Positions 1 through 64,000 of a stretch of DNA of 64,000 nt are shown piece after piece; the stretch's first letter is position 1; every line of letters begins with the position of its first letter. The stretch is from Macrostomum hystrix (taxonomy: Eukaryota > Animalia > Platyhelminthes). The position numbers and the translations under genes were made by a program. The stretch covers positions 2,542,001 to 2,606,000 of the forward strand of contig CATNEN010000034.1 in the NCBI GenBank assembly GCA_950097015.1, written 5' to 3'. Below the pieces are notes generated by a model. That model worked only from the letters and a program-made list of their open reading frames with translations. It did not search any database and was not told the DNA's origin.

Positions 1-550
1 GTGAGGCTCAGTGCCGATCTGACAGTACAGAGTGAGGCTCAGTGCGGATCTGACAGTACAGAGTGAGGCTCATTGCGGATCTGACAGTACAGAGTGAGGC
101 TCAGTGTGGATCTGCCAGTACAGAGTGAGGCTCATTGCGGATCTGACAGTACAGATTGAGGCTCAGTGTGGATCTGCCAGTACAGAGTGAGGCTCAGTGT
201 GGATCTGACAGTACAGAGTGAGGCTCAGTGCGGATCTGCCAGTACAGAGTGAGGCTCAGTGCGGATCTGACAGTACAGAGTGAGGCTCAGTGTGGATCTG
301 CCAGTACAGAGTGAGGCTCAGTGCGGATCTGCCAGTACAGAGTGAGGCTCAGTGCGGATCTGACAGTACAGAGTGAGGCTCAGTGCGGATCTGACAGTAC
401 AGAGTGAGGCTCAGTGCGGATCTGCCAGTACAGAGTGAGGCTCAGTGCGGATCTGCCAGTACAGAGTGAGGCTCAGTGCGGATCTGACAGTACAGAGTGA
501 GGCTCAGTGCGGATCTGCCAGTACAGAGTGAGGCTCAGTGCGGATCTGAC
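1..550. repeat. 31-bp minisatellite (GTGAGGCTCAGTGCGGATCTGACAGTACAGA), intronic, truncated by the window edge
   Basis: Unit recurs at 1, 32, 63 and onward; it ends just before the branch point-like GACTAAC and acceptor TTGCAG (574) of the Ig gene exon. Confidence 0.95.
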
Positions 551-574
551 AAGACTAACTCAAACGCCTTGCAG

Positions 575-3500
575 GTGATGTGGTTTGCGTATTCACCCGA
601 GACATCCGGTCAGCCAGCCAAGGAGGAGGCCATTGTAGACGGCACTGTGCTGAAGTTAGATAGCGGTCGCCTGTTCGCCTACAAGCTGCTGAATCCAATG
701 TCCGCTGCCCCGAGCAGCATACTCGTGCTGGAGAATGTGCCAGCCCAGTTGAGCGACACCTACTTCATATGCCGGACAAGCCTGCACCTGGCCAGCGTGC
801 AAGCTTTCTACCTGCGAGTTGTCAGTGAGTTCAGTGATTGAGGCGATGGGACAATGAGACTGGTAAGAGGGGTGATGGATTGCTGATGGAGATGATGGAT
901 TGCTGATGGAGATGATGGATTGCTGATGGAGATGATGGATTGCTGATGGAGATGATGGATTGCTGATGGAGATGATGGATTGCTGATGGAGATGATGGAT
1001 TGCTGATGGAGATGATGGATTGCTGATGGAGATGATGGATTGCTAAGGGAGATGATGGATTGCTGATGGAGATGATGGATTGCTAAGGGAGATGATGGAT
1101 TGCTGATGGAGATGATGGATTGCTGAGGAAGATGATGGATTTCTGATGGAGATGATGGATTGCTGAGGAAGATGATGGATTGCTGATGGAGATGATGGAT
1201 TGCTGAGGGAGATGATGGATTGCTGAGGAAGATGATGGATTGCTGATGGAGATGATGGATTGCTGAGGGAGATGATGAATTGCTGAGGGAGATGATGGAT
1301 TGCTGAGGGAGATGATGGATTGCTGATGGAGATGATGGATTGCTGAGGGAGATTCTAGAAAGAAGGGAAGAGAGATGAAGGGAAGGGACACAGTGACAAC
1401 TCCCAATTCCTTTACGATGCCGCAGAGCCGGTACTGTTCAGCCCTGGCGCGCCCAGCAGCAGCGGCGGCCGGGTGCCGGCGCAGCTCGGCGGTCGAGTGT
1501 CTCTGGACTGCCGCACTGGGACCAACTTCCCGCCCGCCTCAGTGCACTGGAGCCGCCGCCTGGAGTACGAGGGGCCTTCAGCTCGACCGCCTGTGCTGGG
1601 CTGGGTGCGTGGCACTGGCTTCCTTGTGGCTGGGGGGGTCAGGAAGGCCCTCTGAAGGGTGATCAGCAGGCTAGTGCTGGTACCTACTAACAGTAGAAAG
1701 ACCGCGCCCCCCCCGAGGAATGATCACAGGGGCTAGTTTACAATAAAGGTATTGTTCTTGAAAAGAATAAGTACTTAGCGGCTCTCAAATTCATAGATAA
1801 TTTATTACCAATCATACCTGGTCGCCAGGGTCCAGTCTACGAGTTGACCAACGTCTCCATGGAAACGGCGCGATTCATTTTCACCTGTCACGTCAACAAC
1901 CAGCTGGACGCAGAATGGACCGCAAACTTCCGCGTAGACCTCATCAACGCCACCAAGTGTAAGATTTTATGATTGCTATTGTGTTGCAATAAAGTCCTGG
2001 GGGATTCTTAAGCTAACTTCCGGGAACTTTAGGACAAGATGCACTTTACAAATTTTATGAGATGAGCTACTTTTCTTGAGCCCATCCGCTCCGCATCCGC
2101 TCCGCATCCGCTCCGCATCCGCTCCGCATCCGCTCCGCATCCGCTCCGCATCCGCTCCGCATCCGCTCCGCATCCGCTCCGCATCCGCTCCGCATCAGCA
2201 GCCCGGCCAGGCCCGGTGTCCGCCACTTACAACGGCGTCCGGCCGACATTCCGGACGGGCAATCGGCGGGCCCAGCCCAGGGTCGGCGAAAGTTTCACGC
2301 TGGCCTGCAGTGCCCGAGGCGAAGACCTCCAGTTCAGCTGGCTGCGGAACGGCAGCCCGCTGGGACCGTTCGCCGATCCCAACCTGGTGAGTCCAGTGTC
2401 AAACTCCTTATCTCTAGATCCAAATCCATCTTTCTTTCCCGCCTCCTCCATGAGAATTTCAGTCTGTGTTTCCTCACTTTCTCCATGAGAGTTTCAGTCT
2501 TTGTTTCCTCACTTTCTCCATGAGAACTTCAGTCTTTGTTTCCTCACCTCACCTTCTCCATGAGAATTTCAGTCTTTGTTTCCTCACTTTCTCCATGAGA
2601 ACTTCAGTCTTTGTTTCCTCACCTCACCTTCTCCATGAGAATTTCAGTCTTTGTTTCCTCACCTTCTCCATGAGAATTTCAGTCTTTGTTTCCTCACTTT
2701 CTCCATGAGAACTTCAGTCTTTGTTTCCTCACCTCACCTTCTCCATGAGAATTTCAGTCTTTGTTTCCTCACATTCTCCATGAAAATTTCAGTCTTTGTT
2801 TTCTCACCTTCAACATGAGAATTTCGGAATTTCTGTCAATGTTAGCTAATCTCCAGATATTGTCAATTATAACAAGTACACTGATCACACCTGTCGCAGT
2901 ACATGTTCAGCAGCTCCGTCGGGCCGGAGCACTTGTCGGATCTGATAATCAGAAGGTTTCGACCAAGCGATCGCGGGCGGTACCAGTGCTTGGCCAGGAA
3001 CGAGGCTGGACGCAGTGGCTTCACGTTCGACCTTAGAGGCAAGTCAATGAGGAAGGAGTGTGCACATCTGCGCTGCCAGTTTCATTGACGGGCAGTGTAC
3101 ACTCTCACAGTGCCTTGGAGGTTGGCCCTCACGGGTGTAAATTGCACGACAAGCCCCCAAGCCTTCTCTCCGCATCCCAAATGAATGTGGCCTCGCCGCG
3201 GAATCGAACTTGGGGACCGTTTGCAGCTCTGCCACTCATCCACTTCGGCCCTCATAGGCGTAATTTGCACAACAGGCTGTCACCCAAGCACCTCGGTGCC
3301 AGCCACAAAGTACCAGCATCATGACTGTGCATGTGGCCCCTTTGAGTTTAGACTCATTTATTATACCTGTCCATATGACAAGTTGTGTAATTATCGACTC
3401 CTCAGACAATTCAGTGACAAGCGAAGACACATCGGCGCCGAGTCGAACAACTCCTGGAAGTCAGCCACGAATCGACGGTGGCGGCGTTGAAGCTCCCAGG

Positions 3501-3716
3501 CCGGAGCAGCACATGGGCTCCGGCTGGGGCGCCGGCAGCGGTGACGACGAAGCCGATCAGGCGGGCCAGCCGGATTTAGACACCTCGCCGACATCCTCGT
3601 CGGTGGACGGTGGCTCCGGCGATCGCCAACCGCTGCCAACGCCGACGCTGACTGCCGCGCCAGCCAGGAGGCGAGTCAGGCGCCACCGATGGAGGACAAG
3701 GCGGCTGCTGCCCTAA
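575..3716 (+). CDS. Immunoglobulin-superfamily protein, 3' portion (about three Ig-like domains, then a Ser/Thr/acidic linker and a basic tail); 5' exons lie outside the window
   Basis: Exons 575-824, 1426-1604, 1829-1958, 2199-2386, 2900-3038, 3406-3716 total 1197 nt = 399 codons, all phases compatible. Ig motifs: GGRVSLDC..FPPASVHW..FTCHVNN, VGESFTLACSARGEDLQFSWLRNG, LIIRRFRPSDRGRYQCLARNEAG. Phase-1 introns fall between domains; the fifth intron is GC-AG. Confidence 0.85.
870..1352. repeat. 20-bp minisatellite (GATGATGGATTGCTGATGGA) in Ig gene intron
   Basis: Visible 20-bp periodicity inside intron 825-1425. Confidence 0.95.
2083..2196. repeat. 11-bp minisatellite (CATCCGCTCCG) abutting a 3' splice site
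   Basis: About 10 near-perfect copies ending directly at CAGCAG (2196-2201). Confidence 0.95.
2445..2822. repeat. ~36-41-bp minisatellite (CTCCATGAGAATTTCAGTCTTTGTTTCCTCAC...) in Ig gene intron
   Basis: About 10 imperfect copies in intron 2387-2899. Confidence 0.9.
3050..3245 (-). mobile_element. tRNA-headed SINE-like repeat, copy A
   Basis: The reverse complement has an A-box-like TGGATGAGTGG and a B box GTTCGATTCC, followed by a body (GGAGAGAAGGCTTGGGGGCTTGTCGT...AGTGTACACTGCC) shared with 40285-40590, 53920-54130 and 38045-38185. Confidence 0.7.
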
Positions 3717-4410
3717 GACGGCGATAACAAAGACTGATTTTCGAAGTTAACATTCTGAACAGACTTCAAGTTTGGCACAAATTATTTATATTAAATGAAA
3801 TATCATAATGAGCGAAATATACTGCATTGTTTAATCAAGGGTTACTAGAAGAAGAATGAAGGGACACTTCGTTTCCTAGAAAATATCATTTTCGAAAAAA
3901 AACTAAGTATTCTTTTATTCTAGTGGTCGTTGGGTTTAATTTATCACATTCTATCGTTCTACTATTTTCTTACTGACTACTTTCAGCATAAGTAGTGTGT
4001 ACTGACTTGATAAAACCAATTAAATTAGTTTTTTCTCCGTCTCGCTTCATTATCAAGGCCTCATTGACTCGGCAAGCTGCTATTGGACGGGCTTTTGTTA
4101 GGTCCCCATTCTGATCAGCTGTACAGGCCTTCTCCCCTCTGCCCTCTCGCTCTTCTCTCTCGCGTCCATTGTTGCAATAGGCGGAGGCAGCTCTTACCGT
4201 GAGCGCCCGCCCCCAAAACCGCCCCACAGAGCATAATAATGAAGCACTGAATCAGAGAAGGTAGAGAAGCCACTTAAAACAAGCGCAACACTCTTCAGCG
4301 CATGAACCGGCCTAGTCCAATGTGATGCGACAGCATCCTCTGTGAGCCAAGCTTGCACAGGTGAAGACACTTCAGCCCATAGAACATCCACTGCAAAGCA
4401 TTCCCTCGGC

Positions 4411-7400
4411 ATGGCTGGTGGCTTGTGCCGTCGGGCGAAGGTCGACCGTCTCTGGCGAGTGTGGTACGCCCTGCTGGTGCTGGCTGTGCACGCGTTTCTG
4501 CTGCACGCCAGCTTCCAGCGCTACTCGGCCTTCAGGAGTTTGGCACTGCGCGAACGATGGCCGATGGGGCCGATGAATTTTCACCTGGCCGGTGGCATCG
4601 CGGCGGCCCTGCTCCTGCCGCTGTTCCTCTACGCCGCCTTCCTGCCGACTGGCAACTTCGCCGAGGACGGCGAGCAGGTCGGTCGAGACCGGAGCAGCCT
4701 ACGGGTGGCCACGGCCGAGGTGGCGGCTGCTGCATCTGGCGGCGCCAGCACCTGCCTGAGCCGACTTAGGCGTCACTTCATGCCGTACACCTGCGCACTT
4801 CACCTGCTGATGGCGCTGTGCCTGCTGCTGCCACTGCCTGTGCTAGAGGCTGAGGAGATCAATAGGGAACAGCTGGCAAAGGGTGAGCCTTTGGGATCAG
4901 GGATGACAGGCAGTAGAATTTGAAATGGGATTCTTGTTTTAAAAATTATTTGGCATAAGTGGGTTTTCGAGATTAGAGGGCATTCGGGATGACAGGGATT
5001 CGGGATGACAGGGATTCGGGATGAGAAGGGATTTGGATGAGAAGGGATTTGGGGTGAGAGACGGATTTTGGATGAGAGAGGGATTTTGGATGAGAAGGGA
5101 TTTTGGATGAGAGAGGGATTTTGGATGAGAGAGGGATTTTGGATGAGAAGGGATTTTGGATAAGAAGGGATTTTGGATGAGAGAGGGATTTTGGATGAGA
5201 GAGGGATTTTGGATGAGAGAGGGATTTTGGATGAGAGAGGGATTTTGGATGAGAGAGGGATTTTGGATGAGAAGGGATTTTGGATGAGAAGGGATTTTGG
5301 ATGAGAAGGGATTTTGGATGAGAAGGGATTTTGGATGAGAGAGGGATTTTGGATGAGAGAGGGATTTTGGATGAGAGAGGGATTTCGGATGAGAAGGGAT
5401 TTTGCATGAGAGAGGGATTTTGGATGAGAAGGGATTTTGCATGAGAAGGGATTTTGGATAAGAGAGGGATTTTGGATGAGACGGGATTTTGGATGAAAGA
5501 GGGATTTTGGATGGGATTTGAGAAGGGATTTGAGAATAGAGGGAAGTCTGGATAACACAGAATGTAGAAAGATAATGGGTTTGGAATCGAATATCTTTAT
5601 GTGGGACATCATCAAATCACCACAGCATCAAAGTGTCAATGTGGAACAAAAGCCTATTTAATATTAAGTCATCGGTCAATTATTTGCCAGAGCTAAAACA
5701 ACTATTTTGGTGCAAAACTGCTGAAATACCTTGTACACCTACTGCGAACTGCAATTTTAAACAATTAGTCAATTTCTATTATTATGATAGAAAACATTAC
5801 ACACTGCAAACACATCCTCACTGGGCCGCAGGGTGAATTGCCATAGCTTATTCCCAGCTGTTCAGCATTGTGGCGTCTAAAATCTCCTGAAAAATGTGCT
5901 ACCCCAGTGCTGCAATCTGCTGTAAAGGGAATCTAAAAGCAAACAGCTGCTTTTTTTTAATCAGTAGCAAAGGATTTTTATATGATGAAGTGAAAATACA
6001 GTCCTGGGGTTCTGCTTCCTTCAGGACTGTCACTGACTGCTTGGCTGACTGGCTGAGTGACAAGACCGACTTTTTGCCAGTTTGAGTATGAGACTGGAGC
6101 ATGCAGAGTTGAGTAGACTCATGCAGCCAGGACTGCATCAGTGTGAAGTCAGTTATTCAGTTCTCATCTTGCCTACATCTTGATAGAGAGAGAGTGACCG
6201 AGTGTGGTACTGTGGTTACGTCATTCACTTCCTGAGAACAACCAGAAGAATGAAAGACTGCTGTTAAAACATTTTTGAGCCAGTTTAAACATGCAAAGGA
6301 ATGTTGGCCAGTTGGTATATTGTAATTGCACTGCAGAGAAAGAATGCCGTCAGGTCACGCCTCACGTAGCACCCACACGCGCAGGCACACGTCAAACACG
6401 CTCTGCCAGTCGGCCTTCGTAAATTTTCGGTTGGCAACAACAAAAGCGAATTGTACAGTTCGGTGGTCCATGCCAGCCAGTAGCATTGTGGGTAGCCCAC
6501 ACCTTAATAATCCGAGTTACCTAGCTGCTTGTCTATCGATGAGTCATCGCTACGCATCTGCGCCGCGATTGCCTCAGATTGAGACAAATTTATTCACTTT
6601 TTTGCCGAATTCATACACCGAGCATAAACTGCAGCAATCGGGCGAGGGTTTCGCTTTGTGAGTGCATGGCTTATCAATCGTTAGGCGTAGTCCCGGTGTG
6701 AGAATATACTCAGCAAACCTTCTATGCAATTCTAATCTATACCAGTACTAAACTGGGTGCTGTGAATCGGGCGCCGGCAGAGCAACTTGTGAGCATAAAA
6801 AAGAGTAGAAAAAATTACAACTCTAGTTTTGATTCTGGGGTCAGGACAGAAGTTGAGCAGTTTCATGGACAGTTCCTAGATAAAAAGTTAGCGCAAGAGA
6901 AATGGCGACAAAAGAGCTTTTATTGCTTTGGTGAGAAAATATAGAGGTCGAACTTTAATTTCAGCTGCAGCTTGAACCAGCAACCTCGTAAGTGATGATG
7001 AGACAGGGGAGAGATGAGACAGGGGAGAGATGAGACAGGGGAGAGCTGAGACAGGGGAGAGATGAGACAGGGGACAGCTGAGACAGGAGAGAGATGAGAC
7101 AGGGGAGAGATGAGACAGGAGAGAGATGAGACAGGGGACAGCTGAGACAGGAGAGAGATGAGACAGGGGACAGCTGAGACAGGAGAGAGATGAGACAGGA
7201 GAGAGATAAGACAGGAGAGAGATGAGACAGGAGAGAGATGAGACAGGAGAGAGATGAGACAGGGTAGAGATGAGACAGGAGAGAGATGAGACAGGGTAGA
7301 GATGAGACAGGAGAGAGATGAGACAGGGTAGAGATGAGACAGGAGAGAGATGAGACAGGAGGGCAGGTATTAGAATGAGCGCCGGATTTCGGAGCCTTGC

Positions 7401-10400
7401 GGCCCCAATCCGGCCTCCATGTCTGAGCCCTTCCCTGCCTTCAAGCATTTCTGAACCCAGCAGGCATTTGTCATCAGTTTCTAATTATTATTCACCTGCC
7501 CCCCAGGTTGCAGTGTGGCTGGCATTCAGCTAAAATTTTAGCTCAACGAGGCAGGGAAGCGGAAAACTGCACCGGTTCCCGCACCGGTAATTGTATAGCT
7601 GCCGGCCCGACATCGAATCCCGCTGATCCCCTTTGGAGAAGAGGAAGAGGGAGACAGTGACAGAGGAGCCGAGCAGTGCCACGAGCCACACAGAGACTGT
7701 AGAGGAGCGGCTGATTATGCAATCGAGACGCAGGCACAACAGGACCGTGTATGGGGATCTGAACAAGAATGGGATCTGGAGTGGAGCGCGTGAGGCCTGT
7801 CCCCTCTCCCCTAGTGTGGGACGAGATTAATGACACTGACTATATTTCCCTAAGAGCCTACCGGGCTGTGTTGGTGGTCGGGTTGCTTCGCTAACACCTT
7901 GGGTCGAAAGCTTTGTTCTGCCCAACTTTCCTTTAGGACTGTGCGAGCATTGTAAAGGCAGTCGAGAATCCTCATAAATGTTGGAGATGGGAGGGCAATG
8001 CTAGGCATTATCAGATTCGCGCCATCAGCACAACTTTGCCTCCGGAATAACTTTGGCGCCAATAATAGCTCACACAATCACTAGCTTTTCTAGAGTTTTA
8101 TGGTGCATTCGTGATTTCTGCTAGGTTCTATAATATATTTATAACTACAGGCAAGTCAGATATATCTTATAATAATAAAAGCTGCATTCTGTTTAAAAAG
8201 TCACATTTGGATCGGGCAAATCAATAAGCGCTTCGACCTAGCTTTTGGACAATCAAAGCATGACACACTGCAAATAGCTTAGTACTAACTTCAGCTACGT
8301 TTTTTATTCAAAATTTGAGGTAAAGAACTTGTTCAAGGTGTTGAAGCTTGGCTTTCCCAGGTGTTGAAGCTTGGCTTTCCCAGGTGTTGAAGCTTGGCTT
8401 TCCCAGGTGTTGAAGCTTAGCTTTCACAGGTGTTGAAGCTTGGCTTTCCCAGGTGCTGAAGCTTGGCTTTCCCAGGTGTTGAAGCTTGGCTTTCCCAGGT
8501 GTTGAAGCTTGGCTTTCCCAGGTGTTGAAGCTTAGCTTTCCCAGGTGTTGAAGCTTGGCTTTCCCAGGTGTTGAAGCTTGGCTTTCCCAGGTGTTGAAGC
8601 TTGGCTTTCCCAGGTGTTGAAGCTTGGCTTTCCCAGGTGTTGAAGCTTGGCTTTCCCAGGTGTTGAAGCTTGGCTTTCCCAGGTGTTGAAGCTTGGCTTT
8701 CCCAGGTGCTGAAGCTTGGCTTTCACAGGTGTTGAAGCTTGGCTTTGTCAGGTGTTGAAGCTTGGCTTTCACAGGTGTTGAAGCTTGGCTTTGTCAGGTG
8801 TTGAAGCTTGGCTTTCCCAGGTGTTGAAGCTTGGCTTTCACAGGTGCTGAAGCTTGGCTTTGTCAGGTGTTGAAGCTTGGCTTTCCCAGGTGTTGAAGCT
8901 TGGCTTTCACAGGTGTTGAAGCTTGGCTTTCCCAGGTGTTGAAGCTTGGCTTTCACAGGTGTTGAAGCTTGGCTTTCACAGGTGTTGAAGCTTGGCTTTC
9001 CCAGGTGTTGAAGCTTGGCTTTCACAGGTGCTGAAGCTTGGCTTTGTCAGGTGTTGAAGCTTGGCTTTCCCAGGTGTTGAAGCTTGGCTTTCACAGGTGT
9101 TGAAGCTTGGCTTTCCCTGCCCCAAATCTGTCTCTACCACTAATATCTGTTCTTCTGAACTTGTCCCTCCAAACTACTCAACGTCTTCCTCCGAACCACT
9201 CATTCGCTTTGAATTTACGAGTAGTTGCGACACAAAACAATAATGATGTCAAAGGCTCGATCCTTATTACTTTTCTGTGGAGTTAAAATCTTGAGACTGC
9301 GCCGATGGCCCAATTTTCATCGTCTTCCTGTCTCTATCTGTCTGTCTTCCTATCAGTTTTTTTTCTTTGCCTGTCTACAAGGCTTTTGATCGGACTCAGA
9401 CTCAATAAAATTCTTCAGTCCAGGAAATTGCAAGGAAGTCCTCATAATGAATCCTCAAGCAAGCGGGTGACTGCATGTTTTATGACAGCTTGGGGGATTT
9501 AAATTGCAAGGTCACAGTCTTGAGTGCGGGTCTGGGAACTGTTCGCAAATTCCTAGCAAAGCTGAGCACCCCTATTCTCAATTTACCCCCGTTCCTCTGT
9601 ACTCTGAAGAACGCAGAACCTGGTGAGACGACTTCCCGCCAAACCCATTTTTTGCGGACCAGAATAGTACTGGCTGTCGGTCCTATTCATTGACAATGAG
9701 CAGACAGGCAAATCTGATGCACTGCTTGAAGAAAAGCTTCTCAACTTCCGTTAAAGCTTATTAAAATTTGAATATTTCAGTTTATTAGAAAGCTGAATAA
9801 ATTATCTACAGATTTTTAACGCGATGCCTGTAGATGACACCAATGAAATTTGGAAATGAAATCTGTCTGGAAATCTGGAAAAAAACATTTTCGATTTTTT
9901 AAATCTTCCTTTAATCACAGCTCAAAACAGGTAGACGCACCAGCTTCAGCTAAAATGTTAACAATTTATTAAGCTCTCTAATTAAAACAAACTTAAAAAA
10001 CTGTGTTGTGCGCCCCTTTTGGAATACTAATGAAAAGGTAGAGGGTCTCTGCCCCGGCATTTTTGTGAAAATTGTATAAGAGTAAATTAGGGGTACGGGG
10101 GAGTCAAGCGTTGGAATTTTATTGAAATGGGGTAGCGTTCTCCCCTCATGAGAGGGAGTCAACTTTTTAAAGGGGAGTGCATAAATTTCCCCTTCCATCA
10201 TAAAAATCTGGGGGGGTAGGAGGAGGGAGTAAGTCTCCAAAACTTTCTCTGCATCCCCCCACACAATGGCATCGCTTGAATAGCAGAGAATTCGGGGTTA
10301 CAGCTTGGCGGGGCGGCCGACCTTAAAACTGTCAGCCATGCCGGTAATTCCAGCGGCTGTTGTTCGGCTGTTACCGGGCGGGCTGCATCGCATCACTGTC

Positions 10401-12739
10401 AGCGAGGAGGCTGACGATCAAGAGCTATATGACTGGCGCTGGGGATCATCTACTATAAGGAATCGGCGGGGAAGAATTTCAGATGCGAAAGGGGATTAAC
10501 CAGCCCGCAGTCCGTGGGGATTTTATCCCACTCGTCCCAGACAATCATAGAAAGGCTGAAGAACTTGGGCATTTAGCAAATCCGCGGCTCCTTTGCCGGG
10601 CACAGAAGAGAGTGAAGGGGATGAGGTGGTTTGCTGTAGTTTCAAGACAGTTCGCTTTCTTCATGAAACACAAAGACGCATCACAAAGACTGTTGCTGGT
10701 TAAGCAGCACGGCTGTGGAATCAATAGGGTGAAATCTGTGAATCAGCAGGGATTTTTCCTTCCTGGGCAGACGTGAAGCTGATTTGGTGGTTCTGACTAG
10801 CCCAGTAGCCACCCGGGTGTGTCCGAGTTTTTGAACTTCAAACCTCTTTAGTCTATGACATGGATTCGAACTCTGCACCACAGACCAGGTTTGGCGCACC
10901 GATTTGGACTTCGTCATCCGGCCGTCAGCCACGTCGACTCACGTCGTCTCGACGGAGGTTTTCAACCTGGTGCTGGCGCTGGCTGTTCTAACGGTTCGTT
11001 ATCCGTCAGTGTTCTGGTTCTCGAACCGGGTGTTCTCAATGCTGTTCTCAGTTGTCCTGTGCGCCTGCGGCCTGCACACTTTCCTAGCCTACGAGGCCAC
11101 ATCGGTGCTGTACAAGGCGGTGGCTGCGAACTCCGTGGAGTCGCCGGTGGCCAACCTCCCGCCGGCTGTCGTTCTGGGGCTGGACGCGTTCGGCTCTTTG
11201 CTGCTGCTGCTGGCCAACGCTGCGTTCTTCGAGTTCGGCTATGCTCAGGTTTGAGGCCTATGCTCATTTTGATTTGAGGAGGATGTGGAGTTACGGTTAC
11301 AATGGAGATTAGAGTGTCACTTTTCCAGAAAATTGAGATGTGCTATCCCAGGTAATGAAGCTGGGCTATCCCAGGTAATGAAGCCAGCTGCGTTATCCTT
11401 CATTTAACTTCACTCCGAATCCCCCATTCAGGTGCTGACCAACCTCCGCAAATATCGGCACTACCTGCAGCTGGAGGCTCCGTCATCAGGCAGCAGCGAC
11501 CGCTCCAACGGCAGTAGCAGCGGCAGCAGCATCACCGCGCCCTGCTACGTGAGCAATGCACCGCAGCTGTTCGGAGTCCTGCTCATGCTGCTGGCAGTGC
11601 TGTGCAAGGCGCCAGTGCTCTGGGACTGGGTGGGCCTGTACCGCTCACGCCAGGAGCCAATTCTCCTGGCCGCTGCGGTCTCCGTCGGCGTCTGCCTTCT
11701 GCTGTGGGTGGCCGCCTGGCTGGCGCTCTGCTGCCGTCCCGTCTGGCAGTTCAACATCCGACTGGAGCTGGAGTTCCCGAGCAAGATCTCGCCGGATTAC
11801 CAGCACCAGCAGCCGGGTCAGCCTGGGGGCTCGTCCTCCACAATGCCGCTTGAGCACAGGTCGCCGCCGAGCTTGTCCAGCTCGGACCTGAGCAAGAAGA
11901 GCAACCAATACGTGTTTGTGCAGCAGCGCGGCTCCGCCGAGATGCAGCCGGTGTCCATGATCCCGACTGTCTCGGAACAGGTGGATAACGCTAGCGAGAG
12001 CTCTTACACCTGCGGCGGCGCCAGTGGCACCTTGGACAGGCAGGCCGGGCTGGTCAAGTACCAGGTGCGCAGAAACTCCGCTCAGCTGGGCGCCTCAGCT
12101 GCCGCCAGCGGCAGCCTGAAGCGCAACGCCCTCCTGGCGCGCAGCCGCAGCAACAATCGAGTCACCTTCAAGGACCGGCACGAGACGATACCGGGCTCGC
12201 CCGGTTCCAGCCAGAACACCTCCTCGGACAGCGGCATCGAAGCCAGCCGGCTTCCGGGACAACAGCAGCCGACGGGCTCGGCAGTGACCTCGCTGCAGAT
12301 CAGCCTCAACGACGACTACGCGAGGGTGAACAAGCAGCCCCGGGCGCCCAGCCGGCAGAGCAACTACGAGGACTACCCCATGCTGGGCTGCCTGTTCGGC
12401 GGCCAGGATGTCTCGGCAGGCGCCTCGGCGGACTACTACCAGCACCACCACACGGACCCGTACGGGAGACCGCTGCCCGGCGTTCCCGTTCCGCCGCCGC
12501 CGCCTGCTGGCTACGGAGCCACCGCCTCTGCAATGGGCGACCCCTACGGAGTGCCGGACATCCTGCTCAGCCGCAGCCCCTTCGCCAGCCTCAGCAGGCA
12601 GTCAGCGAACAAGCCCGACCACTTTGACCACTACGAAATGCAGCAGCAGCAGCACCACCTGAGGTCCGGCTCCTTCCCGTCTCTGCCGCAGCCGATGCAG
12701 ACAGGTGACCAAATTGAGGGCCTCTGCAGTCAGGTGTGA
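4411..12739 (+). CDS. tinc: Tincar-like multipass transmembrane protein (~714 aa)
   Basis: Exons 4411-4882, 10884-11248, 11432-12739 total 2145 nt, in frame, with GT-AG introns. Motifs recalled from Drosophila Tincar: LWRVWY, TGNFAEDG, HLLMALCLLLP, VWRTDLDF, VRYPSVFWFSN. Several hydrophobic helices precede a long Ser/Gln/Pro-rich tail ending LCSQV. Confidence 0.8.
4985..5535. repeat. 18-bp minisatellite (GGGATTTTGGATGAGAGA) in tincar intron 1
   Basis: About 30 copies; source of the spurious PSHPKSL/QNPF ORFs. Confidence 0.95.
6997..7360. repeat. 16-bp purine-rich minisatellite (GAGACAGGAGAGAGAT) in tincar intron 1
   Basis: Visible 16-bp periodicity. Confidence 0.95.
8332..9117. repeat. 23-bp minisatellite (GGTGTTGAAGCTTGGCTTTCCCA) in tincar intron 1
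   Basis: About 34 copies, one AAGCTT per unit. Confidence 0.95.
11342..11384. repeat. Two-copy 23-bp duplication in tincar intron 2, related to the 8332-9117 unit
   Basis: GCTATCCCAGGTAATGAAGC at 11342 and 11365; the unit is 19/23 identical to the intron-1 unit. Confidence 0.8.
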
Positions 12740-15700
12740 CCGCGGTGCCCCCCACCGTCTTTCAGACCTGCGTGTTGCTCTCGTGCCCCGAGTACTCGAG
12801 TTGTTTTCCTAGGGGCTGCGCCTCTCCCAGATGACATTGTACACGATGTGGCCCTGAGAACATCGATCCGCTTTGTTATCACCTGCCTGTCCCTCTATTG
12901 TAGTTTTTACAGACCACCCCGTGACTGTGGACTCACTCACTAATTCTACGCTTGTCTCTCACCTTGTGCAACAGGCCTTCATTTTCTTCCCACTCTCATT
13001 GTGAGCCTTTCCCCGTCTCTCTAGACGTTTCTCTTGTGCCGTGCTCTAATTGTTCTAATTGGCCCTCAATAAGCTTCGCCGTACCACATCCCAATGTATG
13101 AAATGCCCTATTCTATCATTCTCTCCTGTTTGTGAAGAAAAGTATTTATATTCGCTTGAATGATTGTAGGGGAACATGTGTAAATTTCTGAATAACTGTG
13201 TGAGCTCTGTCTGCTCTCCTCTGACATGCAGCGCTCTCAGCCTTTGTTTTGTAAATTTTACTCCTTTTTATGCTTCTGTTATACCTTTGTGCTTCTGTGT
13301 GTACGTACAGGTGCGAATTGTGTAATTTAAGCCACTCTGTTTGTGTTTTTAGCTTTTTTTAGCTTCGTGGCACAAGAAATCAACCCTTTGTCAGCGCTCA
13401 TTGACTAGAAATTGCCGTCGGTTCTGCGTATTAATGAAAAATAAACTTGTCCATATTTTCAGTAGTGGCGCACACATTGGCAGTCGATGAGAATCTGTGA
13501 GTACATTTTTTCTTTTAACTTCGTGCGTTGCAAGAGTGCAGAGGAAGTACCCGATCCCACCTCCCGCAACCAGGTTCATCAACACGCGAGCAAATGAAGT
13601 GTTTCCATATGCTGTTCCCGACCCACTCGGCCCTCTCAACTGGGCATTTTTTGCACGAGTGTTAGCACTATTTTTTCTATTGCCTGTCATTAATTCACTG
13701 CTCAGTGCAAACATGGGGGCTACAGGCCCACTGTAGTGGTAGGCTATAGGGCGAAGGCGAGAGGTGCTAAAAAAATCTCTTATCCCATTTGCGCCTCATG
13801 GGACTGGGGTATGTTTCCCTTTGCTTAAGCTGTCTGCACACCTGAGTAGAGCAGTTTGGCTGGATTGTCTCACTCACTCACTCTCTGGGTGAGCGGGCGG
13901 AAATAATCGATTTCTTGGTAGATTTCGGTCTTCTGTCGTTCGTTCGGGAGGGCCTCCTGCGTTGCGCGCGCGCCTGAACTGCGGGGTCAGGCACGGACAA
14001 ACATATTCGCCAATGTGTTTGTACCTCCTTTGTCTTTGTTCTTTGCCATGCATGCAGTCTAGATTCCACAGGTTATAACTAAATTCTTACTGCTTTGGAC
14101 TCGTTCGATCCATAAGCTCTTTGATATTCGGTTTTTTATACAATGGGATAATAATTAAATTAACAGTCGCATGTGACTCACCCACCCCCCAGACGGAGGA
14201 AAGCGATTTAAAACAAACCCATTCTGACTGGGTGACCCGTTATTTAAGACTGAAGAATTTTCTCGAACTAATTAATGAGATGGCGAGCTTTAAACTGAAA
14301 ACTCAGGCTCACCTGTCACACAACTCAAATTCGCTTGACTAATTAGTGCAGCTCAATGCTTTGCTACCTTGGCTGTTCGAATGACTTTTTGAACTTCATC
14401 TAAAAAAGTCTAGCATGCGATTTTAGGCTGTCTTCAGCCGATTCTGACCTGGATCTTCTTTGTTCAGTGCGGATCAGTTTTTCGAACAGTAAGCTTATTG
14501 CAGGTGTGCTGACCCGGATTGAACCTTATGTACGAGTAGATAAGTCTTGGCCACTTTAACTCTGACTAAACTGTGTTTTAATGAGTCACTCGGGGTCGCA
14601 CTCCCCGGCTCTCACCTGCATTCACGCCCAACTTGCGACCCCTCTCTCTTTCACGCAAAAATCTGCTTATTTCACGCGTGTGACAGGTATCCAGATCTGA
14701 GTGCATTGCTCCCATCTATTGCTTCCTTCGTTTCGTGACTTCGCAACACAGTTGTTATCGACTATTTATCTTTATTCTTTGTCCTCACGTTTAATTCTTT
14801 AGGCCTACCCATGAACTCCACTTTATGACGTCTCAGTCTCTTAGTGACCCGTTTTTAATCGCTCCCATCCTCTCTTGCCTATATAGTATGTTACAGCACT
14901 GCAAATGTTACACTATACAGCTTAAGCTATCCCATTGTTTTACAATCGCCACCACCGTACCGCAGAGCAAAGCAGAGATAATCAGCAGTTGCATGCGGCA
15001 GCTAGCCTCTGCCAGGTTTTGAGAACACATGACATACGCAGCGATGAAACGGCCTCTATATAAAATACTGCCTATTCCACTCCCAAACGATTGACTCACA
15101 GCGGCTGGACCTGAAATTGGTACAGGCGCTGGCGGCGGCGGCCACCCTTTGAGCGGAACAAAGGCCTCATGAATATTTAATGAGGCCCAGCAGATGCAAT
15201 AGAGTTGGAGGGCCACGCCTAGGATGCAGTTCAAAGGGGACCTATCCGGAATCTGCCACGGCAGCTGAGTCCGTTTCTGTCACTCTCACCTTGTCTTCCG
15301 TCATCCTCGACGGCTATTCAAGAAATTTTCTTCTTAGTAAAATAATGCAGCAAATTTCAATGGCCGGAACAAAGACTGTTTTGGAGTTTCTGGACTGCGC
15401 AGAGTCTATTGTGTTTCAGAAGAAGCAACAGCTGTTCGGCTTGAGCAAGTGCATGGCTCTGCTTCAATGGAGGCTCGCTGGGTGTCACTTACCTGCCGGC
15501 AAACAATTAGTTCTCTTGTTCAGGCGCCGGTCTTGATTTAGCTGGAAGCAGCTGGAAGCAGCCACTAACGGTTTGGTGACACTGCTGACTTCCATATCAG
15601 CACAATAGCTATGGGAGAAACAGGTGCTACCAAAAAGAGGAGGAGCAAGAGAAGTTTCGCATATTTTCACCTGAGCAAACTGCCCGCCCGCTGTGCTGCC

Positions 15701-15845
15701 TAAGTTCATTCTCAACTTTAAAAAATTGCAGGACACTTCCTATAAATATTATTAGCATACAAAGATTTGTTCAGAAAAATGATTTATTTACACCTGTAGG
15801 TACGCCAATTGATGAACGTACAATTGATAGAGTGAAAGAGGGAGA

Positions 15846-16497
15846 GATGAGAGTGATATGGGAAAGATGAGAGTGATATGGGAAAGATGAGAGTGATATG
15901 GGAAAGATGAGAGTGATATGGGAAAGATGAGAGTGATATGGGAAAGATGAGAGTGATATGGGAAAGATGAGAGTGATATGGGAAAGATGAGAGTGATATG
16001 GGAAAGATGAGAGTGATATGGGAAAGATGAGAGTGATATGGGAAAGATGAGAGTGATATGGGAAAGATGAGAGTGATATGGGAAAGATGAGAGTGATATG
16101 GGAAAGATGAGAGTGATATGGGAAAGATGAGAGTGATATGGGAAAGATGAGAGTGATATGGGAAAGATGAGAGTGATATGGGAAAGATGAGAGTGATATG
16201 GGAAAGATGAGAGTGATATGGGAAAGATGAGAGTGATATGGGAAAGATGAGAGTGATATGGGAAAGATGAGAGTGATATGGGAAAGATGAGAGTGATATG
16301 GGAAAGATAAGAGTGATATGGGAAAGATGAGAGTGATATGGGAAAGATGAGAGTGATATGGGAAAGATGAGAGTGATATGGGAAAGATGAGAGTGATATG
16401 GGAAAGATGAGAGTGATATGGGAAAGATGAGAGTGATATGGGAAAGATGAGAGTGATATGGGAAAGATGAGAGTGATATGGGAAAGATGAGAGTGAT
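15846..16497. repeat. 20-bp minisatellite (GAGTGATATGGGAAAGATGA), nearly perfect
   Basis: About 32 copies, with one visible variant (GATAA near 16308). Confidence 0.97.
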
Positions 16498-17664
16498 AGC
16501 GTTAATCGATAAAATTTAGTGATTATTGGTATGCAAAGATGAGATATTTGTTTACCCTGTAGGAACGCTAATTGATTCTAAATTAAGATGAGATTTGGAT
16601 TAAAAGGTGTCAGACTAGTTTTCAGTCAAACATAAATTAGATTACGAACGAAAGTATAGAATTTCCTGTTCTGATGTTCTTCCAAGCGTTAAAGAAGCTC
16701 ACTTGTTTTAGCGCAGAGCTTTGTTTGAGATCAGCACTGCCACGTGTACGCAGTTTCTGGCATAGTCTCAACAAATGCTTGGAGTGACTCACCGGGTGTG
16801 TGTGTGCATTCTGTATGCAGACTATATTGGATTTCAGAGTAGGGGCTGCTACAGCGCACACCCATTGTCGGCCTTCGATAAGATTATAGTAGGGAAAGGG
16901 TGTCTACAGCAGCGCGCTGCCACCCGCCATGCTAATCCCCTTGTTTTACATGCCAAGATGGCCTGAATTTTTGTTTCTTCTTGTCTGTTCCGTGTATTAG
17001 AATTAAATTTCATGAAGATTATTCCTGTCTGTCTGCTTGATGAATCAAGGTAAATCCTTGATCAAAATAAAGAAACAATTGGCAGGATTAGAATACTCTT
17101 AGGAGAATAATGCCCAGTACTATGGAATGCTGGCACTGCAAAAAGTTGCTCAACAACATTGATTAAGAAGTCTGCCGCACAATGTCTGAAGCGGCTTATT
17201 TCTTTCTCCAGTCTGCTTTAGATCAGGCAGCGTGACTGGATTAATGTGGGATCCGAAAGCAGCTGACTCCGCATCCTCACTATCAGTTGGGATGGAGACA
17301 ATGGGATGATTGAAGCCTTCCACAGCGGCTGTGTCTGCTCTCATCTCAGAAATCCGGAAAGCAAGATGGGAACAAAATAGAAGGTGGAGAGGGGATGCAC
17401 TCAGATCACTCACACTCTCCCTTTTTGCTCTCCATGAAGTAATTTCGGTTGCCATGCCAACCTATTGTGCTAGGCGCATTCAATACACATTATGCCGGAG
17501 GTGCTATTATCATGCGAGGGAATTTTCCCGACATTGTTGGCGACAGATACGGAATAAAATATATCGGAAATATACCAACAGGACACTGGACACCATTGTT
17601 ATCATCCATTATCATCCCGTTACTTAACATTTCATAATATCACTGTAATGACTTTTCATCCGAG

Positions 17665-18330
17665 TTCATCCCACCCATTCCATCCAACCCCACCTATTCC
17701 ATCCCATCCCACCCATTCCATCCAACCCCACCCATTCCATCCAACCCCACCTATTCCATCCCATCCCACCCATTCCATCCAACCCCACCAATTCCATACC
17801 ACCCCACCCATTCCATACCACCCACCAATTCCATCCCATCCCACCCATTCCATACCACCCCACCCATTTTATCCAACCCCACCAATTCCATACCACCCCA
17901 CCCATTCCATACCACCCCACCCATTCCATACCACCCCACCAATTCCATACCACCCCACCAATTCCATCCAACCCCACCAATTCCATACCACCCCACCCAT
18001 TCCATACCACCCCACCAATTCCATACCACCCCACCCATTCCATACCACCCACCAATTCCATCCCATCTCATCTATTCCATCCCATCCCATCCCATCCATT
18101 CCATACCACCCCACCTATTCCATCCCATCTGACCCATTCCATACCACCCCACCCATTCCATCCCATCCGACCCATTCCATACCACCCCACCCATTCCATC
18201 CCATCCCACTCATTCCTTCACATCCCACCCATTCCATCCCATCCCACATTCCTTCATTCCATTCCCTTCCATCTCATCCCTTCTCATCTCATCCCATCTC
18301 ATCTCATCCCATCCAATCTGATCCCTTCTC
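17665..18330. repeat. Degenerate ~14-19-bp C-rich minisatellite (CATTCCATACCACCCCACC)
   Basis: Imperfect tandem units; source of the HPTPPIP / GWDG ORFs. Confidence 0.9.
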
Positions 18331-20781
18331 ATCTCATGAGAATTTCTCCTCATCTCATCTTGCAATAAACCATGAGTGTGCTTTTTGGCCTAGATTAGGA
18401 AGCAGTTTGATAATGATAGCAAGCAAAAACGTTTTCCTCTTACCTTGTCCTATTTCTGGCATGCAAATTAATATTTTAAAGCGTGTTTCGCAGACCTGTG
18501 CAGAAGCAGATAGCGACTTGGTGCCTTTGGCATTGCATATTTTTCTCTCCACCACTCGAACAAGCAAAAACACTGAAAATCAGAAGAGCCTGTTTAAAAG
18601 GCCCCCTCCTTGATAAGTGACCCTCTTGGGACAATATTCGGCCTTGGGAACTTAAAATGGGAAATACACAAACATCGATTCTATTAAGTAATGATCGATC
18701 ACTGTCCCGAAGTTGTTTTTTTAACCTGTGTGCTAGGTAAAAAGGCGAGTTAACAATGAACCCCGCGTTGAAAGACCATTGCTGTGTGCTAAATCTTTGC
18801 GAACATGGAAACATTTTAATAGTTACTTCAATCATTGACACGTTCTCACCTACATGCGATCAGAAATTCTCACCAAGTACTGCTAACTGCCGCGCCTTCC
18901 TAATTGGACCTCGTTAGATGTGTCCACTATTTTTTTTTCCCCGTTCACCTTGGATGTTCACGCGCACGCTAACCTTGGGATTAAAGTGTCAGGATTTGAT
19001 GTTTAGGCGGATATGAACAATTTAAAATTGCATCTCTTGATTTTAATAAATCAATCGAAATTCTCACGTGTGTCACGTCGACTCATAAAAACCGCTTATT
19101 ATGTGCTCAGAATTTCTCGGATCACCTGCTTAGGTCCTCGCAATGTTTTCAATTCAAAGGCATACGAGTAATACGACCTGCGCCTTCATTTCCCCTGCTT
19201 ATCGTGTATAAACACGGGAGACTTATAGAGCCGGATTAAAGCTATACTGACCTAGCACAATCTCTATTCCCCATCAGTCTAAATGACCTCACCCTGAATC
19301 TCTCTCTGCAGCGTCTCAGTTTTCCTTTACCTTTGGCCGCCGGGAATGACTCACGGGTACGCGGCACCTGCTCAGAGCAGAGCAGGGCTCAAGGTGAGTC
19401 TCAGCTGTGTGCTGTGTACATCCGCCCACTCCAGAGACCGATTTCAACCGCTGAAGTCAGCTCAGACACCCAGATCGGCTCCTGCATCAACTCAGTCAGT
19501 TTTCTCGCCTTCCTTCTCATCTCATTCTGTCTCACCTGCACGTGTTCGTCAGGCCGGAGGTGAGGTTGGCAGCTAATTACTCGATACACTTTTCCCCCAG
19601 TCTCGTCCATCTTTCTCAGTGAATCATGGGCGTGGCTCAGACAGGTTGCGAGGTCATTGCTCACACAAAGCCCCCGCACACCCGGCAGTGCTTTTGCAGA
19701 CGATCGTTAATGATTTACTAGTAACTAGTGTGACTAAGTCTATGATGTAGCGTTCGCTCCAGCAACCCTCGCATACCACCTTGCCAAGGTGATACAATTG
19801 AGTCTGTGAACTCACTCACTAACCGAACTGGAGCAGATTTTTAAGCGCACACTTGGAACGCGTTTGGAAGGACAAAGCTGATTTTATTCAGGATGGAAAA
19901 GTTCCAATTGATTGATGGGTGCAAATGACCGTCTTCATCAGCACTTTTCCCACAACGGAGATCCGTGTGAAAAAAAGTGGGAGAAATTCTCTTCCGGCTG
20001 ACCAGCCTAAGCTGATGAATAATAAATCCTGCAGAGTGGACCTCACTAAGTTGAACTGTTCGTCTATATGAACTTATATAGGCCTGTCTTACAGGTAATG
20101 TTCGCATTTGCTGGGCAAGATAGGTACAACTTTAACCAGTCCTTGGGTGCATATCGGTTCGTTCAAGCATTGAGCTGCTTATTAAAACTACTCAAAGGTA
20201 GGCGTAGGTCTTCGCAGTAGCTGAGTGCTCAAGTGCGCATGAAAAATGAATGAGGCTAGATTTGGCTTAGCAACTAGTCCTAGCAACGGAAGGCTGCGGG
20301 GTTCATTGTGCCGCAGTGTGGGTGGCATTTCAAATCCAAGTTGGAGTTGCACTTCTAATATCGAAGGTACAGGTTATTTTCCAGGTATACAGCTTTCCAG
20401 GTTTCCAGGTATCAGAGGTGACTGCTAGTTATTAAAAACGGTTATCCTTACTACTCTAGAGTCTATAGATTACTATAAGTAAAATCCCATGAGATTACCT
20501 GTCTACTAAGGTGAGCACCTATCTGACAGCTGATAATTGGCACATCGACCCCTGCAGAGCTAGGATAAAAGAAAATCAATAATGAGAAGTGCTCAACTGA
20601 CTGCTTGGGCATTCAGACAGGACTGTGGGGATTTGATACAGTTGAAGAATGATGAAAGTACTTTTATTTATTTGAGCATTGACAAAGCTTGGTCAGGATT
20701 TTATTTCGAAATTACCAATGGCAATCAACAATTACCTTCTGGACAAGTAGTCAAAGATTGACAGCGATGGAGTGACAAACG

Positions 20782-21003
20782 GAGTGATCAACTCAGGGAG
20801 TGATCACCTCAAGGAGTGATCAACTCAAGGAGTGATCAACTCAAGGAGTGATCAACTCAAGGAGTGATCAACTCAAGGAGTGATCAACTCAAGGAGTGAT
20901 CAACTCAAGGAGTGATCACCTCAAGGAGTGATCACCTCAAGGAGTGATCAACTCAAGGAGTGATCAACTCAAGGAGTGATCAACTCAAAGAGTGATCAAC
21001 TCA
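20782..21003. repeat. 16-bp minisatellite (GGAGTGATCAACTCAA)
   Basis: About 14 copies. Confidence 0.95.
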
Positions 21004-21987
21004 GGTAGTATCTATGAGTGATGGTCAAGGTGTGAAAATAACAAAGTGACAGAAAGTGAGTGCTGAAAGAGTTTTACACGCAAGAGATTAACTCATAAAA
21101 TAAGAGATACACGAATGATATCTAATTTTACTTTTTTTTCAAGTTTATCCTATTATTCAGGATATTAATTGAATATTGTTCTATTGAGCTACACTGCAAT
21201 TTCACAGACAGGTAGGTTTGAGAATAGTTTCATAAAATTAAATCCAAAGATAAGCTTTTGTGCTTCGATTCCCCCTGGCCACAGTTAGAGCATGGAAACA
21301 ATAGGACAATTGACTCAACTGGCACAGCACTCAGCTGAGCTCATTGCCGCGTGATCCTCAGAAACGTATTACTCACCAGGCCTCTCTGTGCTGCTTGAGA
21401 AAATTCTGGCGCTTTATATTTGGCCTTCAATTACTGAGCCGCTTTTTTTAAATCGTGCCTCACAACTGAACGCCCCTGCCTCCCTGTTCCTCTGCTGTAG
21501 TGTCACATCGTCTGTCTGTATCCACTTTGAGATCTACTGCTCAATTTTATTTTTTCTGAGGGTGGAGAACAGCTCTACACAATGCAGCTTTAGGGAGCGG
21601 CCTTCCGCTCATAAGTGAGCAGTCCTGTTCAACGCTATGCAAATAGCTGCTCAAATCTATCTGGTTAACATTACGGAACATAAGAAACTATTGTGAGCAG
21701 CACTAAGCAGTGAGCAATAAGCAATGAGCAACGAGCCTGTACCACATATAGCACCTATAGCAAATCACGTATACCTGTATCAGGTATACGGGATCTTGTA
21801 AGCAAAGATCAATGTAATTCAAGTACAGTGGCTGTTACAAAACCGAAAGTGCATTAATTAATATTTGTGTGAGGGAAAAGGATGAGGTTGTGGGGCGACA
21901 TACTAAGGGGCGGCTAGACAGTATTGATTTTAATATATAGATAAGACTTACTGTCTTACTGTGGATAAACAAAAAAATAGATAAAAG

Positions 21988-22410
21988 GGAGAGACAGACT
22001 GAGAAATACAGGTGGAAGAGACAGGCATGGAGAGACAGAACAGACAGGGGGAGACAGAACAGACAGGGAGAGACAGACCAGACTGGGAGAGACAGAACAG
22101 ACAGGGAGATAGAACAGACAGGGAGATAGAACAGACAGGGGGAGACAGAACAGACAGGCAGAGATAGAACAGACTGGGGGAGACAGAACAGACAGGGAGA
22201 CAGAACAGACAGGCAGAGATAGAACAGACTGGGGGAGACAGAACAGACAGGGAGACAGAACAGACAGTGAGAGACAGAACAGACTGGGAGAGATAGAACA
22301 GACTGGGGGAGACAGATCAGACAGGGGGAGACAGAACAGACAGGGGGAGACAGAACAGACAGGGAGAGATAGAACAGACAGGGAGAGACAGACCAGACTG
22401 CGGGAGACAG
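21988..22410. repeat. ~18-bp purine-rich minisatellite (GAGACAGAACAGACAGGG)
   Basis: Imperfect tandem units. Confidence 0.9.
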
Positions 22411-23081
22411 GAAGAATGGTCACTGCACGGTAAAGCATGAGATCATGAAACAAATAAGGAACAGTTTGGCTGCGGCAGACAGCCAGCAGTCAAACATTGA
22501 GATCGGAGCTGCCCCTTTGCGGTCGACAATGCCGAATGACTCACACTCAGCACTGGCGGGAGCTTCAGAAGGAACTGGCTGGAAGGTCAACTTGTGTGTG
22601 GGCGCAGACACCCCTGTCTCAACTTACCCTTACCCCTGGCCTACAAAAATGGTTTAATCACTTAATTTGCATAGACTAATTATCTAAACCATGAGCCTAT
22701 ATACCAGCCATGTCCCTTTGTCGTCGTACATTGGTAAGCGAGGCCTGTGAGGACCATCTGATTACACTCAGCGGTCAACAAAGACTGTCTGGACAAAGCG
22801 CATCTGGACTAGCAACTGTAATTGTCTGCAATTGTGTCTGCAATTGACACACAAACAGTTATTGTAATTATTCTATACTGGCCTAAAGTACCTCTTCAGT
22901 GACTTCCTTCCGTGACGCAGAAGCTGCAGCATTTCTTCTCTTTCATACCGTGTTAATAGTGATCACATGAGGGCCTATAAGGGTTGGAGCTGAAAATGTG
23001 CATGTGTTCTAATACATCATTTATATGCTCTATAACTCATAAATCTATCAAGTTAATACACTTCTTCCTGATAAGTTTGTC

Positions 23082-24020
23082 TGCAATGTCCAACCACCTG
23101 ATTCAATGTCTAACTACATGATTCAATGTCTAATTACATTTTTCAATGTCTAACCACATGATTCAATGTCTAACCACATGATTCAATGTCTAACCACATG
23201 ATTCAATGTCTAACCACCTGATACAATGCCTAACTACATGATTCAATGTCTAATTACATGATTCAATGTCTAACTACACGATTCAATGTCTAACCACCTG
23301 ATACAATGCCTAACCACCTGATACAATGTCTAATTACATGATTCAATGTCTAACTACACGGTTCAATGTCGAACTACATGATTCAATGTCTAACCACATG
23401 ATTCAATGTCTAACTACACGATTCAATGTCCAACTACATGATTCAATGTCTAACCACATGATTCAATGTCTAACCACATGATTCAATGTCTAACTACATG
23501 ATTCAATGTCTAACCACCCGATTCAATGCCTAACCACCCGATTCAATGTCTAACCACCCGATTCAATGCCTAACCACCCAATTCAATGTCTAACCACGTG
23601 ATTCAATGTCTAACCACATGATTCAATGTCTAACCACGTGATTCAATGTCTAACCACAGGATTCAATGTCTAACCACATGACTCAATGTCTAACCACATG
23701 ATTCAATGTCTAACCACATGATTCAATGTCTAACTACATGATTCAATGTCTAACCACCCGATTCAATGCCTAACCACCCGATTCAATGTCTAACCACCCG
23801 ATTCAATGCCTAACCACCCAATTCAATGTCTAACCACGTGATTCAATGTCTAACCACATGATTCAATGTCTAACCACGTGATTCAATGTCTAACCACATG
23901 ATTCAATGTCTAACCACGTGATTCAATGTCTAACCACAGGATTCAATGTCTAACCACATGACTCAATGTCTAACCACCCAAAATCAATGTCTAACTACAT
24001 GATTCAATGTCGAACCACCC
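23082..24020. repeat. 20-bp minisatellite (ATTCAATGTCTAACCACATG)
   Basis: About 46 copies, with a duplicated internal block of variants (CCCG/CCCA/GTG series repeated near 23520 and 23760). Confidence 0.95.
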
Positions 24021-24935
24021 AATTTTGAGCAGTTCTGAAGCAGATCTTCGCATAAAATAGTTTAACTGACTCGAATTTTCTAGACCATATCGACTTTAGT
24101 ATAGAAATCATGAATCATGACTTGTACACTATGAAAGTAAACTTTTACACGGAATTCTGATAACGTGCGTAACCTATCATGTAATAAACATGCCCTAATG
24201 CAGTTAATAATGGCTATACCATTCCGGTTTTTTCCAGTGCAATCTTCGCTTGTTTGCCTGATGCTGCAAATTTAAACAAAAATGCGATTTCACTTCGCTA
24301 ATGACAACTTTTAGTATTGCTTTAGCACCGCAAGTTGCAACTCCAATCCCATAATGCGTGTGAGGCTTTGGCTGACATTCTGGCCTCTATATTTCTGCAT
24401 GAACGGGCTCTTTTAACATCAGGAAGAATTCGAGTATTACGCAACGGCATATGAGAGGGCTGTGTCCGGGATTGTTGTAAACATTCTTCACGATGCTGGC
24501 AAGACAAGGCCGCGTTGCAGCAGGACACTGCGCCAATGGTCTGATGACCACAGTCTAGTGACTGCGGGGGAACAGATGCGCCCTCCTAGACCTTGACAGA
24601 TGATCGTGCGGAACTGTGAGCTGCAAGGATGGCCTTTAAGAATTCGAAGCTTTCGACTTTGAGTGTTTACCGCTGGCTGGGTGGCAATCAGTGTTCTGCA
24701 AGCTTTTAAGGGATAAATATTTCTGCGGGTCAATCCGCGCAGAGGGTTCTCTATTCGATAAACACAAGTTGTTTCATCTCCGAATGTCACAGTGGGAACA
24801 CTAGAAAAAACAAATTTTATTTTAACTAAGCAGCCTACTGACTACTCGTAGTAGACAGTATAGAAAGCTTACCACCCTTCGTAGAGGACCATGACAGCCT
24901 ATTAAAACCCAATTAAGGTTCCTCGTTAAGTTAAC

Positions 24936-25007
24936 GGGGGTATAGCTCAGTGGTAGAGCATTCGACTGCAGATCGAGAGGTCCTTGGTTCAAATCCGAGT
25001 ACCCCCT
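24936..25007 (+). tRNA. trnC-GCA: tRNA-Cys (GCA)
   Basis: Acceptor stem GGGGGTA/TACCCCC with T discriminator, D arm GCTCAGTGGTAGAGC, anticodon arm TTCGA-CTGCAGA-TCGAG, T loop GGTTCAAATCC; 72 nt, no intron. Confidence 0.97.
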
Positions 25008-25012
25008 AGGAA

Positions 25013-25019
25013 TTTTTTT
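25013..25019 (+). terminator. RNA polymerase III oligo-T terminator of tRNA-Cys
   Basis: T7 run 5 nt after the tRNA 3' end. Confidence 0.85.
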
Positions 25020-25299
25020 GAAATTTTCCCCACTCTATTCAATCAGCTTTGATTGAAGAAACCATTGCTCTTATCCAGCACGAATGCACAATCAGCATTT
25101 CATTTTGGGAGCAGAATTAGCATTCACTACCCACTAGATAAAAATAACTTGAGGCAATGATTACAGAATACAGCACGCCCGTGTTTCCCTTAAGGAACCT
25201 AGCGACATTAAGACATAAACATATGCAAGGATTTAGCAAGAAATAATGATAGGAGGTTGGGATCAAATGTATATTAGGACTGGCTGGGAGGGTAGGTTT

Positions 25300-25612
25300 G
25301 AGTGGGCTAGGAATACATTGGATGGGTAGGCTTGGATTGGCTGGGGTGGCGTTGGGTGGGTTTGGATTGGCTGGGGTGGCGTTGGGTAGGTTTAGATTGG
25401 CTGGGGTGGCGTTGGGTAGGTTTGGATTGGCTGGAGTGGCGTTGGGTAGGTTTAGATTGGCTGGGATGGTATTGAATGGGTTTGGATTGGTTGGGATGGT
25501 ATTGAATGGGTTTGGATTGGCTGGGATGGTATTGAATGGGTTTGGATTGGCTGGGATGGTATTGAATGGGTTTGGATTGGCTGGGATGGTATTGAATGGG
25601 TTTGGATTGCAT
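25300..25612. repeat. 30-bp G/T-rich minisatellite (GGGTTTGGATTGGCTGGGATGGTATTGAAT)
   Basis: About 10 copies, with a sequence gradient from left to right. Confidence 0.9.
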
Positions 25613-26707
25613 TGGACGGATAGGAATAGTTTAGCTTTTGGATTATTGTGTTAATGATTGGATTATTGAAGAAAAATTAGAGGTATCGTTTTTTGACTGG
25701 GTTTGTGGTGAAATATCTTATGTTTATCGTTTATGATGGGCAAGTTTATGTGGGCCTCGTGATCGTTTATGACTTTATAGGCAAGTGATTTTGGTTACAT
25801 GTTTTCGAAGTACCTAAAATATTTTTTATAGCGAAATAAATGCAATCTGAAGTGAAAGTTACTCATTTTAACAAATGATTTTAAAACATTAGGTGAATGT
25901 TGGGTATAGTGGAATAATTACTAAATCTATTGGATAATTCGAGAAGTTCAATCGTTTATTAAAGAATAAAAAAGTGAAAGTGATCGCATCAGAGAAGATA
26001 TTGTTAGAAGCGTTGTACAAAAGCCGCAAACGAATGCAAAGCCCTCTAATTCTCATATCATCGCATGTCGCAACAGAAGTTTTTACAGCTTTTTTAGCTA
26101 TTTGATCAGCGGAATTTTTATCGGAATTTCCCCAGGATTTAAAATTTTCCATCAGCTGCTAGTTCCGTTCTCCGTTTCGTTTGATAATAGATAACGCTTA
26201 ATTTGCGACCATATTTTGACACTAACCATCTTCAGACAAATATGCCGACAAGTGGACTCGCCGCCGAAGGATCAAAAGGGTGCACCGCCCTGACCAAGAC
26301 TAAGGCCAGTGGGGTAATTACCCGATCCATTTAAAAAGCTCGCTTATCAGTATGTTATGTTCTTTACTTAAGGTCTTAGTCCTGGGTTGGGTGCTAGACG
26401 GCCAAGGCCAATCCAAGTGAGGAACCAGTCTTGGCCCTATTTATGTGGAAGGCTTATTTGTGAAGCCCACCTCACACCGCTAAGGGATCCAGGGCTATAA
26501 TTGGTTTGCCCAGCCCCAGCCAGGACTACCCCCAACCCCCACTAGCACGCCACCGCTAGAAAGCACCCCATTTAATCCAAACTGGACTAAATATAACACC
26601 CGAAGCTCTAGCCCGCAAAACGTTTAAGAAGGGAAGCGTTGTTTACTGTTGTTTCACTGTTGTTACTCAGAGACATACAGGAGTCAGGACCTACACTAGA
26701 AGTAAAG

Positions 26708-26836
26708 ATGGCCAACAACCGCGAAATCGACACGTTCGACTTAATTGACTTGGTCAATGCGCTCCCGAGTTGCAAGCGCGGCAGGCCCATCCTGAAAAGA
26801 AACGGCTGCTTTGACTGGGATGATGTAGTTATCCAA
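26708..26836 (+). CDS. Candidate orphan first coding exon (MANNREIDTFDLIDLVNALPSCKRGRPILKRNGCFDWDDVVIQ), possibly an alternative RBFOX start
   Basis: AAGATGG start context, 43 open codons with exon-like GC content, strong phase-0 donor CAA|GTGAGT; no recognised homology. Confidence 0.35.
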
Positions 26837-28505
26837 GTGAGTGATTAAGTGATTTATGCCGCATTTGCTTGCTGTGCACAACAAATACATTGTGTCATGC
26901 TCTTAGGGTTTTTTGACTCCAGTTTTTATGGTGCTAATATTGGAGTTTTCAGCCAAAATTATAGTACAACACTCTACACAAGACAGTTAAGGCAGTCAAC
27001 GACTGTATGCAATCTATCGCCCCTCATTCTGCACTGTAAATAGACCAGACTGATGGGAAATGGGGGTCGTTCTATTGATTATGCTAGACAATGACAATAG
27101 AGTGGATAGATAGGGTAGTGCTCAAATCTGAGTTACTATCGCCACGTCACTTGATAGTTAATGAAAGCGGTCAAAAGCCAATATAATGGTTGATTAACTG
27201 ACCATTGTTTTCATGCATGCTTTAATTAGATTCTCGGCAAGCGCTAGTGAATCAATCAAGAAGTCTGCTAGAATCTTTGGCATTGCGATTCTGGATTCCC
27301 GGGAAAAAACGTGGGATTTTTAAAGTGATTTATTTCGGGATTTCCGGGTACTTAAATCATCTTGTATTTCCGACATTAAAATTCCCAGATCCCCGGATTT
27401 GGGATTTCCCGAGATTGATAGGGGGTCGAGTAATTGCAATCCCAATCTCAGATAGGGGAAATCTAAGGATGTTAAAATCGTTTCATAATATTTATACTTA
27501 TTCCTCATAGTCTATAATGTATATCAGTGTTAACGACGTGAGTATTGAATATAAATGGCAGACCACTACCAGTACCCAGAAGCCAGAACTTGGCTTCTTT
27601 ACTGGCTCCAGAGCCAGAAGAAATCATCGCATTCTTTTATAGTCTCAGTCGCGTCCTAAAGCCCTCCTTCACATCACTATCCAGCTAGCCAGTCATGCGT
27701 TACGAGTCCAACGTCACGACTCGTGCATGGAAATCATTCATGGATTAGAGTTTAAGCTAACCAGAGTCCCAGACTGCAGCAGAAGAGGCTCATTTAGTTA
27801 GTTGGCAAAGCAAGAGGCAAAAAGCGAAATGACTGACGAGTCCTTAGCCTCACTTGGTTTGGGTTAGAGGTTTCTTCTCTTCTCTTGCTAAATTCCAATT
27901 TGCCCAGACCAGACCAGACTCCGTGGCCGGGCTAAGTTCCGTTCAAAAGCTGATGGATGGGTGACGGACCGGAGATCCACAATCTACGCAAATGTGTGTG
28001 CGTGGCGTGGCAGGCAAGCACCTCACCAACCCCTCGAAGCTCTTCTCTCACCAGACTCCTCGAACCAGCCCCCCTCGCGGGAGCGGGGTGTGGAATCACA
28101 ACTGTACATCCCGCTGACACCAGTGTCCGCAAAACACGCCATGTTCACTCCCGTCCGCGCCAAATAAGGATCTGGTGTAGGGGGGTCTATTTCCGATTCC
28201 AGCACTTGTACAAACTTCTTACCCCTGCTATTCCCAATCCCCTCTCCTGTCTATCCTCAAGCTCGCTTTTTGGGTTCTAAAACTAAAGCGTTGGGTGGGA
28301 GACACAGAAGGGAAGGGGAGGGCCTGAAATCGGATTGGATGAAGCTCGTTTTATGGCAGGGAAGGCCCCTTCCACCTATTCACCCCAGGCCCCCCCAGCT
28401 AAGTTTTCCCTTCAATTGCACCCCCTCAGAAGTCTCCGAAGTCTCAGCTAGTGTGATAAAAAATAGGAAAAAGAAGCAAAACAAAATAAGTCTGTTAAAA
28501 AGAAA

Positions 28506-31500
28506 ATGTCTAGCTTTCCATTGCTGCTCCCAAACTTCGATTTAACTCGAATCCAACAACAGCATCAACAACAACAGCAGCAGCAACAGCAGGAGCAGCT
28601 GCTGCATAGCCTTCTGTGCAATGGCGCGCCTCCACTAGATGAGTCAGCGCTTCACTTAACCAACAGAATGTGGATGTTGCTTGCCACGGTAAAGATTGCT
28701 GACTAAAGGATTCCATGTAGAATTCGTAATCAAAGCCAAGCTCTTGCATTAGGCGACTGCGACTCGAATCTTCGCTTTCTTACCTGGCCTTTCCTGATCC
28801 TATCGTTAAACTTTGAAAATCAATTTTAAACCACCGACCGAATCTTGCATTGCAGCAGATGAATCCAGAGACATCAACTGGGTCGGCGGCTGTCACACCT
28901 GCACCGACTGTCAGTGGTAGCAGCAAGCCCGAGTCTGCCGCTTCCCCAAAGGTAAAAAACTATAAATGGATTTCTTAGATCCTAGATTACTTTCGTCTTT
29001 CACTCAGTAATTAGCAACGGGTTCAAAATCTTCCAAGAATGAGCCCTTGAGTTTCAGTCAATGAAATGATAGGAATTCCAATTTTCCCACATCAAACAGA
29101 GCAAGTCGCCGCCCAATTGTCAGAAGCGACTGCACGTGAGCAACATACCGTTCAAATTCCGAGAAAGCGACCTGCACCAGCTTCTGGGGGTGAGTTTTCC
29201 TTAGTGATGCCAAATTCTCATAAACATGCTGACTTTCTGGTCCCAAAATTATATTCCAACACAGTTCCAGTCTCCGGGTTATCCCAGCGAAAGGGATTTC
29301 GAACCCCCTTGAGAATTAAACAGGTTTTATCCAAGCTCCAAAATCCCATTGGAATTAAACTGGGGTTTTCATACTAGATCCGAAACGCCATTGGAATAGA
29401 ACTTGTTTTTTATCGCAGTGCCAAAACCCAAAAGGAATTATAAACAGTGTTTTTATCCCAACTCCGCAATCCCAAACGAATTATAAACAGTGTTTTTATC
29501 CCAACTCCGCAATCCCAAACGAATTATAAACTGTGTTTTTATCCCAACTCCGCAATCCCAAACGAATTATAAACAGTGTTTTTATCCCAACTCCGCAATC
29601 CCAAACGAATTATAAACAGTGTTTTTATCCCAACTCCGCAATCCCAAATGAATTATAAACTGTGTTTTTATCCCAACTCCGCAATCCCAAACGAATTATA
29701 AACAGTGTTTTTATCCCAACTATGAAATCTTAAAGGAATTATAAACTGTGTTTTTATCCCAACTCTGAAATCCCAAAGGAATTATAAACAGTGTTTTTAT
29801 CCCAACTCTGAAATCCCAAAGGAACTATAAACTGTTTTTATCCCAACTCTGAAATCCCAAACGAATTATAAACTGTGTTTTTATCCCAACTCCGCAATCC
29901 CAAACGAATTATAAACAGTGTTTTTATCCCAACTCCGCAATCCCAAACGAATTATAAACAGTGTTTTTATCCCAACTCCGCAATCCCAAATGAATTATAA
30001 ACTGTGTTTTTATCCCAACTCCGCAATCCCAAACGAATTATAAACAGTGTTTTTATCCCAACTCCGCAATCCCAAACGAATTATAAACTGTGTTTTTATC
30101 CCAACTCCGCAATCCCAAACGAATTATAAACAGTGTTTTTATCCCAACTCCGCAATCCCAAACGAATTATAAACAGTGTTTTTATCCCAACTCCGCAATC
30201 CCAAATGAATTATAAACTGTGTTTTTATCCCAACTCCGCAATCCCAAACGAATTATAAACAGTGTTTTTATCCCAACTATGAAATCTTAAAGGAATTATA
30301 AACTGTGTTTTTATCCCAACTCTGAAATCCCAAAGGAATTATAAACAGTGTTTTTATCCCAACTCTGAAATCCCAAAGGAACTATAAACTGTTTTTATCC
30401 CAACTCTGAAATCCCAAGGGAATTATAAACAGTGTTTTTATCCCAACTCTGAAATTCAATTGAAATAGATAGAACCGCTTTACCAAAATTTGAAATCATC
30501 CCATTTGAATCGAAGTGTTCTATCCTTGATCCGAAATCCTTGGGAATTGAACATTTTTATCACAACTCTGAAATCCCATGGGAATCAAGTGTCTCTCCCT
30601 TCAAAAATCCAACTATATTCCAATTGAAATCACTTCAAATCCATTTATTCGACATTTTGCGATCTCGATCTAGTCTTAATCATACAGGTGGGAGCGTAAT
30701 TTTCGTAATTAGCAATTTTGTTGGAGTTCGTGCTTCAATGATATTAAAATTGAAATACTTTATTAAGTATTTCAATAAAATACTTTAAAAAACTTAAAAA
30801 ACATTATTAAAATACTTTAAAAATGTTTTTAGCCGTTCGGTGAAATTATGGACGTTGAGATCATCTACAACGACCGCGGCTCCAAGGTGAGCTTTTAAAT
30901 AGCCAATTTATTTTACTCCATGCTGAGTAGCAATCCCTGAGATTTTATCCCACCCCATTCATCCAATCATCCCTTAGATTCTACCTATCCATCCCATTCA
31001 TCCCTTAGATTCTACCTATCCACCCCATTCATCCCTTAGATTCTACCTATCCAACCCATTCATACCTTAGATTCTACCCCATCCCATTCATCCCTTAGAT
31101 TCTACCCCATCCCATTCATCCCTTAGATTCTACCCCATCCCATTCATCCCTTATATTCTACCCCATCCCATTCATCCCTTATATTCTACCCCATCCCATT
31201 CATCCCTTAGATTCTACCCCATTCCATTCATCCCTTATATTCTACCTATCCATCCCATTCATCCCTTAGATTCTACCCCATCCCATTCATCCCTTAGATT
31301 CTACCCCATCCCATTCATCCCTTATATTCTACCCCATCCCATTCATCCCTTAGATTCTACCCCATCCCATTCATCCCTTAGATTCTACCCCATCCCATTC
31401 ATCCCTTAGATTCTACCCCATCCCATTCATCCCTTAGATTCTACCCCATCCCATTCATCCCTTAGATTCTACCCCATCCCATTCATCCCTTATATTCTAC

Positions 31501-33382
31501 CCCATCCCATTCATCCCTTAGATTCTACCCCATCCCATTCATCCCTTATATTCTACCCCATCCCATTCATCCCTTAGATTCTACCCCATCCCATTCATCC
31601 CTTAGATTCTGCCCCATCCCATTCATCCCTTAGATTCTACCCCATTCCATTCATCCCTTAGATTCTACCTATCCATCCCATTCATCCCTTAGATTCTACC
31701 CCATCCCATTCATCCCTTAGATTCTGCCCCATCCCATTCATCCCTTAGATTCTACCCCATCCCATTCATCCCTTAGATTCTACCTATCCATCCCATTCAT
31801 CCCTTAGATTCTACCTATCCCAATTATCCCTTATATTCTACCCCATCCCATTCATCCCTTAGATTCTACCTATCCATCCTATTCATCCCTTATATTCTAC
31901 CCCATCCCATTCATCCCTTAGATTCTACCTATCCATCCCATTCATCCCTTAGATTCTACCTATCCCAATTATCCCTTATATTCTACCCCATCCCATTCAT
32001 CCCTTAGATTCTACCCCATCCCATTCATCCCTTAGATTCTGCCCCATCCCATTCATCCCTTAGATTCTACCCCATTCCATTCATCCCTTAGATTCTACCT
32101 ATCCCAATTATCCCTTAGATTCTACCCCACCCCATTCATCCCTTAGATTCTACCCCATTACATTCATCCCTTAGATTGTTCCCACCCGATTCATCCCTAT
32201 TCCATTAGATTGCCATTCTTAGTTTTTTAATTACAATCCTGTCATTCTCCCAAGAACATTTCAATCCGCAAGTAGTGCATAACAGCCAAATCCCAAGTTC
32301 TCAGCCGCACAATCGTCCATCCTATTCCACTCCATCCTATTCCTATTAGGGATTTGGCTTTGTCACCTTTGTAAACGCCTGCGATGCCGATGAAGCCAGA
32401 GAGAAGCTGAACGGAATCGTCCTTGACGGCCGCAAGATTGAGGTAAGTATGGTATTTGGGAGGCCGTACGTGCTAAGAAAAGTCTGTCAATTTTTTTTGG
32501 AGGCTAGCTAAGTTTCAGGAGCAGTATTGGTAGACTATCGGTTTCTGGAGAGTGCACAGCTGCACTCATTAAAAGGCACAGTGGCTAATTCGCTTGATCA
32601 CAGCACATCCCGTATTGAACAACTGTTGGAGCGGCATCAGTGCCCCAACTCATTTTGCGCCCCTGAGATTAAATCATAACGCCAGTGCAACTGCCTAATG
32701 AATAGAAAGTTAGGGCTGATGCACATCTGACACAGGTGTGTGAGCATGCCACAGCCACATACGGCACTTGCGGATAAGCTTATTTCATTATCCGCCACAC
32801 CAGTTTCACATTATGACCCGTTAGTATAGTAAAATAGAACATCAATACCTCATTCCAGGTTAATTACGCCACTGCCCGTGTTGCGCACAAGAAAAAGGAC
32901 TCCCAAATTCCGTTGAATGGTAAGATCTCTAAAGCAAAATGTGTCGCTAAAAACTCAATTGACCACATCAATTTTAGTCCTCACCTTGTCAACTAAATCC
33001 AATCACAGGTGTCAGCTTTCATAACCTGACGGCGCAACTGACCACCCTGCCGCCACACCAGCCTACGGCTCAGGCGCAGCCACACATGCTGGTGCAGTAC
33101 CCGCCCACCAGTCAGCAGCAGCCGCTGTATCAGTTCCCACTGCCGCCCCAGCAAATGCTGTCCATGCCGCCGCCGCCGCTACCGCAGGTCATGCTGCCCC
33201 AGCAACAGCCTCTGCCAGCCTACCTGGCCACAGGTGGGCACAATCACCTGGCTATTGCCTACCTGAATGCTGCCGCAGCGGCCGGAGGCGCCGCTCTAAA
33301 CCCGGCCGTGTTCCGCGGCGGCCTGCTGCACCACCAGCAGCAGAGGTTCGCGCCCTACGTACGCCAGCAGTTCAACTACTGA
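28506..33382 (+). CDS. RBFOX: RNA-binding Fox-1 homolog (RBFOX) splicing regulator, ~316 aa
   Basis: Exons 28506-28688, 28856-28951, 29100-29189, 30833-30886, 32350-32442, 32859-32919, 33009-33382 total 951 nt, in frame. Diagnostic RRM: KRLHVSNIPFKFRESDL..PFGEIMDVEIIYNDRGSK|GFGFVTF..DADEAREKLNG..DGRKIE|VNYATARV. RFAPY lies near the C-terminus. The first exon (poly-Q) is less certain than the RRM exons. Confidence 0.92.
29430..30450. repeat. 43-bp minisatellite (TTATAAACAGTGTTTTTATCCCAACTCCGCAATCCCAAACGAA) in RBFOX intron 3
   Basis: About 24 copies, with a duplicated block of variants (TATGAAATCTTAAAGG near 29720 and 30280). Confidence 0.95.
30950..32180. repeat. 28-bp minisatellite (CCCATCCCATTCATCCCTTAGATTCTAC) in RBFOX intron 4
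   Basis: About 43 copies filling most of the intron between the 54-nt and 93-nt RRM exons. Confidence 0.95.
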
Positions 33383-34116
33383 AGGCCTCTCTAAACTGCT
33401 GATAGGTTTCAACTCCTATTGCTAGCTGACGGTCTCAAAGCGAAAGTGTATTTAGTTGTCATTGGCAACCGAGTTTTTCGTGTCTCTTTTTGAACTGCGC
33501 CGCATTCGTAGATAATATTTAGTAATGAAATACGAATCAACAAAGGTTGCTATGTAATACTCAGATGCAGGTGTGGCTATGATGACGCCTGTCCGATTTT
33601 TTTCTACGAAATCTTTGCTTCCACAGAAGTAGCAGATCTGGCTGAGCAGCTGTTTGTATTGTTCTATAGCTTCTGAACATAGCTATAGTCTATGTTTCCT
33701 GTTGTGTATTCTTTATTCAAAGTGCAGCTTTTCAGCATTTTTGTACCTGTCAAATTTCTATTTACGTCTGAATGTTTCTATGGCATCTCATTTTTATTAA
33801 TTGTAGCAATTTTTTCTACTCGCCTGCTAATTTGTTTGTTTTTATTGGTGACGGTTCTCAGCCCTAGTAATTTACTTGATTTTTTACTATCTGGTACAAC
33901 CAGTGCACCTGGAACTGGTGTACCTCTTTGTAAGGCGGGTTTCTCATTGCATATCAATTTTAATGCATCTTTGTCGTTAATCTTACCTGGGGCAAGTTGT
34001 GTCCGTGCATTGAAAGTGGATCTGGCAACTCAATTTTATGCTGTTCTTTTGTGCTCGGAATGTTTCGAAACTTTTGTATCCGAAATTTAGATTTTATAAA
34101 CTCAATATTTTCAAAA

Positions 34117-35242
34117 TTCCGATTCCGAAACTCTCGGATTTGAAAGTTCCGATTCCAAAGCTCTCGGATTTGAAAGTTCCGATTCCGAAACTCTCGGATT
34201 TGAAAGTTCCGATTCCGAATCTCTCGGATTTGAAAGTTCCGATTCCGAAACTCTCGGATTTGAAAGTTCCGATTCCAAAGCTCTCGGATTTGAAAGTTCC
34301 GATTCCGAAACTCTCGGATTTGAAAGTTCCGATTCCGAATCTCTCGGATTTGAAAGTTCCGATTCCGAATCTCTCGGATTTGAAAGTTCCGATTCCGAAA
34401 CTCTCGGATTTGAAAGTTCCGATTCCGAAACTCTCGGATTTGAAAGTTCCGATTCCAAAACTCTCGGATTTGAAAGTTCCGATTCCGAAACTCACGGATT
34501 TGAAAGTTCCGATTCCGAAACTCTCGGATTTGAAAGTTCCGATTCCAAAGCTCTCGGATTTGAAAGTTCCGATTCCAAAGCTCTCGGATTTGAAAGTTCC
34601 GATTCCGAAACTCTCGGATTTGAAAGTTCCGATTCCGAAACTCTCGGATTTGAAAGTTCCGATTCCGAAACTCTCGGATTTGAAAGTTCCGATTCCAAAA
34701 CTCTCGGATTTGAAAGTTCCGATTCCAAAACTCTCGGATTTGAAAGTTCCGATTCCAAAGCTCTCGGATTTGAAAGTTCCGATTCCAAAACTCTCGGATT
34801 TGAAAGTTCCGATTCCAAAGCTCTCGGATTTGAAAGTTCCGATTCCAAAACTCTCGGATTTGAAAGTTCCGATTCCAAAACTCTCGGATTTGAAAGTTCC
34901 GATTCCAAAGCTCTCGGATTTGAAAGTTCCGATTCCAAAACTCTCGGATTTGAAAGTTCCGATTATGAAACTCTCGGATTTGAAAGTTCCGATTCCGAAA
35001 CTCACGGATTTGAAAGTTCCGATTCCGAAACTCTCGGATTTGAAAGTTCCGATTCCAAAACTCTCGGATTTGAAAGTTCCGATTATGAAACTCTCGGATT
35101 TGAAAGTTCCGATTCCGAAACTCACGGATTTGAAAGTTCCGATTCCGAAACTCTCGGATTTGAAAGTTCCGATTCCAAAGCTCTCGGATTTGAAAGTTCC
35201 GATTCCGAAACTCTCGGATTTGAAAGTTCCGATTCCGAATCT
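34117..35242. repeat. 30-bp minisatellite (GATTCCGAAACTCTCGGATTTGAAAGTTCC) downstream of RBFOX
   Basis: About 37 copies; internal TCCGA/TCGGA dyad; source of the 409-aa and 343-aa repeat ORFs. Confidence 0.97.
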
Positions 35243-35794
35243 CTTGTTTGACTATAAAAAATTCTGAGATTTAAAACGAGTTCCGAACTTTAATCTAGCC
35301 TATGAAATTTAATTTTCCGCATCCGCTCAGCACTTAAACTTGCTTGTCAGTTTTTTCTCATTTTTACCTGTCAACTTGCAACAGTTCGTGCAGCTTTATC
35401 TTATTGATAAGCTTGAAACTCAGCTTGCCTGTATTTCTCTCTGTCGTGCATTCATGTCTGTATCTGTCTGTCTAAATCTAAATGACAGATTTGCCTCAAT
35501 TTTCATAATTCGAAACAATGGCCATTTAAGAAGCATCTGTCCCACATTTTTATTTGTCATTGGCCTTTCCAAATTGTTTTGTACATTTTTACTTTCTGGC
35601 CAAGTTCGCGAGAATCGATATTAAAATAAATATTTATTGAATAAACTCCTACTCCGATGCTGTTTGGTGCGCAATGATGTCCAGTTCCGACAGTACTTGC
35701 AACTTGATAATCGGAACATTTGTCAACTGAGTGATTCATAACTTAAAATGAAGAATAAATAACTTTCAGGGAAATTAATTAATTTTCTCCAACT

Positions 35795-37530
35795 TTCCAC
35801 TCTCCTCTTCCCATCCCCCACTCTCCTCTTCCCATCCCCCACTCTCCTCTTCCCATCCCCCACTCTCCTCTTCCCATCCCCCACTCTCCTCTTCCCATCT
35901 CCCACTCTCCTCTTCCCATCCCCCACTCTCCTCTTCCCACCCCCACTCTTCTCTTCCCATCCCCCACTCTCCTCTTCCCCTCCCCCACTCTCCACTTCCC
36001 ATCCCCCACTCTCCTCTTCCCATCCCCCACTCTCCTCTTCCCCTCCCCACTCTCCACTTCCCATCCCCCACTCTCCTCTTCCCATCCCCCACTCTCCTCT
36101 TCCCATCTCCCACTCTCCTCTTCCCATCCCCCACTCTCCTCTTCCCCTCCCCCACTCTCCACTTCCCATCCCCCACTCTCCTCTTCCCATCCCCCACTCT
36201 CCTCTTCCTATCCCCCACTCTCCTCTTCCTATCCCCCCTCTCCTCTTCCCATCCCCCACTCTCCTCTTCCTATCCCCCTCTCCTCTTCCTATCCCCCACT
36301 CTCCTCTTCCTATCCCCCCTCTCCTCTTCCTATCCCCCCTCTCCTCTTCCCATCCCCCACTCTCCTCTTCCTACCCCCCCTCCTCTTCCTATCCCCACTC
36401 TCCTCTTCCCATCCCCCACTCTCCTCTTCCTATCCCCCTCTCCTCTTCCTATCCCCCCTCTCCTCTTCCCATCCCCACTCTCCTCTTCCATCTCCCACTC
36501 TTCTCTTCCCATCCGCACTCTCCTCTTCCCATCTCCCACTCTTCTCTTCCCATCCCCACTCTCCTCTTCCCATCCCCCACTCTTCTCTTCCCATCCCCAC
36601 TCTCCTCTTCCCATCCCCCACTCTACTCTTCCCTTCCCCCACTTTCCTCTTCCCATCCCCCACTCTCCTCTTCCTATCCCCCTCTCCTCTTCCTATCCCC
36701 CTCTCCTCTTCCCATCCCCACTCTCCTCTTCCATCTCCCACTCTTCTCTTCCCAACCCCACTCTTCTCTTCCCATCCCCCACTCTCCTCTTCCCCTCCCC
36801 CACTCTCCACTTCCCATCCCCCACTCTCCTCTTCCCATCCCCCACTCTCCTCTTCCCATCTCCCACTCTCCTCTTCCCATCCCCCACTCTCCTCTTCCCA
36901 CCCCCCACTCTCCTCTTCCCATCCCCCACTCTCCTCTTCCCCTCCCCCACTCTCCACTTCCCATCCCCCACTCTTCTCTTCCCATCCCCCACTCTCCTCT
37001 TCCTATCCCCCACTCTCCACTTCCCATCCCCCACTCTCCTCTTCCCATCCCCCACTCTCCTCTTCCCCTCCCCCACTCTCCACTTCCCATCCCCCACTCT
37101 CCTCTTCCCATCCCCCACTCTCCTCTTCCTATCCCCCACTCTCCTCTTCCTATCCCCCCTCTCCTCTTCCTATCCCCCTCTCCTCTTCCCATCCCCCACT
37201 CTCCTCTTCCTACCCCCTCCTCTTCCTATCCCCACTCTCCTCTTCCCATCCCCCACTCTCCTCTTCCTATCCCCCTCTCCTCTTCCTATCCCCCCTCTCC
37301 TCTTCCCATCCCCACTCTCCTCTTCCATCTCCCACTCTTCTCTTCCCATCCGCACTCTCCTCTTCCCATCTCCCACTCTTCTCTTCCCATCCCCACTCTC
37401 CTCTTCCCATCCCCCACTCTTCTCTTCCCATCCCCACTCTCCTCTTCCCATCCCCCACTCTACTCTTCCCTTCCCCCACTTTCCTCTTCCCATCCCCCAC
37501 TCTCCTTTTCATATCTCCCACTCTCCTCTT
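35795..37530. repeat. 21-bp polypyrimidine/polypurine minisatellite (CTCTCCTCTTCCCATCCCCCA)
   Basis: About 1.7 kb with almost no G on the + strand. Confidence 0.95.
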
Positions 37531-38044
37531 CCCGTCTTTTGATACACACTTACAGGCTATTTTGAACAATGATAGCGAAAAACACAAGAATACTACAGAA
37601 ATTAAAGTAATTTATCTATTTCGCAAGCCAAACATTATTCATTAGTTTTACAGAACACTTCACTGTCACAGCAGAAGTCGGAATTATCTTCTATGAAATG
37701 TTTTTTACACTGCTTGTCGAATGGCTTGAGTGCACAAGCAGTGAGAATACTCATTGCTTGAGAGAATTTTTGAGAGAATCTTGAGAGAGCAGTGAGAATT
37801 TTGTAACTTAAAAATTAAGTTACAGGTAGTTAGTAGCAGGTAGGTAGGCAGGGGATAAAAATCAATCAAAGTAATTAAAGACAGCCACAGCGAGTCTCAA
37901 ATAAGCAAGCAAAAATAGAGAACAAAACAAGATCTCAACTATCGAGATTGTTCGTATAGAAAACTTTTCAATTTGCAAGAGAATAATGTGATCAGTCACA
38001 CTTCATAATCATGCTAACTAACCCGGCGAGGCATGCTGAGAAAT

Positions 38045-38185
38045 GGGCTGTCGAGCAATTTACGCCCTTGAGGGCTACCTCCAAATCACGGACAGAGTCA
38101 GGGGTCAGCGAAATGGGCAGAATTGCCTCCTCACTGGCTGCGGGTCTAGTGTCACCAAATGATGTGCCATTGCCTGCAGCTCTCT
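38045..38185 (+). mobile_element. SINE-like repeat, copy D (internally deleted, headless)
   Basis: CAATTTACGCCCTTGAG...GTCAGCGAAATGGGCAGAATTGCCTCCTCACTGGCTGCGGGTCTAGTGTCA is nearly identical to 40370-40570. Confidence 0.7.
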
Positions 38186-38672
38186 TGTAATAAAAAAGAA
38201 ATATTTTTAATGCTGCAGGTGCCAACAGACAGCTTATCGGCGGATGCAAAAAGCTTCAAGGAGGATTCAAGCAGCACCAGCTCTCTCCGACTCCCAGTCC
38301 AAATGGCTCCCGACATCAGACAAGGTGCACCCTGATTGGTGCAACTCCACGATGTTGGTCTGGGCAGGAGCTCAGGTTAGGATGGTTGAGAAAGATTCAA
38401 TTAAGAGCAAATGTTTTGTCTGACAAGAGTTTGAAGGACATAATAGCACTCATTTGGAGGAAAGTAATTTTAGCTTTTCAAGGTAAACATTAACCCTTTC
38501 TAACAGGTAATTTGTTTTAAAAAACTGTTCTTTATTAGTCTAAATTTGATCACTTGCCAGTGTGAGATCCCAGCGTGAAAATTATACAAAAAACCTGATT
38601 TAAATACAAAAGTTTTGTCTAAAACATAAGCAAAGCAATCAGTGCCATCGTCGATCAGTTTCACTCTAATTT

Positions 38673-41306
38673 TCACTCGCTAAGCCTAGGAGAGGAGATG
38701 CCCCTGTCCTCATGGTTGTAGTCCAAAGCTGAGTGCGGCTCCGCCAACGCGGCTGTCGCGCCTGTCGCATTGTTTGCACCTGCATTGTCATCGCGAGGTG
38801 AATCGCCAAAGTCGGGGCCCATGCGCTGCTCCCAGAACTCGCTGACGCTACGCCGAGCGTCTCGGTTCGTCTCTCGCCATTCGCGCTGCCACTGGCGCAG
38901 CTCCTGCACCTCGGGGTCGCGCCGGACCTACGTTGAGATTAAGATGGGTTGAGAACTCAGCGCGGAAGGGGCTGCTTTACGAAGCAAGAATGGATAAGAG
39001 TGAGACTCTGTGAGTGGGGATCAGACAGCCGCTTCGGGATCAATGAGTGGAATCAAAGTGATGCTGTGGGATCAGTGAGTGGGGATCAGAGAGTGAGGAT
39101 CAGACAGCCATTGCGGGATCAGTGAGTGGGGATCAGAGAGTGAGGATCAGACAGCCGTTGCGGGATCAGTGAGTGGGGATCAGAGAGTGAGGAACAGACA
39201 GCCGTTGCGGGATCAGTGAGTGGGATCACACAGCCGTTGCGGGATCAGTGAGTGGGGATCAGAGAGTGAGGATCAGACAGCCGTTGCGGGATCAGTGAGT
39301 GGGATCACACAGCCGTTGCGGGATCAGTGAGTGGGGATCAGAGAGTGAGGATCAGACAGCCGTTGCGGGATCAGTGAGTGGGATCAGACAGCCGTTGCGG
39401 GATCACACAGCCGTTGCGGGATCAGTGAGTGGGATCACACAGCCGTTGCGGGATCAGTGAGTGGGATCACACAGCCGTTGCGGGATCAGTGAGTGCATGG
39501 AGATCAGAGAGTGGGGATCAGTGAGTGGGATCACACAGCCGTTGCGGGATCAGTGAGTGGGATCACACAGCCGTTGCGGGATCAGTGAGTGGGATCACAC
39601 AGCCGTTGCGGGATCAGTGAGTGGGATCACACAGCCGTTGCGGGATCAGTGAGTGGGATCACACAGCCGTTGCGGGATCAGTGAGTGGGATCACACAGCC
39701 GTTGCGGGATCAGTGAGTGGGATCACACAGCCGTTGCGGGATCAGTGAGTGGAGATCAGAGAGTGGGGGATCAGAGAGTGGGGATCACACAGCCGTTGCG
39801 GGATCAGTGAGTGGAGATCAGACAGCCGTTGCGCGATCAGTGAGAGGGATCAAAGTGATCCTGTGGGATCAGGAATTTAGGATCAGATTGTTGTTGTTAG
39901 ATCAGTGAGTAATTCCAGCTGCTATGACTGCTTCTCAGTTCAGAAGGTTTCGGATAAAGCAGTGCTCAGAGTTGCAAGCAGGAACTGACCAAGAAGCCAC
40001 GCCAGTAGTTCTGAATGATCTGCACCGCCTGCTCATCGTTGAGCAGCACGGACAGCGGCAGGGGCTGGCGCGGGTTCTTGGTCCACTCGTCCCGCACGAA
40101 TGGTATTTCGGCCAGCTGGGTGCCCTGCCGCTCCGGGTGCGCTGGGTTGTTGGCGTACAGGTACTCAGTGAGGAAGTCGCAGGCGTTGAACTTAGTCCGC
40201 TTGCGCTGAAATCAAACATTTGGTCCGTAGCAATTTTGTTTTGCTAAAATAGATTTCCGAAATCGAAAACGAAGACACAAATTCGCACCAAGGTCCCTGA
40301 GCTCGATTCCGAGGCGAGGCCACTTTCAATTGGGGCGCAGCCACGGAGAGAAGGCTTGGGGGCTTGTCGTTCAATTTACGCCCTTGAGCGCAAAACCCCC
40401 AAGGCAAAGTGGAAGTGTACACTGCCTGACGATGAGAAAGTCAGAGCAGATGTACACGCCTCTGTGTGTGCCTGCGTACGGTATGTGGGGTGCGTGTGTC
40501 CTCAGGAGTCAGCGAAATGGGCAGAATTGCCTCCTCACTGGCTTCGGGTCTAGTGTCAGCAAAGGATGTGCCAATGCTCGCGGCCACCCTACAATTATAA
40601 TATAATATATATAAAATCGGTCTACTAAAATGACTCAACTAAAACTAAAATAATTTGTTAGTGTCCTTGTCTTCCAATAAAAATAATTTTAGTTGTCTCC
40701 AAGAGCTGAATACTGGTTAGGTTTAAGGAAATATTAACACTAATTATACGCCCATTAGAAACAAAAAAGCTGATTTATGTTTAGAAACAAAAGACTCACA
40801 TCGAAGCAGCGCTCTTCCCCCGCCATCTGGAGCATGGCCTCCATTGCGGGCAGCAGAGTTGGGAATACATAATGCTCCAGGTATTCTCTTGGCGAGCATT
40901 TTTTCTTGTCAGGCGGCGGGCACGCCTGCTGCTCCCGCGGCAGTGCCGGTTGCTCCGGCCGGTCCAGCAGGGCATAGCCGAACGTCGCCGGATGCGAGAC
41001 GGCCGGATCGAAGTCCAGAGCGCCATCGGTGCAGGGCAGCTGGTGGTGCAGCTTGCCGTAAAACACCGGCGTGTGCTTGCTTGGATCGTAGTCGGACTTG
41101 GCCGTGGAAACGGACTGGGTGTCCTCTTCGGGAAACGGAGGACGCATTGATTTCGCCTCTAGAAATTTTATATTTAATGAGAATTCGTTCTGAGGCTAAG
41201 TAAATGGTAAAGTTTATTTCTCTTTCGTGAAAAATTATGACAGCCAATCACCTTTGCATATTTCTTCCCAGATATTTTTTGGCTGCACATGCGTAATTAG
41301 AGCCAT
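38673..41306 (-). CDS. IQCK: IQ domain-containing protein K (~294 aa)
   Basis: Minus-strand exons 41306-41252, 41158-40800, 40205-39990, 38927-38673 total 885 nt, in frame. Matches IQCK hallmarks: KNIWEEICKE, PPFPE, CSPREYLEHYVFPTLLP..EERCFD|RKRTKFNACDFLTEYLY..NP..IPFV..PRQPLPLS, the IQ motif IQNYWRGFLVR and DPEVQELRQWQ. Confidence 0.93.
39010..39845. repeat. ~32-bp minisatellite (GGGATCAGTGAGTGGGATCACACAGCCGTTGC) in IQCK intron 3
   Basis: Tandem units with longer variants at the left end. Confidence 0.95.
40285..40590 (+). mobile_element. tRNA-headed SINE-like repeat, copy B (longest) in IQCK intron 2
   Basis: GGTCCCTGAGCTCGATTCC (tRNA T-arm-like) followed by the body shared with copies A, C and D. 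Confidence 0.72.
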
Positions 41307-42730
41307 CTCTTCTGAGCGCTGAAAAGAACGAAACATTTTTACCAAGTATACCATTTAACGAAAATATGTTATAAACAGTTTGAAGACTTAGAAGACAGAA
41401 ATCACTAAATCAAGCGCCTCAAAGGCAAGCAAATTTGCTCAAGGTTTAGTAGAGAAAAACTCTTATTTATAATTTCTAAATAAATTATACATGCACAACT
41501 GCATTGACATTTTTGTCACAAAATCGATCTTACTAAGTATATGGTTTTTAAAACAATATAAAAAAATAGAAATGGAAACTTTCATTTCATAAAAAAACGA
41601 AAATCATGTGTCTTAATTGATTTGCCTAACGAAAATAAACATTTATACAGCTATATTATAATTTATTTTTGACTGCATAAAAAGTTCAGGTGTAGAAACT
41701 TTTATATATCGACGTTTGACGTCAGGTAAAACTTGTGCATTACAGGCAATACAATGGGACCGAAAAAACTTGCATTAGTATGATAGTAAATAATAACCAT
41801 CTACGGGTTTTGACTTTCGTGTAAACGTTAAGTGTGCCTTATTCCATAACTAAAATGATTACTTATAAAATAAGTTAAATCTCCTTGGACAAACCAAAAC
41901 CCTGGTTCACTAAGTCTAAAAGAAGCAAAACAGAAAAAAAGTAAAAAATTGTACGATTAGCGCGTTTTCCTTTAAAAATTTGTCTATTAACAAAACGACA
42001 AATTCCCATTTGTTGTAACATACTAAACAGCTGTTTAAATTCAAAATTAGAAGTATCATGTTTTTTCTCTCATTGTTTCAAAAACAAAGTGCAGGAAAAA
42101 TCCGAATGAGGGAGAATATCGGTAGGAAAACATGCATATAACTTGATTTTAAACGAAAAAATGGACTGCAGCAATTATTAAAAACACAAGTAATTGTATT
42201 AGTACACTTTATAGTATTTTTAAACAAAGTACAGAAAATGTGCATCTTTTAAATGCGCAGCTATAGAGTCAAGTAGACGAGTTAAGGTAGACTAGATGTT
42301 TAGAGAATTAGGATTCACAAAATAATTATCCCGATAGTAATGCATTTATAAATCTTGAGTTACCCTTAAATGAAATAAAAAACGAAAAGTGACGTTTTTA
42401 TAACGTCATTCGACCTTCTCTCAATTTGATTAGGCCCTAAAATTTGACTAGGCCTAGTCTATTCTAGAGAGATTTAAATTTATTAAAAATGGGATGAAAT
42501 CTGGATTCTAATGAATCCAAGGCTATACAAATAGTAAATAATAGTGCATTAAGCCAACTTATGTACTCTAAAATAGTTTTTGTTAGGGCTTAGGCTAGTA
42601 GTTTATGCCTTTATTTACATTTTTCCATATCAGTACCAACAGTAGGCCTATAATAAGATTGAATTCAAGTTCTTGTAAATTTCAGATAATATTTTGTAAC
42701 TGAAATTTTAAAGTTCAAATTTCAAAAATT

Positions 42731-43085
42731 TCAAAAACATATTGAGTTGGCGGCTTGCACTCCCTATGGCTAACTGGCTATTCAAATTTGGTTTCTGAGC
42801 CTTAATATACATAACCTCTTGAATGTTCAATTTGTTTTTGGTTACAAGAATAGATCACTTTAAACATATTACAACACTTCTTATAGCAGTAGGAGTTGCA
42901 TGTGAGAATGTGCTCATTGATGGTAGAATTTCTAATCCAATGCTCCTTAATCCTTGTGTACAAGTTTCGCTTAGTTTTATCAATGTTGTAGATATTTTAA
43001 ACTGTAGAACAATGAAATTTATACACAGCACCTACAACAAGTGGTCTAGGAACATGGGACTTCAACCTGCAGACAAACTGAGCAA
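42731..43085 (-). mobile_element. Decayed Penelope-like element fragment (GIY-YIG endonuclease C-terminus)
   Basis: Minus-strand translation RLKSHVPRPLVVGAVYKFHCSTV*NIYNIDKTKRNLYTRIKEHWIRNSTINEHILTCNS..., then after a frameshift LNIQEVMYIKAQKPNLNSQL..RQLNMF*. It aligns with the element at 45960-46140. Confidence 0.8.
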
Positions 43086-45364
43086 TATTTTCCATACTGC
43101 TTTATACTATTTAAATTTATATAGATTAGTTATAATCCCAATATCGTGTCAACACAAGCCATATCAGGCTTGTAATCTCATAAAGGACTATTTGCCAGAG
43201 GGCATTGACATATTATTTGGTGACTCCATAGTTCAGATCATGTAGTAAACTCCAGAATTTTCTAGTGTGTATTAACTTTAGGCTGGTGGTATATACTTTA
43301 AAGGGTTGGTGTGCACCTTGGCATGCATGGTATATATTTGTACATTAAAAAGATATATAAAATATGCTGACTTGTTTATTTGTATTATCAATATCTAATC
43401 TGAATCCTGGCTATAATAAGATAGCAGTAACAGTGTAGAAACTGTAAGAACATACTTTTAAGTACTATATTGATCAAGCAGTTGTTATGTGCTATATATT
43501 ATAATAGAGCATAATATAATATTGTTTTTAGTTAAATACAGCATGGTTAAAACAACTTTGTTATTTTAATTAAAAAAAGATGTCACATTTTTTAAATATT
43601 ACAATTATTATTACAAAACCTGATATGCATGTTTCTGTGCACTAGGCCTACACTAGAATGCAATGAAAAATATCAGTCTAATCTTAACATCTGTTGCAGG
43701 GCTTTCCTCTTATTCAATATTAATCCCACCGCTGTTGACTCAACTAATAGATAATTTTTAAATGGCAATCCTTAAATGGGCCGTTTTAACTTCTCAAATG
43801 GTAGCGTTTATATATGCACGAGCGGTAACTAGGCAACTGTACACGTTTCCAGTCAATTAGGCGTCCCCGAGATTAGAGTTTAGCAGTTTCTCTTCTGTAA
43901 TATTCTTAGTATAATTCCTGAGTATAATTCTGATTATATCTCTCACTGCTATTTCTTCTTAAAATGAATAACACAATGCAATACCTTTGGAAATTTGCTT
44001 TTTAACACACTTAAAAACTCTTTTTACAAACACACTAAAACTCCTTCAATTTCAACTCTTTACACACTTCAAATTATCTCACTTTAAACTCACTCTTTAA
44101 ACTCTTGAAAACACCTTAGAACACTTGTCTTTAACTTCAACTTCTTACAAGAAAACTTCAGACTCTTTAACACTCTGGTTTGTTTGTCCCAACCTTTTAT
44201 TTTTCCTGGTCAAAACTCGCGGCTATTTATACAGAGCAAATTGACATTTTGTTAAAACGATACAAAGTATTATTTACAGGATGCAGTATTAAAACAAAAT
44301 TATTTACATAAGATAAACAAAAATTATTTTTTTTGGCGCATTTTTGATTTTATTTATTTTTACAATTTTTATAATAGAAAGAACGTATTTATAAAGTGGC
44401 TAACTGTGACACATCTAAATCAAATTTTACCCATTTTTTGGCATGCAATCAACATATCTGGACTATGGTGGTGACTCAAGCAAACAAGGACTAGCCAATT
44501 GTGTCTATTCTTCTGACTCCAGAAAACAAGCATATGCACATATACCATATATATGTACACTCACACACATAAGAGTGTATTGGTCCATTGGATCTTCTCA
44601 CTGTTAATGTTTGGCAACATTCACTTTCACTATGCCTTGAATGTTTGCCCTTATGGGCATTAGTTGCACAACAAGCCTCCAAGCTTTCTCTTATCAGCTG
44701 TCCCAAATAAATGTGGCTTGCCGTGGAATCAAGCTAAAAACATCCTTACCTTAGAGTGAATGGCAAATACTTTAGATTGTTCTGCAATAAAACTTGGACT
44801 AACAGGTCAAGGTCTCTGTCAAGACTAGCTAAGCGGTTGCCAGAAAAATCAGGTTTGATGTGTATAATTATATGTATTATATTTTTGTCTTAGGGTTGTT
44901 TTAAATATATTTATACTAATATATATATATATTATTTTCATATTTTAAGAGCTGCATAGAAATGTTGTTTGTGGAACTGCTTGTTAATTAATCAGTCAAA
45001 GTTTGTTATTCAATTTGCCAGTTTAGTAGCTAGAAAGATAAAGTTGTATTGTGTCTTATTCAGCAGTCATCATATTGTCCTATTGTAACATCCCCTCATG
45101 TCACAGTTTGAAGCCCCATCATATTGTATTGAGCTGTTGGACACCGACATCTTACTTTAATATTTATATTTGTGTTAGGAAATTATAGGCTTGGAAATTA
45201 TGATATTTTCTCAATAGATAGACAGGTATCTAGTTATAAATTACATCTGTGGACTAGCAAGGCTGTCACATGTACTTAAGTTTCTATCCAGGCTATGCTG
45301 GTGCTCATATTACAGATAGGTTAACTGAAATTCAAACACTAAGGAATTAATTGACTTGCTCAAT

Positions 45365-45432
45365 GATGCAAAGATTCGAACTTTCGACCCATCAGACAGA
45401 AGTATGAAGCATTAACCCACTGAGCTACAAGC
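45365..45432 (-). pseudogene. Degenerate tRNA-like sequence (tRNA pseudogene or SINE head)
   Basis: The reverse complement GCTTGTAGCTCAGTGGGTTAATGCTTCATACTTCTGTCTGATGGGTCGAAAGTTCGAATC has an A box (TAGCTCAGTGG) and a B box (GTTCGAATC), but its stems are broken. Confidence 0.6.
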
Positions 45433-46066
45433 ATTATTGTTTACATTTAACGACGCGTTTCGCACAACAGTGTGCATCTGTTCACTACTGAGGTTGCTTT
45501 TGACCAGAGGCTCCCGTTCCTTGACCTCGACATTGTTTCAATTGCGGAACCCTCTCCACCAAAGTTTTTTGGAAAAGCTCGTTTACCAATCTCATCCTCA
45601 ACTTAAATGCTTTGTGCCCAAGGCAGTGGAAATCCGGTCTCATCAGATGTCTGCTCCACAGAGCTTTCACTGTCTGCAACACCTGGACTAACTTTGACCA
45701 AGAAGTGAATTTTCTGACCAAAATGGTTACCCTCGTGCATTTATCCACACTCACATTCACAAATTCGTCTCTGAGAAAATTGTCAACAGCCTAGCGCTAA
45801 AACCAATCCCTTCAATCTCAACGAACCAATTCTTGTCCTCCCTTTCTTTGGCTATCTTTCTTAATTCTTCAAAAATAGAATCTGCAAATTATTTCGCAAC
45901 TCTCTTAATTGCAACATCCCCGTCATCTTTCATTCTGCTAAAGTTGGCAACTTTGTTGGTCGGTTGAAGTCACGTGTTCCCTGTGCTCTTCGTGCTGGTG
46001 TGGTTTATCAATTCAACTGCTCTGATGACCAGAGCGTCTCCTACTTGGGGAAGACTAAAAGGCACC

Positions 46067-49000
46067 TGCACACTAGAATCAGGGAGCACTGGCAGAAACT
46101 GTTGGCTATTCAAAACCATCTCTTAGAATGCAACAGTGCACACTAGAATCAGGGAGCACTGGCAGAAACTGTTGGCTATTCAAAACCATCTCTTAGAATG
46201 CAACAGTGCACACTAGAATCAGGGAGCACTGGCTGAAACTGTTGGCTATTCAAAACCATCTCTTAGAATGCAACAGTGCACACTAGAATCAGGGAGCACT
46301 GGCTGAAACCGTCGGCTATTCAAAACCATCTCTTAGAATGCAACAGTGCACACTAGAATCAGGGAGCACTGGCTGAAACTGTTGGCTATTCAAAACCATC
46401 TCTTAGAATGCAACAGTGCACACTAGAATCAGGGAGCACTGGCAGAAACTGTTGGCTATTCAAAACCATCTCTTAGAATGCAACAGTGCACACTAGAATC
46501 AGGGAGCACTGGCTGAAACCGTCGGCTATTCAAAACCATCTCTTAGAATGCAACAGTGCACACTAGAATCAGGGAGCACTGGCTGAAACCGTCGGCTATT
46601 CAAAACCATCTCTTAGAATGCAACAGTGCACACTAGAATCAGGGAGCACTGGCTGAAACCGTCGGCTATTCAAAACCATCTCTTAGAATGCAACAGTGCA
46701 CACTAGAATCAGGGAGCACTGGCTGAAACTGTCGGCTATTCAAAACCATCTCTTAGAATGCAACAGTGCACACTAGAATCAGGGAGCACTGGCTGAAACC
46801 GTCGGCTATTCAAAACCATCTCTTAGAATGCAACAGTGCACACTAGAATCAGGGAGCACTGGCTGAAACCGTCGGCTATTCAAAACCATCTCTTAGAATG
46901 CAACAGTGCACACTATAATCAGGGAGCACTGGCTGAAACCGTCGGCTATTCAAAACCATCTCTTAGAATGCAACAGTGCACACTAGAATCAGGGAGCACT
47001 GGCTGAAACCGTCGGCTATTCAAAACCATCTCTTAGAATGCAACAGTGCACACTAGAATCAGGGAGCACTGGCTGAAACCGTCGGCTATTCAAAACCATC
47101 TCTTAGAATGCAATAGTGCACACTAGAATCAGGGAGCACTGGCTGAAACCGTCGGCTATTCAAAACCATCTCTTAGAATGCAATAGTGCACACTAGAATC
47201 AGGGAGCACTGGCTGAAACCGTCGGCTATTCAAAACCATCTCTTAGAATGCAACAGTGCACACTAGAATCAGGGAGCACTGGCTAAAACCGTCGGCTATT
47301 CAAAACCATCTCTTAGAATGCAACAGTGCACACTAGAATCAGGGAGCACTGGCTGAAACCGTCGGCTATTCAAAACCATCTCTTAGAATGCAACAGTGCA
47401 CACTAGAATCAGGGAGCACTGGCTGAAACCGTCGGCTATTCAAAACCATCTCTTAGAATGCAACAGTGCACACTAGAATCAGGGAGCACTGGCTGAAACC
47501 GTCGGCTATTCAAAACCATCTCTTAGAATGCAATAGTGCACACTAGAATCAGGGAGCACTGGCTAAAACCGTCGGCTATTCAAAACCATCTCTTAGAATG
47601 CAACAGTGCACACTAGAATCAGGGAGCACTGGCTGAAACCGTCGGCTATTCAAAACCATCTCTTAGAATGCAACAGTGCACACTAGAATCAGGGAGCACT
47701 GGCTGAAACCGTCGGCTATTCAAAACCATCTCTTAGAATGCAACAGTGCACACTAGAATCAGGGAGCACTGGCTGAAACTGTTGGCTATTCAAAACCATC
47801 TCTTAGAATGCAACAGTGCACACTAGAATCAGGGAGGCGGAGCACTGGCTGAAACCGTCGGCTATTCAAAACCATCTCTTAGAATGCAACAGTGCACACT
47901 AGAATCAGGGAGCACTGGCTGAAACTGTCGGCTATTCAAAACCATCTCTTAGAATGCAACAGTGCACACTAGAATCAGGGAGCACTGGCTGAAACTGTCG
48001 GCTATTCAAAACCATCTCTTAGAATGCAACAGTGCACACTAGAATCAGGGAGCACTGGCTGAAACTGTCGGCTATTCAAAACCATCTCTTAGAATGCAAC
48101 AGTGCACACTAGAATCAGGGAGCACTGGCAGAAACTGTCGGCTATTCAAAACCATCTCTTAGAATGCAACAGTGCACACTAGAATCAGGGAGCACTGGCT
48201 GAAACCGTCGGCTATTCAAAACCATCTCTTAGAATGCAACAGTGCACACTAGAATCAGGGAGCACTGGCTGAAACCGTCGGCTATTCAAAACCATCTCTT
48301 AGAATGCAACAGTGCACACTAGAATCAGGGAGCACTGGCTGAAACCGTCGGCTATTCAAAACCATCTCTTAGAATGCAACAGTGCACACTAGAATCAGGG
48401 AGCACTGGCTGAAACCGTCGGCTATTCAAAACCATCTCTTAGAATGCAACAGTGCACACTAGAATCAGGGAGCACTGGCTGAAACCGTCGGCTATTCAAA
48501 ACCATCTCTTAGAATGCAACAGTGCACACTAGAATCAGGGAGCACTGGCTGAAACCGTCGGCTATTCAAAACCATCTCTTAGAATGCAACAGTGCACACT
48601 AGAATCAGGGAGCACTGGCTGAAACCGTCGGCTATTCAAAACCATCTCTTAGAATGCAACAGTGCACACTAGAATCAGGGAGCACTGGCTGAAACCGTCG
48701 GCTATTCAAAACCATCTCTTAGAATGCAATAGTGCACACTAGAATCAGGGAGCACTGGCTGAAACCGTCGGCTATTCAAAACCATCTCTTAGAATGCAAC
48801 AGTGCACACTAGAATCAGGGAGCACTGGCTGAAACCGTCGGCTATTCAAAACCATCTCTTAGAATGCAATAGTGCACACTAGAATCAGGGAGCACTGGCT
48901 AAAACCGTCGGCTATTCAAAACCATCTCTTAGAATGCAACAGTGCACACTAGAATCAGGGAGCACTGGCTGAAACCGTCGGCTATTCAAAACCATCTCTT

Positions 49001-51820
49001 AGAATGCAACAGTGCACACTAGAATCAGGGAGCACTGGCTGAAACCGTCGGCTATTCAAAACCATCTCTTAGAATGCAACAGTGCACACTAGAATCAGGG
49101 AGCACTGGCTGAAACCGTTGGCTATTCAAAACCATCTCTTAGAATGCAACAGTGCACACTAGAATCAGGGAGCACTGGCTGAAACTGTCGGCTATTCAAA
49201 ACCATCTCTTAGAATGCAACAGTGCACACTAGAATCAGGGAGCACTGGCTGAAACTGTCGGCTATTCAAAACCATCTCTTAGAATGCAACAGTGCACACT
49301 AGAATCAGGGAGCACTGGCTGAAACCGTCGGCTATTCAAAACCATCTCTTAGAATGCAACAGTGCACACTAGAATCAGGGAGCACTGGCTGAAACCGTCG
49401 GCTATTCAAAACCATCTCTTAGAATGCAATAGTGCACACTAGAATCAGGGAGCACTGGCTGAAACCGTCGGCTATTCAAAACCATCTCTTAGAATGCAAT
49501 AGTGCACACTAGAATCAGGGAGCACTGGCTGAAACCGTCGGCTATTCAAAACCATCTCTTAGAATGCAACAGTGCACACTAGAATCAGGGAGCACTGGCT
49601 GAAACCGTCGGCTATTCAAAACCATCTCTTAGAATGCAACAGTGCACACTAGAATCAGGGAGCACTGGCTGAAACCGTCGGCTATTCAAAACCATCTCTT
49701 AGAATGCAACAGTGCACACTAGAATCAGGGAGCACTGGCTGAAACCGTCGGCTATTCAAAACCATCTCTTAGAATGCAACAGTGCACACTAGAATCAGGG
49801 AGCACTGGCTGAAACCGTCGGCTATTCAAAACCATCTCTTAGAATGCAACAGTGCACACTAGAATCAGGGAGCACTGGCTGAAACCGTCGGCTATTCAAA
49901 ACCATCTCTTAGAATGCAACAGTGCACACTAGAATCAGGGAGCACTGGCTGAAACTGTTGGCTATTCAAAACCATCTCTTAGAATGCAACAGTGCACACT
50001 AGAATCAGGGAGCACTGGCTGAAACCGTCGGCTATTCAAAACCATCTCTTAGAATGCAACAGTGCACACTAGAATCAGGGAGCACTGGCTGAAACCGTCG
50101 GCTATTCAAAACCATCTCTTAGAATGCAACAGTGCACACTAGAATCAGGGAGCACTGGCTGAAACCGTCGGCTATTCAAAACCATCTCTTAGAATGCAAC
50201 AGTGCACACTAGAATCAGGGAGCACTGGCTGAAACCGTCGGCTATTCAAAACCATCTCTTAGAATGCAACAGTGCACACTAGAATCAGGGAGCACTGGCT
50301 AAAACCGTCGGCTATTCAAAACCATCTCTTAGAATGCAACAGTGCACACTAGAATCAGGGAGCACTGGCTGAAACCGTCGGCTATTCAAAACCATCTCTT
50401 AGAATGCAACAGTGCACACTAGAATCAGGGAGCACTGGCTGAAACCGTCGGCTATTCAAAACCATCTCTTAGAATGCAACAGTGCACACTAGAATCAGGG
50501 AGCACTGGCTGAAACCGTCGGCTATTCAAAACCATCTCTTAGAATGCAACAGTGCACACTAGAATCAGGGAGCACTGGCTGAAACCGTCGGCTATTCAAA
50601 ACCATCTCTTAGAATGCAACAGTGCACACTAGAATCAGGGAGCACTGGCTAAAACCGTCGGCTATTCAAAACCATCTCTTAGAATGCAACAGTGCACACT
50701 AGAATCAGGGAGCACTGGCTGAAACCGTCGGCTATTCAAAACCATCTCTTAGAATGCAACAGTGCACACTAGAATCAGGGAGCACTGGCTAAAACCGTCG
50801 GCTATTCAAAACCATCTCTTAGAATGCAACAGTGCACACTAGAATCAGGGAGCACTGGCTGAAACCGTCGGCTATTCAAAACCATCTCTTAGAATGCAAC
50901 AGTGCACACTAGAATCAGGGAGCACTGGCTGAAAACCGTCGGCTATTCAAAACCATCTCTTAGAATGCAACAGTGCACACTAGAATCAGGGAGCACTGGC
51001 TAAAACCGTCGGCTATTCAAAACCATCTCTTAGAATGCAACAGTGCACACTAGAATCAGGGAGCACTGGCTGAAACCGTCGGCTATTCAAAACCATCTCT
51101 TAGAATGCAACAGTGCACACTAGAATCAGGGAGCACTGGCTGAAACCGTCGGCTATTCAAAACCATCTCTTAGAATGCAACAGTGCACACTAGAATCAGG
51201 GAGCACTGGCTGAAACCGTCGGCTATTCAAAACCATCTCTTAGAATGCAACAGTGCACACTAGAATCAGGGAGCACTGGCTGAAACCGTCGGCTATTCAA
51301 AACCATCTCTTAGAATGCAACAGTGCACACTAGAATCAGGGAGCACTGGCTGAAACTGTTGGCTATTCAAAACCATCTCTTAGAATGCAACAGTGCACAC
51401 TAGAATCAGGGAGCACTGGCTGAAACCGTCGGCTATTCAAAACCATCTCTTAGAATGCAACAGTGCACACTAGAATCAGGGAGCACTGGCTGAAACCGTC
51501 GGCTATTCAAAACCATCTCTTAGAATGCAACAGTGCACACTATAATCAGGGAGCACTGGCTGAAACCGTCGGCTATTCAAAACCATCTCTTAGAATGCAA
51601 CAGTGCACACTATAATCAGGGAGCACTGGCTGAAACCGTCGGCTATTCAAAACCATCTCTTAGAATGCAACAGTGCACACTAGAATCAGGGAGCACTGGC
51701 TGAAACCGTCGGCTATTCAAAACCATCTCTTAGAATGCAACAGTGCACACTATAATCAGGGAGCACTGGCTGAAACCGTCGGCTATTCAAAACCATCTCT
51801 TAGAATGCAACAGTGCACAC
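46067..51820 (+). repeat. 70-bp tandem array, 82 copies, derived from the GIY-YIG coding sequence
   Basis: Unit CACACTAGAATCAGGGAGCACTGGCTGAAACCGTCGGCTATTCAAAACCATCTCTTAGAATGCAACAGTG; period 70 (46071, 46141, 46211...). The span equals 82x70 plus a 6-nt insertion (~47836) and a 1-nt insertion (~50933). Bounded by TGCACAC at 46067 and 51814. Confidence 0.97.
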
Positions 51821-52000
51821 GGAGGGGCGGGCTGTACATTCTGTACTGTTGGCTGCAACGCTAACAATCCGTCCTTGGACTTTGCCTCTCTACTTAGGGA
51901 CTATCAAATATGTACTGAAAAAATTAAAATATTGATTACATTTACACCCAAAAAATCTCATATTTATTTACTTCTCTACTCGCTATATTAGTTTAAAATA

Positions 52001-52040
52001 AACCTAAAGATGCACACTGTTGTGCGAAACGCGTCGTTAA
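52001..52040 (+). ncRNA. Minimal type-I hammerhead ribozyme motif of the Penelope-like element, core mutated (CTAAAGA instead of CTGANGA)
   Basis: AAC-CTAAAGA-T-GCACA(CTGT)TGTGC-GAAA-CGCG-TC-GTT: 5-bp stem II, GAAAC, palindromic stem III, GUC cleavage triplet and short stem I AAC/GTT. Confidence 0.7.
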
Positions 52041-53044
52041 ATGTTGATTCTCGCCTTTCTATTTATCTTACTTGCCAAGCGAGCAACTGTACCTGAATTA
52101 TTGTTTACATTTTTTACCTATAATAATAATAATATACTAATAAGTTATTAGTATAGTTATTAGGCCATTTTCTCTTGCCTTTTTTACATTTAATTAGCTC
52201 ATAATTATCTAAGAATAACGTTTTTAATGCGTTCACATCAAAAGTGCCTTTTTTTAGAAACCAGACTATTTTTAGGTTTCGAGTCACTGTTTTTTAACTA
52301 ATGGCTATCTGCTGCAATCATGTGGTTTTATTTCTATAAATGTCCCTCTTCCCCCCTCTCTCTCTCGACTCGCCCTGTCCTTTGACCGGTTGAGATTTGA
52401 GAACACTATACTCATCCACCTTTTAAACAGCGACTGTTCTCAAACCAGGCAAAGTGTTGGCTTCACCGCCTCCTGATCTGCCCAATAAAACAAAGCAAAT
52501 TATTAGTTAAGTGCACCGAGCTGGGTGCACTCCAGTGCTGCTCTGCCGTCTCCATTGGTCCCTCTTCTCTCAATCAATTTTACTACTCTTAACTCCTTAT
52601 CCTTCCAAGTCCATTCCAAGCCACACTTTGACTGTTGGCCTCCCCTGGCACTTTGCGCTTTAGTGCTTGCCCTGACTCACTCAAATATGCCCTCTGAGTC
52701 CAACTTTGCAGTTCTCTCTCTCTCTCACTGCCTGTCAGAAACAACTTGTGCACTTTGATCTAGGAATGGGGCAGGTGTAGTGACTTTGGTCAAGTCTCTG
52801 TCAATATATTTCAGAAGATATCTATATATTAGATTAGACAGTCTCCTTAATTTGCTATTTCGTCTTCTTAATTTTGTGGTGAATAGTATAATTTAGTTTT
52901 TTAGACATTTCTGGTAAGTTATTGTTTGAAGGCAACTTGATTGTGCCACATTTCTCCAGATACTAATGTGTTAAATTAGATACGAATTGATATCGTCATA
53001 GCCTCAGAATACCGGAGCCCCAAATCCTCATGATGCCTGGTCAT

Positions 53045-53412
53045 CCAGATTCTCAGTTTGAGTCGCCACCTTTCCCCGATCCTCAGTTTGAGTCGCCACC
53101 TTTCTCAGATCCTCAGTTTGAGTCGCCGTCTTTCACAGATCCTCAGTTTGAGTCGCCACCTTTCTCCGATCCTCAGTTTGAGTCGCCACCTTTCTCCGAT
53201 CCTCAGTTTGAGTCGCCATCTTTCACAGATCCTCAGTTTGAGTCGCCACCTTTCTCCGATCCTCAGTTTGAGTCGCCATCTTTCACAGATCCTCAGTTTG
53301 AGTCGCCACCTTTCACAGATCCTCAGTTTGAGTCGCCACCTTTCACAGATCCTCAGTTTGAGTCGCCACCTTTCACAGATCCTCAGTTTGAGTCGCCATC
53401 TTTCACAGATGT
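53045..53412. repeat. 30-bp minisatellite (GATCCTCAGTTTGAGTCGCCACCTTTCACA) just upstream of the AdipoR first coding exon
   Basis: About 12 copies ending about 60 nt before the acceptor TTGCCAG (53474). Confidence 0.95.
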
Positions 53413-53484
53413 GCAATTTGGGTCATAAGTTAAAAAGGCCCTGTCCCATTGCAGCAATCCTCACCTGTTGCCAGCTGCACGCCA

Positions 53485-56400
53485 ATGGAGCCGGCTCAGG
53501 TACTAATCTCCGGCTTGGCCTCGCGCGACTCCGACGACCCGTTACAGTCGAATTCGACTTCAGCCGTCGCCGCTGCCAGCCAGCCGCTGCTAGGCAGCCG
53601 GTTGTCATCGGCGCGTCTTAGCCCGCAGAATCGAAGCAACCGTTCCAGATCGGACGGCACAGCCTTCATCCAGACGGAGGATGCCTGCGATTTTAGCGCC
53701 TGCGTCGCCACTACGGCTGCGTCGGCGGCTGCGCTGGCTTCAGCGCCTGTGGCTGCGGCCGCCGCCGCTGCTGCTGGGGGCGAGTCGCTGGACAATGCCA
53801 ATATCATTGGCGAGGCCTCTAGCGGCGTCACTAAGAGGCGCGGGCAGCATCGCAAGGTTAGAATGTTAATAACAATATCAATAATACTTGCAGGAGCGCT
53901 GCGGGCACATGTACATTTGATGTCAGTGGACCCGCAGCCAGCCAGGAGGCAATTCTGCCCATTTCGCTGACTCCCGAGCACACACGCACACAGATACTGT
54001 ACGCAGGCACACGCTCTTCAGGCAGTACTCTTACACTGTGCCTTGGAGTTTGGCTCTCAAGGACTTCAATTCCATGGCAAGCCCCCAAGCCTTTTCTCCG
54101 CGGCTGCGCCCCAAATGAATGAGGCAAACGTATTAGACCGCTCTGCTGCTCACCCCTCGTGGTTAGAATGTTTGATTTAGTGTTTTGAATCCCCATTACA
54201 ATCTATGAAGCATTATCCAACTGTCATTGCTTTACTTGTGAAACACCTGCATCAAAAATCCGCGCAGAACTCCGACCCGCTGCCGCACAAGCCGTCTGAC
54301 TTGACGCTGCTTCAACAATTCGATGAATTGGCCACCCGCGCCAAGGACAGCGCCGAGCAGTTTATGCACCACGTTTGGACTCACGGCTGGCGCCTGACGC
54401 CCCACTGCCGCCTGCCCGACTGGCTGAAGGACAACGACTTTCTACTGCAAGGCCACCGGCCACAGCTCAACACTTTCACCGCCTGCTTCAAGAGCATCTT
54501 TCGCATTCACACCGAGACTGGAAACATTTGGACTCACATGCTGGGTGAGCACTCAGATCTGTTCATTTGCTCTATAATGAAGGTCGTGGGTTCGTATCTT
54601 TGCTATTCTGCAACGAAAAGTATCTATTAAACAAAGAAGCGTTAAAAAATTGGGGATCAAAGCCTCGAATATGCGGAATAAGAAAGTGAAACTCGGAGGC
54701 CAATGGTTCGAATCTGGAACTCGGAGGCCCATGGTTCGAACCTAGACTCGGAGGCCCTGGGTTCGAATCTGGAACTCGGAGGCCCAGTGTTTAAATATAT
54801 GAAACTCGGAGGCCCAGGGTTCAAATCTGGAACTCGGAGGCCCAAGGTTCGAATCTGGAACTCGGAGGCCCATGGTTCGAACCTAAACTCGGAGACCCAT
54901 GGTTCGAATCTGGAACTCAGAGGCCCATGGTTCGAACCTAAACTCGGAGACCCATGGTTCGAATCTGGAACTCAGAGGCCCATGGTTCGAATCTGGAACT
55001 CGGAGGCCCATGGTTTGAACCTAGACTCGGAGGTCCTGGGTTCGAATCTGGAACTCGGAGGCCTAGTGTTTGAATATGGAACTCAGAGGCCCATGGTTTG
55101 AATCTGGAACTCGGAGGCCCAGTGTTTAAATATATGAAACTCGGAGGCCCAGGGTTCAAATCTGGAACTCGGAGGCCCAAGGTTCGAATCTGGAACTCGG
55201 AGGCCCATGGTTCGAACCTAAACTCGGAGACCCATGGTTCGAATCTGGAACTCAGAGGCCCATGGTTCGAACCTAAACTCGGAGACCCATGGTTCGAATC
55301 TGGAACTCAGAGGCCCATGGTTCGAATCTGGAACTCGGAGGCCCATGGTTTGAACCTAGACTCGGAGGTCCTGGGTTCGAATCTGGAACTCGGAGGCCCA
55401 TGGTTTGAACCTAGACTCGGAGGTCCTGGGTTCGAATCTGGAACTCTAAGGCCTAGTGTTTGAATATGGAACTCAGAGGCCCATGGTTCGAATCTGGAAC
55501 TCGGAGGCCCAGTGTTTGAATATGGAACTCAGAGGCCCATGGTTCGAATCTGGAACTCGGAGGCCCATGGTTTGAACCTAGACTCGGAGGTCCTGTGTTC
55601 GAATCTGGAACTCTAAGGCCTAGTGTTTGAATATGGAACTCAGAGGCCCATGGTTCGAATCTGGAACTCGGAGGCCCAGTGTTTGAATATGGAACTCAGA
55701 GGCCCATGGTTCGAATCTGGAACTCGGAGACCCATGGTTCGAATCTAAAATTTCGTGGGGATTCGAACTCTAACAGTTAGTTTACACTAATTAAGAATAT
55801 GGAGTATATTAAAATTCAACGGTCGTGAGTTGAACTCGCAGAGGAAGATTTTATTAATCTTGTGGAACCCCAGTTGTATAGTATTTCTTTCAATAATATA
55901 ATCAAGTTTTCCCTATTTCTTATTGACCAGGCTGCATCGCCTTCACAGGCATAGCCGTCTACTTTCTAACTAGGCCCTCAATCGAAGTGCAATGGCAGGA
56001 GAAGCTTGTGTTCGCCGCATTCTTTCTCGGCGCTGTGCTCTGCATGGGCTTCTCATTCATCTTCCACACCGTCTACTGCCACTCCGAGCGAGTTGGCCGA
56101 CTATTTAATAAGTGAGTAAATCACATTCTGAAGGCATTCTACTATGAGTAGTCAGATGTTTAATTTTATTTGTTTCGCTTTCTAGGCTGGACTACTGCGG
56201 CATTGCCCTCCTAACTATGGGTAGCTTCGTGCCCTGGCTATACTACTCATTCTATTGCCAGCTTTCGCCTAAAATTATCTACCTGACACTGATCAGCATC
56301 CTGGGCACGGCTGCGATTGTGGTGTCCATGTTTGACGCATTCGCTGCACCGAAATACAGGCCGCTGAGAGCTGGTGAGAGCTGAGAGCTGATTTATTGAT

Positions 56401-57329
56401 TGATTAGATATCATCAGCTGATCTAGTGATTTATTGATTGATTAGATATCGACGGCTGATCTAGTGATTGATTGATTGATTAGATATCAACAGCTGATCT
56501 AGTGATGATTGATTGATTAGATATCGATAGCTGATCAAATTATTGATTGAGTAAATTTTGACAAGTGATCAAATTATTGTTAAATTAGATTCCTTCGTAT
56601 TTACCTTAAATAAGAGCAGGAAATTCCCCACCCTACTCCTTACAGGTGTGTTCATCGCCCTCGGTCTCTCTGGTGTGATTCCCGCCCTGCACTACGTGAT
56701 TCTGGAGGGCTTTCACAGCGCCATCTATCACGCCTCAATGGGCTGGCTAGTGCTCATGGCACTGCTGTACATCACAGGAGCTGTCATCTACGCTGTGCGC
56801 TTTCCGGAGCGCCTGTTTCCTGGGAAATTCGACCTCTGGGTGAGTGCTCGGCATACAAATTATTCTTCATTCGAAATGACAAAACCTTATTCATTCGAAA
56901 TGACAAATCCTTCTTTATTCGAAATGACAAATCCTTATTCATTCCAAATGACAAATTCTTCTTTATTCGAAATGACAAATCCTTATTAATTCGAAATGAC
57001 AAATCCTTATTTATTCGAAATGACAAATCCTTTTTTCATTTGAAATGACAACTCCTTTTTCATTCGAAATGACAAATCCTTTTTTTATTTTTTTAATTAG
57101 AGCTCTTGCCTTTTAAAATGGCAAATCCTCTATTTGACGCAATTTACACGCAATACTTTCTACTATCAGTAGGCTAGTGAGCGCACCCGTCCCCAATCTG
57201 GCATTGCAGTTCCAAAGCCACCAGATATTCCACGTGTTTGTGGTGGCCGCCGCATTCGTTCACTTTCACGGCATCTCGGAGATTGCCAATTATCGCCTCA
57301 CCGCTGGTGACTGCGTGGCTGTCTACTAG
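53485..57329 (+). CDS. AdipoR: Adiponectin receptor (PAQR family, AdipoR1/2-like), ~443 aa
   Basis: Exons 53485-53856, 54268-54544, 55931-56111, 56186-56373, 56646-56839, 57210-57329 total 1332 nt, in frame. Motifs LPDWLKDNDFLLQGHRP, CFKSIFRIHTETGNIWTH, FHTVYCHS, KLDYCGIALL, PERLFPGKFDLWFQSHQIFHVFVV, with the zinc-binding His residues intact. Confidence 0.96.
53920..54130 (-). mobile_element. SINE-like repeat, copy C (headless) in AdipoR intron 1
   Basis: The reverse complement matches copy B from TTCATTTGGGGCGCAGCC to GAGTCAGCGAAATGGGCAGAATTGCCTCC..GCGGGTC. Confidence 0.72.
54690..55748. repeat. 28-bp minisatellite (GGAACTCGGAGGCCCATGGTTCGAATCT) containing a Pol III B-box core, with a ~335-bp higher-order repeat, in AdipoR intron 2
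   Basis: About 38 units; the TTTAAATATATG variant recurs at 54790 and 55125. Confidence 0.93.
56390..56550. repeat. ~38-bp tandem repeat (GATTTATTGATTGATTAGATATCATCAGCTGATCTAGT) in AdipoR intron 4
   Basis: About 4 imperfect copies. Confidence 0.85.
56866..57085. repeat. 24-bp minisatellite (TCGAAATGACAAATCCTTCTTTAT) in AdipoR intron 5
   Basis: About 9 copies. Confidence 0.9.
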
Positions 57330-58121
57330 ACCGGCAGTTCCAGCTCCGGAACTGTCACTGTTGCACCTGCCTTCTCTCACACCCCTAACACTCCCTTGTA
57401 TTCTCAGCCGCACTGTCTCAAACCAGCTTGTTATCTGTCTGTTTCGCTACGCATATTATTTGTTATTTATTCTCCATCTGTCCTGTTTAGGTTTGAGTTT
57501 TTTAAAGGCCGACTCTTCACCGAGAGTAAAAGTTTTAGTGTCCGCCAGTGCAATGTGTTGAAGCGGGTGGATTGTTTCTAATTCGTTGCAACGCACAGTC
57601 AAATAATCATTATATATATAATTTTATTTCTGTTGACTATGTTTCTGATATACAGAAGAGTTTCGTTTGAAAACTTTGTCAAGATTTTTTAACGAACAAA
57701 TTTTTTGCTTCTATAGACAGGCAATTTATCGATTAGTTTATTGCTGTATTACTGTACGTATGACCTTGTGAATATAGCAGATGTGTTCGATCTTCTATTC
57801 TGTTTATATTTTGTTAATCCTCGATAAAATCACACTGGCTAGTGACTAACATCAATATTTTCTTTTATATAGTTATTGCTGCACATACGCACACTCGTTG
57901 CATTGCACTTAATTCATTTTTGTTTGTGAAAAACTCGAAACTAGAAGTCATTATATGGATAATTTTTAATTTGCCTGTTTATTTCTGTAAAGGTATTCCA
58001 ATTTGTAAAGTTTTTTTTGCCTAAAAATTAAGTTTGTTAAAAAGAACACTATTTAGGACAAAAATGTTTCTCTTTGTCTAGTTCTGAAAAAATTCCTGTT
58101 TCTATGAGTGAGAGTAGCAAT

Positions 58122-59262
58122 TGTAGTTTCTAGGAATGAGGGTAGCAATAGCAGTTTCTAGGAATGAGGGTAGCAATAGCAGTTTCTAGGAATGAGGGTA
58201 GCAATTGTAGTTTCTAGGAATGAGGGTAGCAATAGCAGTTTCTAGGAATGAGGGTAGCAATAGCAGTTTCTAGGAATGAGAGTATCAATAGCAGTTTCTA
58301 GGAATGAGGGTAGCAATAGCAGTTTCTAGGAATGAGGGTAGCAATAGCAGTTTCTAGGAATGAGGGTAGCAATAGCAGTTTCTAGGAATGAGGGTAGCAA
58401 TAGCAGTTTCTAGGAATGAGGGTAGCAATAGCAGTTTCTAGGAATGAGGGTAGCAATAGCAGTTTCTAGGAATGAGAGTAGCAATAGCAGTTTCTAGGAA
58501 TGAGAGTAGCAATAGCAGTTTCTAGGAATGAGGGTAGCAATAGCAGTTTCTAGGAATGAGGATATCTATTGCAGTTTCTAGGAATGAGAGTAGCAATAGC
58601 AGTTTCTAGGAATGAGGGTAGCAATACCAGTTTCTAGGAATGAGGGTATCTATTGCAGTTTCTAGGAATGATAGTAGCAATACCAGTTTCTAGGAATGAG
58701 GGTAGCAATACCAGTTTCTAGGAATGAGGGTATCTATTGCAGTTTCTAGGAATGAGAGTAGCAATAGCAGTTTCTAGGAATGAGGGTAGCAATAGCAGTT
58801 TCTAGGAATGAGGGTAGCAATAGCAGTTTCTAGGAATGAGGGTAGCAATAGCAGTTTCTAGGAATGAGGGTAGCAATAGCAGTTTCTAGGAATGAGGGTA
58901 GCAATAGCAGTTTCTAGGAATGAGGGTAGCAATAGCAGTTTCTAGGAATGAGGGTAGCAATAGCAGTTTCTAGGAATGAGAGTAGCAATAGCAGTTTCTA
59001 GGAATGAGGGTAGCAATAGCAGTTTCTAGGAATGAGGGTATCTATTGCAGTTTCTAGGAATGATAGTAGCAATAGCAGTTTCTAGGAATGAGGGTAGCAA
59101 TAGCAGTTTCTAGGAATGAGGGTATCTATTGCAGTTTCTAGGAATGAGAGTAGCAATAGCAGTTTCTAGGAATGAGGGTAGCAATACCAGTTTCTAGGAA
59201 TGAGGGTATCTATTGCAGTTTCTAGGAATGATAGTAGCAATACCAGTTTCTAGGAATGAGTT
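58122..59262. repeat. 28-bp minisatellite (GGAATGAGGGTAGCAATAGCAGTTTCTA)
   Basis: About 40 copies. Confidence 0.96.
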
Positions 59263-59927
59263 AGAATATTACTTTCTGGAAATTAAGTGAAAGAAGCAAT
59301 GACAAAACTGCAATTAGCTGTCTAGTATATGCAAAGTCAGTTTTTGTTACCTAATTGTTATTTAAATGTAGTCCCAGCCCTAGCCATTATAACAATATGT
59401 CATATTTTTCTCAAAATTTTCATTTCTTAAATGGTGTCAGACGTTTTTTATTAATGTTCTTTTGCACACAGAAATAGTTGAGAAAATAAACTAACGCATC
59501 TCTTCTTGGTCTGTACTAACATGCTTTTGTTAGCCAGCTGTAAGTTAACAAATATAAGCAAAGCCTCCTCTATCTAGACACACATGCTAAATAAGGCTTG
59601 TTTGTTTTGCTTGTTTGTGCTTTCAAATGGCATCATCAATATTATATTTTTATCACTTTCCAACCCTCATTCTCTCAGCATCGATCCAAACATGGCTGAA
59701 TTTCTGTCAAATCTGTGTCTCACAATCTTTTCAGTGTGCCAACGTCATCTGTCATTACCTAGAGTTTGCTGAAGTTGCACCTGCAATTACTAGCGAGCAT
59801 AAGGCGTGAGATTATTATAGCAGCAGATAATAACTGCAATTCCGTTCCATTTCAAATGAAACATTTTCGTTTCCGTCACACTTTTGCAATGCCACATTCT
59901 CATCTTACAATATTCTCATCTAAGCTT

Positions 59928-60240
59928 CTCTTCATCTCCCTCTCCTCTTCCATCTCTCTCTCCTCTTCCATCTCCCTCTCCCCTTCCATCTCCCTCTCCT
60001 CTTCCATCTCCCTCTCCTCTTCCATCTCCCTCTCCTCTTCCATCTCCCTCTCCTCTTCCATCTCTCTCCTCTTCCATCTTTCTCCCCTTCCATCTCCCTC
60101 TCCTCTTCCATCTCTCTCCTCTTCCATCTTTCTCCCCTTCCATCTCCCTCTCCTCTTCCATCTCTCTCCTCTTCCATCTCTCTCCCCTTCCATCTCTCTC
60201 CCCTTCCATCTCCCTGTCCACTTCCAACTCCCTTCCTCGT
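59928..60240. repeat. 18-bp pyrimidine-rich minisatellite (CTCCTCTTCCATCTCCCT)
   Basis: Visible periodicity. Confidence 0.9.
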
Positions 60241-60524
60241 CCATCTCGATTTAAGGTTATCCAACAGCCGGCCACACCCTCTCAAAGCGTCATATGTCTG
60301 TGAATATTTTTAGACATGAAAGCCCACCCCAAGCTCGATTGACTCGTCGGCTGCTGCAGCGACTTCACGTGGGCGGTGTCTAAAAGTGCGAGTTTACTGC
60401 GTCAGTAGGTGGTTGAGGTTTTTACTGAGGCGAGTAATTCCTTTGTCAGAGTTCACAGTTGTTTACGAGCATTTAACTCGTCTCGTGGCATTCGCTCTAA
60501 AGTACTCTAAATAAAGTACTACCT

Positions 60525-61160
60525 ACTCTCCCCATTCTCTCCTCCACTGTCTACTCTCATGTCTCTCCTCCACTGTCTACTCTCATGTCTCTCCTCCACT
60601 GTCTACTCTCATGTCTCTCCTCCACTGTCTACTCTCATGTCTCTCCTCCACTGTCTACTCTCATGTCTCTCCTCCACTGTCTACTCTCATGTCTCTCCTC
60701 CACTGTCTACTCTCATGTCTCTCCTCCACTGTCTACTCTCATGTCTCTCCTCCACTGTCTACTCTCATGTCTCTCCTCCACTGTCTACTCTCATGTCTCT
60801 CCTCCACTGTCTACTCTCATGTCTCTCCTCCACTGTCTACTCTCATATCTCTCCTCCACTGTCTACTCTCATATCTCTCCTCCACTGTCTACTCTCATGT
60901 CTCTCCTCCACTGTCTACTCTCATGTCTCTCCTCCACTGTCTACTCTCATGTCTCTCCTCCGCTGTCTACTCTCGGATCTCTCCTCCGCTGTCTACTCTC
61001 GGATCTCTCCTCCGCTGTCTACTCTCATATCTCTCCTCGGCTGTCTACTCTCATATCTCTCCTCGGCTGTCTACTCTCATATCTCTCCTCGGCTGTCTAC
61101 TCTCATATCTCTCCGCCGCTGTCTACTCTCATATCTCTCCTCCGCTGTCTACTCTCTCCA
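60525..61160. repeat. 26-bp minisatellite (CTCTCCTCCACTGTCTACTCTCATGT)
   Basis: About 24 copies, diverging towards the right end. Confidence 0.95.
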
Positions 61161-61794
61161 TCTCATTTCCATCTGAGAGATTCGATTACTCTGGGTTATA
61201 TATACTCTCTCACCCTTCTCTTTTCTAAGCGTACTCATCATTTTAATCCGATGTCAACAAACGGCAGTTTGTGCACTCTATTCCCACAGTGAGACTTTGC
61301 GCTCCTTCCCACTTCCTTCCTAGCCGCCTCAGCTGCCAGCGATCTATTTTTAGTTGCCACATGGCAACATGCCTGATACAGAAAAGCAACAGCCATTGGG
61401 ACAGGGGAGGCCAGGGCGAGATGATGATAGCGCATTGCGGCCCGTAAATTCCACCTGTGCCACCCGTTTTAGCCGGCTCCAGCTTGCTCTGATTGAAGCA
61501 GCTATGTGTCTATTTTTCAACCATAAGCTCTTGTCTTCTGCCTCAACGCTGAATTTCTCCAGCCAGTCCATTGTTGTCGGAATAGCAGGATTCTGAAATT
61601 TTCAATGGTCTAGTCCTCAGCAACCATTCGTGTCGAGGTTACGGGCCTCTGCTTTGTTGGAGATTTTTTAGAAAGCTTTTAGCTAGAGTGATTATCTGCA
61701 ATGCCAGCGGTGCTTTGTTCTATTTGACCAAAACTGATCTTTTGAATATTTACTCTGGGCTTCCAAGAGGGATTTTGTTGTTTGTTATTGAAAA

Positions 61795-62630
61795 GGACTT
61801 CTTGTGGATTCCGAGAGTGACTTCTTGTGGATTCCCAGAGTGACTTCTTGTGGATTCCGAGAGTGACTTCTTGAGTTTTTGAGAGTGACTTCTTGTAGAT
61901 TCCGAGGGTGACTTCTAGAGGATTCCGAGAGTGACTTCTTGTGGATTCCCAGAGTGACTTCTTGTGGATTCCGAGAGTGACTTCTTAAGTTTTTGAGAGT
62001 GACTTCTTGTAGATTCCGAGGGTGACTTCTAGAGGATTCCGAGAGTGAATTCTTAAGGTTTTGAGAGTGACTTCTTGTGGATTCCGAGAGTGACTTCTTC
62101 TGGATTCCGAGGGTGACTTCTTAAGGTTTTGAGAGTGACTTCTTGTGGGTCCCGAGAGTGACTTCTTGTGGATTCCCAGCGTGACTTCTTGTGGATTCCC
62201 AGAGTGACTTCTTGTGGATTCCGAGAGTGACTTCTTGTGGATTCCGAGAGTGAATTCTTAAGGTTTTGAAAGTGACTTCTAGAGGATTCCGAGAGTGAAT
62301 TCTTAAGGTTTTGAGAGTGACTTCTTGTGGATTCCGAGAGTGACTTCTTGTGGATTCCGAGAGTGACTTCTTGTGGATTCCGAGAGTGACTACTTGTGGT
62401 TCCCGAGAGTGACTTCTTGTGGGTCCCGAGAGTGACTACTTGTGGTTCCCGAGAGTGACTACTTGTGGTTCCCGAGAGTGACTTCTTGTGGTTCCCGAGA
62501 GTGACTTCTTGTGGTTCCCGAGAGTGACTTCTTGTGGGTTCCGAGTGTGACTTCTTGTAGATTCCGAGAGTGACTTCTTGTAGATTCCGAGAGTGACTTC
62601 TTGTGGATTCCGAGAGTGACTTCTTGTGGG
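61795..62630. repeat. 23-bp minisatellite (GAGAGTGACTTCTTGTGGATTCC)
   Basis: About 36 copies with recurrent variants. Confidence 0.95.
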
Positions 62631-63349
62631 TTTAGACAGAGGGACATCTTGAGGTTTCCAGAAAGTGCCTTAATATGATTTGCAGTCATTAAAATTATGC
62701 CCTACAACCGTGGCGTGGCGTTCCCAGATTCAGAGTAAATGAACTAGCCTGTTCTATGCATTTTCCTAAGTGCATTCAAATAACCCTATGTCTCTCTTCC
62801 CAAATTGTAGCGATCCCAATCCCCAGGGCAAAGTGATGTCAAGCACGCGTCCGAGTGTCTCGAAGTACTCTGAGAAAGTGGGGCCAGCTGAGCCAGCCTT
62901 ATCAGTGCGCAGTGGACCGGCTCGCTGAGATTGACTGGAGAAAGATTTATTGAGGCTCAAGAGTGAATTCTGATGGATAGATCGCGGACATCTAAAAGAT
63001 CTTTGCTTAGTTTATGGCAATTGTCACTGGTCCATTATTAGTTTTTGCTAAAGCTATATCAGTAAATACGAAGCCTGACCTGCATACAGTTAGGGCCATA
63101 GACAAAATCGAATCAATTCAATTGAGGCAGTTGATTTCCCATGGGGATAATCGGAGACAAGAAGCAAAATTGCTTGAGCTGAGAGATAAAAATTGATTTC
63201 CCATGATTAATCAGCAGCTTGTAGACTAATTCGCTAATTCAATAGGGCTAACAAAAATTAATTAGCAAACTGATGAACAATTCATAAATCTTTGGCCTGC
63301 GACTCCTATCAGTTTCAATATGGGCTTTACGAGGTTTAACGAAATGACA

Positions 63350-64000
63350 GCTCTCAGTATAACTGACTGCAACTCTCAGTATAACTGACTGCAACTCTCA
63401 ATATAACTGACTGCAACTCTCAGTATAACTGACTGCAGCTCTCAGTATAACTGACTGCAGCTCTCAGTATAACTGACTGCAGCTCTCAGTATAACTGACT
63501 CCAACTCTCATTATTACTGACTGCAGCTCTCAGTATAACTGACTGCAGCTCTCAGTATAACTGACTGCAGCTCTCAGTATAACTGACTGCAACTCTCATT
63601 ATTACTGACTGCAGCTCTCAGTATAACTGACTGCAACTCTCAGTATAACTGACTGCAGCTCTCAGTATAACTGACTGCAACTCTCAGTATAACTGACTGC
63701 AACTCTCAGTATAACTGACTGCAACTCTCAGTATAACTGACTGCAACTCTCAGTATAACTGACTGCAGCTCTCAGTATAACTGACTGCAGCTCTCAGTAT
63801 AACTGACTGCAGCTCTCAGTATAACTGACTGCAGCTCTCAGTATAACTGACTGCAGCTCTCAGTATAACTGACTGCAGCTCTCAGTATAACTGACTGCAA
63901 CTCTCAGTATAACTGACTGCAACTCTCAGTATAACTGACTGCAGCTCTCAGTATAACTGACTGCAGCTCTCAGTATAACTGACTGCAGCTCTCAGTATAA
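63350..64000. repeat. 22-bp minisatellite (CTCTCAGTATAACTGACTGCAG), truncated by the window edge
   Basis: About 29 copies. Confidence 0.96.

Follow-up and report, generated by a model that had tools for sequence, protein, structure and literature searches.

A single-locus tandem array derived from nuclease-coding sequence of a Penelope-like element in Macrostomum hystrix

In the window analyzed here (the whole 64,000-nt stretch of the Macrostomum hystrix assembly), a 70-bp piece of the GIY-YIG nuclease gene of a Penelope-like element (PLE) is repeated head to tail in 82 units. The element copy is dead, and one border of the array is shaped by a deletion. We consider it probable that a host tandem duplication arose within this copy after insertion and that stepwise unequal exchange then enlarged the duplicate. 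The outcome is a single-locus, transposon-derived array, an ordinary if clean instance of a known process.

Tandem Repeats Finder (TRF) reports a single array at 46067-51820 with a period of 70, 82.1 copies, 98% matches and a score of 11123. Unit boundaries were set by splitting the array at the anchor TGCACAC, which yields 82 units in the assembly: 80 of 70 bp, one of 76 bp (47817-47892) that owes its length to a 6-nt insertion, and one of 71 bp (50903-50973) with one extra A, followed by a 7-nt partial unit, TGCACAC, that closes the array at 51814-51820. The earlier note's count of 82 highly homogeneous 70-bp copies is thus correct in number and homogeneity, while two units depart from the stated length. 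Its figure of about 86% of the insertion agrees with ours (5,754 of 6,648 bp, or 86.6%, the insertion being taken between its direct repeats). The array sits within one PLE insertion (45449-52096, 6,648 bp), whose features are as follows.

45433..45448, + strand: left copy of a 16-bp direct repeat, ATTATTGTTTACATTT, a candidate target-site duplication with an exact second copy at 52097-52112
45443..45479, - strand: 37-nt inverted fragment of the element 3' region at the 5' junction, the exact reverse complement of 52008-52044
45480..46066, + strand: 5'-truncated PLE body (C-terminal reverse transcriptase tail, linker and start of the GIY-YIG domain), with 92-93% DNA identity to other copies
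46067..51820, + strand: tandem array of 82 units plus the partial TGCACAC, from TRF, the anchor split and the variant map
51820..51821, + strand: deletion junction at which 164 nt of other copies are missing, by comparison with those copies
51821..52096, + strand: element 3' untranslated region, by comparison with other copies
52063-52096, + strand: optional terminal extension of about 34 nt, present in some copies only, from the two 3'-end classes in the family
52097..52112, + strand: right copy of the 16-bp direct repeat, an exact match to the left copy

The last 6 nt of the left direct repeat overlap the inverted fragment. Complex tandem and inverted structures are known at PLE insertions (PMC8557442), as is an optional 30-40-bp "tail" at PLE termini (PMC8557442, PMC11167929). 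An adiponectin-receptor-like exon lies 2.4 kb beyond the array on its downstream side.

The family is best read in L022, a paralogous copy with an intact 316-aa ORF whose residues 217-298 match Pfam GIY-YIG at 27.5 bits (cut-off 22.6). Directly upstream, in a different frame, lies an RVT_1-like fragment under the Pfam cut-off (E = 5e-4). The window copy aligns with residues 32-263 of the L022 ORF, and the closest clusters in the ESM Atlas consist of animal transposon fragments with HTH_animal and GIY-YIG (plus RVT_1). Read in two frames, L022 appears to have the canonical PLE order, with the GIY-YIG nuclease placed C-terminally after a reverse transcriptase. The family also resembles PLEs in its often 5'-truncated copies, in the inverted fragments next to them and in an optional 30-40-bp terminal extension (PMC8557442, PMC11167929): family copies begin at many different positions, copy L034 also carries an inverted 3' fragment at its 5' junction similar to that of the window copy, and 3' ends fall into two classes about 30 nt apart (query position 240-252 or 268-276). 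A PDB sequence search with the element ORF gave zero matches, and the neighbouring ORFs and a second GIY-YIG-like fragment gave zero Pfam matches.

The 70-bp unit translates to HTRIREHWLKPSAIQNHLLECNS(A) and aligns with residues 240-263 of the L022 ORF, inside its GIY-YIG match, which agrees with the earlier view that a segment of a retroelement GIY-YIG gene was amplified on the spot. The PLE body upstream of the array is decayed, with at least three frameshifts and an in-frame stop (tblastn against the intact L022 ORF, three frame changes). A TAG at 46144-46146 does end the reading frame at the first unit junction, but the proposal that this stop killed the nuclease cannot be maintained: since the copy is cut short at its 5' end and bears three frameshifts and a stop upstream, it was already non-functional and the array killed nothing. 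Judged from its sequence, the copy was apparently dead on arrival, before any effect of the array. The array contains no ORF longer than 63 aa on either strand; stops are present in all frames, and it is therefore non-coding.

Comparison with other members of the family establishes the ancestral state. About 45 further family copies are found in the assembly, each holding the 70-bp segment once and none a dimer of it. A search of the 220-Mb assembly with the 70-mer returned 21 single-unit matches outside the window, all inside element copies, and no second array anywhere in the assembly; the 70-mer is thus arrayed at this locus only. TRF over the approximately 45 copies detected an array on element sequence in only the window copy and copy L026. 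By plain counts of differences, the window copy is also the most diverged among ten compared (3.1% private differences vs. 0-2.4%). A 70-mer arrayed at one locus, in the most diverged of ten copies, does not fit the earlier portrayal of a transposon-to-satellite transition "caught in the act" or of a new satellite family. The states C65 and C68 distinguish the unit from close family copies; both are synonymous and recur in the divergent copy L037, so these are subfamily states rather than post-insertion changes. Using these "private" states to date the amplification, or to place it before or after insertion, was therefore rejected.

On its right side the array ends at a deletion. After the unit, all other copies read CTGCTCC rather than TGCACAC, and between the unit and GGAGGGG they carry the 164 nt missing here, which hold the last 53 GIY-YIG codons and the stop. 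The right TGCACAC is therefore a partial 83rd unit left at the deletion. The heptamer does occur at both ends of the array, as the earlier note observed, but it is not an ancestral 7-bp microhomology, and ancestral 7-bp direct repeats around the unit were rejected because CTGCTCC follows the unit in other copies. The junction sequence is found at no second place in the assembly, and a subfamily already bearing the deletion was rejected on this ground.

Variants within the array are patterned, and those named previously all exist. The edge haplotype A28/T34/T37 occupies units 1, 2 and 6; T10 is found in units 13, 79, 80 and 82, and T68 and A29 are each present in 7 units. The majority-unit state at positions 28, 34 and 37 is shared by every other family copy, divergent ones included, so the edge haplotype is derived and the earlier preference for the majority unit over the edge variant is borne out. 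Two of the three left-edge changes are CpG-to-TpG. The 46 variant cells fall on only 6 sites, where 33.9 are expected under independent mutation, and six or fewer variant sites were reached in none of 100,000 simulations of independent mutation. All four gametes are seen at site pairs 28/37 and 34/37, and adjacent identical minority units occur 7 times vs. 1.86 by chance (p = 0.0015). Variants that are shared, clustered and recombined indicate that units were duplicated and exchanged over time, rather than copied all at once and left to drift. Unequal exchange, one part of the mechanism put forward in the earlier note, is thereby upheld; its other parts, a start at microhomology and copying by the element's own reverse transcriptase or a rolling circle, are not.

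The same landmarks bear on whether the array could be an assembly artefact, a short repeat of far fewer true units inflated by the assembler. Assembly errors are classically met in long uniform arrays, but the two indel units, the six variant sites and the gradient at the left edge form an ordered series unlike pure inflation. The assembly holds 220 Mb in 42 contigs, which implies long reads, and these usually span 5.75 kb. We consider an artefact very unlikely. Stepwise turnover also weighs against extrachromosomal amplification, by which a circle excised from the locus would have been replicated as a rolling circle and returned to the same place. DNA stiffness makes a 70-bp double-stranded circle physically unfavourable, and a circle would be unlikely to re-enter its source exactly in register. 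Among the routes proposed for tandem transposon arrays is rolling-circle replication (PMC5932611), and the array is much larger than its neighbours, but such a passage through a circle seems to us highly improbable.

Tandem arrays are common in this part of the genome. In the window, 33 arrays account for 37% of the sequence, compared with 9.4% of 125 kb in the flanks of 38 other family copies, which served as the comparison for repeat density. Other arrays have main window periods of 11-47 bp and lengths of at most 1.7 kb, and the 5.75-kb array is more than three times larger than any other of 84 arrays in about 190 kb. The array in L026, of the same family, has a 95-bp unit that joins 52 nt of the element to 43 nt that are absent from all other sampled loci and that we take for flank. 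As its unit spans both element and presumed flank, the L026 array would be a host-side, post-insertion event. From L026, the array density of the window and the flanks of other copies, a host array-forming process is demonstrably at work in this genome.

By these observations, the history we favor would run as follows. A 5'-truncated PLE inserted with a candidate 10-16-bp target duplication and an inverted 3' piece at its 5' junction, non-functional from the start. After insertion, the tandem-duplication machinery of the host would have doubled a 70-bp internal segment, by replication slippage or error-prone break repair, and the duplicate could then have allowed sister chromatids or homologues to exchange out of register, to slip and to convert one another. 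In this way the array would have reached 82 units, gaining one or several at each step, with its interior kept uniform, while the left edge, less involved in exchange, would have drifted, mainly by CpG-to-TpG change. A deletion that starts at unit position 8 and takes in the final 164 nt of the nuclease ORF produced the present right border, whether in a separate event or together with the rearrangement that founded the array. The standard account of how transposons give rise to satellites has two stages, first a small tandem and then unequal exchange (PMC5932611, PMC12692304). The unit-to-unit junction is without visible microhomology, and a founding duplication of this kind counts against our explanation, as does the exceptional size of the array; the coincidence of the array border with the deletion would also fit a single complex event. 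Such an event could include reverse-transcriptase template switching during insertion. Two further routes were rejected: hairpin-driven slippage, as a dimer of the unit is no more stably folded than shuffled sequence (z = -0.38), and head-to-tail multiple insertion of the pseudo-LTR type, as the unit is internal and without the element 3' end.

An origin during retrotransposition would instead have the PLE reverse transcriptase, acting in trans, make the repeats and the 164-nt deletion together by repeated template switching or from a small circular template, with later exchange reshuffling the units. This demands either 82 jumps between the same two homology-free positions or a 70-nt circle, neither of which, to our knowledge, is known for PLEs. 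In its favor, template jumps can leave a homology-free deletion junction like the one at the right border, complex tandem and inverted PLE insertions are known (PMC8557442), and tandem hammerhead PLE derivatives are thought to spread by rolling-circle copying (bioRxiv 10.64898/2026.07.22.740005). However, the unit is internal coding sequence and does not include the element 3' end, from which reverse transcription begins (PMC11167929), and an Rfam search of 41000-54000 gave no hammerhead or other match at E <= 1. For PLE identity, where a hammerhead motif in the pseudo-LTR would be the feature to look for, this absence carries little weight, the window copy being 5'-truncated and without a pseudo-LTR. 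In addition, some 45 other copies are without even a dimer of the segment, and the L026 array, which includes presumed flank, would have arisen after insertion. Nothing at the locus positively indicates copying by the element's own reverse transcriptase or by a rolling circle, and we regard this origin as unlikely.

Post-insertion duplication with unequal exchange, our preferred reading, places the array among known kinds of repeat. Minisatellites have a monomer of roughly 10-100 bp and form arrays of about 0.5 to tens of kb at one locus, and with its 70-bp monomer, 5,754 bp and single locus the array is a minisatellite. It resembles satellites in its head-to-tail non-coding monomer and in its concerted evolution, seen as shared and clustered variants, but satellites are highly repeated, with long arrays that usually occupy several loci or heterochromatin, and a single 5.75-kb locus falls short of this. 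Transposon-derived satellites include Tetris/TIR-220 of Drosophila virilis (PMC4079207) and the internal-to-internal transposon tandems of D. melanogaster (PMC5932611), and Penelope elements are listed among known satellite sources (PMC12692304). Like these, the array has a mobile-element piece as its head-to-tail monomer, a uniform interior, diverged edges and variant exchange. Unlike these, its monomer is nuclease-domain coding sequence rather than a pre-existing internal or terminal repeat, and it is a single-locus array of only 5.75 kb that has not spread. In common with the ordinary minisatellites of this genome, and with L026, it amplifies a short local sequence in place with the source still readable, but its 70-bp period and 5.75-kb length are the largest among the 84 arrays scanned. 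Non-LTR retrozymes, which are tandem hammerhead repeats from PLE pseudo-LTRs (bioRxiv 10.64898/2026.07.22.740005), are similar in being tandem repeats of PLE-derived sequence; in contrast, the present array has a coding-region unit in place of a pseudo-LTR, no hammerhead by Rfam, one locus and no sign of mobility, and a hammerhead or retrozyme nature, which calls for a self-cleaving hammerhead per tandem unit and for dispersed copies, was rejected on the Rfam result in 41000-54000 and the single locus.

The locus reveals no new mechanism, and no role is seen for the element's own enzymes. It provides a well-resolved natural example of a protein-coding piece of a transposon becoming a tandem array, in which one can read together where the sequence came from, where the insertion is bounded, which state is ancestral (by comparison with about 45 sister copies) and how variants are laid out inside the array. 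Minisatellites are unusually abundant in this flatworm genome, and the locus is a convenient one at which to measure the turnover of arrays.

Both arrays in this family, of 70 bp here and 95 bp in L026, start their periodicity exactly at TGCACAC, and the inverted 5'-junction fragment ends 3 nt from a TGCACAC. The heptamer is not a general array-edge motif, being at an edge in none of 82 other arrays. There is a slim chance that it is a preferred start of tandem duplication in this PLE family, and it could be a recurrent nick site (for example, of the family GIY-YIG nuclease) or a polymerase stall site. In that case, the dead copies of the family would have their repeat arrays seeded by its active members.

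A single array at window positions 46067-51820 was reported by Tandem Repeats Finder (period 70, 82.1 copies, 98% matches, score 11123). Cutting the sequence at each TGCACAC divides it into 82 units, 80 of which are 70 bp long, and variation among the 70-bp units is confined to six positions (46 variant cells in total). The frame entering the array from the left hits a TAG at 46144-46146, the first unit junction. The earlier note's description of the array, its named variants and this stop thus agrees with our analysis, except that two units (76 and 71 bp) depart from the common size. The internal landmarks of the array are ordered, which argues against an assembly artefact. Judged by its size and distribution, the array is a large minisatellite and not a satellite family.

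Landmarks of the array and its insertion
45433-45448 and 52097-52112: 16-bp direct repeat ATTATTGTTTACATTT, exact copies
45443-45479: 37-nt inverted copy of 52008-52044
47817: 76-bp unit, with a 6-nt insertion placed after GGGAG
50903: 71-bp unit, with a single additional A
51814-51820: terminal TGCACAC, closing the array after unit 82

The sequence left of the array (45480-46066) recurs at 92-93% identity in many parts of the same 220-Mb assembly. In L022, a long copy of this family, a 316-aa open frame matches Pfam GIY-YIG (27.5 bits, where the cut-off is 22.6), and a reverse-transcriptase-like fragment lies directly ahead of it, but in a different frame. The closest ESM Atlas clusters to this frame hold fragments of animal transposons with HTH_animal, GIY-YIG and RVT_1. 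Copies of the family have many and various start points, indicating 5' truncation, and two classes of 3' end about 30 nt apart; at some 5' junctions, short stretches of the 3' region are present in inverted orientation. As 5' truncation, two 3'-end classes and inverted pieces are published hallmarks of Penelope-like elements (PLEs) (PMC8557442; PMC11167929), these features and the L022 domain matches point to a PLE as the carrier of the array. L022 is also adjoined by fragments of an LTR-retrotransposon-type reverse transcriptase with a YVDDIAVFSE motif (L022:1-1090; G000:C14:120599-121688), the whole being a nested transposon cluster. In the window, the 16-bp direct repeat borders an insertion of 6,648 bp (45449-52096), of which the array makes up 86.6%, as had been estimated from the sequence alone. 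Stripped of the extra units, the insert would measure ~960 bp; it holds the end of the reverse transcriptase region, a linker, a portion of the nuclease domain and the 3' untranslated region.

The right border of the array is explained by comparison with other family members. All other copies examined have the 70-bp segment once, followed by CTGCTCC, with 164 nt altogether up to GGAGGGG; these 164 nt code for the nuclease's 53 C-terminal residues (CSSCKPEERFKVIDQCSFDSKLQILEALYIKAHSPNFNTQLQHSGAGHVLRVF) and the stop. The window copy lacks these 164 nt, and the last TGCACAC of the array directly adjoins GGAGGGG; with this junction at its centre, a 100-nt probe had no other full-length match in the assembly. 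The loss of the 164 nt and the CTGCTCC of the other copies show that the terminal TGCACAC is a partial unit, the start of an 83rd of which the deletion left 7 nt. In the ancestor TGCACAC did not bound the unit at both of its ends, and the flanking microhomology proposed in the earlier note falls away. The unit-to-unit junction (AACAG/TGCACAC) likewise has no homology with the original flanks on the left (GGCACC/TGCACAC) or right (AATAG/CTGCTCC).

Alignment of the window copy against the intact open frame of L022 revealed three frame changes and an in-frame stop (GYLS*FF versus GYPSQFF in L022) ahead of the array, and almost the whole reverse transcriptase is missing. This copy was therefore dead already: the TAG where the first two units meet does exist, but it inactivated nothing, contrary to the suggestion that it killed the nuclease.

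A genome search with a 210-nt probe from the array returned 37 overlapping matches inside the window's own array and 21 elsewhere, each of the latter one single 56-71-nt unit within an element copy. The segment is thus amplified at this locus alone, and the proposed source of a new satellite family is not borne out. Tandem Repeats Finder, run on 48 fetched loci (~45 distinct copies), found just one other copy with an array over element sequence. The array is no normal part of the PLE family, and it has not spread.

Positions 28, 34 and 37 of the unit are T, C and C in all other copies, divergent ones included, just as in the majority unit. The haplotype of the left edge (A, T and T, in units 1, 2 and 6) is therefore derived, the majority variant being the more original as previously supposed; T34 and T37 of the edge haplotype are CpG-to-TpG changes. 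The units also carry C65 and C68 where close copies have T and T, both differences being synonymous (TGC/TGT, AAC/AAT). These were ruled out as a date marker for the amplification since the divergent copy L037 has both, making them subfamily states.

The 46 variant cells occupy 6 sites against 33.9 expected under independent mutation, and simulation of such mutation gave 6 or fewer sites in 0 of 100,000 runs. All four allele combinations are present at site pairs 28/37 and 34/37, and identical minority units are adjacent in 7 cases, where 1.86 would be expected (p = 0.0015). These patterns indicate repeated duplication, exchange and conversion, upholding the earlier view that unequal exchange shaped the array; a single burst followed by drift does not account for the shared, recombined and clustered variants. 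Private differences are highest in the window copy among ten copies compared (3.1% versus 0-2.4%), part of which may stem from subfamily ancestry. Within 45480-46136, 9/36 CpG positions are changed versus 14/365 others (Fisher p = 5e-5), a CpG-specific decay that may point to methylation of cytosines, or to hypermutable CpG sites, in the germline of this flatworm. Units differ pairwise by 1.5% on average, so that the array interior is more uniform than the copy's age predicts. This fits a later origin or ongoing homogenisation, and does not demonstrate a transition "caught in the act".

The window holds 33 separate tandem arrays that together take up 37% of it (31% if the 70-bp array is left out); the others have main periods of 11-47 bp and sizes of 0.03-1.7 kb. 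The flanks of 38 other copies (125 kb) contain 51 arrays, or 9.4%, and simple and tandem repeats are reported to form 15% of the M. lignano genome (PMC5730564). The window (1-64000) is exceptionally minisatellite-rich. A same-family copy at L026:2264-2928 (G000:C24:6169920-6170584) bears an array with a 95-bp period and 7.0 units. Each of these comprises the element's last 52 nt and 43 nt absent elsewhere in the sampled loci, which we take for flank. Joining element end to presumed flank, the L026 array formed after insertion, through a host process. In both arrays of the family periodicity begins exactly at TGCACAC, which is found at the edge of 0/82 other arrays scanned; with n=2, the common start may be chance.

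The best-supported account is the standard two-stage model of small tandem duplication followed by growth through unequal exchange (PMC5932611), operating here on an element copy that was already dead, within a genome full of such arrays. A small tandem duplication would have arisen inside the dead PLE copy and unequal exchange would have expanded it, the right border being set by the deletion. The anatomy, the restriction to one locus, the deletion, and the direction and sharing of the variants are observed; how the first duplication came about at the molecular level, and in what sequence the steps followed, is inferred. Reverse transcription by the element itself, raised in the earlier note, is an unlikely alternative with no positive support: no ribozyme was detected, the unit has neither a special fold nor a 3' end, and none of the other copies contains the segment as a dimer.

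Satellites and minisatellites derived from transposon parts are already well documented, and this array is one more case: a review explicitly places Penelope elements among their sources (PMC12692304), and Tetris is another example (PMC4079207). Like these, the array takes its monomer from part of a transposon. Unlike them, its monomer is nuclease coding sequence, and it is confined to a single locus and unusually long for its genome.

Neighbouring features in the window
42802-42963 (-): GIY-YIG-like fragment (MYTRIKEHWIRNSTINEHILTCNS...), the second in the window and unrelated to the first, within AT-rich sequence (31% GC)
53046-53410 (+): 30-bp array of 12 units, forming an open, putatively coding frame of DPQFESPPF-type decapeptides
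54205-54627 (+): open frame that over its residues 61-122 matches adiponectin receptors 1 and 2 of human (PDB 5lx9, E = 5e-26)

The fragment at 42802-42963 has no Pfam match and is probably what is left of another Penelope-like family. The frame at 54205-54627, 2.4 kb downstream of the array, is an exon of an adiponectin-receptor-like gene, only a distant homologue of the human protein. The 30-bp array sits directly between the PLE and this exon.
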